Source of the DNA: an uncultured delta proteobacterium | Lineage (GTDB): Bacteria > Myxococcota_A > Polyangia > Haliangiales > Haliangiaceae | DNA length: 64,000 bases | NCBI GenBank assembly: GCA_963848295.1 | Contig: CAWKDB010000010.1 | Location: 4,544,001-4,608,000, forward strand | Reading direction: 5' to 3' | Part shown: positions 1-64,000 of the stretch, piece by piece | Layout of the letters: each line of letters opens with the position of its first letter | Position numbering within the stretch: the first letter of the stretch is position 1 | Position numbers and translations under genes: made by a program | Notes under the pieces: generated by a model | What the model was told of the DNA's origin: nothing | What the model saw: the letters and a program-made list of their open reading frames with translations, nothing else | Databases searched by the model: none

Positions 1-138
1 CCACACGCGGTTGATGTCGCGCCGGGTCATGTGGCGGACCTCGATCAGCGGGCCGGCGGCGGTCTTGCCGCGACCGGCGCGCTTCGGCGCGATCGCGATC
101 GCCTCGCCGGTCTTGCGCGGCGTGCGCTTGCGAGGCAT
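1..138 (-). CDS. 5' part of a gene running off the window edge, possibly a GNAT acetyltransferase
   Basis: ATG at 136-138 overlaps the def stop (TAATG). Reads MPRKRTPRKTGEAIAIAPKRAGRGKTAAGPLIEVRHMTRRDINRVW; IEVRHMTRRDI resembles a GNAT beta1-alpha1 start. Not in the ORF track. Confidence 0.5.
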   Translation of the reverse strand, partial: MPRKRTPRKTGEAIAIAPKRAGRGKTAAGPLIEVRHMTRRDINRVW

Positions 139-710
139 TACGACCCGACCCGCGCGACGAGCTGCTGGATCCGCTCGACGAACGCCGCCTTGTGATGGCG
201 GTCGAACTCGGTCCAGGTCGTGAACGTCGTCGGATCGGCGCGGTCGACGAACACCTTGCCGTCGAGGTGATCGACCTCGTGCTGGTAGGTCCCGGCCTTG
301 AGCCCGTGGACGACCTCGTCGATCGCGTGGCCGTGGCGGTCCCATGCCTGGACGCGGAGGTGGACGAACCGCTTCACCAGGCCGCGCAGGTTCGGCACCG
401 ACAGGCAGCCCTCGTAGTTGTCGAACTGCTCGTCGGTGGTCGGCGTCAGCACCGGGTTGACGAGGATGGTCAACGGAATCTGCGGCTTGTACGGGTAGCG
501 CGGGTTGTCGCGGACCTCGATCGCGGCGATCCGGATCGGCTCGTAGACCTGGATCGCCGCGAGCCCGGCGCCGTCGGCGTCGCGCATCGTCTCGACCAGA
601 TCGTCGATGAACCGCTGGGTCGCGGAGGTCGCGAGCTCGTCGCGGCTGACCTCGCGCGCGACCTGTCGGAGCACCGGGTGTCCGATCTGGGCGATCTTGC
701 GGATGGCCAT
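138..710 (-). CDS. def: Peptide deformylase
   Basis: GAGLAAIQ, EGCLS and QHEVDHLDG motifs. Start MAIRKIAQIGHPVLR at 710. Confidence 0.95.
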   Translation of the reverse strand: MAIRKIAQIGHPVLRQVAREVSRDELATSATQRFIDDLVETMRDADGAGLAAIQVYEPIRIAAIEVRDNPRYPYKPQIPLTILVNPVLTPTTDEQFDNYEGCLSVPNLRGLVKRFVHLRVQAWDRHGHAIDEVVHGLKAGTYQHEVDHLDGKVFVDRADPTTFTTWTEFDRHHKAAFVERIQQLVARVGS

Positions 711-827
711 GATCGGAATGTAGCTCACGTAGCGCGAACCGGGCGTCGCTGCGAGGTCAGCGAATGCGATCCGTGGGGCTTTACGCCGGGTCCCTATCAC
801 GGCATAGGCTCGGGTCCCGGAGGTTCC

Positions 828-1406
828 ATGCGTTTGTCTCGCCTACATCAAGTGTCGCTCGTCCTCGCCGCGTTCGGCACTAGCGCCGCTTTCGTTGCCT
901 GTGGCGGTGGGGGTGGTGGCGGCGGCGGCGGGAACGGCCCGGACGCGAAGGTGTTCCTCGACGCGAAGGTGTTCCTCGACGCCCCTCCCGGCCTTCAGGG
1001 CCTCGGTCAGAAGTGCGCAGCGCTCGGCTCGAATGCACCCGATTGTCCAGCGGACGCACCGGACTGCCTTGGCATTGCGCTGTCCTCGACGACGAACAGC
1101 ACGTTCTACTGCTCGCCGGAATGTGATACCGGCGCGAGCGGCATGACGAACGGTAGCGCGCAGCTCACGACCGTCACGCCGGCGCCGGGCACTCAGTGCA
1201 TGACGGCATACAGCGGCGGCACGGCCGCGACGCCAGCGTGCGGACTTATCCTCGCGACCACCCCCGCGGACAACCCGCTCAAGGCGAACACCAGCTACAC
1301 GGGCATCGTGCTCGGCTGCGTGATCGAGTGCGGCGGAACGGGCATGACCACCTGCCCGACCGGCCTGACGTGTAACACGACCGCGAAGCTCTGCTTCCCG
1401 AACTAG
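828..1406 (+). CDS. Cys-rich lipoprotein, hypothetical
   Basis: GGAGG RBS before ATG 828; signal peptide ending FVAC, poly-Gly linker and many Cys. C-terminal part of ORF 192..1406. Confidence 0.8.
   Translation: MRLSRLHQVSLVLAAFGTSAAFVACGGGGGGGGGGNGPDAKVFLDAKVFLDAPPGLQGLGQKCAALGSNAPDCPADAPDCLGIALSSTTNSTFYCSPECDTGASGMTNGSAQLTTVTPAPGTQCMTAYSGGTAATPACGLILATTPADNPLKANTSYTGIVLGCVIECGGTGMTTCPTGLTCNTTAKLCFPN
942..982 (+). repeat. 18-bp in-frame tandem duplication (DAKVFL x2)
   Basis: gacgcgaaggtgttcctc at 942-959 and 960-977, followed by gacgc. Confidence 0.9.
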
Positions 1407-1483
1407 TCGACGTCGGCCACTCGGCCGCGGCGTAGGCGTACTGCGATCGGACGCGTTGCCGCCGTCAGCGCAGCGACCGCTGA

Positions 1484-2233
1484 CTAGTGGCGGTGGCTGA
1501 GGTGGCTGTGGAGCGGGATACCGTCGATCTGTACGTGGCGAACTTGGGTGCCGTCCGCTTTGATCGCCGCGGTGATGGTTCCGTCGAACGTCAGCGACGT
1601 GATCGACGAGGTGCAGCTGTCGACCACGCCGTCGACCGGGATCGGGTTGCCCTGGTCGTCGCTGCCCGTCATCACGTGCTCGAACATGACGTTCGACAAC
1701 GAACCGGCGATCTTCGTCGTGCTCAGCGTCGTGAGCGTGAGCGTGCCGCTCGTCGGGAAGTAGAAGTCAGTGGGAGCGCCGCCCGAACCGACCGCGTGAT
1801 AGTCGGTGTCGATCGTGATGCACGCGCCGCAGTCCATGAGCGTGTCATCGGAACCGGCGGTGCCGAGCGTATACGTCCCGGCCTTGAAGCTCGACGTGAA
1901 CGAGCCGTAGCCGGCGTACAGCTCGATGTCGATGAGGTCGGGCATGGCGTCGGCGTTGATCGCGTTGATGTAGTACGCGTCTGACCCGGCCTGGGCCGTG
2001 GCGGCATCGTAGCCGTCGACCGCCATCGTATCGTCGACGGTCGGCGAGCCGTAGCTCGCGGTCGCCGTGCAGGTCACGCCGCTCGTGTCCTGGCCGCCCG
2101 GCGAATCGTGCAGCGTGATGTGCGAATCGATATGCGCGTTGCTGCCGCCGCCGCACGCGACGAGCTGCGCGACGATGACGGACGGGATGGTGACAACGAC
2201 GCCGAGCGCGGGAAGATGACGACGAACGACCAC
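1484..2233 (-). CDS. Lipoprotein, paralog of 2383..3117
   Basis: Signal peptide with LVAC lipobox-like motif; shares CTATASYGSPT, IELYAGYG and CGAC blocks with its neighbour. Confidence 0.8.
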   Translation of the reverse strand: MVVRRHLPALGVVVTIPSVIVAQLVACGGGSNAHIDSHITLHDSPGGQDTSGVTCTATASYGSPTVDDTMAVDGYDAATAQAGSDAYYINAINADAMPDLIDIELYAGYGSFTSSFKAGTYTLGTAGSDDTLMDCGACITIDTDYHAVGSGGAPTDFYFPTSGTLTLTTLSTTKIAGSLSNVMFEHVMTGSDDQGNPIPVDGVVDSCTSSITSLTFDGTITAAIKADGTQVRHVQIDGIPLHSHLSHRH

Positions 2234-2382
2234 GGGACACCTCTTGGTTTGGACGCCGGAACTTAGCCGAAATCGCGGGCGGGCGATCGAGTGCGCGAGC
2301 TATTCTCGTCTCACGGCCGATGCGAACCTGCGTTCGCTACGTCACGTGCGCATTTCGCGCAGGACCGGGGAGTTACCCGGCG

Positions 2383-3117
2383 CTACTTGCGGTCGTGGAG
2401 GTGCACGCGGACGGGGATGCCGTCGACCGTCTGCGGCGCGATGTTGCTCGGCTGCATCGTCGGCGTCGCGGTGAAGCTCGCCGCGGTGATCGCGCTCTGG
2501 CAGCCGTCGGCCGCGATGGTGTCGCCGGGGATCGGAGAGCCGGTGCTGTCGCTGCCGGCATCGACGTGCGCGAACGTGACGTTCGACAGCGAGCCGGCGA
2601 GCGAGCTCGTGCCGACCGAGGTCAGGGTCAGCGTGCCGCCGGTCGCGAAGTAGAAGTCGGTCACGACGTTCTGGCTCGAGAGGTCGGTGTCGATCACGAC
2701 GCACGCTCCGCACGTCGAGAACATCGTCTCGCCGCCGGTGCCGAGCGTGTACGTGCCGGTGCGAACCAACCCGGTGCCGGACTCGAACGCGCCGTAGCCG
2801 GAGTAGAGATCGATCTCGAGCAAGTCGGGCGTCGAATCGGTGTTGAGCCCGTTCAAGTAGTACTCGAGAAAGCCGGTGTCCTGGCTCGAGCCGCTGCCGA
2901 GGTACTCCGCATCGGCGGTCGCGGTGCTCAAGGTCGGCGAGCCGTAGCTCGCGGTCGCGGTGCAGTTGCCGTTCGTGTTGATGTCGCCGCCGCCCGCCGG
3001 GGAGTCGTGCAACATGATGTGACCGCCGCCGCCACCGCCGCACGCGACGAGCTGCGCGACGAGGACGGACGGCACGGTGATCGCGACACCGATGGCCGGG
3101 AGATGACGACGGAGCAT
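2383..3117 (-). CDS. Lipoprotein, paralog of 1484..2233
   Basis: Near-identical N-terminus RRHLPA.GV..T.PSV.VAQLVACGGG and shared internal motifs. Confidence 0.8.
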   Translation of the reverse strand: MLRRHLPAIGVAITVPSVLVAQLVACGGGGGGHIMLHDSPAGGGDINTNGNCTATASYGSPTLSTATADAEYLGSGSSQDTGFLEYYLNGLNTDSTPDLLEIDLYSGYGAFESGTGLVRTGTYTLGTGGETMFSTCGACVVIDTDLSSQNVVTDFYFATGGTLTLTSVGTSSLAGSLSNVTFAHVDAGSDSTGSPIPGDTIAADGCQSAITAASFTATPTMQPSNIAPQTVDGIPVRVHLHDRK

Positions 3118-3135
3118 CCCTCGACGGTAACCGAG

Positions 3136-4236
3136 CTACGCGGCGGGCGCGAGCGCGTCGAGGCCGATCGCCTGCTCGAGCGATGCGAGGCCGGCGGCGC
3201 GGACGAGCGCGGCGAGCTCGCGATGTAGGCGGCGCGGCCACAGCGGGCCACCGTAGATGAAGCCGGTGTACGCCTGGACGAGCGTCGCGCCGGCGCGGAT
3301 GCGTTGCCAGATGTCGGCCGCGGACTCGATACCGCCGACCGAGATGATCACGAGCCGGCTGCCGACGCGCGCACGCAACCGGCGCAGCACGTCGAGCGAG
3401 CGCGCTGCGAGCGGCGCGCCCGACAGGCCGCCGGCGCCGAGCGCGGTCACGGTCGGCTCCGCGGTCGCCAGGCCGGCGCGGGAGATCGTGGTGTTCGTCG
3501 CGATGATGCCCTCGAGCCCGAGCTCGAGCGCGAGGTCGGCGATCGCGTCGATGTCGGCGTCGGCGAGATCGGGCGCGATCTTGACGAGCAGCGGCACGCG
3601 GCGTTGCGGCGATACCACTTCGCAGGCGGCGCGCACCGCGCGCAGGAGCGGCCGCAGCTTGTCGACCGCCTGGAGATCGCGCAACCCGGGCGTGTTCGGC
3701 GAGCTGACGTTGACGACGAGGTAATCGGCGAACCGCGCGAGCTCCTCGGCGCTCGCCTTGAAGTCGCGGATCGCATCGGCTTCGTCGACCCGCTTGGTCT
3801 TGCCGATGTTGACGCCGATCACACCGGTGCGAGGGCGAGCGAGCCGGCGCGCCGCGGCCGCAGCGCCGTGGTTGTTGAAGCCCATGCGATTGACGAGCGC
3901 GCGATCGCGCGGCAGGCGAAACAGCCGCGGCTTGGGATTACCCGGCTGGGCCTCGGCGGTCACCGTGCCGACCTCGACGTAGCCAAAGCCGAGCGCGAGC
4001 AGCGCCGCCGGGCCCTTCGCGTCCTTGTCGAAGCCGGCCGCGAGCCCCAACGGGCCCGGTAGCTCGCGGCCGAACGCGTGGACCCGCAGCACCGGATCGC
4101 GAGGCGCGAGCCAGCGGGCGAGCAGCGCGCGCACGCCGGGGATCGCCGCGACCGTGCGGAGCAGCGCGAACGACACGCGATGCGTCGCCTCGGCGGGCAG
4201 CCGCGACAGGAACAGCCGGTAGAACAGCCGGTACAA
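3136..4236 (-). CDS. pyrD: Quinone-dependent dihydroorotate dehydrogenase (class 2)
   Basis: [26 protein letters not shown] and KIAPDL motifs. Confidence 0.95.
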
Positions 4237-4263
4237 GCGACGCGGTTATCGCACGGCCGGAGC

Positions 4264-5406
4264 TCAGCGGCCTCGGGTCAGCGCGATCACGCCGAACATC
4301 CCGACGAAGCTCGACATCATCGTCTTGCCGTGGCCCTCGCTGCACTCGATGTGGTCCGCCGCGACGCAGCTATCGATGTAGTCCACCGGCCCGCGCAGCG
4401 GGTGCGCGCCGATGTGGATCTCGCCATCGAAAATGCCGCCGAACGCGAGCGTCGAGCCCGTGCGCCCCGTCCACATGACTTGCGCGAACGAGTCGAGGCC
4501 CGTTCCGATCGCGACGTGGCGCAATTCGATCACCGGCACGCGGTAAGCGCGGTGCGTGGCGATGTCGACGATCGTCAGCCCGAGATCGCGGTCGCCCTGC
4601 GCGAGGTTCGCGTAGGGCTCGAGAGACGCGATCTCTGTCGCGCCGAGGCTCGTGCGGTTCGCGGCGACGCGGGCCGGTTGATCGAACTCGTCGAGGATCG
4701 CTGCGGTGTGCACGTCGAGCACCGTGATCCGCACGTGGTCGCGATCGAGGCCGAGGCGCATGACCAGCCGGTCATCGCCGAGGGGCACGAGATCGCCAAG
4801 CCGCGTGTTGCCACCGCCCGGGACCGAGACCCGCGCGCGCTCGTCGCCGGTGTCTGGATCGAGATAGCGGATCACGCACGGTTGGTTGATATCCACGTTC
4901 GTCGCGATCGCGACGCCGCCGGCGACGACTGCAACGGCGATGGCGTCCCTGCTGTCGAGGTGGCCGTGCTCCCAGCGCACCTTGCCGTGACCGTCGATCG
5001 CGAGCTCGCCGTACGCGTTCGCGATCACGGTGAGCGCGCCGGCACGCACGACGCGTCCGCCCTCGGCGCGGGTGATCGTGTCGTTCGCGACGGACCAACC
5101 GATGCGGCCATCGCGGTCGATCTCGTACGCCGCTCGCCGGCCGGCCAGGTAGCCGATGCCGACCGCGCCGTCGCCGAGCGCGATCGCATCGCTATACCGA
5201 GCCGCGATCTGCCAGCGCGTCACTCCGCCGTCGGGCGATACGCGGGTGAGCCCGCGATCGAGCCCGATCAACCAGTCGCCGCCGGCGAGGTGAACCGCGA
5301 CTTCGACCCGCTCGGAGCTCGGTGCCGCGAGCACATCGGTGACGCCGTCGTGCGCGTGCTGGCTCGCTGCACATGCGGCAAGTGCGATGACGACGACAGC
5401 TCGCAT
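4264..5406 (-). CDS. Secreted/lipoprotein, possible beta-propeller
   Basis: LAAC signal; repeated DG.VRW-type strands typical of PQQ-like propellers. Confidence 0.6.
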   Translation of the reverse strand: MRAVVVIALAACAASQHAHDGVTDVLAAPSSERVEVAVHLAGGDWLIGLDRGLTRVSPDGGVTRWQIAARYSDAIALGDGAVGIGYLAGRRAAYEIDRDGRIGWSVANDTITRAEGGRVVRAGALTVIANAYGELAIDGHGKVRWEHGHLDSRDAIAVAVVAGGVAIATNVDINQPCVIRYLDPDTGDERARVSVPGGGNTRLGDLVPLGDDRLVMRLGLDRDHVRITVLDVHTAAILDEFDQPARVAANRTSLGATEIASLEPYANLAQGDRDLGLTIVDIATHRAYRVPVIELRHVAIGTGLDSFAQVMWTGRTGSTLAFGGIFDGEIHIGAHPLRGPVDYIDSCVAADHIECSEGHGKTMMSSFVGMFGVIALTRGR

Positions 5407-5437
5407 GCCGTGTGTACGACTACCACAGCTGATCGAT

Positions 5438-5724
5438 CTAACGACGTTTCAACGAATCGCTTTGAGCGGGCGATAGCCGATTCTTCGCGAGGTCGTGCGC
5501 TACCTGGAGGTTCATCCAGAACTCCGGCGAGGTCTCGAGCGCCGATGCGAGCAACCACGCCGTTTCAGGCGTAACACCTCGCTTGCCACTGATGAGCTCG
5601 TTGATTCGCTGCACCGGAACCTTGAGGTGCGCGGCAAGCGCGGTCTGCGCGATGCGGCGGGGCTCGAGAAATCTCGGCGGAGAATCTCGCCAGGGTGAAT
5701 CGGATTTCGCTCTGTCGGGATCAT
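5438..5724 (-). pseudogene. higA: HigA/VapI-family HTH antitoxin, frameshifted near 5667, no cognate toxin seen
   Basis: MIPTERNPIHPGEILRRDF (ORF 5512..5724) joins LEPRRIAQTALAAHLKVPVQRINELISGKRGVTPETAWLLASALETSPEFWMNLQ (ORF 5438..6004) if one C is restored (ttc [c]tc gag). Confidence 0.85.
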
Positions 5725-6369
5725 CTAAACGTCCGTGGCCATGTGTACCAAGCCCGAGGTTCGCAGCGACGTGCAGTCTCGGCCTCGAGCGATTCGCATC
5801 GTCGAGGTGCCGCTCTTCACGATCTCGCCTCCGGCAGTACCGAACCTGTGTCTGAGCTGTTCGTTTGTGACCGACCGCGTCCCTGCGCGCTCGAAGCGCT
5901 CGGCCGCCCACAAGCCGAACAGCGCCTGACGTCACGATGGTTGGGTCGGTCGACCGATTTTGGTGATCGATAAGCGGGGAGAAAACGATCTTCCATCTCA
6001 CCACCGAAAAAATCTTGGTAGCAGCAGGGCTGTGGAGCGATGTGGACGGGTGCGCGGCCGCGCCGACCTCCCGCGTGCTCTCGGCCGATCGCGGCGCAGC
6101 CGTCCAAGCGAGCGCGGTCAGCCGCGACTAATCGATTGGCGCGGCGCTGGAACGCCAGCGCGAGCGGCTGTCCGCGCGAGCGTCATCGTCCACAGGCCAG
6201 AGCATTCGTTTTCCTGCACCTGTGTAGGCACGGACGCCTGTGAATGTGCAACCTCGAACCGTCCTGTACCCCCAGATGTGATGGTTTCCGGGTTTGGACC
6301 CCAGACGGACAATGATCAATATATGCCGAATCATTTGACAGATCGTCGACGTAAGAGAGACTTGTCTTT

Positions 6370-7100
6370 GTGGTGTCATCTTCGAACAAACGCCAGTTGA
6401 CGGTTCCCCGCTTCGACAAGAACGGGCAGCGACGCGTCGGTCCGCATCCCGGTGCGGGGCGCAAACCGAAGGGGCCCCGCGCTGGCGTGACACACGCTCG
6501 GCGCGCCGAGCTCGATCCGAGCAAGCCGCTTCACATCACATTGCGCGTTGTCGCCGCAGTCGCCGCTTTGCGCTCGGAGAAGACCTATCGCGCGATCCGC
6601 CGCGCACTCGTCGTCACCGCGTCTAACCAGCTCGGCTTCCGCATCGTGCACTTCAGCGTTCAGCGCAACCACGTCCACCTGATCTGCGAAGCCGACGACA
6701 AGCGCTCGCTCGCCCGCGGCATGCAGAGCTTCAAGATCTCGGCTGCGAAACAGCTCAACCACGAGCTGCGCCGCCACGGCACCGTGTCTCCGACCGCTAT
6801 CACGTCGAGATCCTCGGTACGCCGACGCAGGCGAGCCACGCGATCAGCTACGTCTTGAACAATTGGCGCAAGCACGGCGAGCACCGAAACACGGTGGGGC
6901 TCTATCGCGGTCGCATCGATCCGTACTCTAGCGGGGCCCAATTCTACGGCTGGTCTGCGCGGCGCTGGCGCACGAGCATCTATCCCGAAGGTTACGAGCG
7001 CGCCGCGATCGCCGCGCCGCTCACGTGGATGCACGGCGTCGGCTACCTCCGCGGCAGCCCGATCAGCGTGTTCGCGGTGCCGAGCCGGCGAGCCATGTAG
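6370..7100 (+). mobile_element. REP-associated tyrosine transposase (RAYT/TnpA-REP, HUH Y1 family), frameshifted near 6787
   Basis: LHITLR, HFSVQRNHVHL (HUH), then GTV[F]SDRYH and catalytic-type YVLNNWRKH once one T is restored; ORFs 6370..6858 and 6855..7100. Confidence 0.85.
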
Positions 7101-7101
7101 G

Positions 7102-7416
7102 TCACCCGCACTTGCTGTCGATGAGAGAGATTACAGCTGCGTCGCCGCGCCGACGTCTCGGATTAGCAGCGGCTATTCGGGGGTGCGGGCGAAGGTCCGA
7201 CAGCCAGCGGGTCCGCCGCACCGGCGCGCCCGATGACATGCGCGGTCTCGCCTCCACCGCGCTGACCTCCCCGACGACATGGGCGCGCCGGCCTTCCTCG
7301 ACACTCGCGATCGGCTGGACCGCGGTCGCCAGCAGCTCGCGGCGCCGCTTCGGCACGGTCCTCGACCACGCGACGAGCGCCCCGACCGCGATCACGATGC
7401 CCGCGACCCACAGCAT
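7102..7416 (-). pseudogene. Probable truncated membrane-anchored protein
   Basis: Plausible TM N-terminus and PIASVEEGRRAHVVGEV, then degenerates toward the RAYT end. TAGACT-N5-ATG start context. Confidence 0.4.
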
Positions 7417-7478
7417 GGGTCAGTCTAACCGTCATCGTCGACGTGATGTGTCCAGCCGGCGAATCGCGCGGTAAGAGC

Positions 7479-8600
7479 TCACACCTTCGTGGTGCACATA
7501 GGGCACTTGATGGAGCTTGGCGCCAGGGCGATCGCCGAGCTGCATGACTTGCACGTGCGCGGCGTGCCGAGACCGAGCTCGGTGGCGATGTCCGCCTGCT
7601 GCTTCGCGGCGAGTGGTACGCCTATCTGCATGGCGTAGACGAACGTGAGCTCGCGCTCGCGGTCGGAGCCGGCCGGCGCCTGCCCGGCGACCGTCTTGCG
7701 CGCGAACGCCACGCGCGCACCGAGGTCGCCGCGCGCCATCGCCTGCGCGAGCTGCTGGTCATCGACCTGATCTTGGGTGACGTCGGTGTGACCACTCGCG
7801 TGGTAGACGTCGATGCCGGTGAGGCGCACGCGGAAGGTGGCCGAGCAGTAGGCGCACTGCACGGACTCGGCGAGGTGTGCCAGGACGACCTCGGCGCCGC
7901 AGCGCGTGCAGGTGACGGCGGCGGTTCCGTCGGGCCGGCGCTCGAGCTGCGGTAGCTCGATCCGGTGGCGAGCGTAGTCGCCATCGCTGGCCCATGGCAA
8001 CGCGAGCGCGAAGCTGCGGACCGAGGACACGAGCATCTGGTCGCGCTCGTGCGGGTCGCGCTCGGCCCAATGTGGATCGGCGTCGAGCTGGGCCGTGCAC
8101 ATCGCCGTGTAGCCGGCGATCGCGCCGTCGAAGTCCTGCGCCTGGAGGGCGCGCGCCATTTGATCGTAACCGGGTTTCGCTGCGGTTGGTGCGGGCGGGG
8201 ACGCCGGTTCCGGGATGCCGAGCCGCTGCAGCTGCATGCCGAACAAGAACCGCAGATTGCGCTCGACGAGCGCGGGCGTATCGAGACCGGCCAGGCGGTT
8301 GTAGCCGGTCTCCTCGCGAAGCACGGCGACCCGTCGAATGCTCTCGTACGCGATCTGGTGAGCGCCGGCGATGTCGCCGAGTGAGGCCCGGCGCATCGCC
8401 TCGGCATCGATCGCGTCGAGCTCGGGCTGGATCGCCGCGATGCGCTGCCGTAGCCGCTGCTCACCTTCGGCGTAGGCGGCGCGCGTGGCCTGGTAGATGA
8501 ACGCCGCGCCACAAAATTCGCAACGCTGGTTCACCGCGTCGACCCGCACCGCCGTCGACGCTCCGCAGACGGCGCACTTGATGTCCGTTTCGGCGGTCAC
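7479..8600 (-). CDS. Protein with three predicted zinc ribbons
   Basis: Six CxxC motifs (CAVC/CEFC, CTRC/CAYC, CKSC/CPMC) separated by helical segments. Confidence 0.75.
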   Translation of the reverse strand: MTAETDIKCAVCGASTAVRVDAVNQRCEFCGAAFIYQATRAAYAEGEQRLRQRIAAIQPELDAIDAEAMRRASLGDIAGAHQIAYESIRRVAVLREETGYNRLAGLDTPALVERNLRFLFGMQLQRLGIPEPASPPAPTAAKPGYDQMARALQAQDFDGAIAGYTAMCTAQLDADPHWAERDPHERDQMLVSSVRSFALALPWASDGDYARHRIELPQLERRPDGTAAVTCTRCGAEVVLAHLAESVQCAYCSATFRVRLTGIDVYHASGHTDVTQDQVDDQQLAQAMARGDLGARVAFARKTVAGQAPAGSDRERELTFVYAMQIGVPLAAKQQADIATELGLGTPRTCKSCSSAIALAPSSIKCPMCTTKV

Positions 8601-8646
8601 GTTCGGACGTTAACACGCGGTACCTTGCAGCTCTCGGGACCGCGCT

Positions 8647-9378
8647 TCAGAACGCGGCCGGATCGATCCAGGTGTCCATGTTCGGTCGTGTCCCGGTCAA
8701 CGTCCGACGCACGACGGGATCGCCACCCTCGGCGAGTCCTTCGTACGTTCCTGCGCCACGAAGCGAGACCTGGTCGGGACCGAACCGCGCGATCGGTCCG
8801 CGCGCCCGTGCATGCTGGTAGTAGAGCGCGTGGTCGAACTCCGCCCACAGCGGACACGTGCCGTCGTGAACGTGCACGGTCGGAAAATACAGCGCGTGCG
8901 CAGCGCGGGTCGCGAACTGGAGCCCCATCGGATGGATCGTCGCGACACCCGGCGCGAGCTGGAACACCGCGAAGCCGTAATCGGCGTACTCCGGCACCGC
9001 GGCGAACACCGCGTCGCCGACCCGAAACTGCGGATCGAGCCGCGCGAAGTCCCTCGGCGCCGGCACGTACGACGCGACGAACGAGCCGACCCGGTGCACG
9101 GACAGCGTTGGCCGGCCCTGCAAGAGCATGAGATCCTGCCGCTCGAACAGCTGCGCGAGATCGTCGAACATGCGCGCATGCCGCGACAGATCGACGAACC
9201 GCACCGCGTCCTCGCCGCTCCCCGGCACGATCGGCAGCGGTAGCACCATCGCCACCGGCTCCGCCGCGTCGAGCGCCATGCTGTACGCCAGCGCCTGCCA
9301 GCCCGGCTCCTCTTCGATCAGACGGGCGAAGATCTTCGTATGGGAGACATCGCGGACCTTGCCCGAGAAGATGCACAT
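8647..9378 (-). CDS. Conserved hypothetical protein
   Basis: Protein-like composition (MCIFS...AMVLPLP...HPMGLQF...LYFPTVHVHDG); TAGAGT-N6-ATG start. Confidence 0.75.
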   Translation of the reverse strand: MCIFSGKVRDVSHTKIFARLIEEEPGWQALAYSMALDAAEPVAMVLPLPIVPGSGEDAVRFVDLSRHARMFDDLAQLFERQDLMLLQGRPTLSVHRVGSFVASYVPAPRDFARLDPQFRVGDAVFAAVPEYADYGFAVFQLAPGVATIHPMGLQFATRAAHALYFPTVHVHDGTCPLWAEFDHALYYQHARARGPIARFGPDQVSLRGAGTYEGLAEGGDPVVRRTLTGTRPNMDTWIDPAAF

Positions 9379-9418
9379 GCCGCGACTCTAAGGCGCTTTC
9401 GATCGCGCTGCATCGTGG

Positions 9419-12400
9419 TCAGCGCGCGAAGCTGCCGACCGCGGACGGCCGGTGCGGGCGGCGGTCGCGCTCGGCGTAGGCGCGCTCGAAGTCTTCGGGC
9501 GTGTAGCGCGTGCCCATCGGCGGCGGCGGATCGTTCTGGATGAACGCGTTGTCGCGAATGCGCAGCGCGCGGACTCGCGCGAGCACGGCGTCGGCCTGGG
9601 TCGCGCCCTCGGTGCGGCCGAGGATCATGACGGCCGCCTCGAGCGCGCGCGGCGACACCGGGATCCCGCTCTCGTCGTCGGTGCGGACCTCGCAGGCGGC
9701 GAGGGCGGCGCGAGCGATCGCGAACGACGGGCTGCCGATCGCCGACATCAACGCGCCGTAGCGGCCGAGCTCGAGCTCGAGGAACGCGCTGCGCTCCATC
9801 GAGAGCTCCGCGTTCGGGCGCACCGCGGGTGCGGTCTGCGCGACGATTCGATCCATCGTGTCGAGCAAGTCGGCGGCGACATCGCCGTTCGGGCCAAGGC
9901 GCGCCGCTTCTTTTGCATACGGGTGCGCGTCGACGTGCCGGCCCTGGCCCGCGAGCGCGCGCGCCATCGCATGCAGCCCGGCGACCCGGACCTCGCGCGG
10001 CGCATCGCGGTCGGCGATCAGCTGCTTCGCGATCTGCTCGCACTCGACGAACTCGCCGAGCCGGTACAGGCCGCTCGCGAGCGCGACGAGCAGCGTCGAC
10101 TCGTGCGACCCGAGCGCGAGCGCGCGGCGGCCCGCTTCGATCGCGACCGGCGCGTTGTCCGCGCGACTCGCGGCGCCCGCGAGCATCGCCCAATCGTCGG
10201 CGGCGCGGAATCGCCGCGACGCGTAGCGCAGCACCGCGACCGCCTCGGCATCGCGGCCGGCGTCGACGAGCACGCGGCCGATCAGCCGCGGCGCGTCGTT
10301 GCGCTCGTGCGCGGCGAGCACGCGGATCGCCTCGCGCGGATGGCCGACCCGAGCGAGCGCGACCGCATAGCTCTGGGCGCGCTTCGCGTTGCCCGGCTCG
10401 CTCGCCGCCGCCCACTTCAGGTGCGGCAGCGCGATATCGAGACGGTCCTCCGACGCCGACGCGAGCCCGGCGTTGAACGCGGCGTCGCCGTCGATCGGGG
10501 TCGTGATCCCGGCCGCTCGCCACCGCGGCGCGAGGTCGTCGCGCGCGGCATCGCGCTCGAGATGGGTCGACGCCGCCATCCCGCGGCACGCCGCCTCGAA
10601 CCCATCGTCGTTGCGACCGGTCGCGAGCAGCGCCGACGCGACGCGCAGCCACGGCGCCGCGATCTCCGTCGGGTTCGCGATCGCGGCGAGCCAGTGGACG
10701 TCGAGCAGCGCGTGCGGCGGAGCAAACGCGGCCGCCGCCGTCGACCAGGCGAGCGCGGTCCCTCCACCTTCGACTGCACGCGAGCAGCGCTCGAACAGGT
10801 TCGCCGCCGGCTCGTACTGCGAGGCATCCGCGGCGAGGTCGTGCGCCATCCGCAGCTCCCAGCCGATGCGCTCGTCGCCACGCAACAGCCGGCCGACCGT
10901 CGGCAGCCCCGCGATCATCGCGTCGAGATGGCCGCCGTGCTCGGCCTCGAGGTCGAGCGCGCGTTCGACTCGCAACAGCCACGTGTCGAGCAGCCACTCC
11001 GGCGCGCCGCCGAGCCGGTCGATCAGCCGGAGCAACGCCGCGATCGCGGTCGGCTCGATCTGATAGCGCGCGCGCCGCACGAGGTGCAGCGCCTCGGTCG
11101 CGATGTGGCGATATGCGCCGGCGAGCGGCGTCGTGATCCCGGACGCGGCGACCATGTAGTTCGCGAGCGAGATGCCGAGCGCGAGCACCGCGCCACCGGC
11201 ATGCGCGTCGCGATCGCGCGCGGGCGGGACGAGCACGGTCCACCACTCCTCGGCGAGCGCATCGGCGGCGCGCAGCGTGGTCTCGATCGGTCGCATCAGC
11301 CGGCCGAGGATCGTGCCCGCGGTCGATTGCGCCGCAGGGACGGCCGCGATCAGCTCGGACACCCACAGCGGATCGAGCGTGATCGGCCGGCGCTCGCCGA
11401 GCGCCTTGCGCACGATCGACGTGTCCATGTTCGGCACGAAGTCGGCGAGGTCGCGCGCCGCATACTTCGCGAGCGTGACCGCGCCGCGGTCGATCCGACG
11501 CTCGATCACGCGCTCCCATTCGTTCGCCGGCCGGATCGCCGCGAGCCGCAGCGCTCGGTTGATGTGCGCCTCGAGCCGGCTCTGGCTGCGCCGCAGCTGG
11601 GCGGTCTGGATGTGATCGAGCGCGCCGTCGAGATCGCCCGACAGGATCAGCGCGTTCGCAGCGGCGAGCCGCGCCTTGCCGTCGGCGAGCAAGCCGCCCG
11701 CGTCCATGCCGGCGCAGTGATGGACCGCGAGCTCGGCCTGCTCCTCGCGGCCGACCGCGACCAGCGATTCGATCAGCATCTGCGCATCGTCGTCGTCGGT
11801 GATCCGCCCGCGTGTCAAGCCGACGATCGCGCGCCCGACATCGCCGCGGTGGTAGCCCTCCCACGCGTACGCGCGCGCGAGCAGGCCGGCGTCACTCTTC
11901 CAGTGCGAGATCCGCTTCACCGCCCACGCGAACGCCTCTTGCGCGGCCGGCTCGTCGGGTACGCCGACCAGCGCTTCGTCGGCGAGCTCGATCGCCTCTT
12001 GGAGCCGGCCGATGTCGAGATGCGCGAACGCGATCAACAGCGCCGCGTGATGCGGCGCTTGCCAATCGTTCGCGGACAGCTTGTCGGTCGTCGAGCCATC
12101 GAGGATCTCGCGGCAGCGATACTGCGCTTCGGCGAACGCCTGGCCCGGCCGGCCGAGCTGGCGCAACCGCCGCACGCAATCGAGGTGGGCGGCGCCGAAC
12201 TGAGGTGCGGCGACGGTCGCGCGATCGGCCCAGCGATAGCTCTCCTCGCGCCGACCCGCGTCGGCGAGCTGCAGCGAGTAGTTGTGGCACGCGTACGGAT
12301 TCGCGGGCATCAGGCCCGCCGCGATGCCCTGATGGCGGATCCCCATGTTCTCGACCGGACCGCCGCCCCCAGCCGGCGCGAGCCCGACCGTCTCGCCCTT

Positions 12401-13195
12401 CGTCGCGAACGGCTCGCCCCAGATCGACAGGTGCGGCTTCGCGTACATCGGCGCTTCCGCGATCAGCGGCAGGATCGCGCGGCGATCGGTCTCGCCTCGG
12501 ATCAGCGCGGCGACGTACGCGTTGCGGCGCGCGACCGGATGGGTCGGATCGAGCTCGAGGATCACCGGATCGAGCGTTCGTGCGCCGTCGCGAGCGAGCT
12601 CGGCGAGCACGCGGACGTACGGGATCGCGAGCCGCGGCAACGGCTGGACGACGCCGGGCGGCAACTGCGGTCCGGTGCGCTGCCGCAACAGCGAGTCGGC
12701 GAACGCCAGGCGATCGCCGGCATTGCGCAGATCGTCGGCGGTGAAATCCGCGAGCGGGCCGACCTGCGGCAAGCGCCGGGCGGTCAGCCACTTCGCCAGG
12801 CACTCCGCGAGCTGGCGCGACAACGGCTGGCCGGCGGTCGCGGGCCACTCCTCGATTGGCGCACCGCCGGCTCGGCGCGCGCGCAGCACGGTCGGCGTCG
12901 GCCGCGTGCGATCGATGCCGAGCTCGAGCCACAGCACCTCGTGGCGGCGCGACACGCGGAACAGCCAGTCGATGTTTTCCTCGATCTGCGGATGCGACGC
13001 GTCGAGCAACCGGCCGTTCTCGTCCGCGATCCGCTCGTCGTCGTCGCCGAGCGTCACCATCGGGTGGCGCACGAGATGATCGAACACGATCACCGACATC
13101 AGCCGCGCGAAGTACGGCAGCGAGCGCTCGGCCTCGGCCGGCACGACCAACGTGCTCGCGAGGAAGGTCGCGCGGTGCGGATACGGCAGCGGCAC
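9419..13195 (-). CDS. Large alpha-helical/TPR-like protein (~1258 aa)
   Basis: Long coding-like ORF with Ala/Leu helical TPR-like repeats; GTG start at 13195. Confidence 0.8.
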   Translation of the reverse strand: MPLPYPHRATFLASTLVVPAEAERSLPYFARLMSVIVFDHLVRHPMVTLGDDDERIADENGRLLDASHPQIEENIDWLFRVSRRHEVLWLELGIDRTRPTPTVLRARRAGGAPIEEWPATAGQPLSRQLAECLAKWLTARRLPQVGPLADFTADDLRNAGDRLAFADSLLRQRTGPQLPPGVVQPLPRLAIPYVRVLAELARDGARTLDPVILELDPTHPVARRNAYVAALIRGETDRRAILPLIAEAPMYAKPHLSIWGEPFATKGETVGLAPAGGGGPVENMGIRHQGIAAGLMPANPYACHNYSLQLADAGRREESYRWADRATVAAPQFGAAHLDCVRRLRQLGRPGQAFAEAQYRCREILDGSTTDKLSANDWQAPHHAALLIAFAHLDIGRLQEAIELADEALVGVPDEPAAQEAFAWAVKRISHWKSDAGLLARAYAWEGYHRGDVGRAIVGLTRGRITDDDDAQMLIESLVAVGREEQAELAVHHCAGMDAGGLLADGKARLAAANALILSGDLDGALDHIQTAQLRRSQSRLEAHINRALRLAAIRPANEWERVIERRIDRGAVTLAKYAARDLADFVPNMDTSIVRKALGERRPITLDPLWVSELIAAVPAAQSTAGTILGRLMRPIETTLRAADALAEEWWTVLVPPARDRDAHAGGAVLALGISLANYMVAASGITTPLAGAYRHIATEALHLVRRARYQIEPTAIAALLRLIDRLGGAPEWLLDTWLLRVERALDLEAEHGGHLDAMIAGLPTVGRLLRGDERIGWELRMAHDLAADASQYEPAANLFERCSRAVEGGGTALAWSTAAAAFAPPHALLDVHWLAAIANPTEIAAPWLRVASALLATGRNDDGFEAACRGMAASTHLERDAARDDLAPRWRAAGITTPIDGDAAFNAGLASASEDRLDIALPHLKWAAASEPGNAKRAQSYAVALARVGHPREAIRVLAAHERNDAPRLIGRVLVDAGRDAEAVAVLRYASRRFRAADDWAMLAGAASRADNAPVAIEAGRRALALGSHESTLLVALASGLYRLGEFVECEQIAKQLIADRDAPREVRVAGLHAMARALAGQGRHVDAHPYAKEAARLGPNGDVAADLLDTMDRIVAQTAPAVRPNAELSMERSAFLELELGRYGALMSAIGSPSFAIARAALAACEVRTDDESGIPVSPRALEAAVMILGRTEGATQADAVLARVRALRIRDNAFIQNDPPPPMGTRYTPEDFERAYAERDRRPHRPSAVGSFAR
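12350..12400. repeat. Degenerate copy of the intragenic palindromic element, read in reverse (GETVGLAPAGGGGPVE)
   Basis: + strand tcgaccggaccgcc...ggcgcgagcccgaccgtc resembles both ends of the 54-bp element at 42073 and 50724. Confidence 0.45.
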
Positions 13196-13249
13196 GGTAG
13201 CGCCCCGAGAATACGAGATCGCGCGGTTAACCGCGGCGCGCGGCAACCG

Positions 13250-14492
13250 TCATTTTATGCCGAGCTCGCCGGCCAGGCGCTGGGCGTCGGCCGCCCGGCC
13301 GCAGCGCGAAAGTGCCTGCCATGCCTTGAACCGCGCGGCGTGAGGCAGCGCCGGATCGCGCAGCGGCTCGACGACCGCGCAGGCGGTGGCGGCGTCACCG
13401 GCGGCGAGCGCGGTATCGACGACCAGCTCGCGGGCCTCGACGGTGTCGCGGTTCGCGAGGTTCGCCTGCGCGAGCACGAGCGCGCGCGCCGGGTCGCCGC
13501 CGATGCCGAGGAAGAACCGCGCGGCATGGTCGCTGAACGCCTCGGGCAGCGCCGAGAGGTAGCGCTCCCAACCGGCGCGCGCCTCCGCGATCAAGCGCCG
13601 GTCTATGGTCGGGATCGAGCGCCGCTTCGAGCGCCACCAGCTCCGGGTGGCGATCCGCCGCGAGCGCGGCCTGCACGAGCGGCTTCGCGGCGGCGCTATC
13701 GCCGGTCGCGATCATCGTCTGCGCGAGGTGCACGACCGTCTCGAGCGAGCCCGGCATGCGATCGCGCGCGGCGGCATAGAGCTCGCGCGCCGCGGCCATC
13801 TCGCCCTTCTGTTCGTACAGCCGGCCCCACTGGAACAGCAGCCAGTTCAGCATGACCGGCGAGTTGTCGCGCACCGCGGCGGCCGCCTTCGCCATCATCG
13901 CGAGGCCTTCATCGTACCTGCCTGCGAGCCCGAGCGCGCCGCCGAGCTGGCCCAGGTTCGTCGGGCTCGGCCAGACCTTCGCCATCTGCTCGCGCGCGGG
14001 CAGCGAGAGCGCGACCTTGCCGGTCGCCTCGTCGATCGTGGTCTCGAGCGGTTGCCACTCGCCGGCGTCGATCTTCGGTCGCTGCTTGATCAGCGCGAGC
14101 TCGGCGCGCGCCGCGGCGAACCGATGGACGCGCGACAGCGCGCGGACGCGCATCTTCATCGCATCGAGGTCGTCGGGCGAGTGCTCGAGCCAGGTCGCGG
14201 ACAACGTGAGCGCGGCCAGGTAGTCCTCGAGGTCGCCGCGGATCCCCGCGCGCGTCAGGTGCAGCTCGATGACCTGCGCGATGTCGTCGGGCTTGACCTG
14301 ATGGATCTCGATCTGTCGATCGATGATCCGCAGCTCGTCATCGCCGCTCTCGCTACGCGGCAACTTCGGCACCAAAGACGAAGCGCGGTCGGACCCGGGT
14401 TTCGGATCCACCGCGCGAGGGGCGTGATGGTCCGCCTTGCCGCGGCACGCCGTCCACAGGACGAGGGCGGCCGCGACCGGCGCGAGCTTCAT
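13250..14492 (-). CDS. TPR lipoprotein of a DUF4331 locus, one frameshift near 13594
   Basis: WTAC lipobox and TPR helices; continues in ORF 13250..13594 (LIAEARAGWERY...HAARFFL). Confidence 0.75.
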
Positions 14493-15186
14493 CAGTGCGG
14501 CGCAGCGAGGAACGGGAAGGTCGTATCCGACGTCGCGTTCGTTCCGGTGTGCGGTCCCACGCCGTCACCGACAAGCGGGGTCGCCGACGGGGGCGCGATC
14601 GTGAACCCGCTCGAAACCGGCTGCGACCGCGCTGTAGGTGACGTCGATCACGTCCTCGCTCGGCGAGCGACCACCGCAGTCGTTGAACACCTGCGCGCCG
14701 ACTGACGACGTTGAGCTCGACCGCGAGGTACAGGTTGCACGCCGTCTGCGTGCTGTCGAGGTAGAGCTGGTCGTCGAGCAGCAGGCCGGTGAGCGTCGAG
14801 TACGAGTCGGCCGTGACCGGCCCGCCGCCTTCTGGGCTGCCGTCGTACAGCACCTGGTTGCCGCACACGGTGTCGAGCGCGTCGAAGATCGCGAGGTTCG
14901 CTGCGAACTGGGCCTTGTTCGCATCGGACGCCCACGTCGTCGGATCGGACTCCGCGTTGTACGCGTCCTTCGCCGCGTTCTTCGTCGCCGGGGTCGGATC
15001 GAACGCGTGGTTGAGCGCGGTGTTGATCGCGGGGCGACCGAGGCGGTCGATCTGCGCGCCGAGCGCGGGCGCGTTCGGGATCTGAGCCGCGTCGCTGCCC
15101 GAGCCGGCGTCCGAGTTGCTGTGGTTGTCGCCGCAGGAGACTGCGCCGACGGTGAGGATCGCGAGGAGGATGGCGTGTTTTTTCAT
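14492..15186 (-). CDS. DUF4331-family lipoprotein (C-terminal-type), two frameshifts near 14700 and 14614
   Basis: QIDRLGRPAINTAL, CGGRSPSEDVIDVTY and TFPFLAAPH end motifs fall in successive frames. Confidence 0.75.
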
Positions 15187-15200
15187 GGTCATCCTCGCCG

Positions 15201-15977
15201 TCACGGAGCCGTGTGCGTGCTGGCCCAGACGGCCAGCAGCGGGTTGGTGGAGCTCGACAGCAACGTCTTGTCGACCTGGACGACGATCGCCATCACGTTG
15301 AGGCTCGCGAAGCAGTCGGCGACGTTGTTCGCGCCGGTGCACGGCGCGGCCGCGGTCGCGCTCGAGGTTTCCTTCAGCAGGTTGCCGAGTGCCGTCGCCG
15401 TGCCGCCGTCGAGCGTCGGACAGCCCGCCGCGTCGAACGTCAGGCCGGTGCACTGGGCATCCCCGCACTTCGTCTCTACCGCCGAGACCGCGTCGCGGAA
15501 GCCGGACAGATCGAAGAAGAACGCATCGGCGCGGTGGCCCGCGAATACCTTGAGCTTGCCGTCCGCGCTCGTGATCCCTGCGGCGGCGCTGGCATCGCCG
15601 GTGACGTAGTCGCCACTCGCGCCGGTGCCGCTGCCGACCCAGCACTGCGCGCTGGTGTCGCTCGCGAACGTGCAGATGATGTCGGTCTCGACCGCGCCGG
15701 TCGCCATGCCGTAACCGGCCTGCGCGGTGACGTGGAACGCATACTGGATCGTCGACCCGAAGTGGCGCGTGCCGTCATCGCCGGGGGAGACGGTCATGAC
15801 CAGGTTGACCTTCGTCGCGTCCGGGGTCATCCACGCGTAGAGATCGCCGATGTCGGCCATCGGGTTACCGGACGCGGCCGGCCCATCGAGGTGATCGGCG
15901 GCATGGCTGGTGTGCGCTACCAGCAACGCGCCGAGTCCGAGCGCAGCTGCGCTGGAAGCAAAAGCGAGTTTCTTCAA
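15201..15977 (-). CDS. DUF4331-family secreted protein (N-terminal-type)
   Basis: Signal peptide then AADHLDGP...DIGDLYAW and FAGHRADAFFFD motifs; AAGGGGG RBS. Confidence 0.85.
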   Translation of the reverse strand: MKKLAFASSAAALGLGALLVAHTSHAADHLDGPAASGNPMADIGDLYAWMTPDATKVNLVMTVSPGDDGTRHFGSTIQYAFHVTAQAGYGMATGAVETDIICTFASDTSAQCWVGSGTGASGDYVTGDASAAAGITSADGKLKVFAGHRADAFFFDLSGFRDAVSAVETKCGDAQCTGLTFDAAGCPTLDGGTATALGNLLKETSSATAAAPCTGANNVADCFASLNVMAIVVQVDKTLLSSSTNPLLAVWASTHTAP

Positions 15978-16168
15978 GGTATCCCCCTTAGTGGTGAGTG
16001 ACTCTAACCCGATTCAGTTGCGAGAAGCCAAATCGGCACGGGCGTTTCCCCGGGGACAGTTGTCCCATACGTCAGCGAACGACGCTGTGATACGATCGGC
16101 GTCAGGTAGCGGATCGACGCGATCTGCTTTTTTCAACGCCAGCACCAGTACCGGCTAGGAGACCGTCC

Positions 16169-16765
16169 GTGGGAACGAAGCTCTACGTGGGCAACTTGAA
16201 CTACAACACGACCGAGCAATCGCTGAGAGATGCTTTCGGGGGGAACGGTCGGGAGGTCGCGAGCGTGTCGATCATCATCGATCGCGAGACCGGCCGATCC
16301 CGTGGCTTCGCGTTCGTCGAGATGGCGACCGCGGAAGCAGCGGCGCAAGCGCTCCAGGAGCTCGACGGTCAGGATCTCGACGGTCGGATGCTGAGGATCA
16401 ACGAGGCGCGGGAACGCGAAGCTCGTGGGCCCGGCGGTCCCGGTCCCGGTGGTCCGCGCTCGTTCGGCGGCCCGCGTCCGGGTCCCGGCGGCGGTGGTGG
16501 CTACGGCGGAGGCGGCGGTGGCGGCGGTGGCGGCTACGGACGTCCACCCGGTGGTGGCGGTGGCTTCGGTGGACCTCGCCCGAGCGGGCCGGGCGGTGGC
16601 GGCGGCTTCGGCGCTCCTCGTCCCGGTTTCGGCGCGGCGCCGACCGGCGGTGATGGCCGGCGCAAGAAGAGCGGCGATAAAGAGCGCGAGCGCGATCGCG
16701 GCGGCGAAGGCGATCGCGGCAAGAAGGGCCGGCGGCGCGACGGCGATGGCGGCGACGGCTGGTAG
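16169..16765 (+). CDS. RRM RNA-binding protein with Gly-rich tail
   Basis: RNP2 KLYVGNL and RNP1 RGFAFVEM motifs. Confidence 0.95.
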   Translation: MGTKLYVGNLNYNTTEQSLRDAFGGNGREVASVSIIIDRETGRSRGFAFVEMATAEAAAQALQELDGQDLDGRMLRINEAREREARGPGGPGPGGPRSFGGPRPGPGGGGGYGGGGGGGGGGYGRPPGGGGGFGGPRPSGPGGGGGFGAPRPGFGAAPTGGDGRRKKSGDKERERDRGGEGDRGKKGRRRDGDGGDGW

Positions 16766-16796
16766 AAATCACAGCGCGATCCGGTAGGCTGCGGCC

Positions 16797-17708
16797 GTGA
16801 GCGCGCTACCCGACTGGATCGCATCGCAACTGCCCGCCGGTTACCGCGAGCGCGACATCGCAGTTGGCGACGAGCGCATGCATGTCCTCGAGTGGGGACC
16901 GGCGGACGGCAAGGCGATCGTGCTCGTCCACGGCAACCCGACGTGGAGTTATCTGTGGCGCAAGGTCGTCGCGGCGATTCGGGCGCGGCCGGGCGGTGAC
17001 CGCTATCGCTTGATCGCGGTCGATCTCGTCGGCCTCGGGCAATCGAGCAAGCCCGCGCGCGAGGCGCATACGCTCGCTCACCACGCGGCGTGGCTCGGCG
17101 CGGCGATCGACGCGCTCGTCCCCGGGCCGCTCGTGCTGGTGGCGCAGGACTGGGGCGGCCCGATCGGGCTGCGCGCGATGCGCGATCGATCGAGCCGGTT
17201 GCGCGGGCTGGTGCTCGGCAACACCGCGATCAGTCCGCCGGCGCCGCACTTCAAGCCGACGCTGTTCCATCGCCTGTCGCAGATGCCGGTCGTCAGCGAC
17301 CTGCTGTTCCGCGGCTTGGGCTTCCCTCTCGGCTTGTTGCATGTGTCGCAAGGCGACAAGTCATCGATTCGCGGCGTGGTCGCGCGTTCGTATCGCTGGC
17401 CGCTGCGCAAGCTCGCCGACCGCAACGCGCCGCTCGCGCTCGCTCGCATGGTGCCGAACGGGCACGACCACGTCTCGGTGCCCGACCTCGCGCTGACCGA
17501 CGAGCTGTTTCGCACGACGCCCGCGCCGATCACGATCGTCTGGGGGAAGCGCGATCCGATCCTCGGCAGCGTGATCAACCACCTCGAGCGCCTGCGGCCG
17601 GACGCGAAGGTCGTGCGTACCGGCGCCGGCCATTTCCTGCAAGAAGAAGTGCCTGGCGAGCTCGCGGATGCCGCGCTCGACATCGCGGACCGCGCTGACT
17701 GGTCGTGA
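16797..17708 (+). CDS. Alpha/beta hydrolase, haloalkane dehalogenase-like
   Basis: HGNPTWSYLWR, QDWGG nucleophile elbow and GHFLQEE motifs. Confidence 0.9.
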   Translation: MSALPDWIASQLPAGYRERDIAVGDERMHVLEWGPADGKAIVLVHGNPTWSYLWRKVVAAIRARPGGDRYRLIAVDLVGLGQSSKPAREAHTLAHHAAWLGAAIDALVPGPLVLVAQDWGGPIGLRAMRDRSSRLRGLVLGNTAISPPAPHFKPTLFHRLSQMPVVSDLLFRGLGFPLGLLHVSQGDKSSIRGVVARSYRWPLRKLADRNAPLALARMVPNGHDHVSVPDLALTDELFRTTPAPITIVWGKRDPILGSVINHLERLRPDAKVVRTGAGHFLQEEVPGELADAALDIADRADWS

Positions 17709-18550
17709 ATCGCACGCGCTTCGTCGTCGCGCCGGACGAGCAAGGCCTCCGGCTCGATCAAGTGATCCCGCGCCACGTCGAAGGGCTGTCGCGGCGCAAG
17801 GCGCGCAGCGTGATCGATATCGGGGGTGTGTTCGTGCAAGGTGCGCGGGTCAAGATCGCCGGCCGCACCGTGCGCGCCGGCCAGACAATCGAGGTCACGC
17901 TCGGCGGAGCGATCGATGCGCTCGGCAAGCCGCCCGGGCCCGAACCGCGCATCGCGTACAGCGACGACCACGTGATCGTCGTCGACAAACCCGCCGGGCT
18001 CGTCACCGCGCCGACGCCCGAAGCCGATCGCGGTGACTTGCTCGACTTGATGAGCCGCGCCCACGGCGAGGTCTATCTCGTCCATCGCCTCGATCTGCCG
18101 ACCAGCGGCCTGCTCGTGTTCGCGCGCACGCGCGAGGCGAACAAGCGCCTCGGCGAAGCGTTCAAGCTGCATGACGTCGACCGCGAGTATCGCGCGGTCG
18201 CGATCGGCGACGTCGCCGCGCAGACCATCGATCGCGAGATCGACCAGCGCCGCGCGGTCACTCACGTCGCGCCGATCGAACGCCTCGCGGGCGCGACGCT
18301 CCTCGCGGTGACGCTCGAGACCGGACGCACCCATCAGATCCGCATCCATCTCGCCGGTCTCGGCCACCCGATCGCGGGCGACCGCACCCACGGTGGCGAG
18401 ACGGAGCGAACGTTCATTCCGCGACCCCCGCGCCTCGCGTTGCACGCCGCGATCCTCGGCTTCACCCATCCCGCGACTGGCGAGCGCGTGAAGTTCTCGA
18501 GCGAGCTCCCGGCCGAGCTCGCGCAATGGATCGAGCGCCTGCGCGCCTGA
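17705..18550 (+). CDS. RluA/RluD-family pseudouridine synthase with S4 domain
   Basis: VDKPAG, HRLDLPTSG and TGRTHQIR motifs. Confidence 0.92.
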   Translation: MNRTRFVVAPDEQGLRLDQVIPRHVEGLSRRKARSVIDIGGVFVQGARVKIAGRTVRAGQTIEVTLGGAIDALGKPPGPEPRIAYSDDHVIVVDKPAGLVTAPTPEADRGDLLDLMSRAHGEVYLVHRLDLPTSGLLVFARTREANKRLGEAFKLHDVDREYRAVAIGDVAAQTIDREIDQRRAVTHVAPIERLAGATLLAVTLETGRTHQIRIHLAGLGHPIAGDRTHGGETERTFIPRPPRLALHAAILGFTHPATGERVKFSSELPAELAQWIERLRA

Positions 18551-18581
18551 GCTCTGCTCGCGGTATCCTGCCCCGACGGCG

Positions 18582-19367
18582 ATGGAACGGTCGGCGGGAT
18601 ATCTGCGAGCGGTTCGTTTGGTTCGCGACAGCGTTCGCGACTTCAACGTCTATCCGTTCTCGATTCCTGCCATCCAAGCTCTCGACGAGCTCGAGCTCGA
18701 CGCCAAGGTCACGTTCCTCATCGGCGAGAATGGCTCGGGGAAGTCCACGCTGATCGAAGCGATCGCGGTCCTCGCAGGATTCAACGCGGAGGGCGGCTCG
18801 AAGAACTTCCGGTTCGGCACGCGCCGCTCCGAGTCGTGCCTGCACCAATTCATGCGGCCGGTCCGCGGCCATCGTCGCCCGCACGATGGCTTCTTCCTGC
18901 GCGCGGAGAGTTACTTCAACGTCGGCACCGAGATCGAGCGACTCGACAAAGACCCACACTGGCTCGACGGCCCTCCGCTCATCGACAGTTACGGCGGCGT
19001 CTCGCTTCACGAGCAGTCCCACGGCGAGTCCTTTCTCGCGCTCGCTAACCATCGGTTCCGAGGCGACGGCCTGTACATCCTCGACGAGCCGGAAGCGGCG
19101 TTGTCACCGCAACGCCAGCTCACCCTCTTGTCGATCATCCATGACCTCGTCGAGCAGCGCGCGTCGCAGTTCGTGATCGCCACGCACTCGCCGATCCTCA
19201 TGGCGTACCCCGACGCGCTGATCTACCGCCTCGGACCCGACGGAATCGAACGCCTCGCTTACGAAGACACCGAGCACTACCGCATCACGCGCGACTTCCT
19301 GAGCTCTTCCGAACGCTACTTCAAGCGTCTGTTCAGCCGATCGGGGAGCAATGTCAGCGACGAGTAA
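18582..19367 (+). CDS. ABC/AAA-type predicted ATPase (COG3910-like)
   Basis: GENGSGKS, SHGESF, LDEPEAALSP and ATHSP motifs. Confidence 0.9.
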   Translation: MERSAGYLRAVRLVRDSVRDFNVYPFSIPAIQALDELELDAKVTFLIGENGSGKSTLIEAIAVLAGFNAEGGSKNFRFGTRRSESCLHQFMRPVRGHRRPHDGFFLRAESYFNVGTEIERLDKDPHWLDGPPLIDSYGGVSLHEQSHGESFLALANHRFRGDGLYILDEPEAALSPQRQLTLLSIIHDLVEQRASQFVIATHSPILMAYPDALIYRLGPDGIERLAYEDTEHYRITRDFLSSSERYFKRLFSRSGSNVSDE

Positions 19368-19375
19368 GCGGCGAT

Positions 19376-19425
19376 CGTGAACGAGCACGAGCGCGAGCAC
19401 ACGACACGAGCACGTGACACGAGCT
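19376..19425 (+). repeat. Degenerate GAGCAC/ACACGA short tandem repeat between convergent genes
   Basis: gaacgagcacgagcgcgagcacacgacacgagcacgtgacacgagc. Confidence 0.6.
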
Positions 19426-19431
19426 CACCAG

Positions 19432-19713
19432 CTAGCTCTCGAACGTCCAGGCCTTGACGATCTCGCAGCGCGCGGCGAGCTGATCGAGCACGCCGATCAT
19501 CGCCGGCTGAGCGGCGAGGGCACGCCACGCTTCGAGCGAGGCGGCGGTGATGACGATCGACAGGTCCCACTTCGCCGCGCTCGCATCCGCCGGCAGCCCG
19601 ACGACCGCGTCGGCGCCGGCGGCGGTCAGCTCGGCGCGCAACGCCTCGGCGAGCTCGGCGCGACTCGCCGCGTGACGATCGCGCAGCTTCGCGAAGCAGA
19701 ACCGTTGGATCAC
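19432..19713 (-). CDS. Small Dabb-like (dimeric alpha-beta barrel) protein
   Basis: GTG overlaps the upstream stop (GTGA); IQRFCFAKL...WDLSIVI...VKAWTF pattern. Confidence 0.6.
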   Translation of the reverse strand: MIQRFCFAKLRDRHAASRAELAEALRAELTAAGADAVVGLPADASAAKWDLSIVITAASLEAWRALAAQPAMIGVLDQLAARCEIVKAWTFES

Positions 19714-20498
19714 GCCGCGAGCGTAGCAGCGGTCGCGAACCAGCGCTGGGCGGGCGCGACGTCGATGCCGAGCCGTGCGAAGCCGGGGACCACGAGGTCT
19801 TTGATCGCCGCGAGGACGGTCGCATCGACCTCGTCCCAACGCGGGCAGCCGTGCGCGGGAAGTGCGTCGCTGATCGGCCGCTGCGGACGGTCGCGCCACG
19901 CCCGTAAGTTCAGCGCGCACAGCTCGGGCAACCACTGGCCGAGCGCGATCCGGGCCGCGGGCTCGAGCGTTGCGACGAACGCCCAGCCGATCCGCGCGTG
20001 ATCGATCTCGTCGGTGAGCAGCTCGCGCAACGCGGCGCGCACCAGCGCACCGGTCGCTCGCTCGCGGCACAGCTCGAGGAAGGCGCTGCCGGTCGTCTCG
20101 TTGAAGCACGACATCCCGACGACGTGCAGCACGCGGCGCAGCGCGCGATTTGCTCCCGCGTGACGCGGGATCGTGACCTCGAGCTTGCGCGGCGCCGGCA
20201 GCGGCGCGTCGGCGTAGGCGGCGGCGACGCGCGCGCACAGCTCGGAGTGGCGAACCTCGTCGCTGACCGCGCGCCGGGCGAGCGCGACCAGGTCGCCGTG
20301 CGCACCGGCGGCGGCGAGCGTATCGGCGATGTAGGCGAACGATCCCGACGCGCGCAGCTCGGCTTCGGATCGACCGTGCCAGACCGCGGCCACGACGGCA
20401 CGCTCGTCGGCGGTGAGCGCGGCGATCGCCGGATCGTGCGCGGGCAGCGGATGGCGCGTCGGCGCGGCGAGCGGTGCGAGGCGACGCGCCGCGATCAT
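19710..20498 (-). CDS. Ferritin-like diiron-carboxylate protein
   Basis: E(AELRAS)...DEVRH...NETTG...DEIDHAR; ATG overlaps the upstream stop. Confidence 0.85.
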   Translation of the reverse strand: MIAARRLAPLAAPTRHPLPAHDPAIAALTADERAVVAAVWHGRSEAELRASGSFAYIADTLAAAGAHGDLVALARRAVSDEVRHSELCARVAAAYADAPLPAPRKLEVTIPRHAGANRALRRVLHVVGMSCFNETTGSAFLELCRERATGALVRAALRELLTDEIDHARIGWAFVATLEPAARIALGQWLPELCALNLRAWRDRPQRPISDALPAHGCPRWDEVDATVLAAIKDLVVPGFARLGIDVAPAQRWFATAATLAA

Positions 20499-20803
20499 CG
20501 CGACTCTCCGGTCTCGTGGCTGCCGTCGGCGTGAGGCGCGCTGGAGCCCGGGTCGGGCGGCACGTCGGGCAAGACGTCGGGCCGACCCGCGTCGATGATT
20601 CCCCAGCCGGCGTCGGCGATGTGGCTCCAATAGGTGTCGCCTCCGATGTCGATGATCGGCCAGGCATCGCTACCGTGGTCGCTCCCGTGTCCGGTGTCGG
20701 GACCGAAGTACAGCTCGCAGCCCGGCACCAGCGTGACGACCCCGGAGGTCACCCCGAGCCCGGCGCCGAACACCACGATCGATCGAAACAGTCGGCTGGT
20801 CAT
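20495..20803 (-). CDS. Small exported/lipoprotein with three W-x-x-I acidic repeats
   Basis: MTSRLFRSIVVFGAGLG...VPGC, then DAWPIID, TYWSHIAD, AGWGIID. Confidence 0.65.
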   Translation of the reverse strand: MTSRLFRSIVVFGAGLGVTSGVVTLVPGCELYFGPDTGHGSDHGSDAWPIIDIGGDTYWSHIADAGWGIIDAGRPDVLPDVPPDPGSSAPHADGSHETGESR

Positions 20804-20903
20804 ACGCTGCACTTCAGCACCGCGCGCGCCACGTCCACGCGAGCGATCTCGCGGCGTTGCACTGCGCGATTCATTGACGCGCTCGGCGATCGCGACTCCG
20901 TTG

Positions 20904-21755
20904 TCAGGGCGCGAGCGTCGCGAGCAGATAGTCAGGCACGACGCTCGACGTCTCGTGCGCGTGCTCCCAGCGCGACACCCCGGCGAGCAACGCCGCGTGC
21001 AGGCCGGCGGCGCGCGCACCGGCGATGTCGGTCTCGAGCTGGTCGCCGATCATCACGAGCCGATCGGGCGCGATCGCGAGCCGGCGCGCGGCCTCGCGGA
21101 ACAGGTGCGGCTCGGGCTTGCCGAGGCGCGCGAACGCGAACCGCTTCGCGGGAAATCGCCGGGCGAGCGCCGCTTCGATCATCAGCGCGATCGTCCCCGA
21201 GGTGAACCCGAGCTCGCCATCGCCTTTCGGATACACGAGGTCGGGGTTCGGCAGGATCAACGCGGGCATCCGGCCCGCTTCGACCGCGCGCACGACCGCG
21301 TTGAACGCGCGCTCGACGCCGGGCAAGAAATCGAAGCCCGAGTCGTCGCAGATCGCGAGCGCGTCGATCGCCTCGGTCGCGTCGTTCGCGGCCACCGGCA
21401 CGCCGCCGCCTTCGACGACGTAGGCCTCGGAGTCCTCGGTGCCGAGCACGAACGTGCGCGCGCCGACCAAGCCGTGCGCGCGGAAATATGGCGGCAACAG
21501 GCTCCCCGACGTGACGACATTGGCCTCCGGCACCGTCGCGCCATAGCCGGCGAACCGCTTCGCGTACGTCGCTTGCGAGCGCGACGCGTCGTTGCTGACG
21601 ATCGCCCACGCGCGGCCGCGGCGGTCGAGCTCGGCGAGGAGCTCCGCCGCGCCGGGCAAGATCCCGCGAGCATCGACGAGCACGCCATAGGCGTCGAGCA
21701 GGATGCCGTCGTAACACTCGATCAGCTCGGCGATCGCGACCGGTCGCGGCGTCAT
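20904..21755 (-). CDS. HAD-IIA (NagD-like) phosphatase
   Basis: [13 protein letters not shown] and [10 protein letters not shown] motifs. Confidence 0.9.
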
Positions 21756-21777
21756 AGACCTCTGCTATACCGCAGTC

Positions 21778-22572
21778 ATGCGCCCGTACCTCGATCTGTT
21801 GCGCCACGTGCTCGAGCACGGCGAGCAGCGCACCGATCGCACCGGCACCGGGACGATCTCGGTGTTCGGGGTGCAGACTCGCTACGATCTGCGCGCGGGC
21901 TTTCCGATCGTGACGACGAAGAAGGTGCTGTTTCCCGCGGTCGTGCACGAGCTGCTGTGGTTCCTGCGCGGCTCGACGAACATCAACGACGAGCTGACGC
22001 AGCACACGCCGATCTGGGACGCGTGGGCCGACGCCGAAGGCAACCTCGGGCCGATCTACGGTCATCAATGGCGGCATTGGGGCGTCGCACCGGGCGAGCC
22101 CGGCGGCGTCGATCAGATCCAGCAGGTGCTCGACACGCTCAAGCGCGATCCATCCTCGCGCCGGATCATCGTGTCGGCCTGGAACGTCGCCGACCTCCCG
22201 AAGATGAAGCTGCCGCCGTGCCACGCGCTGTTTCAGTTCTACGTCGCCGGTGGTGCTCTGGATTGTCAGCTCTACCAGCGTTCGGCCGACCTCGCGCTCG
22301 GCGTGCCGTTCAACATCGCGAGCTACGCGTTGCTGATGGCGATGATCGCGAACGAGTGCAAGCTCGAGCCGCGCTACTTCGTGCACACCCTCGGCGACGC
22401 GCACATCTACGCGAACCACGTCGAAGGCGTGAAGATCCAGCTCGCGCGCGAGCCGCGGCCGCTGCCGAAGCTCGTGCTCGCCGACAAGCCGGTGCTCGCG
22501 ATGACGTACGACAACATCGCGCTCGAGGGCTACCAGCACGACGCGTTCATCAAGTTTCCGGTCGCGGTCTGA
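21778..22572 (+). CDS. thyA: Thymidylate synthase
   Basis: DRTGTGT, LPPCH and [16 protein letters not shown] motifs. Confidence 0.97.
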
Positions 22573-22573
22573 G

Positions 22574-23095
22574 TCAGCGCTTCGCGTAGCGCGCGATCTC
22601 GTAGCGGATGCCGTTGTCTTCGCCTTCGCACGCGCCGTCCCAGTTCACGATCGCGAAGCCGAGCGCCTTGATGTTCGGGATCTCGACGTCGCAGCCGAAC
22701 CGGCCGTGCACCCGGGTCAGGTAGACCCAGCGCAGCGCCTCGTGGCCGAACGCCTCGCGGAACAAGACGGCGCCGCCGACGACAAACGCGGTCTCGGCGT
22801 CGCGGGCCAGGTCGAGCGCCATGTCGAGCGAGCCCGCGGCGAGCACGCTCGGCGGCAGCTCGATCGTCCCACGCGTGACGACGATGTTCGTGCGCTTGGG
22901 TAGCGGCCGGCCGCGAACCTCGGCCGATTCCCAGGTCTTGCGTCCCATCACGATCGCGTTATGGCGCCCGGGCGACGCGGCGCTCGTCAGCTTACGGAAG
23001 TGGGCGAGGTCACCGGCCAGCTTGGGCCATGGCAGGGCATTCGATTTCCCGATCCCCCAGTCGAGGTCGGCCGCGACAACGACATCGAAGCTCAC
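22574..23095 (-). CDS. folA: Dihydrofolate reductase
   Basis: GIGKSNALPW, MGRKTWES, RPLPKRTNIV and VVGG motifs; GTG start at 23095. Confidence 0.93.
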   Translation of the reverse strand: MSFDVVVAADLDWGIGKSNALPWPKLAGDLAHFRKLTSAASPGRHNAIVMGRKTWESAEVRGRPLPKRTNIVVTRGTIELPPSVLAAGSLDMALDLARDAETAFVVGGAVLFREAFGHEALRWVYLTRVHGRFGCDVEIPNIKALGFAIVNWDGACEGEDNGIRYEIARYAKR

Positions 23096-23165
23096 GTGGG
23101 CACGGTACCGCAGGCGCGTACATCGCACACCGGTTCGAACCGCGCGATAATGGTTCGGGGGACTC

Positions 23166-24320
23166 ATGCGCTCGCACCTCGGTCTCGCGCTCGGGATCTT
23201 CGCGGCTTGCTCACCGCATCATGGCGACGGGCCCGATGCCGGCGGCAACTCGTGCATTGGTACGGAGACGCAATGCAACGGCCTGGACTTCCAGACCTGT
23301 AACGACGGCACCTTCGAGACGACGCAGACGTGCAGCGGCGCGTGCTTGGCGGCGCTCGGCGGATGTGTCGCTTGCGATCCGAGCGCGGGCAACACGTGCA
23401 ACGCGAACACCGCGGTGACGTGCAACGCCGACGGCTCGTTCGGGTCGACGATCATGACGTGCGGCGAGGGCACCGCGTGCTCCGGCGGCACGTGCAACGA
23501 CGCGTGCACCGCCGATGGCGTCGACCTGGTCTACGTCGTCGACGAGTCGAACGACTTCTTGAGCTTCGATCCGCGCAAGCTCCCGGGCGATCCATTCACG
23601 ATGATCGGCGTGCTGGATTGCCCGCACAACGACACGTCGATCGAGGTGCCGGCGCAAGGCGTCATCCCGTTCTCGATGTCGATCGATCGCAACGGCAAGG
23701 CGTGGGTGCTGTACGCGAGCGGCGAGCTATTCAACGTGTCGCTCACCGACGCGTCGTGCACCGCGGTCGACAACGTGATCGGCGCCGCCGGCATGGAGCT
23801 GTTCGGCATGGGGTTCTCGACGGATTCGGTCGGCGGTAACACCGAGCACCTGTTCATCGCCGGCGGTGGCCAATCGGCGCAGCCGATGGGCAAGCTCGCC
23901 GACATCGATACGACGCTCGCGGACCTCACGCCGACCGTGCTCGGGACGTTGACCGCACCCTCGGACTACAGCCCGGAGCTCACCGGCACGAGCGAGGCGA
24001 AGCTGTTCGGGTTCTATCCCGTGCTCACGACCGGGCCGGCGTACGTCCAAGAGATCGACAAGACCAGCGGCGCCCCCGTCGGCCAGGTGTGGAACCTCGG
24101 GACGAGCGGCCTCGGCGATCAGATCACCGATTGGGCGTTCGCCCAGTGGGGCGGCGTGTTCTACGTATTCGTCACGACCGCCGACGCCGCCAGCACCCGG
24201 ACCTCGACCGTCCGAGCGATCGATCGCGCGACCAACACCTACAGCGTCGTGCTGCCGAACGTCCAGTACTTCATCGATGGCGCCGGCGTCTCGACCTGCG
24301 CGCCGATCACGATCCAATGA
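23166..24320 (+). CDS. Cys-rich lipoprotein with C-terminal propeller-like domain
   Basis: FAAC lipobox, Cys-rich N-half, and a GAGVSTCAP C-terminus typical of myxobacterial lipoproteins. Confidence 0.8.
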   Translation: MRSHLGLALGIFAACSPHHGDGPDAGGNSCIGTETQCNGLDFQTCNDGTFETTQTCSGACLAALGGCVACDPSAGNTCNANTAVTCNADGSFGSTIMTCGEGTACSGGTCNDACTADGVDLVYVVDESNDFLSFDPRKLPGDPFTMIGVLDCPHNDTSIEVPAQGVIPFSMSIDRNGKAWVLYASGELFNVSLTDASCTAVDNVIGAAGMELFGMGFSTDSVGGNTEHLFIAGGGQSAQPMGKLADIDTTLADLTPTVLGTLTAPSDYSPELTGTSEAKLFGFYPVLTTGPAYVQEIDKTSGAPVGQVWNLGTSGLGDQITDWAFAQWGGVFYVFVTTADAASTRTSTVRAIDRATNTYSVVLPNVQYFIDGAGVSTCAPITIQ

Positions 24321-24323
24321 CCC

Positions 24324-24414
24324 GGGGACGCTGTCTCTATTGTCAACCAGTGCCCCAGGCCCAACTGCGCGAAATACCAGCGCTCTGATTGGGGACGCTG
24401 TCTCTATTGTCAAC
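24324..24414 (+). repeat. Direct pair of 24-bp GGGACG-N8-WTTGTCAAC repeats (period 67)
   Basis: ggggacgctgtctctattgtcaac, identical at 24324-24347 and 24391-24414. Confidence 0.95.
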
Positions 24415-24466
24415 TAACGGCCTTGGACCCAGCCGCCCGGGTCCCCGAAGTCGAGGTCACGCGTCG

Positions 24467-25864
24467 CTAATTGAGCAGCGCTTCGGTTTCGCCGGTGTCG
24501 GTCGTCTTCTTCGGCGCACTCTGGTCGGCGAGCCGCTGCTTGTTCTGTTCCATCACGAACTGCATGACGTAGGGGAAGCCGACCTGGATGCCGTTGAGCT
24601 TCGGCGCCAGCATCGCCTGCAGACCGAACATGATGACGCTCGCGCGCTCGACGTAGAACCAGCCTTCGGGGTACGCGATCGACTTCATCAAGCCGCGTAG
24701 CTCTTCGCGCTTCATGTCCGGATCGGCGAGCTGTTGCGCGACCGCGGGATCGATCTTGCCGAAGTCGGTGATGTTGAGGTTGAGCAGCTTCTCGAAGTAC
24801 TTGCGCACGGTCTTCTCGAGCAGCTCGCGATCGCCGCCCGGCGCCATGAAGCCCATCTCGTCGATGCCCTTGACGACGAGATCATCCTTGCGTGTCATCA
24901 GGCCGCTCAGGATGTCGAACATGCCGTCGGCGAGGTTCTGGCGCAGCTCGGTCGCCGAGCCGAGATCGAGCACGACGATCCGGACCTGACCTTCGGGCCC
25001 CTTTTGCACGAAGAAGTTTCCGGGATGTGGATCGGCGTGGAAGAACCGGTCGATGAACAGCTGCTTGTAGAACACCTTGGTCAGCTTGGTCGCGACGTCG
25101 TATGGATCCAGCTGGAGCGTCGCGAGCGCGTCCTTCTTCGAGATCTTGACGCCATCCATGAACGACATCGTCAACACCGTGCGGCTCGACCACTCGGGGT
25201 AGACTTTCGGGAACAGCACGTCGGGATCGCTCTCGAAGTTCTTCGCCATTCGCGCGATCATGCGCGCCTCGTTCTCGAGATCGGTTTCGCGCTCGAGCAT
25301 GTCGGCGAGCTGCTCGTGGACGCGCATGATCTGCTGCATCGGCACGAAGTGGCGATAGACGCGCAACGCCCAGCCGAGCACGCGCAGGTCGACCTTGATG
25401 ATCGTCGCGACGTTCGGATAGAGGATCTTGACCGCGAGCCGCTCGCCCGCTTCGTTGCGCGCCTCGTGGACCTGGCCGAGCGACGCCGCCGCGATCGGTT
25501 CGTGCTCGAACGACGCGAACACCTCGGTCGGCAGCCGGCCGAACGCTTTGACAAACGTCGACACGATCGACTTGTAGGTCGCGGGCGGAACGTCGTCTTG
25601 CAGCGCCTCGAGCTCTTCGACGTACTCCCGCGGCAGGAACGTGCCCATGATCGACAAGATCTGGCCGAGCTTGATGTAGACGCCGCGCAACGACACGAAG
25701 CCTCGGAACATCCGGCGCGCGTTGCGGCGATGGATCTTTTTCCACCGCGCTTTGGTCGCGTAGCGCGTCGGCCATAGCTGGGTCCACGCCACCTGCCACA
25801 TGTAACTCAGGAAGATGACCGCGAAGACTCGCGTCGCGCGGATCAGTCGAATGGCGGCGGACAT
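24467..25864 (-). CDS. AarF/ABC1/UbiB-family kinase
   Basis: YIKLGQ, AAASLGQVH, FHADPHPGN and DLG motifs. Confidence 0.92.
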   Translation of the reverse strand: MSAAIRLIRATRVFAVIFLSYMWQVAWTQLWPTRYATKARWKKIHRRNARRMFRGFVSLRGVYIKLGQILSIMGTFLPREYVEELEALQDDVPPATYKSIVSTFVKAFGRLPTEVFASFEHEPIAAASLGQVHEARNEAGERLAVKILYPNVATIIKVDLRVLGWALRVYRHFVPMQQIMRVHEQLADMLERETDLENEARMIARMAKNFESDPDVLFPKVYPEWSSRTVLTMSFMDGVKISKKDALATLQLDPYDVATKLTKVFYKQLFIDRFFHADPHPGNFFVQKGPEGQVRIVVLDLGSATELRQNLADGMFDILSGLMTRKDDLVVKGIDEMGFMAPGGDRELLEKTVRKYFEKLLNLNITDFGKIDPAVAQQLADPDMKREELRGLMKSIAYPEGWFYVERASVIMFGLQAMLAPKLNGIQVGFPYVMQFVMEQNKQRLADQSAPKKTTDTGETEALLN

Positions 25865-25905
25865 AGGCTAGCTGCGGACGTTGTCCTCGATGCTAGCATG
25901 TGCCC

Positions 25906-26814
25906 GTGACCGACCTGTTCGATCGTGCGGCGAGCTACTTCCACCAGCTGCAGACCGACATCTGCGCTGCACTCGCAGATGCCGACGGCGCGGCGTTGTT
26001 CGGCGCCGATGCGTGGCAGCGCCCGGGCGGCGGCGGCGGGGTCGCCCGCGTGCTCGAAAACGGCGTGGTGTTCGAGAAGGCGGGAGTCAACTGGTCGAGC
26101 GTCGACGGCGAACTACCGGTCGAGCTCGCCGAGCAGATGCCGGGTGAGGGACGCGCGTTCCGGGCGAGCGGGGTGTCGCTGGTCATCCACCCGAAGTCGC
26201 CGATGGTGCCGACCACCCACGCGAACTTTCGCTGCATCGAGAAGGGCGGCACGGTGTGGTTCGGCGGCGGGGCCGACCTGACGCCGTATTACCTGTTCCG
26301 CGAGGACGCGGTCCATTTCCACCGGACGCTCGCCGACGCCTGCGACCGCCATCGCCCGATCGGCGACTACGAGCGGTTCAAGAAGTGGTGCGATGACTAC
26401 TTTTTCCTGCCGCACCGCAACGAGACGCGCGGAGTCGGCGGGGTGTTCTTCGATTACCTCGGCAGCAAACACGAGTTCCCGGCCGAGAAGGTGTTCGACT
26501 TCGTGCGCGAGCTCGGCGATGCGTGGACGACCGCGTACGCGCCGATCGTGGCGCGCCGCAAGCCCGCGACGTGGGGTGACGTCGAGCGCGGCTGGCAGCT
26601 GCGGCGGCGCGGTCGCTACGTCGAGTTTAATTTATTGTACGACCGCGGCACGCTATTCGGGCTCAAGACCAACGGTCGGATCGAGTCGATCTTCATGTCG
26701 CTGCCGCCGATCGTCCGTTGGGACTACGACGCGGGGCCGCAACCGGGCTCGCCCGAAGCCGAGCTGGTCGCGCATCTCAAGGCCATCGACTGGCTCGGGC
26801 GCGCTGCGACATGA
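25906..26814 (+). CDS. hemF: Oxygen-dependent coproporphyrinogen III oxidase
   Basis: FEKAGVN, WFGGGADLTP and RRGRYVEFNLLYDRGT motifs. Confidence 0.96.
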   Translation: MTDLFDRAASYFHQLQTDICAALADADGAALFGADAWQRPGGGGGVARVLENGVVFEKAGVNWSSVDGELPVELAEQMPGEGRAFRASGVSLVIHPKSPMVPTTHANFRCIEKGGTVWFGGGADLTPYYLFREDAVHFHRTLADACDRHRPIGDYERFKKWCDDYFFLPHRNETRGVGGVFFDYLGSKHEFPAEKVFDFVRELGDAWTTAYAPIVARRKPATWGDVERGWQLRRRGRYVEFNLLYDRGTLFGLKTNGRIESIFMSLPPIVRWDYDAGPQPGSPEAELVAHLKAIDWLGRAAT

Positions 26815-26848
26815 ACTGTCGTCGCGCAGGTCGTCAACCTGAGCGGGG

Positions 26849-27227
26849 CTAGAACGTGAAGATCTGCTCGGGACGCTTCTCCGCCGGTTTCGGAGCGGCC
26901 TGCTCCTCGGACTCGGTCCGGCGCTTGATCATCGGCGGCGGCGGCTCGACCGCATAGCGCGCGGCGGCCGAAGTCATCGGCACGATCGGCGCGGGAGTCG
27001 GACGCGACTCTTGCTGGGTCGGTTTCCGGCTTCAGCGGCATCGACGGCGTTGGTCGCGGAGCCGGTGGCGGAGCGATCGTCGTCGCAGCGCCTTCGCCAA
27101 GGAAGTCACCGACGCGGGTCTCGACGAACTGGCTCATCGAGATGTTGTTCGCTTCGCAGAAGGCCTTTAGCCGCTCGTAGGTCGTCCGGCTGACACTGAT
27201 GCTCCGTCGAGTCTGCTTCTTGGCCAT
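26849..27227 (-). CDS. Small ribbon-helix-helix-like protein with Pro-rich tail, probable frameshift near 27027
   Basis: MAKKQTRRSISVSRTTYERLKAFC...MSQFVE. The alternate frame continues PTQQESRPTPAPIVPM...PEQIFTF* (TAG 26849) and avoids overlap with hemF. Confidence 0.65.
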
Positions 27228-27431
27228 AATAAAATCCTTACGCTACGGGTAGGGCATCGTCAAGGCGTACCTACTAGCCTTGGACTCCCGTTTGACGCGA
27301 GCGAACCTACCCCCGGCCTCTGACAACGAAGGGATCGGATCTGCTGATGAATCGGGTGATCCGCGAGTGATCTCGAACGGATCAGCGCCGATCGAATTTT
27401 GATCGCGCCGCACTTCTCGAACCCAGCCCCG

Positions 27432-27470
27432 AAAAATAGAACGGGTCCGACGACGATCGTCGGACCCGTT
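27432..27470 (-). terminator. Intrinsic terminator
   Basis: Perfect 14-bp stem aacgggtccgacga/tcgtcggacccgtt (27440-27470), followed on the - strand by CTATTTTT. Confidence 0.8.
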
Positions 27471-27518
27471 TGCTCATCTTACTCGGACTGCGGTTCGCTG
27501 CCCGAGGTCAGGGAGGCG

Positions 27519-27560
27519 TTAGGACCAGACCTCCGGCGAGCAATGACTCAATCGTCTCAT
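27519..27560 (-). CDS. Putative 13-aa peptide MRRLSHCSPEVWS
   Basis: Strong SD GGGGAGGA 9 nt upstream of the ATG. Confidence 0.3.
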   Translation of the reverse strand: MRRLSHCSPEVWS

Positions 27561-27813
27561 AGTGTCTTGTCCTCCCCTGGCATTAGCCAGCAGCCCGATG
27601 GCGCGGCCCGCCAGCAACATTGCAGCGGTTCCCGGCATCGGGCCTTCATAATGGGCACTACGGCCCGTCACGAAGCCCACAGCTCGCGGTGTCCTAATGG
27701 TCACTGCGTGTGTTCTCGACGACCAGCTCCGGTCGCACCTCCCATTGTAGAGCAAGCCGAGGCCAAGCGCCAGAGTCCGGAGTAACGCCGCCGCTGTGCT
27801 ATCTAGCGCAGGC

Positions 27814-28167
27814 ATGACGACCCGGCCGAGCAAGCAGCTCGAGACGTTCCCGAACCCCAAGCGCGGCCGCGACTATCACATCGCGTTCGAATGCCCGGAG
27901 TTCACCTGCTTGTGCCCGATCACCGGCCAGCCGGACTTTGCCACCGTCCACATCGACTATGTCGCGGACGAGCTGTGCGTCGAGCTCAAGAGCTTGAAGC
28001 TCTACCTGTGGAGCTATCGCAACGAAGGCACGTTTCACGAAGCGGTCACGAATCAGATCTGTGATGACATCGTCGCGGCAACCCAGCCGCGCTCGATCAC
28101 GGTGACGGCGACGTTCTTGGTTCGCGGCGGCATCACCACCACGGTGACGGTCACCGCGGGAAAGTAG
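27814..28167 (+). CDS. queF: preQ0 (7-cyano-7-deazaguanine) reductase, type I
   Basis: [15 protein letters not shown] and ELKSLKLYL motifs. Confidence 0.95.
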
Positions 28168-28171
28168 ATCG

Positions 28172-28579
28172 ATGTTGAACCGCTTGCTGCTGTTAGCTGC
28201 CGTCGCCGGGTGCGGCGGCGCGTCTTATCAGACGATCAAGATCGTCAACCAGACCGATCGCGACATCCCCGAGATCTACGTCTACAAGATGGGCGCGAAG
28301 GATCACGGCAAGTCAGTCGGCTCGCTGCAGCCGGGAGCTGCGTCGCAGGTCAAGGTGCAAGCCGGCAACGTCGAGGTGCTGGCGTACAGCGCGAAGATGC
28401 AGATCGACGATCACACCCGCGATCGGCCGGAGGCATCGCAGGATGTCGAGCTCGATCGGCCGATCGAGCTGATCTTCTTCGACAGCGGGTCACCGCCGGC
28501 AGCCGCCGCCGGCAACCCGAACGTGATCGGCGTGGAGTTCCGCGTGCCGGTCGGCAAGCCGTCGCCGCCGCCGGAGTGA
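28172..28579 (+). CDS. Small lipoprotein
   Basis: VAGC lipobox; beta-rich soluble domain. Confidence 0.7.
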   Translation: MLNRLLLLAAVAGCGGASYQTIKIVNQTDRDIPEIYVYKMGAKDHGKSVGSLQPGAASQVKVQAGNVEVLAYSAKMQIDDHTRDRPEASQDVELDRPIELIFFDSGSPPAAAAGNPNVIGVEFRVPVGKPSPPPE

Positions 28580-28586
28580 GCGACGA

Positions 28587-29676
28587 CTAAGGCGCGAAGT
28601 GCTCGGTCGACGTCCGGCGCGCCTCGTACGCGGCGGCCTCGGCCTGCGTGAAGGCGGCGTGGCTGCCACATCGTGTTGCTGCCCTCGTGGCCGAGGCGGA
28701 GGTCGCCGGGGTGCGGCTCGGCGATCAACCAGCCAGCCATGTAGCGGTGCTTGTCACCGGTCGGCGCGGTGTGGAGGTGCGCCATCGTCGCGGCGGACAC
28801 GAGCGGCGTGCTCGGCGCCGCGTGAATCGCGAGGAACTTTCCCCAATCGCCGAGGCTGCAGTGCACCGTGCCGGCGGGGCCGAAGCTCGGGGGATTGTCC
28901 GCGTGCGGATCGTTCGGCGCGACCGGGCGTTGATCGCGGTGGCCCCACGGTTCATCGATCTTCGTCGCGTCGCCGGGCGGGCCAAAACCACACGACGTCA
29001 TGTGCAGAGGTGCGAACAGCTCGTCGCGCATCAGCTGCTCCCAGGTCTTGCCGGTCGCGCGCTCGAGTGCCGCGCCGGCGATCACGTAGCCGGCGTTCGA
29101 ATAGACGAACGTGCCCGGGGCTTGTGCGGGCGGGTGAGCGAGCACGGCGGCCACCAGCTTGCTGCGCGCCTCGGGCGCGACACCGTCAGCGAACGCCTGC
29201 CGCGTGATGTCGCTCGGGAGCTCTGCCGGAGCCCCGGCTCGATGCTGGAGCAATTGATCGAGCGTGACCGCAGCGTATCCGGGATCGACCGTGACGCCGG
29301 CGAACAGCTTGTCGAGCCGATCGTCCCAGTGCAACACGCCGCGATCGACATAGATGCCGATCAGCGTCGCGGTCATTGCCTTGGTGTCCGAACCGAGGTG
29401 CCATTGATCGTCGATCGTGGCGGGGTGGCTCGGATCGCCCGCCTTGCGCGAGCCGGTAACCGCGCTCGCGACCAGCTTGCCGCCGCGCCACACTGCCATC
29501 CCGAGCGCGGGCAGATGCTCCGCCATGCGCACCGCCTCGAGCTGCGTCTTGAGATCTGGCGTCACCGCTGGCTCGCTCTTGCCCGGCTCCGCGTCGTGAC
29601 CGCGGCACGCGACCAGCGCGCTGCCCGAAGCGACGAGCGAAACCATGACCGATGCGACGAAAGATCGATGGGTCAT
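28587..29676 (-). CDS. Serine hydrolase (beta-lactamase class C-like) lipoprotein, C-terminus disrupted near 28660
   Basis: SDTK, YSN and HEGSNTMW motifs; the terminal helix SHAAFTQAEAAAYEA...FAP* is in another frame and an intervening strand appears to be missing. Confidence 0.8.
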
Positions 29677-30914
29677 GATCGTCTTTCCAACAACAACTGG
29701 TGATCGCCTAGCGTGCGCTCGGTGAACGCGGCCTCGCTGAACGCGAGGTACAGCAGCCACGTGCGGATGAACGGCTCGTCGAAGCCGAGTGCGCGCACCG
29801 CGGGGAGCTCGGCGACGAAACGATCGCGCCACGCGCGCAGCGTCGGCGCGTAGTCCGGGCCGATGTCATCGCTGCGGGTCAGTGTGAACGGCGCGGCGGC
29901 GGCGCGGATCGCGGCGAGCGACGGGATGCACGCGCCCGGGAAGATGTACGTCTGCATCCAATCGACGTTCTTGCGATACGTCTCGAACCGATCATCGGGC
30001 ATCGTGATCGTTTGCAGCGCGAGCCGGCCGCCCTCCGCGCGAGGGCCGAGGGCGCGCGCGCACACCGCGAAGAACTCGGGCAGGAAATCGAACCCCACCG
30101 CTTCGAGCATCTCGATCGACACGATCTTGTCGAACGTGCCGGTCAGGTCGCGGTAGTCGCGATACTCGACCGCGATGCGATCGCCGAGCCCGGCTGCGGC
30201 CACCCGCGCTGCCGCGAGCTCGCGTTGCTCGCGCGACACCGTGATCGCCGTGACCCGACAACCGCGCGTCCGCGCCGCGTGGATCGCCATGCCACCCCAG
30301 CCGCAGCCGAGCTCGAGCAGGTGATCGCGCGGGGACAGCGCGAGCAGATCGCACAGCCGATCGAGCTTGCGGCGCTGGGCATCCGCGAGCGAATCGCCGT
30401 CCCGATAGATCGCGCACGAATACGCGAAGGTCTCGGGATCGAGGAACAGTCGATAGAACGCATTTCCCAGGTCGTAGTGAGCATGGACGTTGCGCTCGCT
30501 GCCGGTCCGGCTATTAGCAGCGTGACGATACCGGACAAGCGCCGGCCACCGCGCGAGCCGGGTGAGCGGCGACTCGACCCCGCGCGCAGCGGTGGCGCGC
30601 AAGAACGCGCGGACCACGCCGACCACATCGTCGCTCGACCACTCGCCGGCGACGAACGATTCGCCGGCGCCCATCTCGCCGCGCAGCAGCAGGCGCAGGA
30701 ACAGCCGGTCGTCGTGAATGCGGGCGCGGGCGTCCGGCGCCCCTTGTCCGCCGAGCCGCACCGTCTGGCCGGACGGCAACGCGAGATCGAGCCGCCCACC
30801 TGCCCAGGACGATCGCAACTGGCGCAGCGCGAGCCAGCGCAGCGCATCCGCCGCGGGCGGCACGAGCGGTGGCAGCGGCAAGATCAGCGGGTGTGCAACG
30901 TCGGCGACCGACAA
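29673..30914 (-). CDS. Cfa/UfaM-type SAM-dependent fatty-acyl phospholipid methyltransferase
   Basis: HYDLGN, LELGCGWGG, SIEMLEAVG and YIFPG motifs. Confidence 0.92.
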   Translation of the reverse strand: MSVADVAHPLILPLPPLVPPAADALRWLALRQLRSSWAGGRLDLALPSGQTVRLGGQGAPDARARIHDDRLFLRLLLRGEMGAGESFVAGEWSSDDVVGVVRAFLRATAARGVESPLTRLARWPALVRYRHAANSRTGSERNVHAHYDLGNAFYRLFLDPETFAYSCAIYRDGDSLADAQRRKLDRLCDLLALSPRDHLLELGCGWGGMAIHAARTRGCRVTAITVSREQRELAAARVAAAGLGDRIAVEYRDYRDLTGTFDKIVSIEMLEAVGFDFLPEFFAVCARALGPRAEGGRLALQTITMPDDRFETYRKNVDWMQTYIFPGACIPSLAAIRAAAAPFTLTRSDDIGPDYAPTLRAWRDRFVAELPAVRALGFDEPFIRTWLLYLAFSEAAFTERTLGDHQLLLERRS

Positions 30915-31049
30915 CGGCCCAACGTAACTTACAACCGATCTCAAACATAGATCCGCGGCATACAGGCACGGCGGGATCGAGACCGCGACGCCGTCACCCG
31001 CACTCGGCCACACGTCTAGAACGATCGCCGATCGAGCCAGGCTCGGGAT

Positions 31050-31844
31050 CTACTGGCGCTTCGGTTGTGCGAGCAACGGCCGATGATCGATACCCGGCCG
31101 GCGATAGGGGACGCCGAGCCAGCGCAGCTTGATCGCCTGCCAGTGGATGAGACCGATCACTCGCGCCGTCATGAACGGATATCGCACCGCCGCGGCGACG
31201 AGCGTGCGGTCGGTGAGCGCCCCGCGCGCGCCGGAGAGCCGGGCGGTGAAGCTGCGACCGGCCTCTTGCTCGACGCGCATGTCGATCGCCAACCGCTCGC
31301 CGTCGAGCGGTGCGTCGAACGAGAACTCGTAGCTCGCGTCGCCATGCAGGAACGGCGAGACGAACAGCTCGCGGACATGGCGAAACGTCGCGACCGGGCC
31401 GCGCTCCGCGCGGTCGACGCGTTGCTGCGGTCCGAGCACGTAGCGGAACCGGCCGCCGTAGGTGTTGTTGACCTCGGCGATCACGGTCTCGAGCGCGCCG
31501 GCGCTGTCGTAGTTGAGAAAGAAGCTCACCGGGTTGAACACGTATCCGAACGTCCGCAGATTTGTGACCAGCCGCGTCGTGTGCGGCGCGGGTAAGCCGT
31601 TCGCAGCGCAGATCGCGCGCAGCGAGGCCCGCAGATCGTCGGTCGTGCCGTCGCCGTAGTCGCGTTCGCGAAAGCCGAATGGCGTGCGGCCGGCGCGCGA
31701 GAACAGTCGGAGCGCGCGATCGAGCTCGGGCAATTCGTCGAGATCGAGCGCGGCGACATAGACGTTGTAGCGAAACGCGCGGCGGGCGAGCTCGTCGTGG
31801 CGCGCATGCATCACCTCGCCGCGATAGAGCGCGGAGTGCGTCAT
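31050..31844 (-). CDS. DUF1365 family protein (UfaO-like)
   Basis: HAR...FRY, FNPVSF, EVNNT, VSPF and IHWQA.KL motifs. Confidence 0.9.
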   Translation of the reverse strand: MTHSALYRGEVMHARHDELARRAFRYNVYVAALDLDELPELDRALRLFSRAGRTPFGFRERDYGDGTTDDLRASLRAICAANGLPAPHTTRLVTNLRTFGYVFNPVSFFLNYDSAGALETVIAEVNNTYGGRFRYVLGPQQRVDRAERGPVATFRHVRELFVSPFLHGDASYEFSFDAPLDGERLAIDMRVEQEAGRSFTARLSGARGALTDRTLVAAAVRYPFMTARVIGLIHWQAIKLRWLGVPYRRPGIDHRPLLAQPKRQ

Positions 31845-33073
31845 GCCCGCTCGTCCGCGATCGCGCGAGTCGCGGCGGCGATCCCGCTGCGGATGCCGTC
31901 CTCGTGAAAGCCGAAGCCGAGATGGGCCCCGGCGTAGTACGTGCGCGCCCCGCGCCCCGCGTTCGGCAACAGCGACTGTGCGGCGAGCGCGCCGCCATCG
32001 AATTGCGGGTGATCGAACGTCGTCTCGTGGATCGGACCCGCGATCGAACCGCGCGGATTGAGCGTCACGAGGTACGGCGCGTCGGGCAAGCCCTGGAGTC
32101 GGGTCATCGAATAGGTGACGGCAACCTGCGCGGTGTCGGGATCGGCGACGTAGTTCCATGCCGCATGAGCGGCGGGGCGGCGCGGTAACAGCCTGCGATC
32201 GCGATGCAACACCGTGCGGTTGCGGCTGTACCGAAAGGCGGCGAGCGCGTGGTGCTCGCGTTCGGTCGGTGCCGCGAGCAGCATCAGGGCGGTGTCCGCG
32301 TGGGTCGCGATCACGACCCGATCGTAACGATACTCACGACCGAGTGCGACGACCGTAACGCCGCGTGCATCGCGCGCGATCGACGTCACCGGCGTGGCGG
32401 CGTGAAGCGCGAACCGGCCGGTCGCGCGCAGGCCAGCGAGCAAGGCGGTCACGTATGTCCGACTGCCGCCGACGATCGTGTGCCAGGCGAGTGGGCGCAA
32501 CGGCCGCAACATCCCGTGCTGATCGAGGAACGCGAGGTACGTCGCGGCAGGAAAACCGGCGACGCGTTCCGGTGCCAGCGACCACAGCGCAGCCGCGAGC
32601 GGCACGATGAACCGGTCGCGCACGTCGACCGGGACGCGAACGCGCGCGAGGTAGTCGCCGAGCTCGCCGGTCGCGCCGCCGGTCGCGAGATCCTTGCGCG
32701 CCCGCTTGAGAAACCGCACGATCTCGACGAGAAATCGCCAGTGCCGCGGATCGAGCAGCAGGCGGCGGTCGGCGAACGCCGCCGACAGACTCTCGCTGCC
32801 CCATTCGAAGTCCTCGCCCGGCAGCGCGACTGAAAACGACATCGTCGTCGGTCGAGTCGCGACCCCGAGCTCGCCGAGCAGCGCGAAGAATCGCGGATAA
32901 CGCTCGCGGTTGCAGACGATGAACCCCATGTCGATCGCGTGCCCATCCGCATCGACTGTGTACACGTGCCCGCCGGCGCGGTCCGCTGCGTCGAACATCG
33001 CGACCTCGTGCCCGCGCAGCGCATGAGCCGCGCCGAGCCCGCCCGCGCCGGCGCCGATGATCGCGACTCGCAC
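31841..33073 (-). CDS. FAD-dependent oxidoreductase (UfaD/COG2907-like)
   Basis: IIGAGAGGL, DMGFIV.N and GFHEDG motifs; coupled to DUF1365. Confidence 0.9.
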   Translation of the reverse strand: MRVAIIGAGAGGLGAAHALRGHEVAMFDAADRAGGHVYTVDADGHAIDMGFIVCNRERYPRFFALLGELGVATRPTTMSFSVALPGEDFEWGSESLSAAFADRRLLLDPRHWRFLVEIVRFLKRARKDLATGGATGELGDYLARVRVPVDVRDRFIVPLAAALWSLAPERVAGFPAATYLAFLDQHGMLRPLRPLAWHTIVGGSRTYVTALLAGLRATGRFALHAATPVTSIARDARGVTVVALGREYRYDRVVIATHADTALMLLAAPTEREHHALAAFRYSRNRTVLHRDRRLLPRRPAAHAAWNYVADPDTAQVAVTYSMTRLQGLPDAPYLVTLNPRGSIAGPIHETTFDHPQFDGGALAAQSLLPNAGRGARTYYAGAHLGFGFHEDGIRSGIAAATRAIADERA

Positions 33074-33123
33074 CGCTGACGGTGTAGCGTCTGACCACCA
33101 GCGCCTGCAAGCGCCCGAACGCC

Positions 33124-33230
33124 GGGGACGGAGGGACCTTTGTCAACCACCTCGGACCGGGCGAACGTGTTGATCTCGCGACGTTACGTTGGGACGGAGG
33201 AATCTTTGTCAACCGCCTCGGATCGGGTGA
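33124..33230 (+). repeat. Direct pair of GGGACG-N8-TTTGTCAAC repeats (period 66)
   Basis: gggacggagggacctttgtcaaccacctcggaccgggcga (33125) and gggacggaggaatctttgtcaaccgcctcggatcgggtga (33191). Confidence 0.9.
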
Positions 33231-33241
33231 GGCTCTCGCGG

Positions 33242-33883
33242 TTGACGACGCGCGCCCTCGATCTCGCCGGCCATCCCGGCCTGCTACTCCGGCCGCGGGG
33301 AGCGCGCGCTCTCTATCTGTTCGCGCATGGCGCCGGCGCCGGCATGCGTCATCCGTTCATGGCAGGTCTGGCCGAGGCGCTCGGCGAGCGCGGGATCGCG
33401 ACGCTGCGCTGGGAGCTACCCTATATGGCGCGCGGAGCAAAACGCGTCGATTCGCCGGCGATCAGCGAAGCCGCGGTGCGCGAAGCATGGACCGCGGCGC
33501 CGAAGCAGCTGCCGGCGTTCGCTGGTGGCAAGTCGTTCGGCGGCCGGATGACATCGCGCACACACGCGGCGACACCGCTGGTTGGATTGCGCGGCCTCAT
33601 CTTCGTCGGCTTTCCGCTCCATCCCGACGGCAAACCCGCGATCGAACGCGCCGAGCATCTCGCGCACGCGGCCGGCCCGATGCTATTCGTCCAGGGTAGC
33701 CGCGATGCGCTCGCCGAGCCGCGCCTGTTGCGCCCGATCGTCGCCTCGCTCGGCACCCGCGCGACGCTGCACGAGCTCGCCGGCGCCGATCACGGCTTCA
33801 CACGCGTGACGCTCGCCGAGATCGCCGATCCGATCGCTAGCTGGATCGATCACGTCTTGACAGCCGATCGACCGCGGCGATGA
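33242..33883 (+). CDS. Alpha/beta hydrolase (COG3571-like)
   Basis: AHGAGAGM, GGKSFGGRM, QGSRD and GADH motifs; start position uncertain. Confidence 0.85.
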   Translation: MTTRALDLAGHPGLLLRPRGARALYLFAHGAGAGMRHPFMAGLAEALGERGIATLRWELPYMARGAKRVDSPAISEAAVREAWTAAPKQLPAFAGGKSFGGRMTSRTHAATPLVGLRGLIFVGFPLHPDGKPAIERAEHLAHAAGPMLFVQGSRDALAEPRLLRPIVASLGTRATLHELAGADHGFTRVTLAEIADPIASWIDHVLTADRPRR

Positions 33884-33890
33884 TGGCGGC

Positions 33891-34712
33891 GTGTGGACGA
33901 ACTACTCGGCGAGACACGCGGCGCAGCTGATCGGGCTGCCCGAGTCGGTCGTTCGTAGTTGCATCCGCGACGGCTTGGTCGGTGCGCCCGGCGCGGTGCC
34001 AGCGCAGTTGTCGTTTCGCGATCTGTCGGCGCTGCGCACGGTCAAGACGCTGATCGATGCGGGGCTGCCGCTCGTTCGCGTTCGCCGCGAGCTCGTGCGG
34101 ATCCAGCGGAGCCTCCCCGCCGGCACGTCGATCGTCGAGCTCACGGTCGAGGCGCGCGACGGTCGCGTGCACGTCCGCAGCCGTGACCCCGCTAGTGCTG
34201 GTCAGCTCGCGTTGCCTCTCGAGCTCGCGATCGAACCACCGGCCGGCGAGCTTCGCGAGCTGCCGCGCGCGCCCGACGCGCCGGTGCCGGTTGCGGTACC
34301 GCCGGCGACCGCCGATCAGTGGTTGCTGCGTGGCCAACAGCTCGAGGAACGCGATCCGGTCGCCGCGATCGATGCGTATCGTCGCTCGCTACGCCTGCGC
34401 CCGGAGTGCACCGAAGCGTGGATCAACCTCGGCCGCCTGTTCGCGGAGAGCAACGACGCCGACGCCGCGCGCGAGTGCTTCGGCCACGCGCTCGAGCTCG
34501 ATCCGGCCGACGCGACCGCGTACTACAACCTCGGCGTCATCGCCCAGGACGCGGGCAAAGAGACCGACGCGATCGCGATGTACACGCGGGCGCTCGAGCT
34601 CGACCCGCAGCTCGCCGAGGCGCATTACAACCTGGCGACGCTGTTCGATCAATCGGGCGATTCACGCTCCGCGATTCGCCACATCAACGAGTATCGCAAG
34701 CTCACTCGGTGA
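33891..34712 (+). CDS. MerR-like HTH plus TPR protein
   Basis: YSARHAAQLIGL...SFRDL N-terminus; canonical TPRs (AWINLG, AYYNLG, AHYNLA). Confidence 0.85.
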   Translation: MWTNYSARHAAQLIGLPESVVRSCIRDGLVGAPGAVPAQLSFRDLSALRTVKTLIDAGLPLVRVRRELVRIQRSLPAGTSIVELTVEARDGRVHVRSRDPASAGQLALPLELAIEPPAGELRELPRAPDAPVPVAVPPATADQWLLRGQQLEERDPVAAIDAYRRSLRLRPECTEAWINLGRLFAESNDADAARECFGHALELDPADATAYYNLGVIAQDAGKETDAIAMYTRALELDPQLAEAHYNLATLFDQSGDSRSAIRHINEYRKLTR

Positions 34713-35460
34713 GCGTTAGCACCGGGCCGGGCGTGCAGGTAGTCGCGCCGATCGCATCGATCTCGTTCCAGCCGGGGACCTGGCCCGACGCTAGCGTGAT
34801 CCGCGCCGCGATGATCGGCTCGCCGCAGTCGAGGGCGAGCGAGAGCCGGTGCGATGCCGTCGACGGCTTGCCGTCGATCATCGCCTCGGGCGGCGCCGTG
34901 TGGACGATGTGCTGCCCCGAGGCGGTGATCAGCTCGATCTCGCGGACCGCACCCGGGTTGTACGTCTCGTAGATCGCGAGCTCGCTGATCGGGTACGGGT
35001 GCGCGAATCCGACCTCGATGAACTCGTCGCCGCCGTCGGCGGCGAGCGACGCCCACGCCTTCGCGTTGTCGCCGGCGGAAGGAAACACATCGGGTGGACC
35101 GAGCACCTGTTGTGCCGACCAGCTCGTGTTGGTGTATTGCGACGACACGGCGCGCACCGTGCTCGCCCACTCGGTCTCGGGCATCGGCGGCGGCACGACC
35201 GGCGGGGCGGCCAGGCCGACCAGCTGGAGATACTGCTCGTGCGTGATCCGCTCGTGGACGAGGTCACTGCACGCCACCGCGTGCTTTGCGAGCAAGTCTT
35301 GCGCCGACGGCGACAGCGCGCCGCTGTTGCCAGGCAACGCGCACGAATCGCGCGTGGCGGGCGCGACGAGCACCCACGCGGTGACCGCGGCGAGCGTGGC
35401 ACACGACGAGACGAGCAGCGCCGCGGTGGGCGCGCGAGCGGGCAGGGAGGCGATTCGCAT
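34702..35460 (-). CDS. Membrane-anchored protein with a discoidin/galactose-binding-like domain
   Basis: N-terminal TM; WASTVRAVSSQY...LGPPDVFP...ETYNPGAV...WNEIDAI. Confidence 0.7.
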   Translation of the reverse strand: MRIASLPARAPTAALLVSSCATLAAVTAWVLVAPATRDSCALPGNSGALSPSAQDLLAKHAVACSDLVHERITHEQYLQLVGLAAPPVVPPPMPETEWASTVRAVSSQYTNTSWSAQQVLGPPDVFPSAGDNAKAWASLAADGGDEFIEVGFAHPYPISELAIYETYNPGAVREIELITASGQHIVHTAPPEAMIDGKPSTASHRLSLALDCGEPIIAARITLASGQVPGWNEIDAIGATTCTPGPVLTLTE

Positions 35461-35512
35461 GCGAGTTCAACGCACCGCGGGGGCGAATAGTTTCAGAGCT
35501 TCAGCACCCGAC

Positions 35513-35565
35513 GATCAGAACAGGGAGCCTCGACGGAGGACCTGATGATCAGAAACAGGGAGCAG
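35513..35565 (+). repeat. Short intergenic direct repeat
   Basis: gatcagaacagggagc and gatcagaaacagggagc. Confidence 0.55.
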
Positions 35566-35620
35566 GGACCCGAGGTGAGTCCGGAGTCGGATCGTGTACG
35601 TGCATGTGGCACGTGCATCT

Positions 35621-36841
35621 CTACTTCAGCGAGCGCATCTCGGCGAGCCGCATGGCGAGGAACCGACGCTCGGGCTCGGAGCCGGCAAGCTCGAGCGCCC
35701 GCTCGTATGACGCGGCCGCCTCGGTAGCTCGGTCGAGCCGGCGGAGTAGATCGGCGCGCGCGGCATGCCAGAGGTGATAGTCGCCGAGCGCGCCGGCGAG
35801 CGCATCGACCGCGGCGAGTCCGGGGGCGGGGCCCCGCGCCATCGCGACCGCGACCGCGCGGTTGAGCGCGACGACGGCCGACGGTTTGCGCCGATACAGC
35901 TCTTCGAACAAGCCGGCGATCTGCGGCCAATCCGTGGCGTCGGCGCGCGGGGCCGTGGCGTGCAGCGCAGCGATCGCCGCTTCGATCGGATAAGGTCCCG
36001 TGCCCGTGCGTAGCGAAACCGGCACGAGCTCGAGCGCCTCGTCGATCTGGACGCGGTCCCAGCGAGTGCGATCCTGATCTTCGAGCAGGACGAGGTCGCC
36101 GGCGGCGTTCGTACGCGCGTCGCGACGCGAATCGTGGAGCAGCATCACCGCGAGTAAGCCGATGACGTCGCCGGTCGCACCGAGCTCGACGAGCAGGCGC
36201 CCGAGTCGGATCGCTTCGCGACACAGGTCCTTGCGCAGCCACGCATCGCCAGCGGTCGCCGCGTAGCCTTCGTTGAACACCAAGTAGACGACCGCGAGCA
36301 CTGCATCGGTGCGCGCCGCGAGCTCGGATGCCTCGGGTACTTCGTACGGGATCTTCGCGTCGCGGATCTTGGTCTGCGCGCGCACGAGTCGCTGCGCCAT
36401 CGTCGCGGGTGAGGTCAGAAATGCACGTGCGATCTCGTCGGTAGTCAGCCCGCCGAGCGTGCGCAGGGTCAAGGCGACTTGCGCCTCCGGTGCGATCGCG
36501 GGATGGCAGCACGTGTAGATCAAGCGCAGCCGATCATCCGCCACGGCGGTCGGCTCCTCGGTGATCGTCGGCTCGGCCGGGGGTGTCTCGGCGACGAGCT
36601 CGCGCAACTTGACGCGACGGCGGATCTGATCGACCACCTTGTTGCGTACGACCGCGATCAACCAGCCGCGCGGCTCGGCCGGAATGCCTTCGCGCGGCCA
36701 GCGCGCGAGCGCGGCCTCGAACGCATCTTGCACGGCTTCCTCGGCGAGCTCGAAGTCGCCGTGGCTGACGCGAATCGCGGTCGCGAGCACGCGCGCTCGC
36801 TCGGCGCGAAACACGTCGGTGATCGCGGCGGCGCCTTGCAA
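35621..36841 (-). CDS. ECF sigma factor with C-terminal DUF6596/TPR extension
   Basis: AEEAVQDAF, CCHPAI, VYLVFNEGY and DQDRTRWD motifs. Confidence 0.92.
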   Translation of the reverse strand: MQGAAAITDVFRAERARVLATAIRVSHGDFELAEEAVQDAFEAALARWPREGIPAEPRGWLIAVVRNKVVDQIRRRVKLRELVAETPPAEPTITEEPTAVADDRLRLIYTCCHPAIAPEAQVALTLRTLGGLTTDEIARAFLTSPATMAQRLVRAQTKIRDAKIPYEVPEASELAARTDAVLAVVYLVFNEGYAATAGDAWLRKDLCREAIRLGRLLVELGATGDVIGLLAVMLLHDSRRDARTNAAGDLVLLEDQDRTRWDRVQIDEALELVPVSLRTGTGPYPIEAAIAALHATAPRADATDWPQIAGLFEELYRRKPSAVVALNRAVAVAMARGPAPGLAAVDALAGALGDYHLWHAARADLLRRLDRATEAAASYERALELAGSEPERRFLAMRLAEMRSLK

Positions 36842-36850
36842 GCGATTAGC

Positions 36851-37198
36851 TTACTCCGCGTGAAGCGGGCGAACTTCGATCGAGCCGTGGCGGGCGCCCG
36901 GAATGCGCGCCGCGATCTTTGTCGCTTCATCGAGGCTCGCCGCGTTGACCAGGTAATAGCCGCCGAGCTGCTCGCGTGTCTCGGCGAACGGCCCGTCGGT
37001 CAGCTGCGTCTTGCCCTCGCGGACTCGCACCGTCGTCGCGGTGTCGACATTGCGCAGCCGGTTGCCACCGACATACGCGTTCGTCCTCTTCAGATCCTGC
37101 GTCAGCGCGCGGTACTCGCCCATCATCGTCTCGAGCTCGCCTTTGGGCGTGGCGTCGAACGACTTCTCGTTCGCGTAGATCAGCAGTAGGTATTGCAT
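36851..37198 (-). CDS. YciI/DGPF-family protein
   Basis: TDGPFAETREQLGGYY motif; usual partner of this ECF group. Confidence 0.93.
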   Translation of the reverse strand: MQYLLLIYANEKSFDATPKGELETMMGEYRALTQDLKRTNAYVGGNRLRNVDTATTVRVREGKTQLTDGPFAETREQLGGYYLVNAASLDEATKIAARIPGARHGSIEVRPLHAE

Positions 37199-37251
37199 CG
37201 CGGTTCTCCTTTTCGCCCATCAGTCGAACGAGAGCCATCGAGATCGACATC

Positions 37252-37343
37252 GGGGACGGTGTTCACTTTGTCAACCGGGAGTAATTGCAAACCGCAGTCA
37301 TCCCAACAGCTTGAGTGGGGACGGTGTTCACTTTGTCAACCGG
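37252..37343 (+). repeat. Direct pair of 27-bp GGGACG-N8-TTTGTCAAC repeats (period 65)
   Basis: ggggacggtgttcactttgtcaaccgg, identical at 37252-37278 and 37317-37343. Confidence 0.95.
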
Positions 37344-37377
37344 CGGTGTGGGAGGGGCGTGTTAGCGATCGCGCGGG

Positions 37378-39273
37378 ATGAAAGCCTTGGGCATCGCGAT
37401 CGCGCTGATGATCGGCGCTGCGCACGCGGCTGCGGCCCCACCTCACACGCTCGCGATCAGGCTCGGTTCAAACGACGTTGGCGACTGGCGCGGCGAGGCG
37501 CTGACCGAGACGCTCGGCAGCGATCTCGCGGACGATAAGATCAGCGTCGCGCCGACCGGCGCGGACCTCACGCTGGACGGCTCGTTGACCGCGAGCTCGC
37601 TGCACTACGAAATCCGCGCGTCGTGGCCGGACGCACCGCCGCCGGTCGAAGGTACGATCGCATTTGGCCCCACGACCGATCGCGCGAAGCTCGCGGGCAT
37701 CCTGCGCGATCAGCTGCACCGCCTCGTGCGAACGGCGAACGAGCGCGAGATCGACACGGCGATCGCGCCGCCTGGAGTCGGAGGTGTCGCTCTCTGCGCG
37801 CTGTTAGCGTGCGGGCTACTCGCGTTGCCGTTCGCGATAGGCGCGCGGCGATTGCGCGATGGTCGCCGTCGCGTGTTGGCGCTCCCCGCGCTGCGACGCT
37901 CGGTGATCGGCGGCCTCGTCCTGTGCGGCGCGGCGATCGCGATCGCGAGCCGCGGCGGGCTGGTCGCTGCGGCGGGTGGCGCCGCGTGGGGCGGCTTCGC
38001 CGCCGTGCTCGTTCCGTTCGCGTTCCCTCCGATCGTCGGGCTCGGCCGGGTCGATCACGACGAACTCGCCCGCATCCTCGGCGCCTGGTTCGTGCTCGCC
38101 GCGCGGCGGCTCGCGCTCGCGATCGTGCTCTACGCGCCGATCGGCGTGATCGCTTACTTCGCACTCGGCGACGACGCGCTCGCCGTCGGAGTCCCGGTCG
38201 CCTTGCTCGTCGTTCGCGCGGCCGCGCGCAATGCGCTCGCGGTCGCGACGCTCGCCCTCGACGATCGTCTGATCGATGCCGACGCCGATGGTCGCGGCTG
38301 GCCCGCCGCCGTGCGCGGCTACCTCGTTGGCTACTTGCACCGCAACGGCTTGCCGGTCGACGAGCCGCTGCTCGCGCGCGTCGAGCTTCACGCAGGCGGC
38401 GATGACCTCGCGGTCTACGGCGGCGGCGCCACCGCGTCGCGCATCGTGATCCCGACGAAGCTCCTCGAGCTCGCACTCGCTCCCGCGGGTCGCCCTCACG
38501 ACTACGCCGCACCGCGGGTCTCGACGTTGCACTGGTCGCAATGGAACGCCGGCCTCGTGATGGCAACTGCCGCCGACGCCGTGCTCGCGACCGCCGAGCA
38601 ACGCCAGCCGCGCGAGCTCACCGACTACGGCGAAGCCGAGCGCGAGTTGTTCGGCGAGCCACCGACGACGGCCGGTGTGATCGAGCCGGTCGCACTCGAC
38701 CCGCGCACGAGCTATCGCCCGCACGACGATCCGATGTGGCTCGATTGGGAATCCGGCGACGGCTACGACGGCACCGACCCCGGCGATCGCGACTTCCTGT
38801 TCGGCGCGCTCGTCGCCGCGCTCGCCACGATCCAACGCGGCGGCGATCGCGAAGCCACGGTGCGCCTGCTCGCCCGCAAGCGTGCGCGCAAACCGCTCGC
38901 GATCGACGATCTCCACGCCGCGCTCGGCGGAGCGCGGCACCATCTCGTCCAGTACCTCGGCTGGCGCGCATCGCATCGCGACGACATGCTCACCGCGCGC
39001 GCGTACGCGCCGGAGCTCGAGGCCGCATCGCGCGAGATGATCGCGGCGACGACCGAGCCCGCGCTGCGGCAACGCTTGGCGCGGCTCGCGAAGCTCGCGC
39101 GTCCGGTCGCCGACGTCGCGCCGGTGCGTACACCACGCTGGCAGCGCTTCGTGTTCGCTGGTGCGGCGGTCGCGCTCGCGGGTGGTGCGGTGTTCGCGAT
39201 CGTCGACGCGGTTCGCTATCGCAGCGTGTACGCGCAACGGATGGAAGGTAACGATCATGGCCAAACAAAGTAG
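37378..39273 (+). CDS. Multi-pass membrane protein, hypothetical
   Basis: Signal peptide, soluble domain, several TM segments, acidic domain and a C-terminal TM. Confidence 0.75.
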   Translation: MKALGIAIALMIGAAHAAAAPPHTLAIRLGSNDVGDWRGEALTETLGSDLADDKISVAPTGADLTLDGSLTASSLHYEIRASWPDAPPPVEGTIAFGPTTDRAKLAGILRDQLHRLVRTANEREIDTAIAPPGVGGVALCALLACGLLALPFAIGARRLRDGRRRVLALPALRRSVIGGLVLCGAAIAIASRGGLVAAAGGAAWGGFAAVLVPFAFPPIVGLGRVDHDELARILGAWFVLAARRLALAIVLYAPIGVIAYFALGDDALAVGVPVALLVVRAAARNALAVATLALDDRLIDADADGRGWPAAVRGYLVGYLHRNGLPVDEPLLARVELHAGGDDLAVYGGGATASRIVIPTKLLELALAPAGRPHDYAAPRVSTLHWSQWNAGLVMATAADAVLATAEQRQPRELTDYGEAERELFGEPPTTAGVIEPVALDPRTSYRPHDDPMWLDWESGDGYDGTDPGDRDFLFGALVAALATIQRGGDREATVRLLARKRARKPLAIDDLHAALGGARHHLVQYLGWRASHRDDMLTARAYAPELEAASREMIAATTEPALRQRLARLAKLARPVADVAPVRTPRWQRFVFAGAAVALAGGAVFAIVDAVRYRSVYAQRMEGNDHGQTK

Positions 39274-40045
39274 TCAGGCAGCAGATGGCCTCGCGCTCGG
39301 CGAAGAGAGCGCCGGTGCCGGTGCGCTCGGGTTGATCGGCGCCGCGGCGGTGTTCGCGGTCGCGATCGTGTTCTTCGTCGCGGAGAGCTACTTCCTCGCG
39401 ATGTTGCTAGTGTCGTTCGCGTTGCTCGTCTATTCGGCGGGAGGCGAGCTCGGCAAGCTCGTGCGCGCCTCGTTCACCGTGTTTTTCTCCGGTCGCCACC
39501 TGATCCGCAACGCGACCTACGTCCAAGACACCGTGACCGCGTTGCGCAAGTTCCTCTACATGAAGCGCGACGACGCCGGCTGGATCAAGGTCGGCCCGAT
39601 CGAGCCCGGGACGAAAGCGAAGCTCCCCGACAATCCGCTCGTCCGCGAGATCCAAGCGGTGCTCAAGCGCAAGAAGGGCAAGGAGTACGCCGAGTACGTC
39701 GCACATCAATACTACGTCGACTGCCGCGAGCTCTACGACCACCTGCACGCGCACCTCGACTTCGTCGCGAACGTGATGCCGCTGTTCGGCCTGATCGGCA
39801 CGGTGATCGGCCTGATCGGCATGTTCGATCGCCTCGGATCGAACACGTCGGTCGAGAACCTCGCGCCGGAGCTCGCGATCTCGCTGCAGTGCACGCTGTA
39901 CGGCGCGATCTTGGCGTCGGTCTACATGAGCATGGCGTCGCGGTTCGATCAGCGGATCAAGGCGCTCGAGTACGACTACGACATCCTCGTGCACTCGCTC
40001 GACGTGTTGGTCGAGAACGGCGCGGAGATCGAGATCGCGGCATGA
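39257..40045 (+). CDS. MotA/TolQ/ExbB-family ion-channel subunit
   Basis: MPLFGLIGTVIGLI and LQCTLYG motifs; two N-terminal TMs. Confidence 0.88.
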   Translation: MAKQSSQAADGLALGEESAGAGALGLIGAAAVFAVAIVFFVAESYFLAMLLVSFALLVYSAGGELGKLVRASFTVFFSGRHLIRNATYVQDTVTALRKFLYMKRDDAGWIKVGPIEPGTKAKLPDNPLVREIQAVLKRKKGKEYAEYVAHQYYVDCRELYDHLHAHLDFVANVMPLFGLIGTVIGLIGMFDRLGSNTSVENLAPELAISLQCTLYGAILASVYMSMASRFDQRIKALEYDYDILVHSLDVLVENGAEIEIAA

Positions 40046-40632
40046 GACGCCGGACGCGTCCGTCGGGGAAGCGCAGTCACGGCGCGCTGTGGTCGATCAT
40101 CTACATCGATCTGATGACGCAGATCATGGCGTTCTTCGTGATCGTCTGGGCGGTCGAGCACGGCACGAAGCTGTTGAAGACGCCGAACCTCGGCACCGGC
40201 GTCGGCATGGGCGACCAGACCGCGCGCATGGTCGACTTGCCGGGCGACGTGTTGTTCGCGTCCGGCCAGGTCGCGATGGCGCCCGAGGGCAAGGCGATCC
40301 TCGACAAGCTGTTCGGCGACGAGGCGAGCGGTGTGCTGAGCTTCGATCAAGGCGGGCTCGCCGATCGCAAGCTGGTCATCCACGGCCACACCGACGACGT
40401 CGGGCCGAAAGACAAGAACCTCGAGCTCGGCTATCAACGCGCGTATGCGGTGTACGAAGAGATCAAGAAGCACTCGAAGGAGCTGCCCGATCACGTGATC
40501 CTGTGCACCCACGCCGATAACACCCCGGCGCAGAGCCTGTCCGGCGACAAGGAAGCGGCGCGCGCCAAGAATCGGCGGATCACGATCGAGGATCTCGTGG
40601 TCGCCAAACCATCGGCTGCCCAAGCGCGATGA
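40042..40632 (+). CDS. MotB-like protein with OmpA-type peptidoglycan-binding domain
   Basis: TM WSIIYIDLMTQIMAFFV with conserved Asp; GHTD, QRAYAV and NRRI motifs. Confidence 0.88.
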   Translation: MRRRTRPSGKRSHGALWSIIYIDLMTQIMAFFVIVWAVEHGTKLLKTPNLGTGVGMGDQTARMVDLPGDVLFASGQVAMAPEGKAILDKLFGDEASGVLSFDQGGLADRKLVIHGHTDDVGPKDKNLELGYQRAYAVYEEIKKHSKELPDHVILCTHADNTPAQSLSGDKEAARAKNRRITIEDLVVAKPSAAQAR

Positions 40633-42248
40633 CCGGGTTCGGGCTCAAGAGCGCGAGTGCGATCGTCGTGGCGGGGTTGCTCGTCGCGATCGCGGCCGTG
40701 CGCGGAGCGCTCGCGCCCGAGCATCTCGCGCATCTCGGTGCGCCGGCGTGCTGGACGATCGGGCTCGTCGCCGCGCTCGGCACCGCGCTCGTGATGCAAG
40801 GGTGGCACCCGGCGGTCGCGAGCCGCACCGCGATCGCGCTGCACGCACACCGGCTCGCGATCATCGAGGGTGTGGTGCCCCGCGAGCTGCCCGCGTTCGC
40901 CCAGCGCGCCTTGTTGTTCATCGGCATCGCGTGCGTCGCGGTCAGCGCGCTCGGCAATCACGCGGCGGCCAAGCTCGCGGCGCTGCCCGGCGAGCTCGCG
41001 TCTCCATCACCGTCGCGCTACTGCTTGCCGAAGGTCGCGGCGGCACCCGCGGCCAAAGCTGCGCCAGCGCCGGTGCCGATCGAGCAACCAGGCTGCGCGC
41101 TCGTCAAGCGCGCGTTCCAGCTCGGCTACGCGAAGACGCTCGGCTCGTGTGCGCCGAAGGTCGCGGTGGCGACGCCCGACGCGCCGGTCGCGACGAAGCC
41201 CGAGGTCTGCGAGCGGCGTCAGCTCGACGAGCCGTTCCTGCACTTCGCGGCGCGGCGGCTCGCCGGCGCGTTCGGCGATGCCGTCGCGGAGTCGCCGATC
41301 GCGCGGATCGAGCATCGCGCCGCCGACGTGCGCACCCACATCGATTACCTCGGCGGCCTCGTCGCTGATATCCACTCCGCGATCGAGGGCAGCCCGCACG
41401 CGGCGCATCACATCTGGATCAACCTGCCCGATCCGCATCCCACGAAGCTGATCGAGCACTTCACCGGCGAGCCGCGCTGCTCGACCCGGTTCGCGAGCCT
41501 CCCGCTGTGGCCGAGCTGGCACGCGGGTGACGAGTCGCGCGTCGTCGAGCACGTGCTCGGCCAGCTGTTGTTCGCGACGCGGTTTGGCACGACCGCGAGC
41601 TGCAACGACTACACGATCCATTGGGATGCACCGGCGGATGCGTGCGCCAAGTTGCGCGCGGCACCGACCACATTTGCCACGGCGAGCGTCGGCGCGGTGC
41701 TCGATCGCCGGAAACGTCAACTCGAGCTCGGCGAGCTCGCGAAGCGCCTCGGCCGCACGCCACCGCTCGCTCCGCCGCCGGCCGATGCGATCGTCAGCTT
41801 CGCGTGTCTCTCGGTCGGCGCGGCGAAGCCGGCGACCGGCACGACCGTGCAGATCGACGGCGAGACGATCAGCGTGCGCGAGGTCGGCATCGCGGCGGTG
41901 AAGCCGACCGGTGACGGTCCGATCGATGTCTACCTCGCGCTCGCGGCGATGCTCGGCGGTACCGCCGTCTTGCCGGCACCACGCGGCGCCGCGCCGACGC
42001 CGGCCGAGCTCGACGGCGACGACTTCTCGCTGACCCGCCTCGACGCGCTCACGTTCGCGGATCCGTTCTATGGAACCGCACCGCCATCCGGCGGTGCTGA
42101 CGGCGCGGGGCAGGCCCGCACCGTCGAGGGCACGCGGTGGCCGCTCGATCGCCCCGATCTGGTCCCGGTGTTTCCGTTCGAGCCTCATCTCCACGCGTTC
42201 ATCGAGACGTTTCGCCGCGGCTATCTCGCACAACGAGGTCGACTGTGA
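40629..42248 (+). CDS. Membrane protein with large Cys-containing extracytoplasmic domain
   Basis: About three N-terminal TMs; ATGA/GTGA coupling at both ends. Confidence 0.75.
   Translation: MTGFGLKSASAIVVAGLLVAIAAVRGALAPEHLAHLGAPACWTIGLVAALGTALVMQGWHPAVASRTAIALHAHRLAIIEGVVPRELPAFAQRALLFIGIACVAVSALGNHAAAKLAALPGELASPSPSRYCLPKVAAAPAAKAAPAPVPIEQPGCALVKRAFQLGYAKTLGSCAPKVAVATPDAPVATKPEVCERRQLDEPFLHFAARRLAGAFGDAVAESPIARIEHRAADVRTHIDYLGGLVADIHSAIEGSPHAAHHIWINLPDPHPTKLIEHFTGEPRCSTRFASLPLWPSWHAGDESRVVEHVLGQLLFATRFGTTASCNDYTIHWDAPADACAKLRAAPTTFATASVGAVLDRRKRQLELGELAKRLGRTPPLAPPPADAIVSFACLSVGAAKPATGTTVQIDGETISVREVGIAAVKPTGDGPIDVYLALAAMLGGTAVLPAPRGAAPTPAELDGDDFSLTRLDALTFADPFYGTAPPSGGADGAGQARTVEGTRWPLDRPDLVPVFPFEPHLHAFIETFRRGYLAQRGRL
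42073..42126 (+). repeat. 54-bp double-hairpin element in frame within a CDS (TAPPSGGADGAGQARTV)
   Basis: 44/54 identical to 50724-50777 by manual alignment. Confidence 0.85.
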
Positions 42249-42802
42249 AGGCGCTCGCGCTGCTCGTTATTTTCACCGCGACAACAGCAGCGGCGCCCGA
42301 TCGCGCCGCGTACGTCGGTCGTGCGCTGGCCGCGGTCGAGCAGCTCGGTGCCGGGCGCGACGCGCTCGCCGCGAAGATCTACACGGCGGCGCGCACGCAG
42401 TGTCACTCCGACAATGCCGCTCCGACGATCGCGTGCCTGATCGACGCGGCTCGCGCGCAGTGCGCGGGCGATGCCTCGTGCCTCCCCGCCGCCGACGTGA
42501 TCGCCACGAACTTGCGCTCGGTCGATGCGTTCGTCGACGAGGTCACCCGGGTCCGCTTGCTGCGCTCGAGCGCCGATTATCGCGTCGCGCTCGCCGCCGA
42601 GCTGCGCCGCCGCTACGGCGTGCTCGCCGCCGAGCTCGTGCTCGCGGGCGGCAGCGACGAAGCGCGCGCGATCGACCAGCTGTGCATGCACCGAGACGCC
42701 GCGGTCCACGTCTGCGAGCCCGGCGCGACCGACTGCATCCCGAGCGTGCCTTACGCGCGTTGCGTCGCGGCGCTGGTCTGGTACGTAGGAGGCGCGCCAT
42801 GA
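42245..42802 (+). CDS. Secreted 8-Cys helical protein
   Basis: GTG overlapping the upstream stop; signal peptide; eight Cys. Confidence 0.75.
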   Translation: MKALALLVIFTATTAAAPDRAAYVGRALAAVEQLGAGRDALAAKIYTAARTQCHSDNAAPTIACLIDAARAQCAGDASCLPAADVIATNLRSVDAFVDEVTRVRLLRSSADYRVALAAELRRRYGVLAAELVLAGGSDEARAIDQLCMHRDAAVHVCEPGATDCIPSVPYARCVAALVWYVGGAP

Positions 42803-44034
42803 GTCAGGCCTTGCGTGATCTCGTCCGCGCCGAGACCGATCGGCTCAAGCAAGCCGGTCTATACAAGCGCGAGGTCGTGTTCTCGCGCTCGGGCGGCATG
42901 GCCGCCGGCGGCATGGTCGACGGCCGCGAGGGCCAGCCGGTCGTGAACTACACGACCCACGATTTTCTCGGGCTGTCGGTCGATCCACAACTGCAGCAAG
43001 CCGCGATCGATGCGGTCCGCAAGTACGGCGTCGGCTTGTCGTCGCAACGGGTGATGTGCGGCACGCTCGATATCCACAAGGAGCTCGAGGAGTGGCTGCG
43101 CGGCTTTCTCAAGGTCGAAGACGTGATCCTCTACGGCTCGGGCTATCACGCGAACATCGGCGTGTTCGCGCCGCTGTTCGGCGCGAAGGACTGCATCATC
43201 TGCGACGGCGGTGTCCATCCGAGCCTCGCCGAAGGTGCGCGACTCGCCGGCGCGCGGCTCGTCACGTTTCGTAGCAACGATCCGGATGACCTCGAAGACA
43301 TCTTGCGGCGCTCGCGCTGGGCGCGGTTCCGCGCGGTCGTCACGAACGGCGTGCATCCGTTCACCGGCCGGCTGTCCGACCTCGGCGCGATCTGCGATCT
43401 CGCGGAGAAGTACGACGCGCTCGTCGTCGTCGACGATGCGCTCGGCCTCGGCGTGCTCGGCGATCGCGGCCGCGGCAGCGCGAGTCACGCCGGCGTCACC
43501 GACCGCGTGCACATCGTCACCGGCACGTTCAGCAAGGCGCTCGGCGGCGCGACCGGCGGCTTCGCGGCGGGCCCGCGCGAGATCATCGATTGGCTGCGCC
43601 AGAAGTCATCGCCGTACATGTTCTCCGCCGCGTTGCCGCCGCCGATGGCCGCGGTCGCGATGGCGGCGCTGCAGATCCTCGAGAGCGGCGAGGCGCCGTT
43701 GCCCGGCCTGCGCGACAACGTGAAGGCGTTGTGGGACGGCCTGGTCGAACGCAACTTCCGCGTGCTCGGAACCGGCGAGCATCCGCTGCTCGTGGTCGAG
43801 CTTGGCCGCTACGAGATCCTGCGCGAGGCGATCAACATCCTCTACGACGGCGGCATCTACTGCCACGGCCTGTGCTACCCGGTCGTGCCCGAAGGCGAGG
43901 CGCGGATTCGCTTGATGGTGTCGGCGCTGCACTCTGCCGAGCATATCCAGCAGACGCTCAAGGCGTTCGAGTCGACGAAGCAAGTCGCGTCGTTCGCGGT
44001 CGACGCGATGGACGTGCTGACCGGATTGTTATGA
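42799..44034 (+). CDS. PLP-dependent alpha-oxoamine synthase family (Kbl/BioF/SPT-like), divergent
   Basis: AGLYKRE, CGTLDIHKELE, GTFSKALGG and YPVVP..EARIR motifs; AGGAGG RBS. Confidence 0.9.
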   Translation: MSQALRDLVRAETDRLKQAGLYKREVVFSRSGGMAAGGMVDGREGQPVVNYTTHDFLGLSVDPQLQQAAIDAVRKYGVGLSSQRVMCGTLDIHKELEEWLRGFLKVEDVILYGSGYHANIGVFAPLFGAKDCIICDGGVHPSLAEGARLAGARLVTFRSNDPDDLEDILRRSRWARFRAVVTNGVHPFTGRLSDLGAICDLAEKYDALVVVDDALGLGVLGDRGRGSASHAGVTDRVHIVTGTFSKALGGATGGFAAGPREIIDWLRQKSSPYMFSAALPPPMAAVAMAALQILESGEAPLPGLRDNVKALWDGLVERNFRVLGTGEHPLLVVELGRYEILREAINILYDGGIYCHGLCYPVVPEGEARIRLMVSALHSAEHIQQTLKAFESTKQVASFAVDAMDVLTGLL

Positions 44035-44684
44035 GGCTCGTGCTCGCGTTCTTGTTCGCGTGCGGTGCGGGCGCGACAGCGCCGGTCGCGAATCACACGA
44101 CCGCGGTGACGAGCGCCGAGTCGGTGGAGCAGATCTTGCGCGGGATGGCCGCGGCGTACGCGCACCTCGCGACGTTCGCGGAAGACGGATCGATCAAGAC
44201 GGTCGCCGAGGCTCACGGCGACGTTCGAGGCGACATGCAGTTCCACACCGCGAGCGTCGCGCGGGGCGCGTTCCGGATGGAGAGCGGCGGCGCGATCGCG
44301 TGGTCTGATGGCAATCGCAGCCGCCTCGTCGTCGGCAGCCTCGAGATCCCGCTCGTCGATCGACCGATGAACCTCGCGACCGACGACTTCGAGCAGCTGA
44401 CGTTGAAGCAGTGGGCCGAAGGCGACTCGGAGCTCATGCACCTGACGAACCCGCGGCTCGTCGGTGTGGAGCCGCGCGATGGTGCCTCGTGCTGGCACGT
44501 CACCGGCAACGCGGGGCGCTTCGACGTGTGGATCGATCAGCGCGACCATCGCGTCCGCGAGGTGATCACCCGCGTCGACGGCACCGAGCTCGACACGGAG
44601 AAGCTGATGTACGACGCCCATTTTCGCGTCGCCGCCCACCCGATCTCGACGGCCGAGCCGCCGCCCGCCCAGCCGGTGCCTTGA
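44031..44684 (+). CDS. Lipoprotein, LolA-like fold suspected
   Basis: LFAC lipobox; shares WSDG, G.E..DG..CW and WID motifs with the N-domain of the next gene. Confidence 0.7.
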   Translation: MRLVLAFLFACGAGATAPVANHTTAVTSAESVEQILRGMAAAYAHLATFAEDGSIKTVAEAHGDVRGDMQFHTASVARGAFRMESGGAIAWSDGNRSRLVVGSLEIPLVDRPMNLATDDFEQLTLKQWAEGDSELMHLTNPRLVGVEPRDGASCWHVTGNAGRFDVWIDQRDHRVREVITRVDGTELDTEKLMYDAHFRVAAHPISTAEPPPAQPVP

Positions 44685-46089
44685 CCGCGGGAATGCGCTG
44701 CTATGCTTACGGCGTGAGCAGCGCACGCGTCGCCGTGGTCGGGTTGGTCGCGGCGTGCGCGCACCCGGTCGCGGCGAAGCCCCCGGCGACAGCCGCACAG
44801 GTGTTCGCGGCGATGCGCCATGTGTATGCCTCCGCGACGACGTATGTCGACCACGGCGACATCGCGGCCACCGTGCGCTCGGGCGCCAAGACGCAGACGA
44901 CGACCGGTACGTTCCGCACCGATCACGAGCGGCGCGGTCGGTTGCGGTTCGAGTATCAGGGCGCCGAGATGAGCCATCCGCTCGTCCTGTGGTCCGACGG
45001 CGCGACCGCGACGCAAGTCAGCGGCGACACCGAGAGCGAGCCAGCCTCCGAGAAGTTCGGCGGCTTCAACATCCTGACGAAGTACATCTCCGGGTTGGTC
45101 CTCGGCGAGCTGCGCAACGAGCCGGCGTCGCTCACCGAGGTCGATCACGCGCAGGTTCAGGGCGTCGAGTCGATCGATGGACATCCGTGCTGGAAGATCG
45201 CGGGCGCCGTTCACGGCGGAGCGCGGACCCTGTGGGTGGATCAGAGCAGCTTTGTCGTGCGCAAGCTGACCGAGCACGACCGGATCTCGGCGAGTGAGTC
45301 GGCCGACGTCGACCTGATGGCGCACTACGTGCCCGAGCTCGATGTCGCGATCGCGTCGGGCCGGCTCGATCGTCCAGCGCCCGATCCGCCACGCGAGCCT
45401 GAGCACCCGCAGTGGATCGGCGTCGGCTTTCATTCGGGCGGGGCGACGGTCGATCGCGTCTACAAAGACTCGCCGGCCGACACCGCGGGCTTTCGAGCCG
45501 GCGACGAGATCAAGAAGCTCGACGGTCAGCTGATCGACGTCACCAAGTTTCGCGAAGCGATGGCGACGTCGAGACCCGGCGCGGCGTTCGCGGTCACGGT
45601 CGAACGTGCGGGCCAAGAAGTCACGCTCCACGTCGCGCCGGCTCCGCGGCCCGAGCTCGCGACGTTGCAGCAAGGCCTCGTCGACAAGCCGGCGCCGCCG
45701 TTCGCGCTCGCGCGGATTTCCGGAACCGCGTCGCCGAAGCTCGCGGACCTCGCGGGCAACGTCGTCGTCGTCGACTTCTGGGCGACGTGGTGCGGTCCAT
45801 GTCGGATGTCGATGCCGCATCTCGACGCACTGTCCGCGAAGTACGCGACGAAAGGCCTGCGGATCATCGGCGTCACCGACGAGGACGCGGCGACGGTCAA
45901 CGAGTTCTTGAAGGCGAACCCGGTCGGCTACACGCTCGCGACCGATCCCGACGACGCGATCGCGAGCGCGTACCTCGTCCAAGGCTTGCCGACGTTGATG
46001 GTGCTCGATCGCTCCGGCGTCGTGCGTTACGAGCAAGTCGGCGTCGGCGACTTCGCCGCGCTCGACGGCGAGATCGCCGAGCTCCTCGC

Positions 46090-48251
<2,162 letters not shown>

Positions 48252-48255
<4 letters not shown>

Positions 48256-48485
48256 GGGTCGTCGATCCGGATCTGCGCCGCTTCGCTGCGTCGCATCGAC
48301 CATTGGCCGCCGCGGACCTCGATCTGGAGCGGGTCACCGAGCGGCGCGATCGCGACGATCCGCACGCCGATGCCAGGAACGAGCCCCATCTCGAGCAGGC
48401 GGCGTCGAAAGCTCCGCGTGCCATCGACCGCGCGGACCGTCGCGACCTGGCCGAGCGGGATCTCGGCGAGCGAGCGCGACGACAT
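48252..48485 (-). CDS. feoA: Ferrous iron transport protein A
   Basis: RRRLLEMGLVPG and APLGDP motifs. Confidence 0.93.
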
Positions 48486-48503
48486 GATCCAGCGGTAGCA
48501 TTC

Positions 48504-48520
48504 TTGAAAATCGTTTTCAA
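48504..48520. promoter_or_regulatory. Fur-box-like palindrome upstream of feoAB
   Basis: TTGAAAA-TCG-TTTTCAA, AT-rich, 18 bp upstream of the feoA ATG. Confidence 0.8.
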
Positions 48521-48539
48521 CTTCAAATCCAGAACCTTG

Positions 48540-48608
48540 CCCGGGACGGAGTAACCTTTGACACCTTGCGCCCCGGTGTCTGGTGTCAAAGGTTACTCCG
48601 TGCCCGGG
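48540..48608. repeat. Inverted pair of the GGGACG-N8-TTTGACACC repeat
   Basis: acggagtaacctttgacacc (48546-48565) and its exact reverse complement (48582-48601), 16-nt loop. Confidence 0.92.
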
Positions 48609-48660
48609 TATGTGCCCGAGATCGCACGATCTGGCGCAAATCTCGCGCGAGCCATCCGCG

Positions 48661-49218
48661 ATGCTAAATTCGAAGAGCGTGGACGCCGCTAACACATTGC
48701 TGCTCAATCAGGGGTTCGAGCCGATCAAGGTGATCTCGTGGCAGCGCGCGATCAGCTTGTTGTTCCTCGGCAAGGTCGAGGTCATCGAGGAATACGCCCA
48801 CGACATCCGGTCGGTGAACCTCGTGATCAAAGTACCTGCGGTCGTCCGGTTGCTGCGCGCGTTTCGCCGCCACGCGCGGCCCGTGAAGTTCTCCCGCGTC
48901 AACATCTACGCGCGCGATCACTACAAGTGCCAGTACTGCGGCAAGAAGGCGTCGCTGACCGAGCTGACCTACGACCACGTCGTGCCGCGGTCGCGCGGTG
49001 GACTCACCGACTGGATGAACATCGTCACCTGCTGCTACATCTGCAATCGCAAGAAGGGTGGGCGCACGCCGCAGGAAGCCGGCATGCGGTTGCTCGCTCA
49101 GCCCGCGCAACCGAACTGGGTGCCCGCGATCACGATCCGGATCTCGCTGCGCTCGGTGCCCGAAGCGTGGCGCGACTACTTGTATTGGACCGGCGAGCTC
49201 GACGCGTCGCCCGGCTAG
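48661..49218 (+). CDS. HNH endonuclease (McrA-like, Zn-binding)
   Basis: RDHYKCQYCG, DHVVPRSRGG and CCYICNRKKG motifs. Confidence 0.93.
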   Translation: MLNSKSVDAANTLLLNQGFEPIKVISWQRAISLLFLGKVEVIEEYAHDIRSVNLVIKVPAVVRLLRAFRRHARPVKFSRVNIYARDHYKCQYCGKKASLTELTYDHVVPRSRGGLTDWMNIVTCCYICNRKKGGRTPQEAGMRLLAQPAQPNWVPAITIRISLRSVPEAWRDYLYWTGELDASPG

Positions 49219-49221
49219 ACG

Positions 49222-49337
49222 TGGGGACGCTGTCTCTATTGTCAACTTAGGCGGCTAAGTCACGGATTCGTGGTGACGACCGAGTTGGATCGTGGTGACG
49301 AGAGGGGAGTAAGTTGACAAAAGAGACAGCGTCACCA
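49222..49337. repeat. Inverted pair of the GGGACG-N8-WTTGTCAAC repeat
   Basis: tggggacgctgtctctattgtcaactta (49222-49249) vs taagttgacaaaagagacagcgtcacca (49310-49337), 26/28 complementary. Confidence 0.93.
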
Positions 49338-49357
49338 TTCGATGTAGTCTGCGCGGG

Positions 49358-50977
49358 ATGACCGTCCAGACGATCGCGCACGCCGCTCGCGACCTTGCCG
49401 ACCGCGCGATCGCCGCCGCTCGCGCCTTGCCCGGGGACCCCGACGATCGTCAGGTCGTCGTCGAGAAGGTCGCGTATGCCGCGACCGAAGCGCGCGTGAT
49501 CGACGAGCTCGTCGCAACGCCGGCGGAGCTCGCGCCCGCCGCCGCGGTCGCGATCGCGGAGCTCGCGGCGTCGCTCCGTCATCGCCTGGAGCCGATCGCG
49601 CCGGCCCTTGGGCTCGGCGAACTGCGCTATGGCGATGCCGCGCGCGCTGCGATCGCGGAGCTCGTCGCGCCGTCGGCGGTCGAGGCGATCGGCGCCGCCG
49701 CGCTCGCGGGCATGCCGGCATGGCCTCTCGACGAAACGCTCACCGAGGTTCGCAGCAACGTCCGTGCGTTCGCGGAACGCGAGGTCGCGCCCGCCGCCGA
49801 AAAGATCCACCGCCACGACGAGCTCGTGCCCGAGCGGTTCATCAGCGAGATGGCGAAGCTCGGCTACTTCGGCCTGTCGATCCCGGCGAAGTACGGCGGG
49901 TTCGAGCTCGGCAACCTCGCGATGATCCTCACGACCGAGGAGCTGTCGCGCGCGTCGCTCGCCGCCGCGGGCTCGCTGATCACGCGCCCCGAGATCCTCG
50001 CGAAGGCGTTGCTCGCCGGCGGCACCGAACCGCAGAAGCAGACCTGGTTGCCGCGCCTCGCGTCGGGCGAGGTGATGGCGGCGATCTCGGTGACCGAGCC
50101 CGACGTCGGTTCGGATGTCGCCCAGCTCGCGTGTCGCGCCGAGCGCGTCGCCGGCGGCTGGGAGATCACCGGCGCGAAGGCGTGGTGCACGTTCGCCGGT
50201 CGCGCCGACGTCATCGCGCTGCTCGCTCGCACAGGGCCCGGTGGCGCGCGCGGGCTGACGCTGTTCATCGTCGACAAGCCGCGGTTTCTCGGGCACGAGT
50301 TCACCGCGACCCAGCCGGGTGGCGGCACGTTGACCGGCAAAGCGGATCGCACGCTCGGTTATCGCGGCATGCACTCGTTCAGCCTCGCGTTCGATCGCTG
50401 GCTCGTGCCGGATACCCAAGTCGTCGGCGGTGACGATGGCGTCGGCCGCGGCTTCGCGCTGCAGATGACCGGATTCGCCGCCGGCCGGTTGCAGACCGGC
50501 GGTCGCGCGTGCGGGCTCGCACAGGCGGCGCTCGATCACACACTCCGCTATGTTGCGGCTCGTCGTCAGTTCGGTCGACCGACCGCCGAGTTCGAGCTTA
50601 CCCGCTACCACCTGGGACGGATGGCCTCTCGCCTCGTCGCAGCTCGAGCGATCACCTACGCGGCGGCGCACGCGATGGACGGCGACGACGGCGCGCGGGG
50701 CTCGGACGCCAACACCCTCGATCGAACCGCACCGCCCTTCGGCGGTGCTGCCGGCCGCGGGCAAGCCGCGACCGTCGCGGCGATGGCGAAGCTGTTCGCG
50801 AGCGACGTCGCGGTCGAAGTCACCCAGCTCGGTCAGCTCCTCCATGGCGGCTGGGGCTACGCCGAGGAGTACCCGATCAGCCGTTACGTCGCCGACGCGC
50901 TGGTCTTGCCGATCTTCGAGGGGGTCAAGCCGATCCTCGCGCTCAAGGTGATCGGTCGCGCGCTGCTTGGTTCGTGA
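49358..50977 (+). CDS. Acyl-CoA dehydrogenase with N-terminal extension
   Basis: TEPDVGSD, GAKAWCT, RRQFG, HGGWGY and IFEG motifs. Confidence 0.93.
   Translation: MTVQTIAHAARDLADRAIAAARALPGDPDDRQVVVEKVAYAATEARVIDELVATPAELAPAAAVAIAELAASLRHRLEPIAPALGLGELRYGDAARAAIAELVAPSAVEAIGAAALAGMPAWPLDETLTEVRSNVRAFAEREVAPAAEKIHRHDELVPERFISEMAKLGYFGLSIPAKYGGFELGNLAMILTTEELSRASLAAAGSLITRPEILAKALLAGGTEPQKQTWLPRLASGEVMAAISVTEPDVGSDVAQLACRAERVAGGWEITGAKAWCTFAGRADVIALLARTGPGGARGLTLFIVDKPRFLGHEFTATQPGGGTLTGKADRTLGYRGMHSFSLAFDRWLVPDTQVVGGDDGVGRGFALQMTGFAAGRLQTGGRACGLAQAALDHTLRYVAARRQFGRPTAEFELTRYHLGRMASRLVAARAITYAAAHAMDGDDGARGSDANTLDRTAPPFGGAAGRGQAATVAAMAKLFASDVAVEVTQLGQLLHGGWGYAEEYPISRYVADALVLPIFEGVKPILALKVIGRALLGS
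50724..50777 (+). repeat. 54-bp double-hairpin element in frame within the acyl-CoA dehydrogenase (TAPPFGGAAGRGQAATV)
   Basis: Homologous to 42073-42126; lies in an extended loop before AAMAKLFASD. Confidence 0.85.
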
Positions 50978-50978
50978 G

Positions 50979-51524
50979 ATGACGAAGTGTCCGCGCTGTC
51001 TGTTTCCCGCATGCCTGTGCGGTGAGCTGCCGGCGATCACGACGCGCACGCGGATCGTGATCGTGCGCCATCATCTCGAGCGCCATCGATCGTCGAACTC
51101 CGGCCGGCTCGCTCATCTCGCGCTGCCGAACAGCGTGATCATCGACCACGGTGGACGCGAAGGCATCGCGCGGCTGCCGGCGCTCGATCGCGGCTGGCTA
51201 CTGTGGGTGGACGGCGAACCGATCTCGAGTCGACCCGAGGTCGGCACGCTCGTCGTGCTCGATGCGACCTGGTCACAGGCGCGCCGCATGTTTCGCAAGA
51301 TCGATGCGGTGCGCGGCCTGCCGATCTTCAAGCTCCCGGACGCGCCGATGCCGGCGGCGCGTCTGCGTGCGGCACCGGGTCCCGGCCGGGTGTCGACGCT
51401 CGAAGCGATCGCGGGCGCGCTGCGAATTCTCGAAGGTGATGCGGTGGCAGCGGCGCTCGAAGCCGTGTTCGCTCTCGCGGTCGATCGGGCCGAGCGGAGC
51501 GGTCGTCGTAAAGCCCCCCCATAG
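50979..51524 (+). CDS. DTW-domain tRNA-uridine aminocarboxypropyltransferase (TapT-like)
   Basis: CPRC..CLC, SNSG, LDATW and STLEA motifs. Confidence 0.88.
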   Translation: MTKCPRCLFPACLCGELPAITTRTRIVIVRHHLERHRSSNSGRLAHLALPNSVIIDHGGREGIARLPALDRGWLLWVDGEPISSRPEVGTLVVLDATWSQARRMFRKIDAVRGLPIFKLPDAPMPAARLRAAPGPGRVSTLEAIAGALRILEGDAVAAALEAVFALAVDRAERSGRRKAPP

Positions 51525-51564
51525 ATTGCCACGGCAAGGTCGGGGGACTTAAGCTCTGTAATAA

Positions 51565-53214
51565 GTGAGCGGGGCCGCACAAAGTCGGGCCGGAATCCCG
51601 ATTTCCGCCAAGTTGGTGTTCGCGACATCCGTGATGGTGGCGGCGGTCCTGGGCATCGCGTCGTGGTTCAGCGCCAAGACGATCGACGAGCTGACCGCGA
51701 CTCAGATCTCGGCTCGCCGGGTCGCCGCCGAGAAGTCGATCACCCGCGACTCCGAGCTGATCACCCAGAGCGTCGCGAACGGCGTGGCCCACGCGGTCGC
51801 CGAGACCCGGATCCCCGACATCAAGCCGGTGCTCGATGCCGCGCTCGCCGACGACAAGGCGAGTGGCGATAAGCGCGTCAATTGGATGGTCGTGATCGAC
51901 GGCAGCGGCCAGGTGGTCGGCTCGACCGATGGCGCGCCCGCCGGCGCCAAGCTGGCGGGATTCGAAAAGCTGTTGGCCGCCGCCCCGAAGACCGGCGAGG
52001 TCGTGCACGCGCGCATCGACGCCAGCTCGGACTACGTCTACGGATCGCCGACCAAGATCGGGACGACGGTGGTCGGCTCGGTCCGGGTCGGGGTCTCGAC
52101 CGCGAGCCTCGACGCCGAGCTCACGCACTCGCTCGCCGAGTCCGACGAGCGTGCGCGAGCTTCACGCCAGCGCGTGCTGCTCGTGTCGCTGATCGTGCTC
52201 GGCATCGGCATCGTGCTCGCCGCGCTGCAAGGGGTCCAGCTCGCGAAACCGATCAAGGAGCTGACCGTGGTCGCGCAGCGCATCGCCGAGGGCGACCTCG
52301 CGAGTCGGGTCCCCGAGACCCGGCGCGACGAGCTCGGCACGCTCGCGCGCACGTTCAACTTCATGACCCATCAGATCGTCCTGCTGCTCAACGAGCAGGC
52401 GACGAAGCTGTCGCTCGAGAAAGAGATGGCCCTCGCGCGCCAGGTCCAGCAGGCGATGATTCCGCCCGGCGAGCTCGACCAGCACGGGCCGCTCAAGTTC
52501 GTCGGCTACTGCATGCCGGCGTCGCAATGCGGCGGCGACTGGTGGATGTATCGCAAGCTGCCGAACGGCCGGTTGTTGCTCGTGCTCGGCGACGCGACCG
52601 GCCACGGCATTCACTCGGCGATGATCGCGGCGACCGCGCGCGGAGCGGTCGAAGCGCTCGCCGGCGTCGACGAGCGACTGCTCGAGCCCGATCAGATCCT
52701 TCGCGCGATCGATCAAGCGATCCGCATGGTCGGCGACACGAACGTGCGGATGACCGCGTTCGCGGCGGTGATCGATTCGCAGAGCGGCATGCTGCACTAC
52801 GCGAACGCCGGCCAGAACTTCCCGTACGTGATCCGTGTCAACCCGCAGCGCCGGCTCGAAGACGCGAACGTGATCGCGGCGAGCGGCAGCCCGCTCGGCG
52901 ATCGCAACGTCGCGGTCGAGATCAAGCGCGGGCAACAGCAACTGTCGCCGGGCGACCTGTTCGTCGTGTTCACCGACGGCGTCGTCGAGCGCGCGAACTC
53001 GAGCGGCAAGCAGTTCGGCGATCGCCGGTTGCGCAGCACGCTGAGCGGGCAAGCGCTTGACGATGGCCAGTCGCTCGTCGCGCTGCGCGATCACATCATC
53101 GGGACGGTCGAGCAATACGCCGAGGGGACGTTCGCCCAAGACGACGTGACACTGGTGTTGTGTCAGTTCGATCCGCGGCCGACGCAATCGCGAGCTCGAT
53201 GGGGAGTTGCATGA
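51565..53214 (+). CDS. Membrane HAMP + SpoIIE/PP2C phosphatase
   Basis: Two TMs, HAMP (DELGTLARTFN), GGDWW, GDATGHG, FTDGV and DDVT motifs. Confidence 0.93.
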   Translation: MSGAAQSRAGIPISAKLVFATSVMVAAVLGIASWFSAKTIDELTATQISARRVAAEKSITRDSELITQSVANGVAHAVAETRIPDIKPVLDAALADDKASGDKRVNWMVVIDGSGQVVGSTDGAPAGAKLAGFEKLLAAAPKTGEVVHARIDASSDYVYGSPTKIGTTVVGSVRVGVSTASLDAELTHSLAESDERARASRQRVLLVSLIVLGIGIVLAALQGVQLAKPIKELTVVAQRIAEGDLASRVPETRRDELGTLARTFNFMTHQIVLLLNEQATKLSLEKEMALARQVQQAMIPPGELDQHGPLKFVGYCMPASQCGGDWWMYRKLPNGRLLLVLGDATGHGIHSAMIAATARGAVEALAGVDERLLEPDQILRAIDQAIRMVGDTNVRMTAFAAVIDSQSGMLHYANAGQNFPYVIRVNPQRRLEDANVIAASGSPLGDRNVAVEIKRGQQQLSPGDLFVVFTDGVVERANSSGKQFGDRRLRSTLSGQALDDGQSLVALRDHIIGTVEQYAEGTFAQDDVTLVLCQFDPRPTQSRARWGVA

Positions 53215-55439
53215 GGAATCGCTTGTTCGTGCGGGTCGCGGTCGCGGTTGCGGTGTTCGGGATCCAAGGAAGCGCGCGAGCCCAGCAACCCGCACCGGCC
53301 GTCGATCCGGCCGACCTTCCGCCGCTGCCGGCCGCCGAAGAAGACACGTCGAGCTCCGCCACGGTCATCGCCGCCGCGTCGGCCGAAGAAGACGTGGTCG
53401 TGGGTGCCGCGAAGCGCGAGCAGAGCCTCGGCAACGTGGCCTCGGCGGTCACCGTCGTGTCCGGCGATCGGATCCGCCGGTTCGGCTATCGCACGATCGG
53501 CGAGGCGCTCGCGTCGGTCGCCGGCACGTACCTCGTCGACAACCGCGAGTCGTACACGCTCGGGATCCGAGGCCTCAACATCCCCGGTGACTTCAACACG
53601 CGCATCCTCGTCCTGGTCGACGGCGCCACGATCAACGATCCGTGGGGCAGCTTCGCGGGTATCGGATTCGACAACTTCGTATCGATGGACGACATCTCGC
53701 GCATCGAGCTGATCCGAGGCCCGGTCTCGAGCGTCTACGGCGCGAATGCGTTCTTCGGCATCATCAACATCGTCACGCGCTCCGCGTCGGAGACACCGGG
53801 AGCGTGGGGCCGCATCTCGGTCAACTCGATCAACGGTGTGATCGGCGCTGCGGGCTTCGGGGTCGGCACGGTGCAGAAGGGCATCCGCGGCACGTTCCAG
53901 TCGATGGGGCGGTTCGGCGAGACGCTGACCGTTCCGAACATCACCGGCAACAACAGTGATGGCAGCCTCAGCGGCGGTGATGGCTCGTCCCAGATCATGG
54001 GCTCGGTCGTCGGTACGTACGGTGGGACGTTCGGCCAGGCGCGGTTCTATCGCTACGAGCGCGGCGATCCGTTCGCGCCCTTCCTCGGCGATCCGACGCA
54101 GGTCAACCCGTACGTCCAAGATGACACGCAGGTCCTGCTCGAGGCCGGGCACACCAAAGAGCTCACCGACAAGATCACGGTGACCGCGCGCGGGTACGCG
54201 AACCTCTACAAGTTCACCGACCAGATCCTGCAGGCCGGCATCGCGCCGTTCGAGGATCGCGGCGACGGATATGCGTACGGCGCCGAGGTCCGCGGCCGGT
54301 TCGAGATCTTCCCGAAGAAGCTCGGCCTCACCACCGGCGCCGAGGCGACCTACTACGATACCTATAGCCGGTCGCAACAAGATTCGACGCCGCCCGATCC
54401 ACCACCGACGTGCACGAACCCGATGTTCCCCGCCGCGTGTGTGCCGAAGAACTTCAACATCGAGGGCGTCTACGCCGAGCTCGACGGCCAACCCCTGCCG
54501 TTCCTCGGCTTCACCGCAGGCCTGCGGTTCGATAATAATTCGGCGGTCGAAGCTCGGGCCTCGCCGCGCGCCGCGCTGTTCCTGTCGCGCTCCGACACCG
54601 CCGGCTTGAAGTTCCTGTTCGCGCAAGGCTTCCGCAACCCGAGCGCGTACGAAGCGTTCTTCTACGACAACACGAGCTACCTGCCGGCGCAGGACCTCAA
54701 AGCCGAGGTCATCACGAGCTACGAGGCCGTCGCGTGGGCCAAGCCGATCTCCGGACTCTCGGTCCGGCTGTCGGGATTCTACTGGGACATCACGAACGGG
54801 ATCGAGGCGCTGTCGCCGACGACCCCCGACGTGATGTTCCCGAGCATCCTGCAGTTTCAAAACGCCGCGCACTACGTCAGTGAAGGCGTCGAAGCCGAGG
54901 GTAGCTATCGCAACAGCCAAGGATGGTACGCGTTCGGCGGTGCGACCTACAGCCGAGTCGGGTGTGCCGACTGCGGCGCGATCACCGACGGCGCGGTCGA
55001 CGCAAGCGGCAACCCGGTGGTCGTGTTCGGCAGCGTGCCGAATGCGCCGGCGTGGACGGCCTCGGGCGGCGTGTCGACGCCGAAGTTGTTCGGGCGATTC
55101 CATCTCTCGACCGAGCTGCAGTACATCGGCCCGCGCCCGACGCGCCCGGGCCTCGATGACTCCTACGTCATGGGCATGGTGGATCAGATGCCGTACACGT
55201 CTCCGAACGCGGCGGCGTGGCTCAACTGGAACTGGGCGCTGTACTGGCCGCAGATCGCGAACCACTTCGACTTCACCGCCGGCGTGCGCAACCTGATCGG
55301 GACTCGGGAGCAGGTCGTCGCGCCCGGCGAGTACGACATCGCGGCGACCGACCCTTCGGGCAACGCGATCACCACCGTCATCCCGGTCGTCCCCGGAGAG
55401 GCGAGAGAGTTCTATGTCAAGCTCGGCTACAACTACTAG
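53211..55439 (+). CDS. TonB-dependent receptor
   Basis: Plug motifs LVLVDG and RIELIRGPVSSVYG; C-terminal FYVKLGYNY. Confidence 0.93.
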   Translation: MRNRLFVRVAVAVAVFGIQGSARAQQPAPAVDPADLPPLPAAEEDTSSSATVIAAASAEEDVVVGAAKREQSLGNVASAVTVVSGDRIRRFGYRTIGEALASVAGTYLVDNRESYTLGIRGLNIPGDFNTRILVLVDGATINDPWGSFAGIGFDNFVSMDDISRIELIRGPVSSVYGANAFFGIINIVTRSASETPGAWGRISVNSINGVIGAAGFGVGTVQKGIRGTFQSMGRFGETLTVPNITGNNSDGSLSGGDGSSQIMGSVVGTYGGTFGQARFYRYERGDPFAPFLGDPTQVNPYVQDDTQVLLEAGHTKELTDKITVTARGYANLYKFTDQILQAGIAPFEDRGDGYAYGAEVRGRFEIFPKKLGLTTGAEATYYDTYSRSQQDSTPPDPPPTCTNPMFPAACVPKNFNIEGVYAELDGQPLPFLGFTAGLRFDNNSAVEARASPRAALFLSRSDTAGLKFLFAQGFRNPSAYEAFFYDNTSYLPAQDLKAEVITSYEAVAWAKPISGLSVRLSGFYWDITNGIEALSPTTPDVMFPSILQFQNAAHYVSEGVEAEGSYRNSQGWYAFGGATYSRVGCADCGAITDGAVDASGNPVVVFGSVPNAPAWTASGGVSTPKLFGRFHLSTELQYIGPRPTRPGLDDSYVMGMVDQMPYTSPNAAAWLNWNWALYWPQIANHFDFTAGVRNLIGTREQVVAPGEYDIAATDPSGNAITTVIPVVPGEAREFYVKLGYNY

Positions 55440-57819
55440 CCTCGCGATCGCGCTGGTGGTCGCGTCGAGCACCGCGACGTTCGCGCAGCGCGCGAACCAG
55501 GCCGAGGACGACAGCGCCGCGCTGGTCGAAGAGGGCCGGTCGGATCTGAAGGAGAACAAGCTCGACGACGCCGCGAAGGCGCTCGATCAAGCGATCAGCC
55601 TCAACCCTCGTCGGGTCGAAGCCTACGTCGTGCGCGCCGGGGTCTATGCCGCGCGCAAGCAATACCAAGCCGGTATCGTGCTGATGCGTAAAGCACTGGA
55701 GCTCGCGCCGCTCGATCTCGACGTGCTGACGTCGCTCGGTTCGCTGCTCGTGTTGTCGGGAGATGAATCGGGCGTCCCGCTGCTCCAGCAGGTCGTCTCG
55801 AAAGAGCCGGCGCGGTTCAATGCTCAGCTGCTGCTCGGCCAGCACTGGCACGAGGTCGGCCGCTGGCCCGATGCGATCACCGCGCTCGAAGCGTACTTCG
55901 CGCATCGCCCCGACCAGCTCGAGCGCGAGGATGCGAGCCATCGCATCGATCTCGCCGACGCGTACTTGCGCTATCACGAGCCGAAGAAGGCGCTCGAGCT
56001 GTTCGAGGCCGCAGGGCGCGAGCGGCGCAACGATCTGCGCGTCCGCATCGGCATCGCTTGGGCCACCGCGGCGACCGACTGCCGACGCGCTCGCCCCCTG
56101 CTCGCCGACCTGGAGCCGATCGCCGATCAGCACCCCGAGGTGTGGCTCGTCGATGGCCAGTGCGCGCTCGCGCTCGGCGATAGCAACGGCGCGCTCGCGC
56201 TCGGCCGCCGCTACCTCGCACGCGCGCCGAACGGCTCGGCCGCGGGTCATGCGCTCGTCGGCGAGGCGCAAGCGTCGCGCGGCGACTTCGCCGATGCGCG
56301 CCGCGAGCTCGAGGCGGCGCACGCCGCCGACAAGAATCGTCGGCGTTGGGTCGACCGGCTCGCGTACGTGATCCGGCGCAGCGGCCAGCCGGCCGACGCG
56401 ATCGCCGAGCTCGACGAGATCGGGCCGCCGAGCGCTCCGTCGATCGACCCCGACTGGTGGGTCGAGCTCGGCGAGTCGATGCTCGCGAAGGGCGAGTCGC
56501 AAGCGCTCGTGTCTCGGCTCGGACCGATCGTTTCCGAGCTGCCGGGCAACGCGACCGTGCGCGTCGTGCTCGGTGCGGCGCAGCTCGCGATCGGTCAGCC
56601 CGACGCGGCGATCAAGTCACTCGATGACGCCGAAGCGATCCAGGCAACACCGCGTTCGAAGAAGGTGCTGGTCGAAGCGCTGACCGTGGCGGCTGCTACG
56701 AAGCTCGCCGCGAACGATGCTGCGGGGGCCGAGCCGATGCTCGTACGCGCCGATCAGCTCGAAGCGACGCCGTCGGTGTTGCGCGATCTCGGCATCGCGC
56801 GGTTGATGCTCGGCAAGGCGAGCGAGGCCGTGCCCGTGCTCGATCGCGCGGTCAAGCTCGACAGCTCGCCGATCACCGCGATGCTCGACGCGCGCGCGCA
56901 TGCGATGTCGGGTGACGTCATCGGCGCGCGTCCGATCTACGAACGCGCGCTCGCCGCGGAGAAGGACAACACCGCCGAGATCGCGCTCGATTGGGCTGCC
57001 TCCGAGCTCGCGGGCGGTGATCCGCAGCTCGCGGTCAACGCGCTCGAGAAGACGGCGAACCCGTCGAAGCTGGGGCCGCTCGCGAGCCGGCATCGCGCCG
57101 CGCTCGCCCAGGCGCGTCACGCCGCCGGTCTCGCGGCGCTGCGCCAGGGAAACGGCATTCGCGCCGTCGAGCTGTTGCGCGCTGCGACCGGCGGGGGCGA
57201 CTCCTCGCTCGCGACGCGCTGCGATCTCGCACTCGCTGAAGTCGTCGTCGGCGAAACCGGCGGTGCGATCAACGCGCTCAGGTCGATCTCCGGCCAGAGT
57301 TGCCCGTTCCCGCCGCCGCTCGATAGGCAAGCCGCGCCGATCCTCATCGCGTTCACCGAAGGCTTGAACCCGAGGCGCGCCGCCAAGGCACTCGAACGGT
57401 TGACCCAGCTCGGCGGCAGATCGACCGGCGTCGCGGCAAACCTCCTCGGCACCGCGATCCGCGTCGTCGCGCTCAACGCGGCCCAAGATGCCTATCGCAG
57501 CGGAGCGCTGGCGCAAGCCGACAACTACCTGGCGACCGCGCGCGGCGCGGCGGCGCGGGTCGGTACCGACGAGATCGCACAGAACATCGCGGCGCTCGAT
57601 CTCGCCGAGAATCATGTCGACGTCGCGATCGGCCAGCTCGAGCGACTCGCGAACAAGGTGCCGGAGGCGCTCGTCAACCTCGGCATCGCCTACGAGCGCA
57701 AGGGCGATCAGGCCAAGGCGATCGACGCCTGGAAGCGAGCGAAGAGGGCAGGCGTTCGGTTCGCTCCGCTCAACGACTGGATCGAATCGAAGGAACGGGT
57801 CTACGGAGGTACGCCATGA
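55414..57819 (+). CDS. Secreted TPR-repeat protein
   Basis: Signal peptide and multiple TPRs. Confidence 0.85.
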   Translation: MSSSATTTSLAIALVVASSTATFAQRANQAEDDSAALVEEGRSDLKENKLDDAAKALDQAISLNPRRVEAYVVRAGVYAARKQYQAGIVLMRKALELAPLDLDVLTSLGSLLVLSGDESGVPLLQQVVSKEPARFNAQLLLGQHWHEVGRWPDAITALEAYFAHRPDQLEREDASHRIDLADAYLRYHEPKKALELFEAAGRERRNDLRVRIGIAWATAATDCRRARPLLADLEPIADQHPEVWLVDGQCALALGDSNGALALGRRYLARAPNGSAAGHALVGEAQASRGDFADARRELEAAHAADKNRRRWVDRLAYVIRRSGQPADAIAELDEIGPPSAPSIDPDWWVELGESMLAKGESQALVSRLGPIVSELPGNATVRVVLGAAQLAIGQPDAAIKSLDDAEAIQATPRSKKVLVEALTVAAATKLAANDAAGAEPMLVRADQLEATPSVLRDLGIARLMLGKASEAVPVLDRAVKLDSSPITAMLDARAHAMSGDVIGARPIYERALAAEKDNTAEIALDWAASELAGGDPQLAVNALEKTANPSKLGPLASRHRAALAQARHAAGLAALRQGNGIRAVELLRAATGGGDSSLATRCDLALAEVVVGETGGAINALRSISGQSCPFPPPLDRQAAPILIAFTEGLNPRRAAKALERLTQLGGRSTGVAANLLGTAIRVVALNAAQDAYRSGALAQADNYLATARGAAARVGTDEIAQNIAALDLAENHVDVAIGQLERLANKVPEALVNLGIAYERKGDQAKAIDAWKRAKRAGVRFAPLNDWIESKERVYGGTP

Positions 57820-58715
57820 GCCACCTCGGATCGAGAGGCGCCCTCGGGGCGAGCTTGGTCATCGTCATCGCGCTCGCGACGACGGCTCGAGCGGACGTCA
57901 CGGTCGGCGTGTTCGCGCCGAGCTCGCCGTTCCCATCGACCGGCGCGCGCGTCGAGCTCGCGAATCGCCTCGGCGAGGAGGTCGGCGCCGCGCTCGGCGT
58001 CAAAGGTGTCGGCAGGGTCTACGCCCGCGGCTCGGACTTCGCGGCCGCGGTCAAACGGGGCGAGGTCACGGTCGCGCTCGTCGACGCCGCATATCTCGCG
58101 ACCGCCGGCGGCGGGTTCACGCTGATCGCTTCGGGCGTCCGTGGCGGCGATACCAGCCACGGCTGGCAGCTCGTCGTGCGCGGCACCGACAAGATCGCTC
58201 AGCTCAAAGGCAAGCACGTGCTCGTGCCGGCGGTCGGCCGCGAGACCGACTTCGTGCTCAACGTGCTGCTCGGCAGCGAAGTCGGTCGCGACTTCTTCGG
58301 CAAGATCGAAGCGGCACCCGATACGGCCTCGGCGCTCGCGGCGGTCGGGCTCGGCAAGGCGGACGCGGCGGTCGTCCCGGACGGCGTCGCGCTGCCGGCC
58401 GGCACGTCCCGGGCGCTCGCGCTCCCGGCGACGGCGGGTGCGGTCCTCGTCGGCTACGGCCTGAGCTCGGAGCAAAAAAAGGCGCTGGCCGGCGCGGTCG
58501 GCACGTTCTCCGGCGATGAGACGGTGACCGGATTTCGCGGCGCCGACGGCGATGCGGTCGGCGCGATCTCGCGGCGGTTCGGCGCGGTCGTCAAGCGCGG
58601 ACCGTTCGCCATCCCCGCGGTGCGCTTGCTCGTCGGGGATCTCGTCGAGGGCCGCGTGATCGCGATCGAGCGCACACCCGCGGCGGCGTTTGCGGTCGGC
58701 CCCGAACGCCGGTAG
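57816..58715 (+). CDS. Periplasmic binding protein-like (PhnD/SsuA-type fold)
   Basis: Signal peptide; IAQLKGK and AVGLGKADAAVV patterns. Confidence 0.7.
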   Translation: MSHLGSRGALGASLVIVIALATTARADVTVGVFAPSSPFPSTGARVELANRLGEEVGAALGVKGVGRVYARGSDFAAAVKRGEVTVALVDAAYLATAGGGFTLIASGVRGGDTSHGWQLVVRGTDKIAQLKGKHVLVPAVGRETDFVLNVLLGSEVGRDFFGKIEAAPDTASALAAVGLGKADAAVVPDGVALPAGTSRALALPATAGAVLVGYGLSSEQKKALAGAVGTFSGDETVTGFRGADGDAVGAISRRFGAVVKRGPFAIPAVRLLVGDLVEGRVIAIERTPAAAFAVGPERR

Positions 58716-58738
58716 TCGATCCGCGCTAGGCTGTGGTC

Positions 58739-60034
58739 GTGAGCTTGTCATCGACGTATCCCGACCACATCGCACGGCTTCAGGCCGGAACCGAGGCCGC
58801 GCTCGCTGCGAACAACCTCGAAGCGCTCGTGATCTGCGGCGGCGCGCCGACGATCAAGAATCGCTTCGACGATGCGTGGTGGCCGCTGTCGCCGACCCCG
58901 ACGTTCTCGCACTGGTGCCCGCTCGTCGAGGCCGACGCGTTCCTCGTCATCCGTCCAGGCAAGAAGCCGACCTTGGTGCGCACCGTCGTCGACGACTTCT
59001 GGGAGACGCCGGCGCCGCCCGAGAGCGATCACTTCTGGACGGCGTTCGACGTCGTCGAGGTCGAGCCGGATCACGCGGGCGACGTCCTGCCCGGCGGCAA
59101 GGTCGCGGTCGTCACGCGCGATCCGGGCTCGGCGCCTCCCGGCGAGGTCAACCCGGTGCACCTCGTCGCCGCGCTCGACCTGTTGCGCACGAAGAAGACC
59201 GCGTACGAGCTCGAGTGCCTGGCCGCGGCGACCGCGCGTGCGGTCAAAGGCCACCGAGAAGCCGAGGCGAGGTTTCGCGCCGGCGGGATCTCCGAGCTCG
59301 CGCTGCACCTCGCGTATCTCGCCGCGTCGGAGCAGGACGACGCGACCACGCCCTACAAGAACATCGTCGCGCTCGGGGCACACGCGGCGGTGCTGCACTA
59401 CATCGCGTATCAGCGCGACAAGATCGCGGGCGATACGTCGTTGCTCGTCGACGCGGGCGCGCGCAGCAACGGCTACAACAGCGACATCACGCGGACGTAC
59501 GCGCGCGGCACGGGCGCCGCGGCGAAGCGGTTCAGCGAGCTCGTCGCGCGCCTGGACACGCTGCAACAAGACGTGTGTAAGAAGATCCGTCCGGGCGTGC
59601 AGTACGAGGCGCTGCACGACGAGTCGCACCGGCTGCTCGCGGTCGTGCTGCGCGAGGTCGGCATCGCCAAGGGCAGCGCCGACGAGCTCGTCGATCGCGG
59701 CGTCACGCGCGCGTTGTTACCGCACGGCCTCGGCCACTCGCTCGGCATTGTCACCCACGACGTCGGGATGAAGCCGCGGCCGCCGCGCCCCGAAAACAAG
59801 TTCCTGCGCAACACGTCGGCGATCGAGGTCGGTCAGGTGTTCACGATCGAGCCCGGCTGTTACTTCATCGACGGCTTGCTCGGCCCGTTGCGCGCCGGCG
59901 AGCACGCCCGGCTCGTCGATTGGGCGGTGATCGACGAGCTCCATCCGTTCGGCGGAATCCGCATCGAGGACAACGTGTTGGTCCAGGCCAACGGGATCCG
60001 GAACCTGACCCGCGAGGCCTTCGCGGCCCCGTAA
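58739..60034 (+). CDS. pepQ: Xaa-Pro dipeptidase (M24B)
   Basis: LHY, DAGA...SDITRT, PHGLGHSLG..THDVG, TIEPGCYF and GGIRIEDN motifs. Confidence 0.9.
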   Translation: MSLSSTYPDHIARLQAGTEAALAANNLEALVICGGAPTIKNRFDDAWWPLSPTPTFSHWCPLVEADAFLVIRPGKKPTLVRTVVDDFWETPAPPESDHFWTAFDVVEVEPDHAGDVLPGGKVAVVTRDPGSAPPGEVNPVHLVAALDLLRTKKTAYELECLAAATARAVKGHREAEARFRAGGISELALHLAYLAASEQDDATTPYKNIVALGAHAAVLHYIAYQRDKIAGDTSLLVDAGARSNGYNSDITRTYARGTGAAAKRFSELVARLDTLQQDVCKKIRPGVQYEALHDESHRLLAVVLREVGIAKGSADELVDRGVTRALLPHGLGHSLGIVTHDVGMKPRPPRPENKFLRNTSAIEVGQVFTIEPGCYFIDGLLGPLRAGEHARLVDWAVIDELHPFGGIRIEDNVLVQANGIRNLTREAFAAP

Positions 60035-60164
60035 ACGGGGGCCCCCGGCCCAGGGAGTCGGCCGTCCTTGCTACGCGGCGGACACCCGATCGATCGATCG
60101 GCCTCGCGGCGGCATAGCGATCTGAACGCGCGATGGCCGCCCGGCGATCGTACAATTAGCGACC

Positions 60165-61070
60165 GTGGGGCATTTTGCGATGTTCGCGATCGCGTTCGCT
60201 GCGGTGGGTTGTGGCCGGATCGATTTCGATCCGTTCGGGCCCGGCGGCGGCGGTGGCGGTGATGCTGCGCTCGGCGATGGGGCCGGCCCCGATGCATGCG
60301 TGCAGACCGCGTGGTCAACGCCGAGCGAGCTCTCGACCGTGATCAACGCGAGCACCACCAACTGGGAGCCTGCGTTGCGCCGAGACGGCCAGATGCTCGT
60401 GTATGGGCGCGACCCCTCCGTCAACCAGCTCTACGCCGCGGCGGGCAACCCGACGGATGGCTACGCGACGCCCACGATGATCTTGCCGTCGGCCAACAGC
60501 AACGGCGGCCCGGCGTGGTCGCCTACGGGCGATCAACTGTTCTTCGTCAGCGATCGCTTGGTGATGGATTCGTTTCGCCTCTATACGAGCAACTACGACG
60601 GCACGACCTTCGCGCCCGCGATGGAGGTGATGGAGCTCGCGGGTCAGGAGGTCGATGGCCCGACGATCTCGTCGACTGGGCTCGAGATGGTCTACAACGA
60701 AGGCTCGGGCAACGGCGCGACGCTGCGGATCGCGATTCGCCTGACCACGAGCGCTCCATGGCAGGACCTCGGCCAACTCGCGAACGTGAACTCGGGTTCC
60801 ACCGATGGCTGGGCGACGTTCGCCGACAACGACCTCACGATCTACTGGGAATCGCATCGCAGCAACGGCAACGGCTCGATCTACATGGCGACGCGGCCCC
60901 AAGTTGGAGCCGATTTCACGAATCCGGTGGAGGTACCGGGGCTCTCCGACGACGGCGGCAACGATGGCGGCGATCCAGAGGTCAGCGGCGACGGTAAGAC
61001 GATCATGTTCGCGAGCGACCGCGACGGCGGGACACCGAACATCTTCGTGTCGACACGCGCCTGTCCGTGA
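60165..61070 (+). CDS. PD40/TolB-like beta-propeller lipoprotein
   Basis: GCGRIDFDP N-terminus; PAWSPTGDQLFFVSDR and PEVSGDGKTIMFASDR repeats. Confidence 0.85.
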   Translation: MGHFAMFAIAFAAVGCGRIDFDPFGPGGGGGGDAALGDGAGPDACVQTAWSTPSELSTVINASTTNWEPALRRDGQMLVYGRDPSVNQLYAAAGNPTDGYATPTMILPSANSNGGPAWSPTGDQLFFVSDRLVMDSFRLYTSNYDGTTFAPAMEVMELAGQEVDGPTISSTGLEMVYNEGSGNGATLRIAIRLTTSAPWQDLGQLANVNSGSTDGWATFADNDLTIYWESHRSNGNGSIYMATRPQVGADFTNPVEVPGLSDDGGNDGGDPEVSGDGKTIMFASDRDGGTPNIFVSTRACP

Positions 61071-61138
61071 CCTGCGGCATCTCGTACGGACCTGGCGGGT
61101 TGCACGGAACGGCCAGGGACCGTATGTTCCACGCGCCT

Positions 61139-62518
61139 ATGCGTGGTTTAGCCATCGTTTTCGCCATCTCCCTCGTCGCTTGCCAGAAGAGCGACGCCAA
61201 CAAGACCGCGTCCGCGACCGGCTCGGGCTCGGGCTCGGGCTCCGCCGCGGCCAGGATGCCGCAGCGTCCCAAGCCGGAGCAGATTCCGCCGCCGTTCGAT
61301 CTCAACAACCCGCCGAGCGACGCGATCAAGACGGCTTCGGGCTTGATCTACAAGAAGGAAGTCACGAACGACGCCGGTGTCGCCGCGAAGCGCAACGACA
61401 CGGTGATGATCAACTACACCGGTTGGAAGCAGGCGACCGGCGAGACGTTCTTCACGAACAAGACGCGCGGCCAGCCGATGCCGTTGCCGCTCGCGAACGC
61501 GGCCCCGGCGTTCACCGAAGCGTTGCAGCTGATCAAGAAGGGCGAGAAAGCCGTGCTGTGGGTGCCGCCGTCGATCGGCTACAAAGGTAAGCCGCAGGGC
61601 ACGCCGGAGACGCTGGTCTACGAGATCGAGGTCGTCGACATCCAGCCGGCGCCGCCGATCCCCGACGACATCACGAAGCCGAGTGACAAGGCCGAGACGC
61701 TCAAGAGCGGCGTCAAGATGCTCGTGCTGAAGCCGGGCACCGGCAAGGTCAAAGCGAAGGACTACGACACCGTCGAGTACAACTACAGCGGTTGGGACGC
61801 CGACGGCCGGATGTTCGACTCGACCGAGATGCGCAAGCACCCCGCGACGTCACAACCGTTTCATCAGTCGCCCGCGTTTCAAGAAGTGCTGACGAACATG
61901 ACCGAGGGCGAGCGCGTGCGGTTCTGGGCGCCGGCCGAGCAAGTCCTGAGGGGCGGGCGGCCGCAGCCGGGCGCACCGACCGGGTTGCTGTGCTACGAGG
62001 TCGAGATCGTGAAGATCACCCCGGGCATCGCGCCACCGCCGGTTCCGGCCGACGTCGCGAAGCCGCCGGCCGACGCGAAGAAGACCGCGAAGGGCGTGTT
62101 CTACAAGGTGCTCTCGGCAGGCAAGGGCGGCCCGCACCCGACGCCGACCGACACCGTCAAGGTCAACTACACGGGCTGGACGACCGACGGCAAGATGTTC
62201 GACTCGTCGGTGATTCGCAACCAACCGGCCGAGTTCCCGCTCAACGGCGTGATCGCAGGTTGGACCGACGGCATTCCGGTGATGTCGGTGGGCGACAAGG
62301 TCCGGTTCTGGATCCCCGAGGAGCTCGCCTACAAGGGCTCGCCCGGTCGGCCGCAGGGCATGCTCGTGTTCGACGTCGAGCTGCTCGAGATCAAGGCGGG
62401 ACCGCCGCCGGGCCAGGGTCCGCACGGTGGCATGCACGGCATGCCGGGCATGCACCCGCCGGGGATGCACCGGCCGCCGCCCGGTGCCCCGCCGCCGACG
62501 CCTCCGACGACGAAGTGA
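61139..62518 (+). CDS. Lipoprotein FKBP-type PPIase with three FKBP domains
   Basis: Three NYTGW/NYSGW...L.YE(I/V)E units; LVAC lipobox. Confidence 0.93.
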   Translation: MRGLAIVFAISLVACQKSDANKTASATGSGSGSGSAAARMPQRPKPEQIPPPFDLNNPPSDAIKTASGLIYKKEVTNDAGVAAKRNDTVMINYTGWKQATGETFFTNKTRGQPMPLPLANAAPAFTEALQLIKKGEKAVLWVPPSIGYKGKPQGTPETLVYEIEVVDIQPAPPIPDDITKPSDKAETLKSGVKMLVLKPGTGKVKAKDYDTVEYNYSGWDADGRMFDSTEMRKHPATSQPFHQSPAFQEVLTNMTEGERVRFWAPAEQVLRGGRPQPGAPTGLLCYEVEIVKITPGIAPPPVPADVAKPPADAKKTAKGVFYKVLSAGKGGPHPTPTDTVKVNYTGWTTDGKMFDSSVIRNQPAEFPLNGVIAGWTDGIPVMSVGDKVRFWIPEELAYKGSPGRPQGMLVFDVELLEIKAGPPPGQGPHGGMHGMPGMHPPGMHRPPPGAPPPTPPTTK

Positions 62519-63573
62519 TTCCGGCCGAGGTCGCCGCCGCGTGGGGATGGTCGCCGACCGCGACCACCGCGTTGCCCGGCGGCCTCATCAACGCGACGTT
62601 CGTCGTGCGCGACGCCGAGCGACCGATCGCGGTCGTCCAGCGCCTGCATCCGGCGTTCGGCGCCGAGGTCAACCTCGACCTCGAGGCGGTGACCGCGCAT
62701 CTCGCCGCGCGCGGGCTCGAGACCCCTCGGTTGTTGCGCACGCTCGCCGGTGAGCCGTGGTTCGTGCACGCAGGCGTGTGGCGCGCGCTGACCTGGGTGG
62801 ACGGCGAGTCGGTCGATGCGGTGCCCGATCCGGCCTGGGCGCGGGCCGCCGGACAACAAGTCGGCCGGTTTCACGTCGCGCTCGGTGACTTCGCGTACGA
62901 CTACCGGTTCGTGCGCGCCGGCGTCCACGACACGGCCGCGCACCTCGCGAAGTTGCGGGCGCGGATCGCCGGCGGTGCACCCGAAGCGCGCGAGGCCCGT
63001 CAGCTCTACACCGCGCAGGAGCTGCGCGAGGCCGTCGAGGTCGCCGAGGCGATCGACGCCGCGGCTGCCGCGTTACCGGCGCTGCCGACGTTGCCACGTC
63101 GCCACATCCACGGGGACCTCAAGATCAGCAACGTCCGGTTCCGTCGCGATCCGCTACGCGCGGTCGCGTTGCTCGATCTCGATACGCTCGGCAAGGGCGT
63201 GATCGCGTTCGAGCTCGGCGACGCGCTGCGCTCGTGGTGCAACCCGCGCGGCGAGGACGAAGCGGTGGCGCGGTTCGAGCTGCCGATCTTCGCCGCAGCG
63301 ATCGAGGGCTTTCGTTCGGTCGCCGATTCGATCGTGACGCCGGCCGAGCTCGCCGCGATCGCGATCGGGCTCGAGACCGTGTGCATCGAGCTCGCCACGC
63401 GCTTCGCGGTCGACGCATTCGATGACGACTACTTCGGCTGGAACCCGGCGAAGTTCCCGTCGCGCCGCGCTCACAACCTCGTGCGCGCGCGCGGCCAGCT
63501 CGCGCTCGCCCTCGCGGTCCGCGCCGCGAAAGCGGAGATCGCGGAGCTCCTCGCTACTTCGCGTACAGCATGA
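62515..63573 (+). CDS. APH-family phosphotransferase (N-acetylhexosamine kinase-like)
   Basis: GGLINATF, HGDLKISN and LDLDT motifs; GTG overlaps the FKBP stop. Confidence 0.88.
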   Translation: MIPAEVAAAWGWSPTATTALPGGLINATFVVRDAERPIAVVQRLHPAFGAEVNLDLEAVTAHLAARGLETPRLLRTLAGEPWFVHAGVWRALTWVDGESVDAVPDPAWARAAGQQVGRFHVALGDFAYDYRFVRAGVHDTAAHLAKLRARIAGGAPEAREARQLYTAQELREAVEVAEAIDAAAAALPALPTLPRRHIHGDLKISNVRFRRDPLRAVALLDLDTLGKGVIAFELGDALRSWCNPRGEDEAVARFELPIFAAAIEGFRSVADSIVTPAELAAIAIGLETVCIELATRFAVDAFDDDYFGWNPAKFPSRRAHNLVRARGQLALALAVRAAKAEIAELLATSRTA

Positions 63574-63961
63574 CGGTCGCCTCTGGCGTCGTCATGTGCA
63601 GGTAGCGGAACTCGAACTTGCGCGGGAACTGCATGCTGTCGCCCGGCAGATCGAACTTGTGGCTCTTGTTGGTCGCGTCGAACTTGATCACGTCCGGCGG
63701 CGAATCCTTGGTGCCGTCGCCCATCGTGATCGCGATGTCGCCCATGTCGAGCGGCTGATCGACCGTGACCATCGCGATGCCGAACTGGCCACCGTGGCTA
63801 CCGATGTCGATCACGCCGTGATCCGTCGTGTTCTGGATCTTGACCTGGCCGAGCAGCTCGTAGCCGTTCATGCCGCTACCGCTGCCGCCGCCAGTCGATT
63901 GAGCGCCGCCGCACGCGGCGAGGCCGACAACGAATGCGAGAAGTAAGCTGGATGACTTCAT
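63554..63961 (-). CDS. Small lipoprotein
   Basis: LAAC lipobox, Gly/Ser linker and beta-rich domain. Confidence 0.7.
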   Translation of the reverse strand: MKSSSLLLAFVVGLAACGGAQSTGGGSGSGMNGYELLGQVKIQNTTDHGVIDIGSHGGQFGIAMVTVDQPLDMGDIAITMGDGTKDSPPDVIKFDATNKSHKFDLPGDSMQFPRKFEFRYLHMTTPEATVMLYAK

Positions 63962-64000
63962 GGCCCGTGCGTACACCAAAACTGCCCCGCGGTGACAATC

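Follow-up and report, generated by a model that had tools for sequence, protein, structure and literature searches.

Two copies of one element in unrelated genes

Within the window, the entire 64,000-nucleotide stretch of DNA analysed, two genes each carry in frame a copy of the same short double-hairpin element:

40629..42248, + strand: host gene A, encoding a 539-aa protein; no Pfam match; homologues in 14/80 genus genomes searched
42067..42068, + strand: left junction TC of copy A; in the family-wide filled/empty comparison, the C at this position often arrives with the insertion and does not come from the target
42069..42125, + strand: copy A of the 57-bp element, read in frame with host gene A; HMM match E=2.7e-13; exact 19-codon gap in 14/16 homologues
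42078..42097, + strand: hairpin 1 of copy A, 8-bp stem, loop ATCC, reverse strand c-GGAT-g
42099..42125, + strand: hairpin 2 of copy A, terminating on the last base of the unit
49358..50977, + strand: host gene B, acyl-CoA dehydrogenase; best solved relative methylsuccinyl-CoA dehydrogenase 8ciw
50718..50719, + strand: left junction TC of copy B
50720..50776, + strand: copy B of the 57-bp element, read in frame with host gene B; HMM match E=9.6e-16; absent in 18/18 readable orthologues
50729..50748, + strand: hairpin 1 of copy B, 8-bp stem, loop CTTC, reverse strand c-GAAG-g
50750..50776, + strand: hairpin 2 of copy B

The first-pass annotation had reported a 54-bp, 18-codon segment at 42073-42126, encoding TAPPSGGADGAGQARTV, and at 50724-50777, encoding TAPPFGGAAGRGQAATV. 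Direct comparison bears out the 44/54 identity and the common reading frame, as well as a hairpin 1 (gcaccgcc-N4-ggcggtgc) that differs between the copies only in its loop (ATCC in A, CTTC in B) and a hairpin 2 with three consecutive swapped pairs (gcg/cgc vs cgc/gcg). The length, however, had to be revised: given the exact 19-codon gap in homologues of the first host, a tandem array period of 57 among genome copies, and 57-bp differences between filled and empty sites, the true unit is 57 bp or 19 codons (42069-42125 and 50720-50776). The sequence given for the element is:

STATISTICALLY

The acyl-CoA dehydrogenase assignment stands; host A may be a membrane protein, as its hydrophobic N-terminus suggests. 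In host B, the one host modelled, the insert maps to residues 444-468, a loop of low confidence that separates predicted helices 413-446 and 469-495, in line with the earlier proposal that the element inserts into protein loops. In metagenome run X1, contigs have loose ends on either side of copy B, at 50718 and at 50777; among the matches listed, no joint skips either window copy.

A conserved two-hairpin structure at 170 loci

A search for further two-stem copies in the genome had been set in advance as a critical test of the proposed element. Our profile search of the 7.78-Mb genome (85% complete) recovered 196 copies at E<=0.1 and 174 at E<=0.01, while the identical search of the reversed genome yielded 0 matches at either threshold. 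These 196 copies form 170 loci, 134 of them within genes predicted by a hexamer caller (125 genes in all), although 26 genic loci lie <=20 codons from the called start and may be intergenic.

Across 91 loci, covariation is strongest between the columns that pair in the stems of hairpins 1 and 2, as expected from the earlier claim that structure is kept through compensatory changes. In a 48-copy set, partly selected by its hairpin-1 pattern, 92% of stem cells were paired, with 65 double changes compared to 18 after shuffling. The reverse strand is the better folder in 75/89 copies with DNA energies and in 73/89 with RNA energies, and its hairpin-1 loop reads cGNABg in 83/91 copies and cGNRAg in 1/91. 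The cGNABg motif is a stable DNA tetraloop. Exact head-to-tail arrays occupy 11 of the 170 loci, with 97.5% identity within loci vs 73% between them; in relatives, array periods range from 54 to 59 and are mostly 57.

Filled and empty sites reveal a loose target and an apparently rewritten flanking base

Anchored comparisons with close relatives (n=62) yielded 30 differences of exactly 57 bp, 13 of 0, and 19 of other lengths. The segment is missing from homologues of host A and of host B, contrary to what an ancestral segment would predict. Together with the genome copies and the filled/empty pairs, these gaps sustain the earlier view of a lineage-restricted mobile palindrome colonising unrelated proteins in frame. 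The sole ArgRS found in the genome holds five tandem copies, i.e., 95 extra residues, and a metagenome contig from run X3 skips exactly these 285 bp at a shared CG, the crossover falling 3-5 nt to the left of where the junction normally lies.

Empty sites display a loose (R)T-N/G(A) logo without target-site duplication. A 4-bp TCGA duplication, our first reading, was ruled out by these empty sites and by end covariation, since identity between the ends is not in excess (columns 1 and 58, 59 vs 57.3 expected; columns 4 and 61, 55 vs 55.0; 89 copies). Filled alleles carry C immediately left of the unit, including at sites with G or A in the empty allele. Taking empty alleles as ancestral by assumption, only 16/27 of them retain this C vs 25.5 expected (p=1e-7). 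Just 2 further clean filled/empty pairs came from metagenome loci, C being kept in both, and with these the empty-allele count is 18/29 vs 229/255 for a local same-phase C control (p=3e-4). Non-C empty alleles occur in both directions of comparison (6/15 and 5/12). Given that filled sites have C at N where empty alleles often do not, the flanking base is apparently rewritten, although excision that mutates the site could look no different. The empty site resembles the junction of its own copy only weakly (p=0.02 on the left, 0.1 on the right).

The family hardly occurs outside Kofleriaceae. None of the 80 scan matches listed came from Rickettsia, viral contigs gave 0 element matches, and Rfam returned 3 chance matches only, far below cut-off. 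In the main texts searched, we came across no account of this family, nor of a comparable element from myxobacteria. Copies common to relatives have diverged by 9.7% vs 9.9% in their flanks, and some have lost pieces.

Target words largely set the reading frame

Lengths that keep the frame were found at 133/134 genic loci vs 27/36 non-genic ones, and four reading frames are in use across copies. Selection for a single frame was rejected, as the codon phases of the copies (30/101/3) match those of TCGA words in genes (24/107/3); the frame used thus depends mostly on the phase of the target word relative to codons and not on the peptide. Loci are mildly depleted from genes (79% vs 90% expected). 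Copies on the sense strand outnumber those predicted from the target (72 vs about 48; p<1e-3), intergenic copies display no strand bias (11 vs 12), and no replication-strand bias was detected on C10. Hosts include an EF-G and a UvrD/PcrA helicase. In genes, each unit is predicted to add 19 amino acids to its host protein, as a Gly/Ala/Pro-rich linker that is probably close to neutral.

Candidate mobility genes

The first-pass annotation had suggested an HUH/RAYT enzyme as the mover, which our data do not so far bear out. Nine Y1 genes were identified, one weakly RAYT-like (35 bits for a cut-off of 80); none of the nine is flanked by the element in this 85%-complete genome, and they carry their own, unrelated upstream repeat. 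No Y1 protein was detected among 81 neighbouring or host proteins scanned, and Y1 and element counts are uncorrelated across 91 genomes (rho -0.04). One Y1 clade is common to this genome (G000) and G105, and is not found in G070, G083, or G016 at E<=1e-60. A REPtron was rejected because no Y1 gene is flanked and non-genic copies adjoin ordinary genes.

An autonomous parent whose ends are split was also discarded, since this genome and the fetched loci contain 0 split-end pairs at a spacing of up to 5 kb, and so was IS110, with 0 matches in this genome. Group II-type RTs are present, and a retron/msDNA source was dismissed since the RT matches look on inspection like group II intron RTs, with none near a copy. 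An integron-integrase search returned no match, as did its controls. Overall, we could not link any HUH, RT, or IS110 gene to the element. Separately, an IS1380-type DDE gene lies 185 bp from one copy, a proximity judged incidental.

Proposed mechanism and alternatives

We are highly confident that this 57-bp two-hairpin repeat is a mobile in-frame element. In our best reading it is a non-autonomous element of single-stranded DNA that inserts by copying from a circular or tandem template. It would spread as folded single-stranded DNA, the reverse strand being the form recognised, with copying assisted by an enzyme encoded elsewhere. The target end would pair over a few bases with the end-to-start junction of the donor, either a small circle or a tandem copy; DNA synthesis would then traverse the unit once or several times and re-anneal just beyond it, so that 1-3 target bases would be overwritten and the added length would always be a multiple of 57. 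A DNA rather than an RNA intermediate appears probable, and copy-in from a junction-spanning template is somewhat favoured over cut and paste. An 87-nt (57+30) contig in metagenome runs X1 and X2 fits a head-to-tail junction, for which a chromosomal array serves equally well as a circle or free strand, and arrays can also arise by slippage after insertion. The leading guess for the enzyme is an HUH protein that makes the circle. More tentatively, the donor may be a 57-nt single-stranded DNA circle, written in by microhomology-primed, multi-turn copying at the expense of target bases; the element would then continually supply >100 proteins, essential ones included, with loops of 19 to 95 residues. 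We hold this version with low confidence.

The two hairpins, the DNA-type hairpin-1 loop, the missing target duplication, and the nine Y1 genes (one weakly RAYT-like) would suit "peel and paste", in which the element behaves like a minimal IS200/IS605 derivative or REP: a Y1 enzyme in trans cuts out its folded single strand as a circle and, on the reverse strand, joins this circle after TC, the flanking base being altered later by mutation or repair bias. Y1 enzymes do read single-stranded hairpins, according to the cited part of PMC6006769. We nonetheless judge this route rather unlikely: the Y1 genes are unflanked and have a repeat of their own, no split-end autonomous copy exists among the loci searched, counts are unrelated over 91 genomes, the target preference lies on both sides of the cut, and replacement of a target base is not expected from plain HUH strand transfer. 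Alternatively, a group II intron RT acting in trans could reverse-transcribe RNA read through a copy, and the product would be inserted with short co-conversion, the route put forward for GC clusters of yeast mitochondria; the cited section of PMC4478555 links co-conversion beside GC42 to intron-type mobility, and both the RTs in this genome and the sense-strand excess would fit. This RNA route appears improbable, as G105, the genome with the most pattern matches of any, has no RT match (90% complete), RT and element counts are unrelated (rho -0.11), the element resembles neither intron domains nor any Rfam family, the loop matches a DNA motif, and intergenic copies show no strand bias.

Flank rewriting and arrays are both accounted for if no dedicated enzyme is involved and host replication switches template to another chromosomal copy by 2-6-base microhomology, with hairpins drawing the ends together and slippage producing arrays. 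Copies are mildly clustered (15 gaps <2 kb vs 7.7 expected, p=0.01) and no partner gene was found, yet near-invariant unpaired bases, loop letters, and fixed ends are not easily explained in this way, and neighbouring copies are no more alike than distant ones (46-85% identity), making it a very improbable explanation. Least credible of all is retention of the 19-residue segment for a protein or mRNA function, as linker or regulatory hairpin, rather than as selfish DNA. The depletion from genes is only mild and one orientation is favoured, but four frames are in use, orthologues lack the segment, and shared copies diverge like their flanks and lose pieces.

Implications and comparison with known elements

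How coding palindromes resembling the Rickettsia palindromic elements (RPE) move has been open since 2000, and the many filled/empty pairs, defined ends, base-rewriting footprint, and exact arrays described here now make mechanisms testable. If the 57-nt circle model holds, it would provide the first concrete footprint for such movement, as well as a natural experiment, 57 vs 58 bp, with the entry of a family into genes depending on a single base of length. Peptide insertion is tolerated on a large scale, with 125 called genes affected in one genome and 95 residues accommodated by the sole ArgRS found, and the inserts will skew both the annotation of Kofleriaceae proteins and their phylogenies.

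Unlike MITEs, the element has neither terminal inverted repeats nor target-site duplication, and an apparent 5-bp inverted end overlaps target bases. An integron attC site is a single long hairpin that bears the boxes RYYYAAC and GTTRRRY, whereas the unit here has two hairpins and a right end GTCGA. Double-hairpin elements were reportedly described in Allomyces by Paquin in 2000. Such elements and GC clusters share with ours tiny adjacent GC-rich hairpins, constrained structure, altered flanking bases, and no enzyme of their own, but they are organellar and mostly intergenic, while ours is bacterial, chromosomal, and mainly coding. For yeast mitochondrial GC42, the cited section of PMC4478555 reads flanking substitutions as co-conversion and proposes a putative AG target duplication, which has no counterpart here. 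SDR5 of cyanobacteria (Nostocaceae), as cited in PMC4390886 and PMC5861425, is likewise a very small dispersed repeat inserted precisely in a CGAT-containing word; its target there is the HIP1 octamer, compared to a far looser (R)T-N/G(A) here.

The CGTC- and GTAG-tagged REPs are, in the portion of PMC3733652 cited, short palindromes, some intragenic, the CGTC class being without a dedicated transposase. Our unit also ends in CGTC; however, this is the paired foot of the second hairpin rather than an unpaired tag beside a single one, and GTAG is absent. REPs are mainly extragenic and flank their RAYT gene, whereas here 134/170 loci are genic, head-to-tail arrays are common, and 0/9 Y1 genes are flanked. 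The IS200/IS605 ends that serve as TnpA-Y1 substrates, as presented in the cited part of PMC6006769, similarly combine two single-strand hairpins with no target duplication, but here the target base is replaced and no transposase gene in this genome or the fetched loci has the element's ends; inspection of the column table revealed no clear guide tetranucleotide 5' of a hairpin that would pair with the cleavage site. Finally, the cited passages of PMC10969869 and PMC3184786 describe RPE as hairpin repeats in frame in unrelated housekeeping genes, to which they add a recurring peptide. Our element is also palindromic and in frame within unrelated protein genes. RPE measure about 105-150 bp and occupy tens of genic loci, compared to 57 bp, two short hairpins, and 134 genic loci here, in a free-living Myxococcota host, with exact tandem arrays and a defined T-N/G target whose base is rewritten. 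The element is thus one that works like RPE and is not a member of RPE.

Structure and census of the repeat

The repeat is real, and the window carries two copies of it, which are its only profile matches there:

42069-42125, + strand: copy A, in the gene at 40629-42248, encoding a 539-aa protein without a Pfam match
50720-50776, + strand: copy B, in the acyl-CoA dehydrogenase gene at 49358-50977

The first-pass annotation had described these as stretches with 44/54 identity and a common reading frame, in which hairpin 1 differs solely in its loop and three pairs are swapped in hairpin 2. All of this was borne out, except that 54 bp is too short; the unit measures 57 bp (columns 3-59 of a 61-column frame), with column 3 included on the basis of 7 informative cases vs 0:

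leader, ahead of hairpin 1: GATC plus five bases
hairpin 1: columns 12-31
one base between hairpins 1 and 2
hairpin 2: columns 33-59

A further stretch at window positions 9189-9225 resembles only the left end of the element before diverging, and gives no profile match.

The search for more copies that the annotation had called for, using a profile iterated on the organism's own genome (G000; 7.78 Mb, 85% complete), returned 174 matches at E<=0.01, rising to 196 at E<=0.1, vs 0 in the reversed genome used as decoy. These 196 copies represent 170 loci, including 11 head-to-tail arrays of 2-5 units, with unit identity reaching 97.5% inside arrays (36 pairs) vs 73% between loci. Relative to 6607 genes called with a purpose-made hexamer gene caller, 153 copies lie within genes, 6 across a gene end, and 37 in intergenic regions. 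Sixteen hosts were scanned, of which 5 had no match; those named include ArgRS, an EF-G, a PcrA/Rep/UvrD helicase, two Lhr-type helicases, glycerol-3-phosphate dehydrogenase, a kinase, and a sigma-54 activator.

The two-stem structure also holds in the further copies: across 91 independent full-length loci, covariation is strongest between stem partners in the two hairpins, and linked columns 43/47/49 mark two subtypes. In a 48-copy alignment partly picked by a hairpin-1 pattern, 92% of cells were paired, with 65 double changes vs 18 in shuffles. The reverse strand forms the more stable fold in 75/89 copies with DNA energies and 73/89 with RNA energies, and its hairpin-1 loop reads cGNABg in 83/91 loci and cGNRAg in 1/91. 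The cGNABg loop is a specially stable DNA tetraloop. An Rfam search with the element found no matching family.

Empty sites and insertion within genes

Comparison with orthologues upheld the proposed insertion. From 24 fetched dehydrogenase loci came 18 readable orthologues, every one of them 23 residues shorter at this position; 19 of these residues belong to the element and 4 are unrelated, and because these 4 extra loop residues adjoin the element (window 50678-50719), this loop had already grown. For the 539-aa host, the gap is exactly 19 codons in 14 of 16 homologues and 20 codons in one, and the remaining homologue has its own 7-residue insert. The only ArgRS found in G000, a single protein match (L272:502-2493 = G000 C11:700301-702295), contains five tandem units (95 residues) directly after its FLGDWG motif, in a loop of variable length among orthologues; the insert is found in 0/13 of these. 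A metagenome contig from sequencing run X3 skips exactly 285 bp here, and an 87-nt contig present in both run X1 and run X2 is consistent with a head-to-tail junction between units. Of the dehydrogenase and ArgRS orthologues, one each (L013 and L294, respectively) derives from unpublished genomes G010/G066, as do two of the rows in the 91-genome tallies, and no conclusion depends on them.

The sister genome was compared over 1.59 Mb (100 of ~1410 contigs; 89% identical) plus loci L079-L171. Across 62 anchored comparisons, the difference was 57 bp in 30 (28 passing a mismatch filter), 0 in 13, and another length in 19. The comparisons with no difference are copies present in both genomes, the majority entered twice, once from each side; those differing by another length are for the most part shared copies altered by small indels, or copies that have been deleted in part. 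Shared copies diverge like their flanks (9.7% vs 9.9%), hence inserted copies drift.

Genic loci are fewer than expected (134/170 vs 90%, p=1e-5), and frame-keeping lengths characterize 133/134 of them vs 27/36 non-genic loci (p=3e-6). Codon phase of inserts tracks that of the target word. The sense orientation encoding DRTAPPFGGAAGRGQAPAV is in excess (72 vs ~48 expected), and our guess is that this reflects peptide tolerance. The suggested mapping onto predicted structures gave a loop position at low confidence: for the dehydrogenase (pLDDT 66, shallow alignment), the insert is modelled as a loop between two helices, the match to 8ciw breaks at this position, and the EF-G match likewise splits at its insert. 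We infer that the inserts are translated.

Target site and mechanism

Empty sites share the consensus (R)T-N/G(A) (T 25/28, G 27/28, A 19/28), where the make-up of N (17 C, 7 G, 4 A) is near genome background, and there is no target duplication. Filled alleles have C at the N position in 27/28 cases, as at column 59 (27/28). This left C is kept in only 16/27 empty alleles vs 25.5 expected (p=1e-7; genome-wide retention of such C, 94-95%), or 18/29 vs 229/255 for local same-phase C (p=3e-4), in both comparison directions. A weaker effect is seen at the position three bases right of the unit, where T is kept in 6/12 (10 expected, p=0.008) and non-T also poorly (9/16). In ArgRS, the filled left flank has GGC, as do all inner units, and the empty allele has ATC, placing the crossover at a shared CG that lies 3-5 nt to the left of where the junction usually falls. 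If empty alleles are taken as ancestral, the rewritten left C, the right-side effect, and this shifted crossover suggest that the donor includes the end-to-start junction of the unit.

Separately, TCGA and GATC are ~4.5-fold and GCGATCGC 17-fold over base-composition expectation in G000, the 4- and 6-mers not exceeding Markov expectation; conservation of the C in TCGA is 97% vs 89% overall.

We consider copy-in from a junction-spanning single-stranded template somewhat better than an even bet, because it alone explains the fixed net length, rewritten base, shifted crossover, and exact arrays. Strand transfer of the classical HUH kind, which accords with the HUH/RAYT mover first proposed, appears unlikely: G000 has nine Y1/HUH genes and one IS91-like Y2 gene, but the element flanks 0/9 of the Y1 genes, and Y1 counts are unrelated to hairpin-1 pattern counts across 91 genomes (related genomes are not independent data points, and the pattern gives too low a count). 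Insertion by an RT is less probable still; three RT matches exceed the cut-off, and again none is flanked by the element, nor do RT counts follow the pattern in those genomes. Pure template switching, which would dispense with both enzymes, seems the most improbable of these. Searches of G000 also gave 15 tyrosine-recombinase matches and no IS110, and a split-end parent of the element was sought and not found.

A frameshifted member of the 9-copy Y1/HUH family lies at window 6355-7100 (G000 C10:4550355-4551098). A long structured upstream region (~450 nt) is common to several of the members and also present without the gene, and Y1 genes occur in 88/91 genus genomes, in up to 37 copies. Group II intron-type RTs lie at G000 C11:619011-620282, C11:721418, and C2:795818, one apparently intact and two near-identical and apparently frameshifted.

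Distribution and comparison with known systems

The exact hairpin-1 pattern occurs in 28/91 genus genomes (1-35 copies each; control 0), and a survey with one genome for each species yielded 93 stretches. Those listed (80) come from records classed as Kofleriaceae, Haliangiales, Myxococcales, or as unclassified Deltaproteobacteria, with three exceptions, namely one Rhodothermales look-alike and two Acidobacteriota-labelled contigs with typical copies. The latter (L091, L124), with flanks 72-87% identical to G000, are probably mis-binned or mislabelled. On this distribution, the organism of the window would belong to Kofleriaceae. A viral contig search gave no match to the element. A second type (L035, L036, L108, L149, and others) has a longer hairpin 2 and an array period of 58-59, and is mostly outside genes (genic loci 4/31 vs 22/41 for 57-bp types, p=4e-4), while a further 57-bp type (L114, L117, L148) is often within genes. 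G011 has, at two places and in opposite orientations (L047:5466-5711 and 8989-9129), a 59-bp tandem repeat family that is unrelated to the element.

Literature searches of openly available article texts found no account of this 57-bp family. It lacks defining features of a MITE, of a REP (PMC3733652), and of an IS200/IS605 derivative (PMC6006769); SDR5 was compared through its descriptions in PMC4390886 and PMC5861425. The element works like Rickettsia palindromic elements (RPEs; PMC10969869, PMC3184786), and it has in common with yeast GC42 (PMC4478555) a co-conversion mark.
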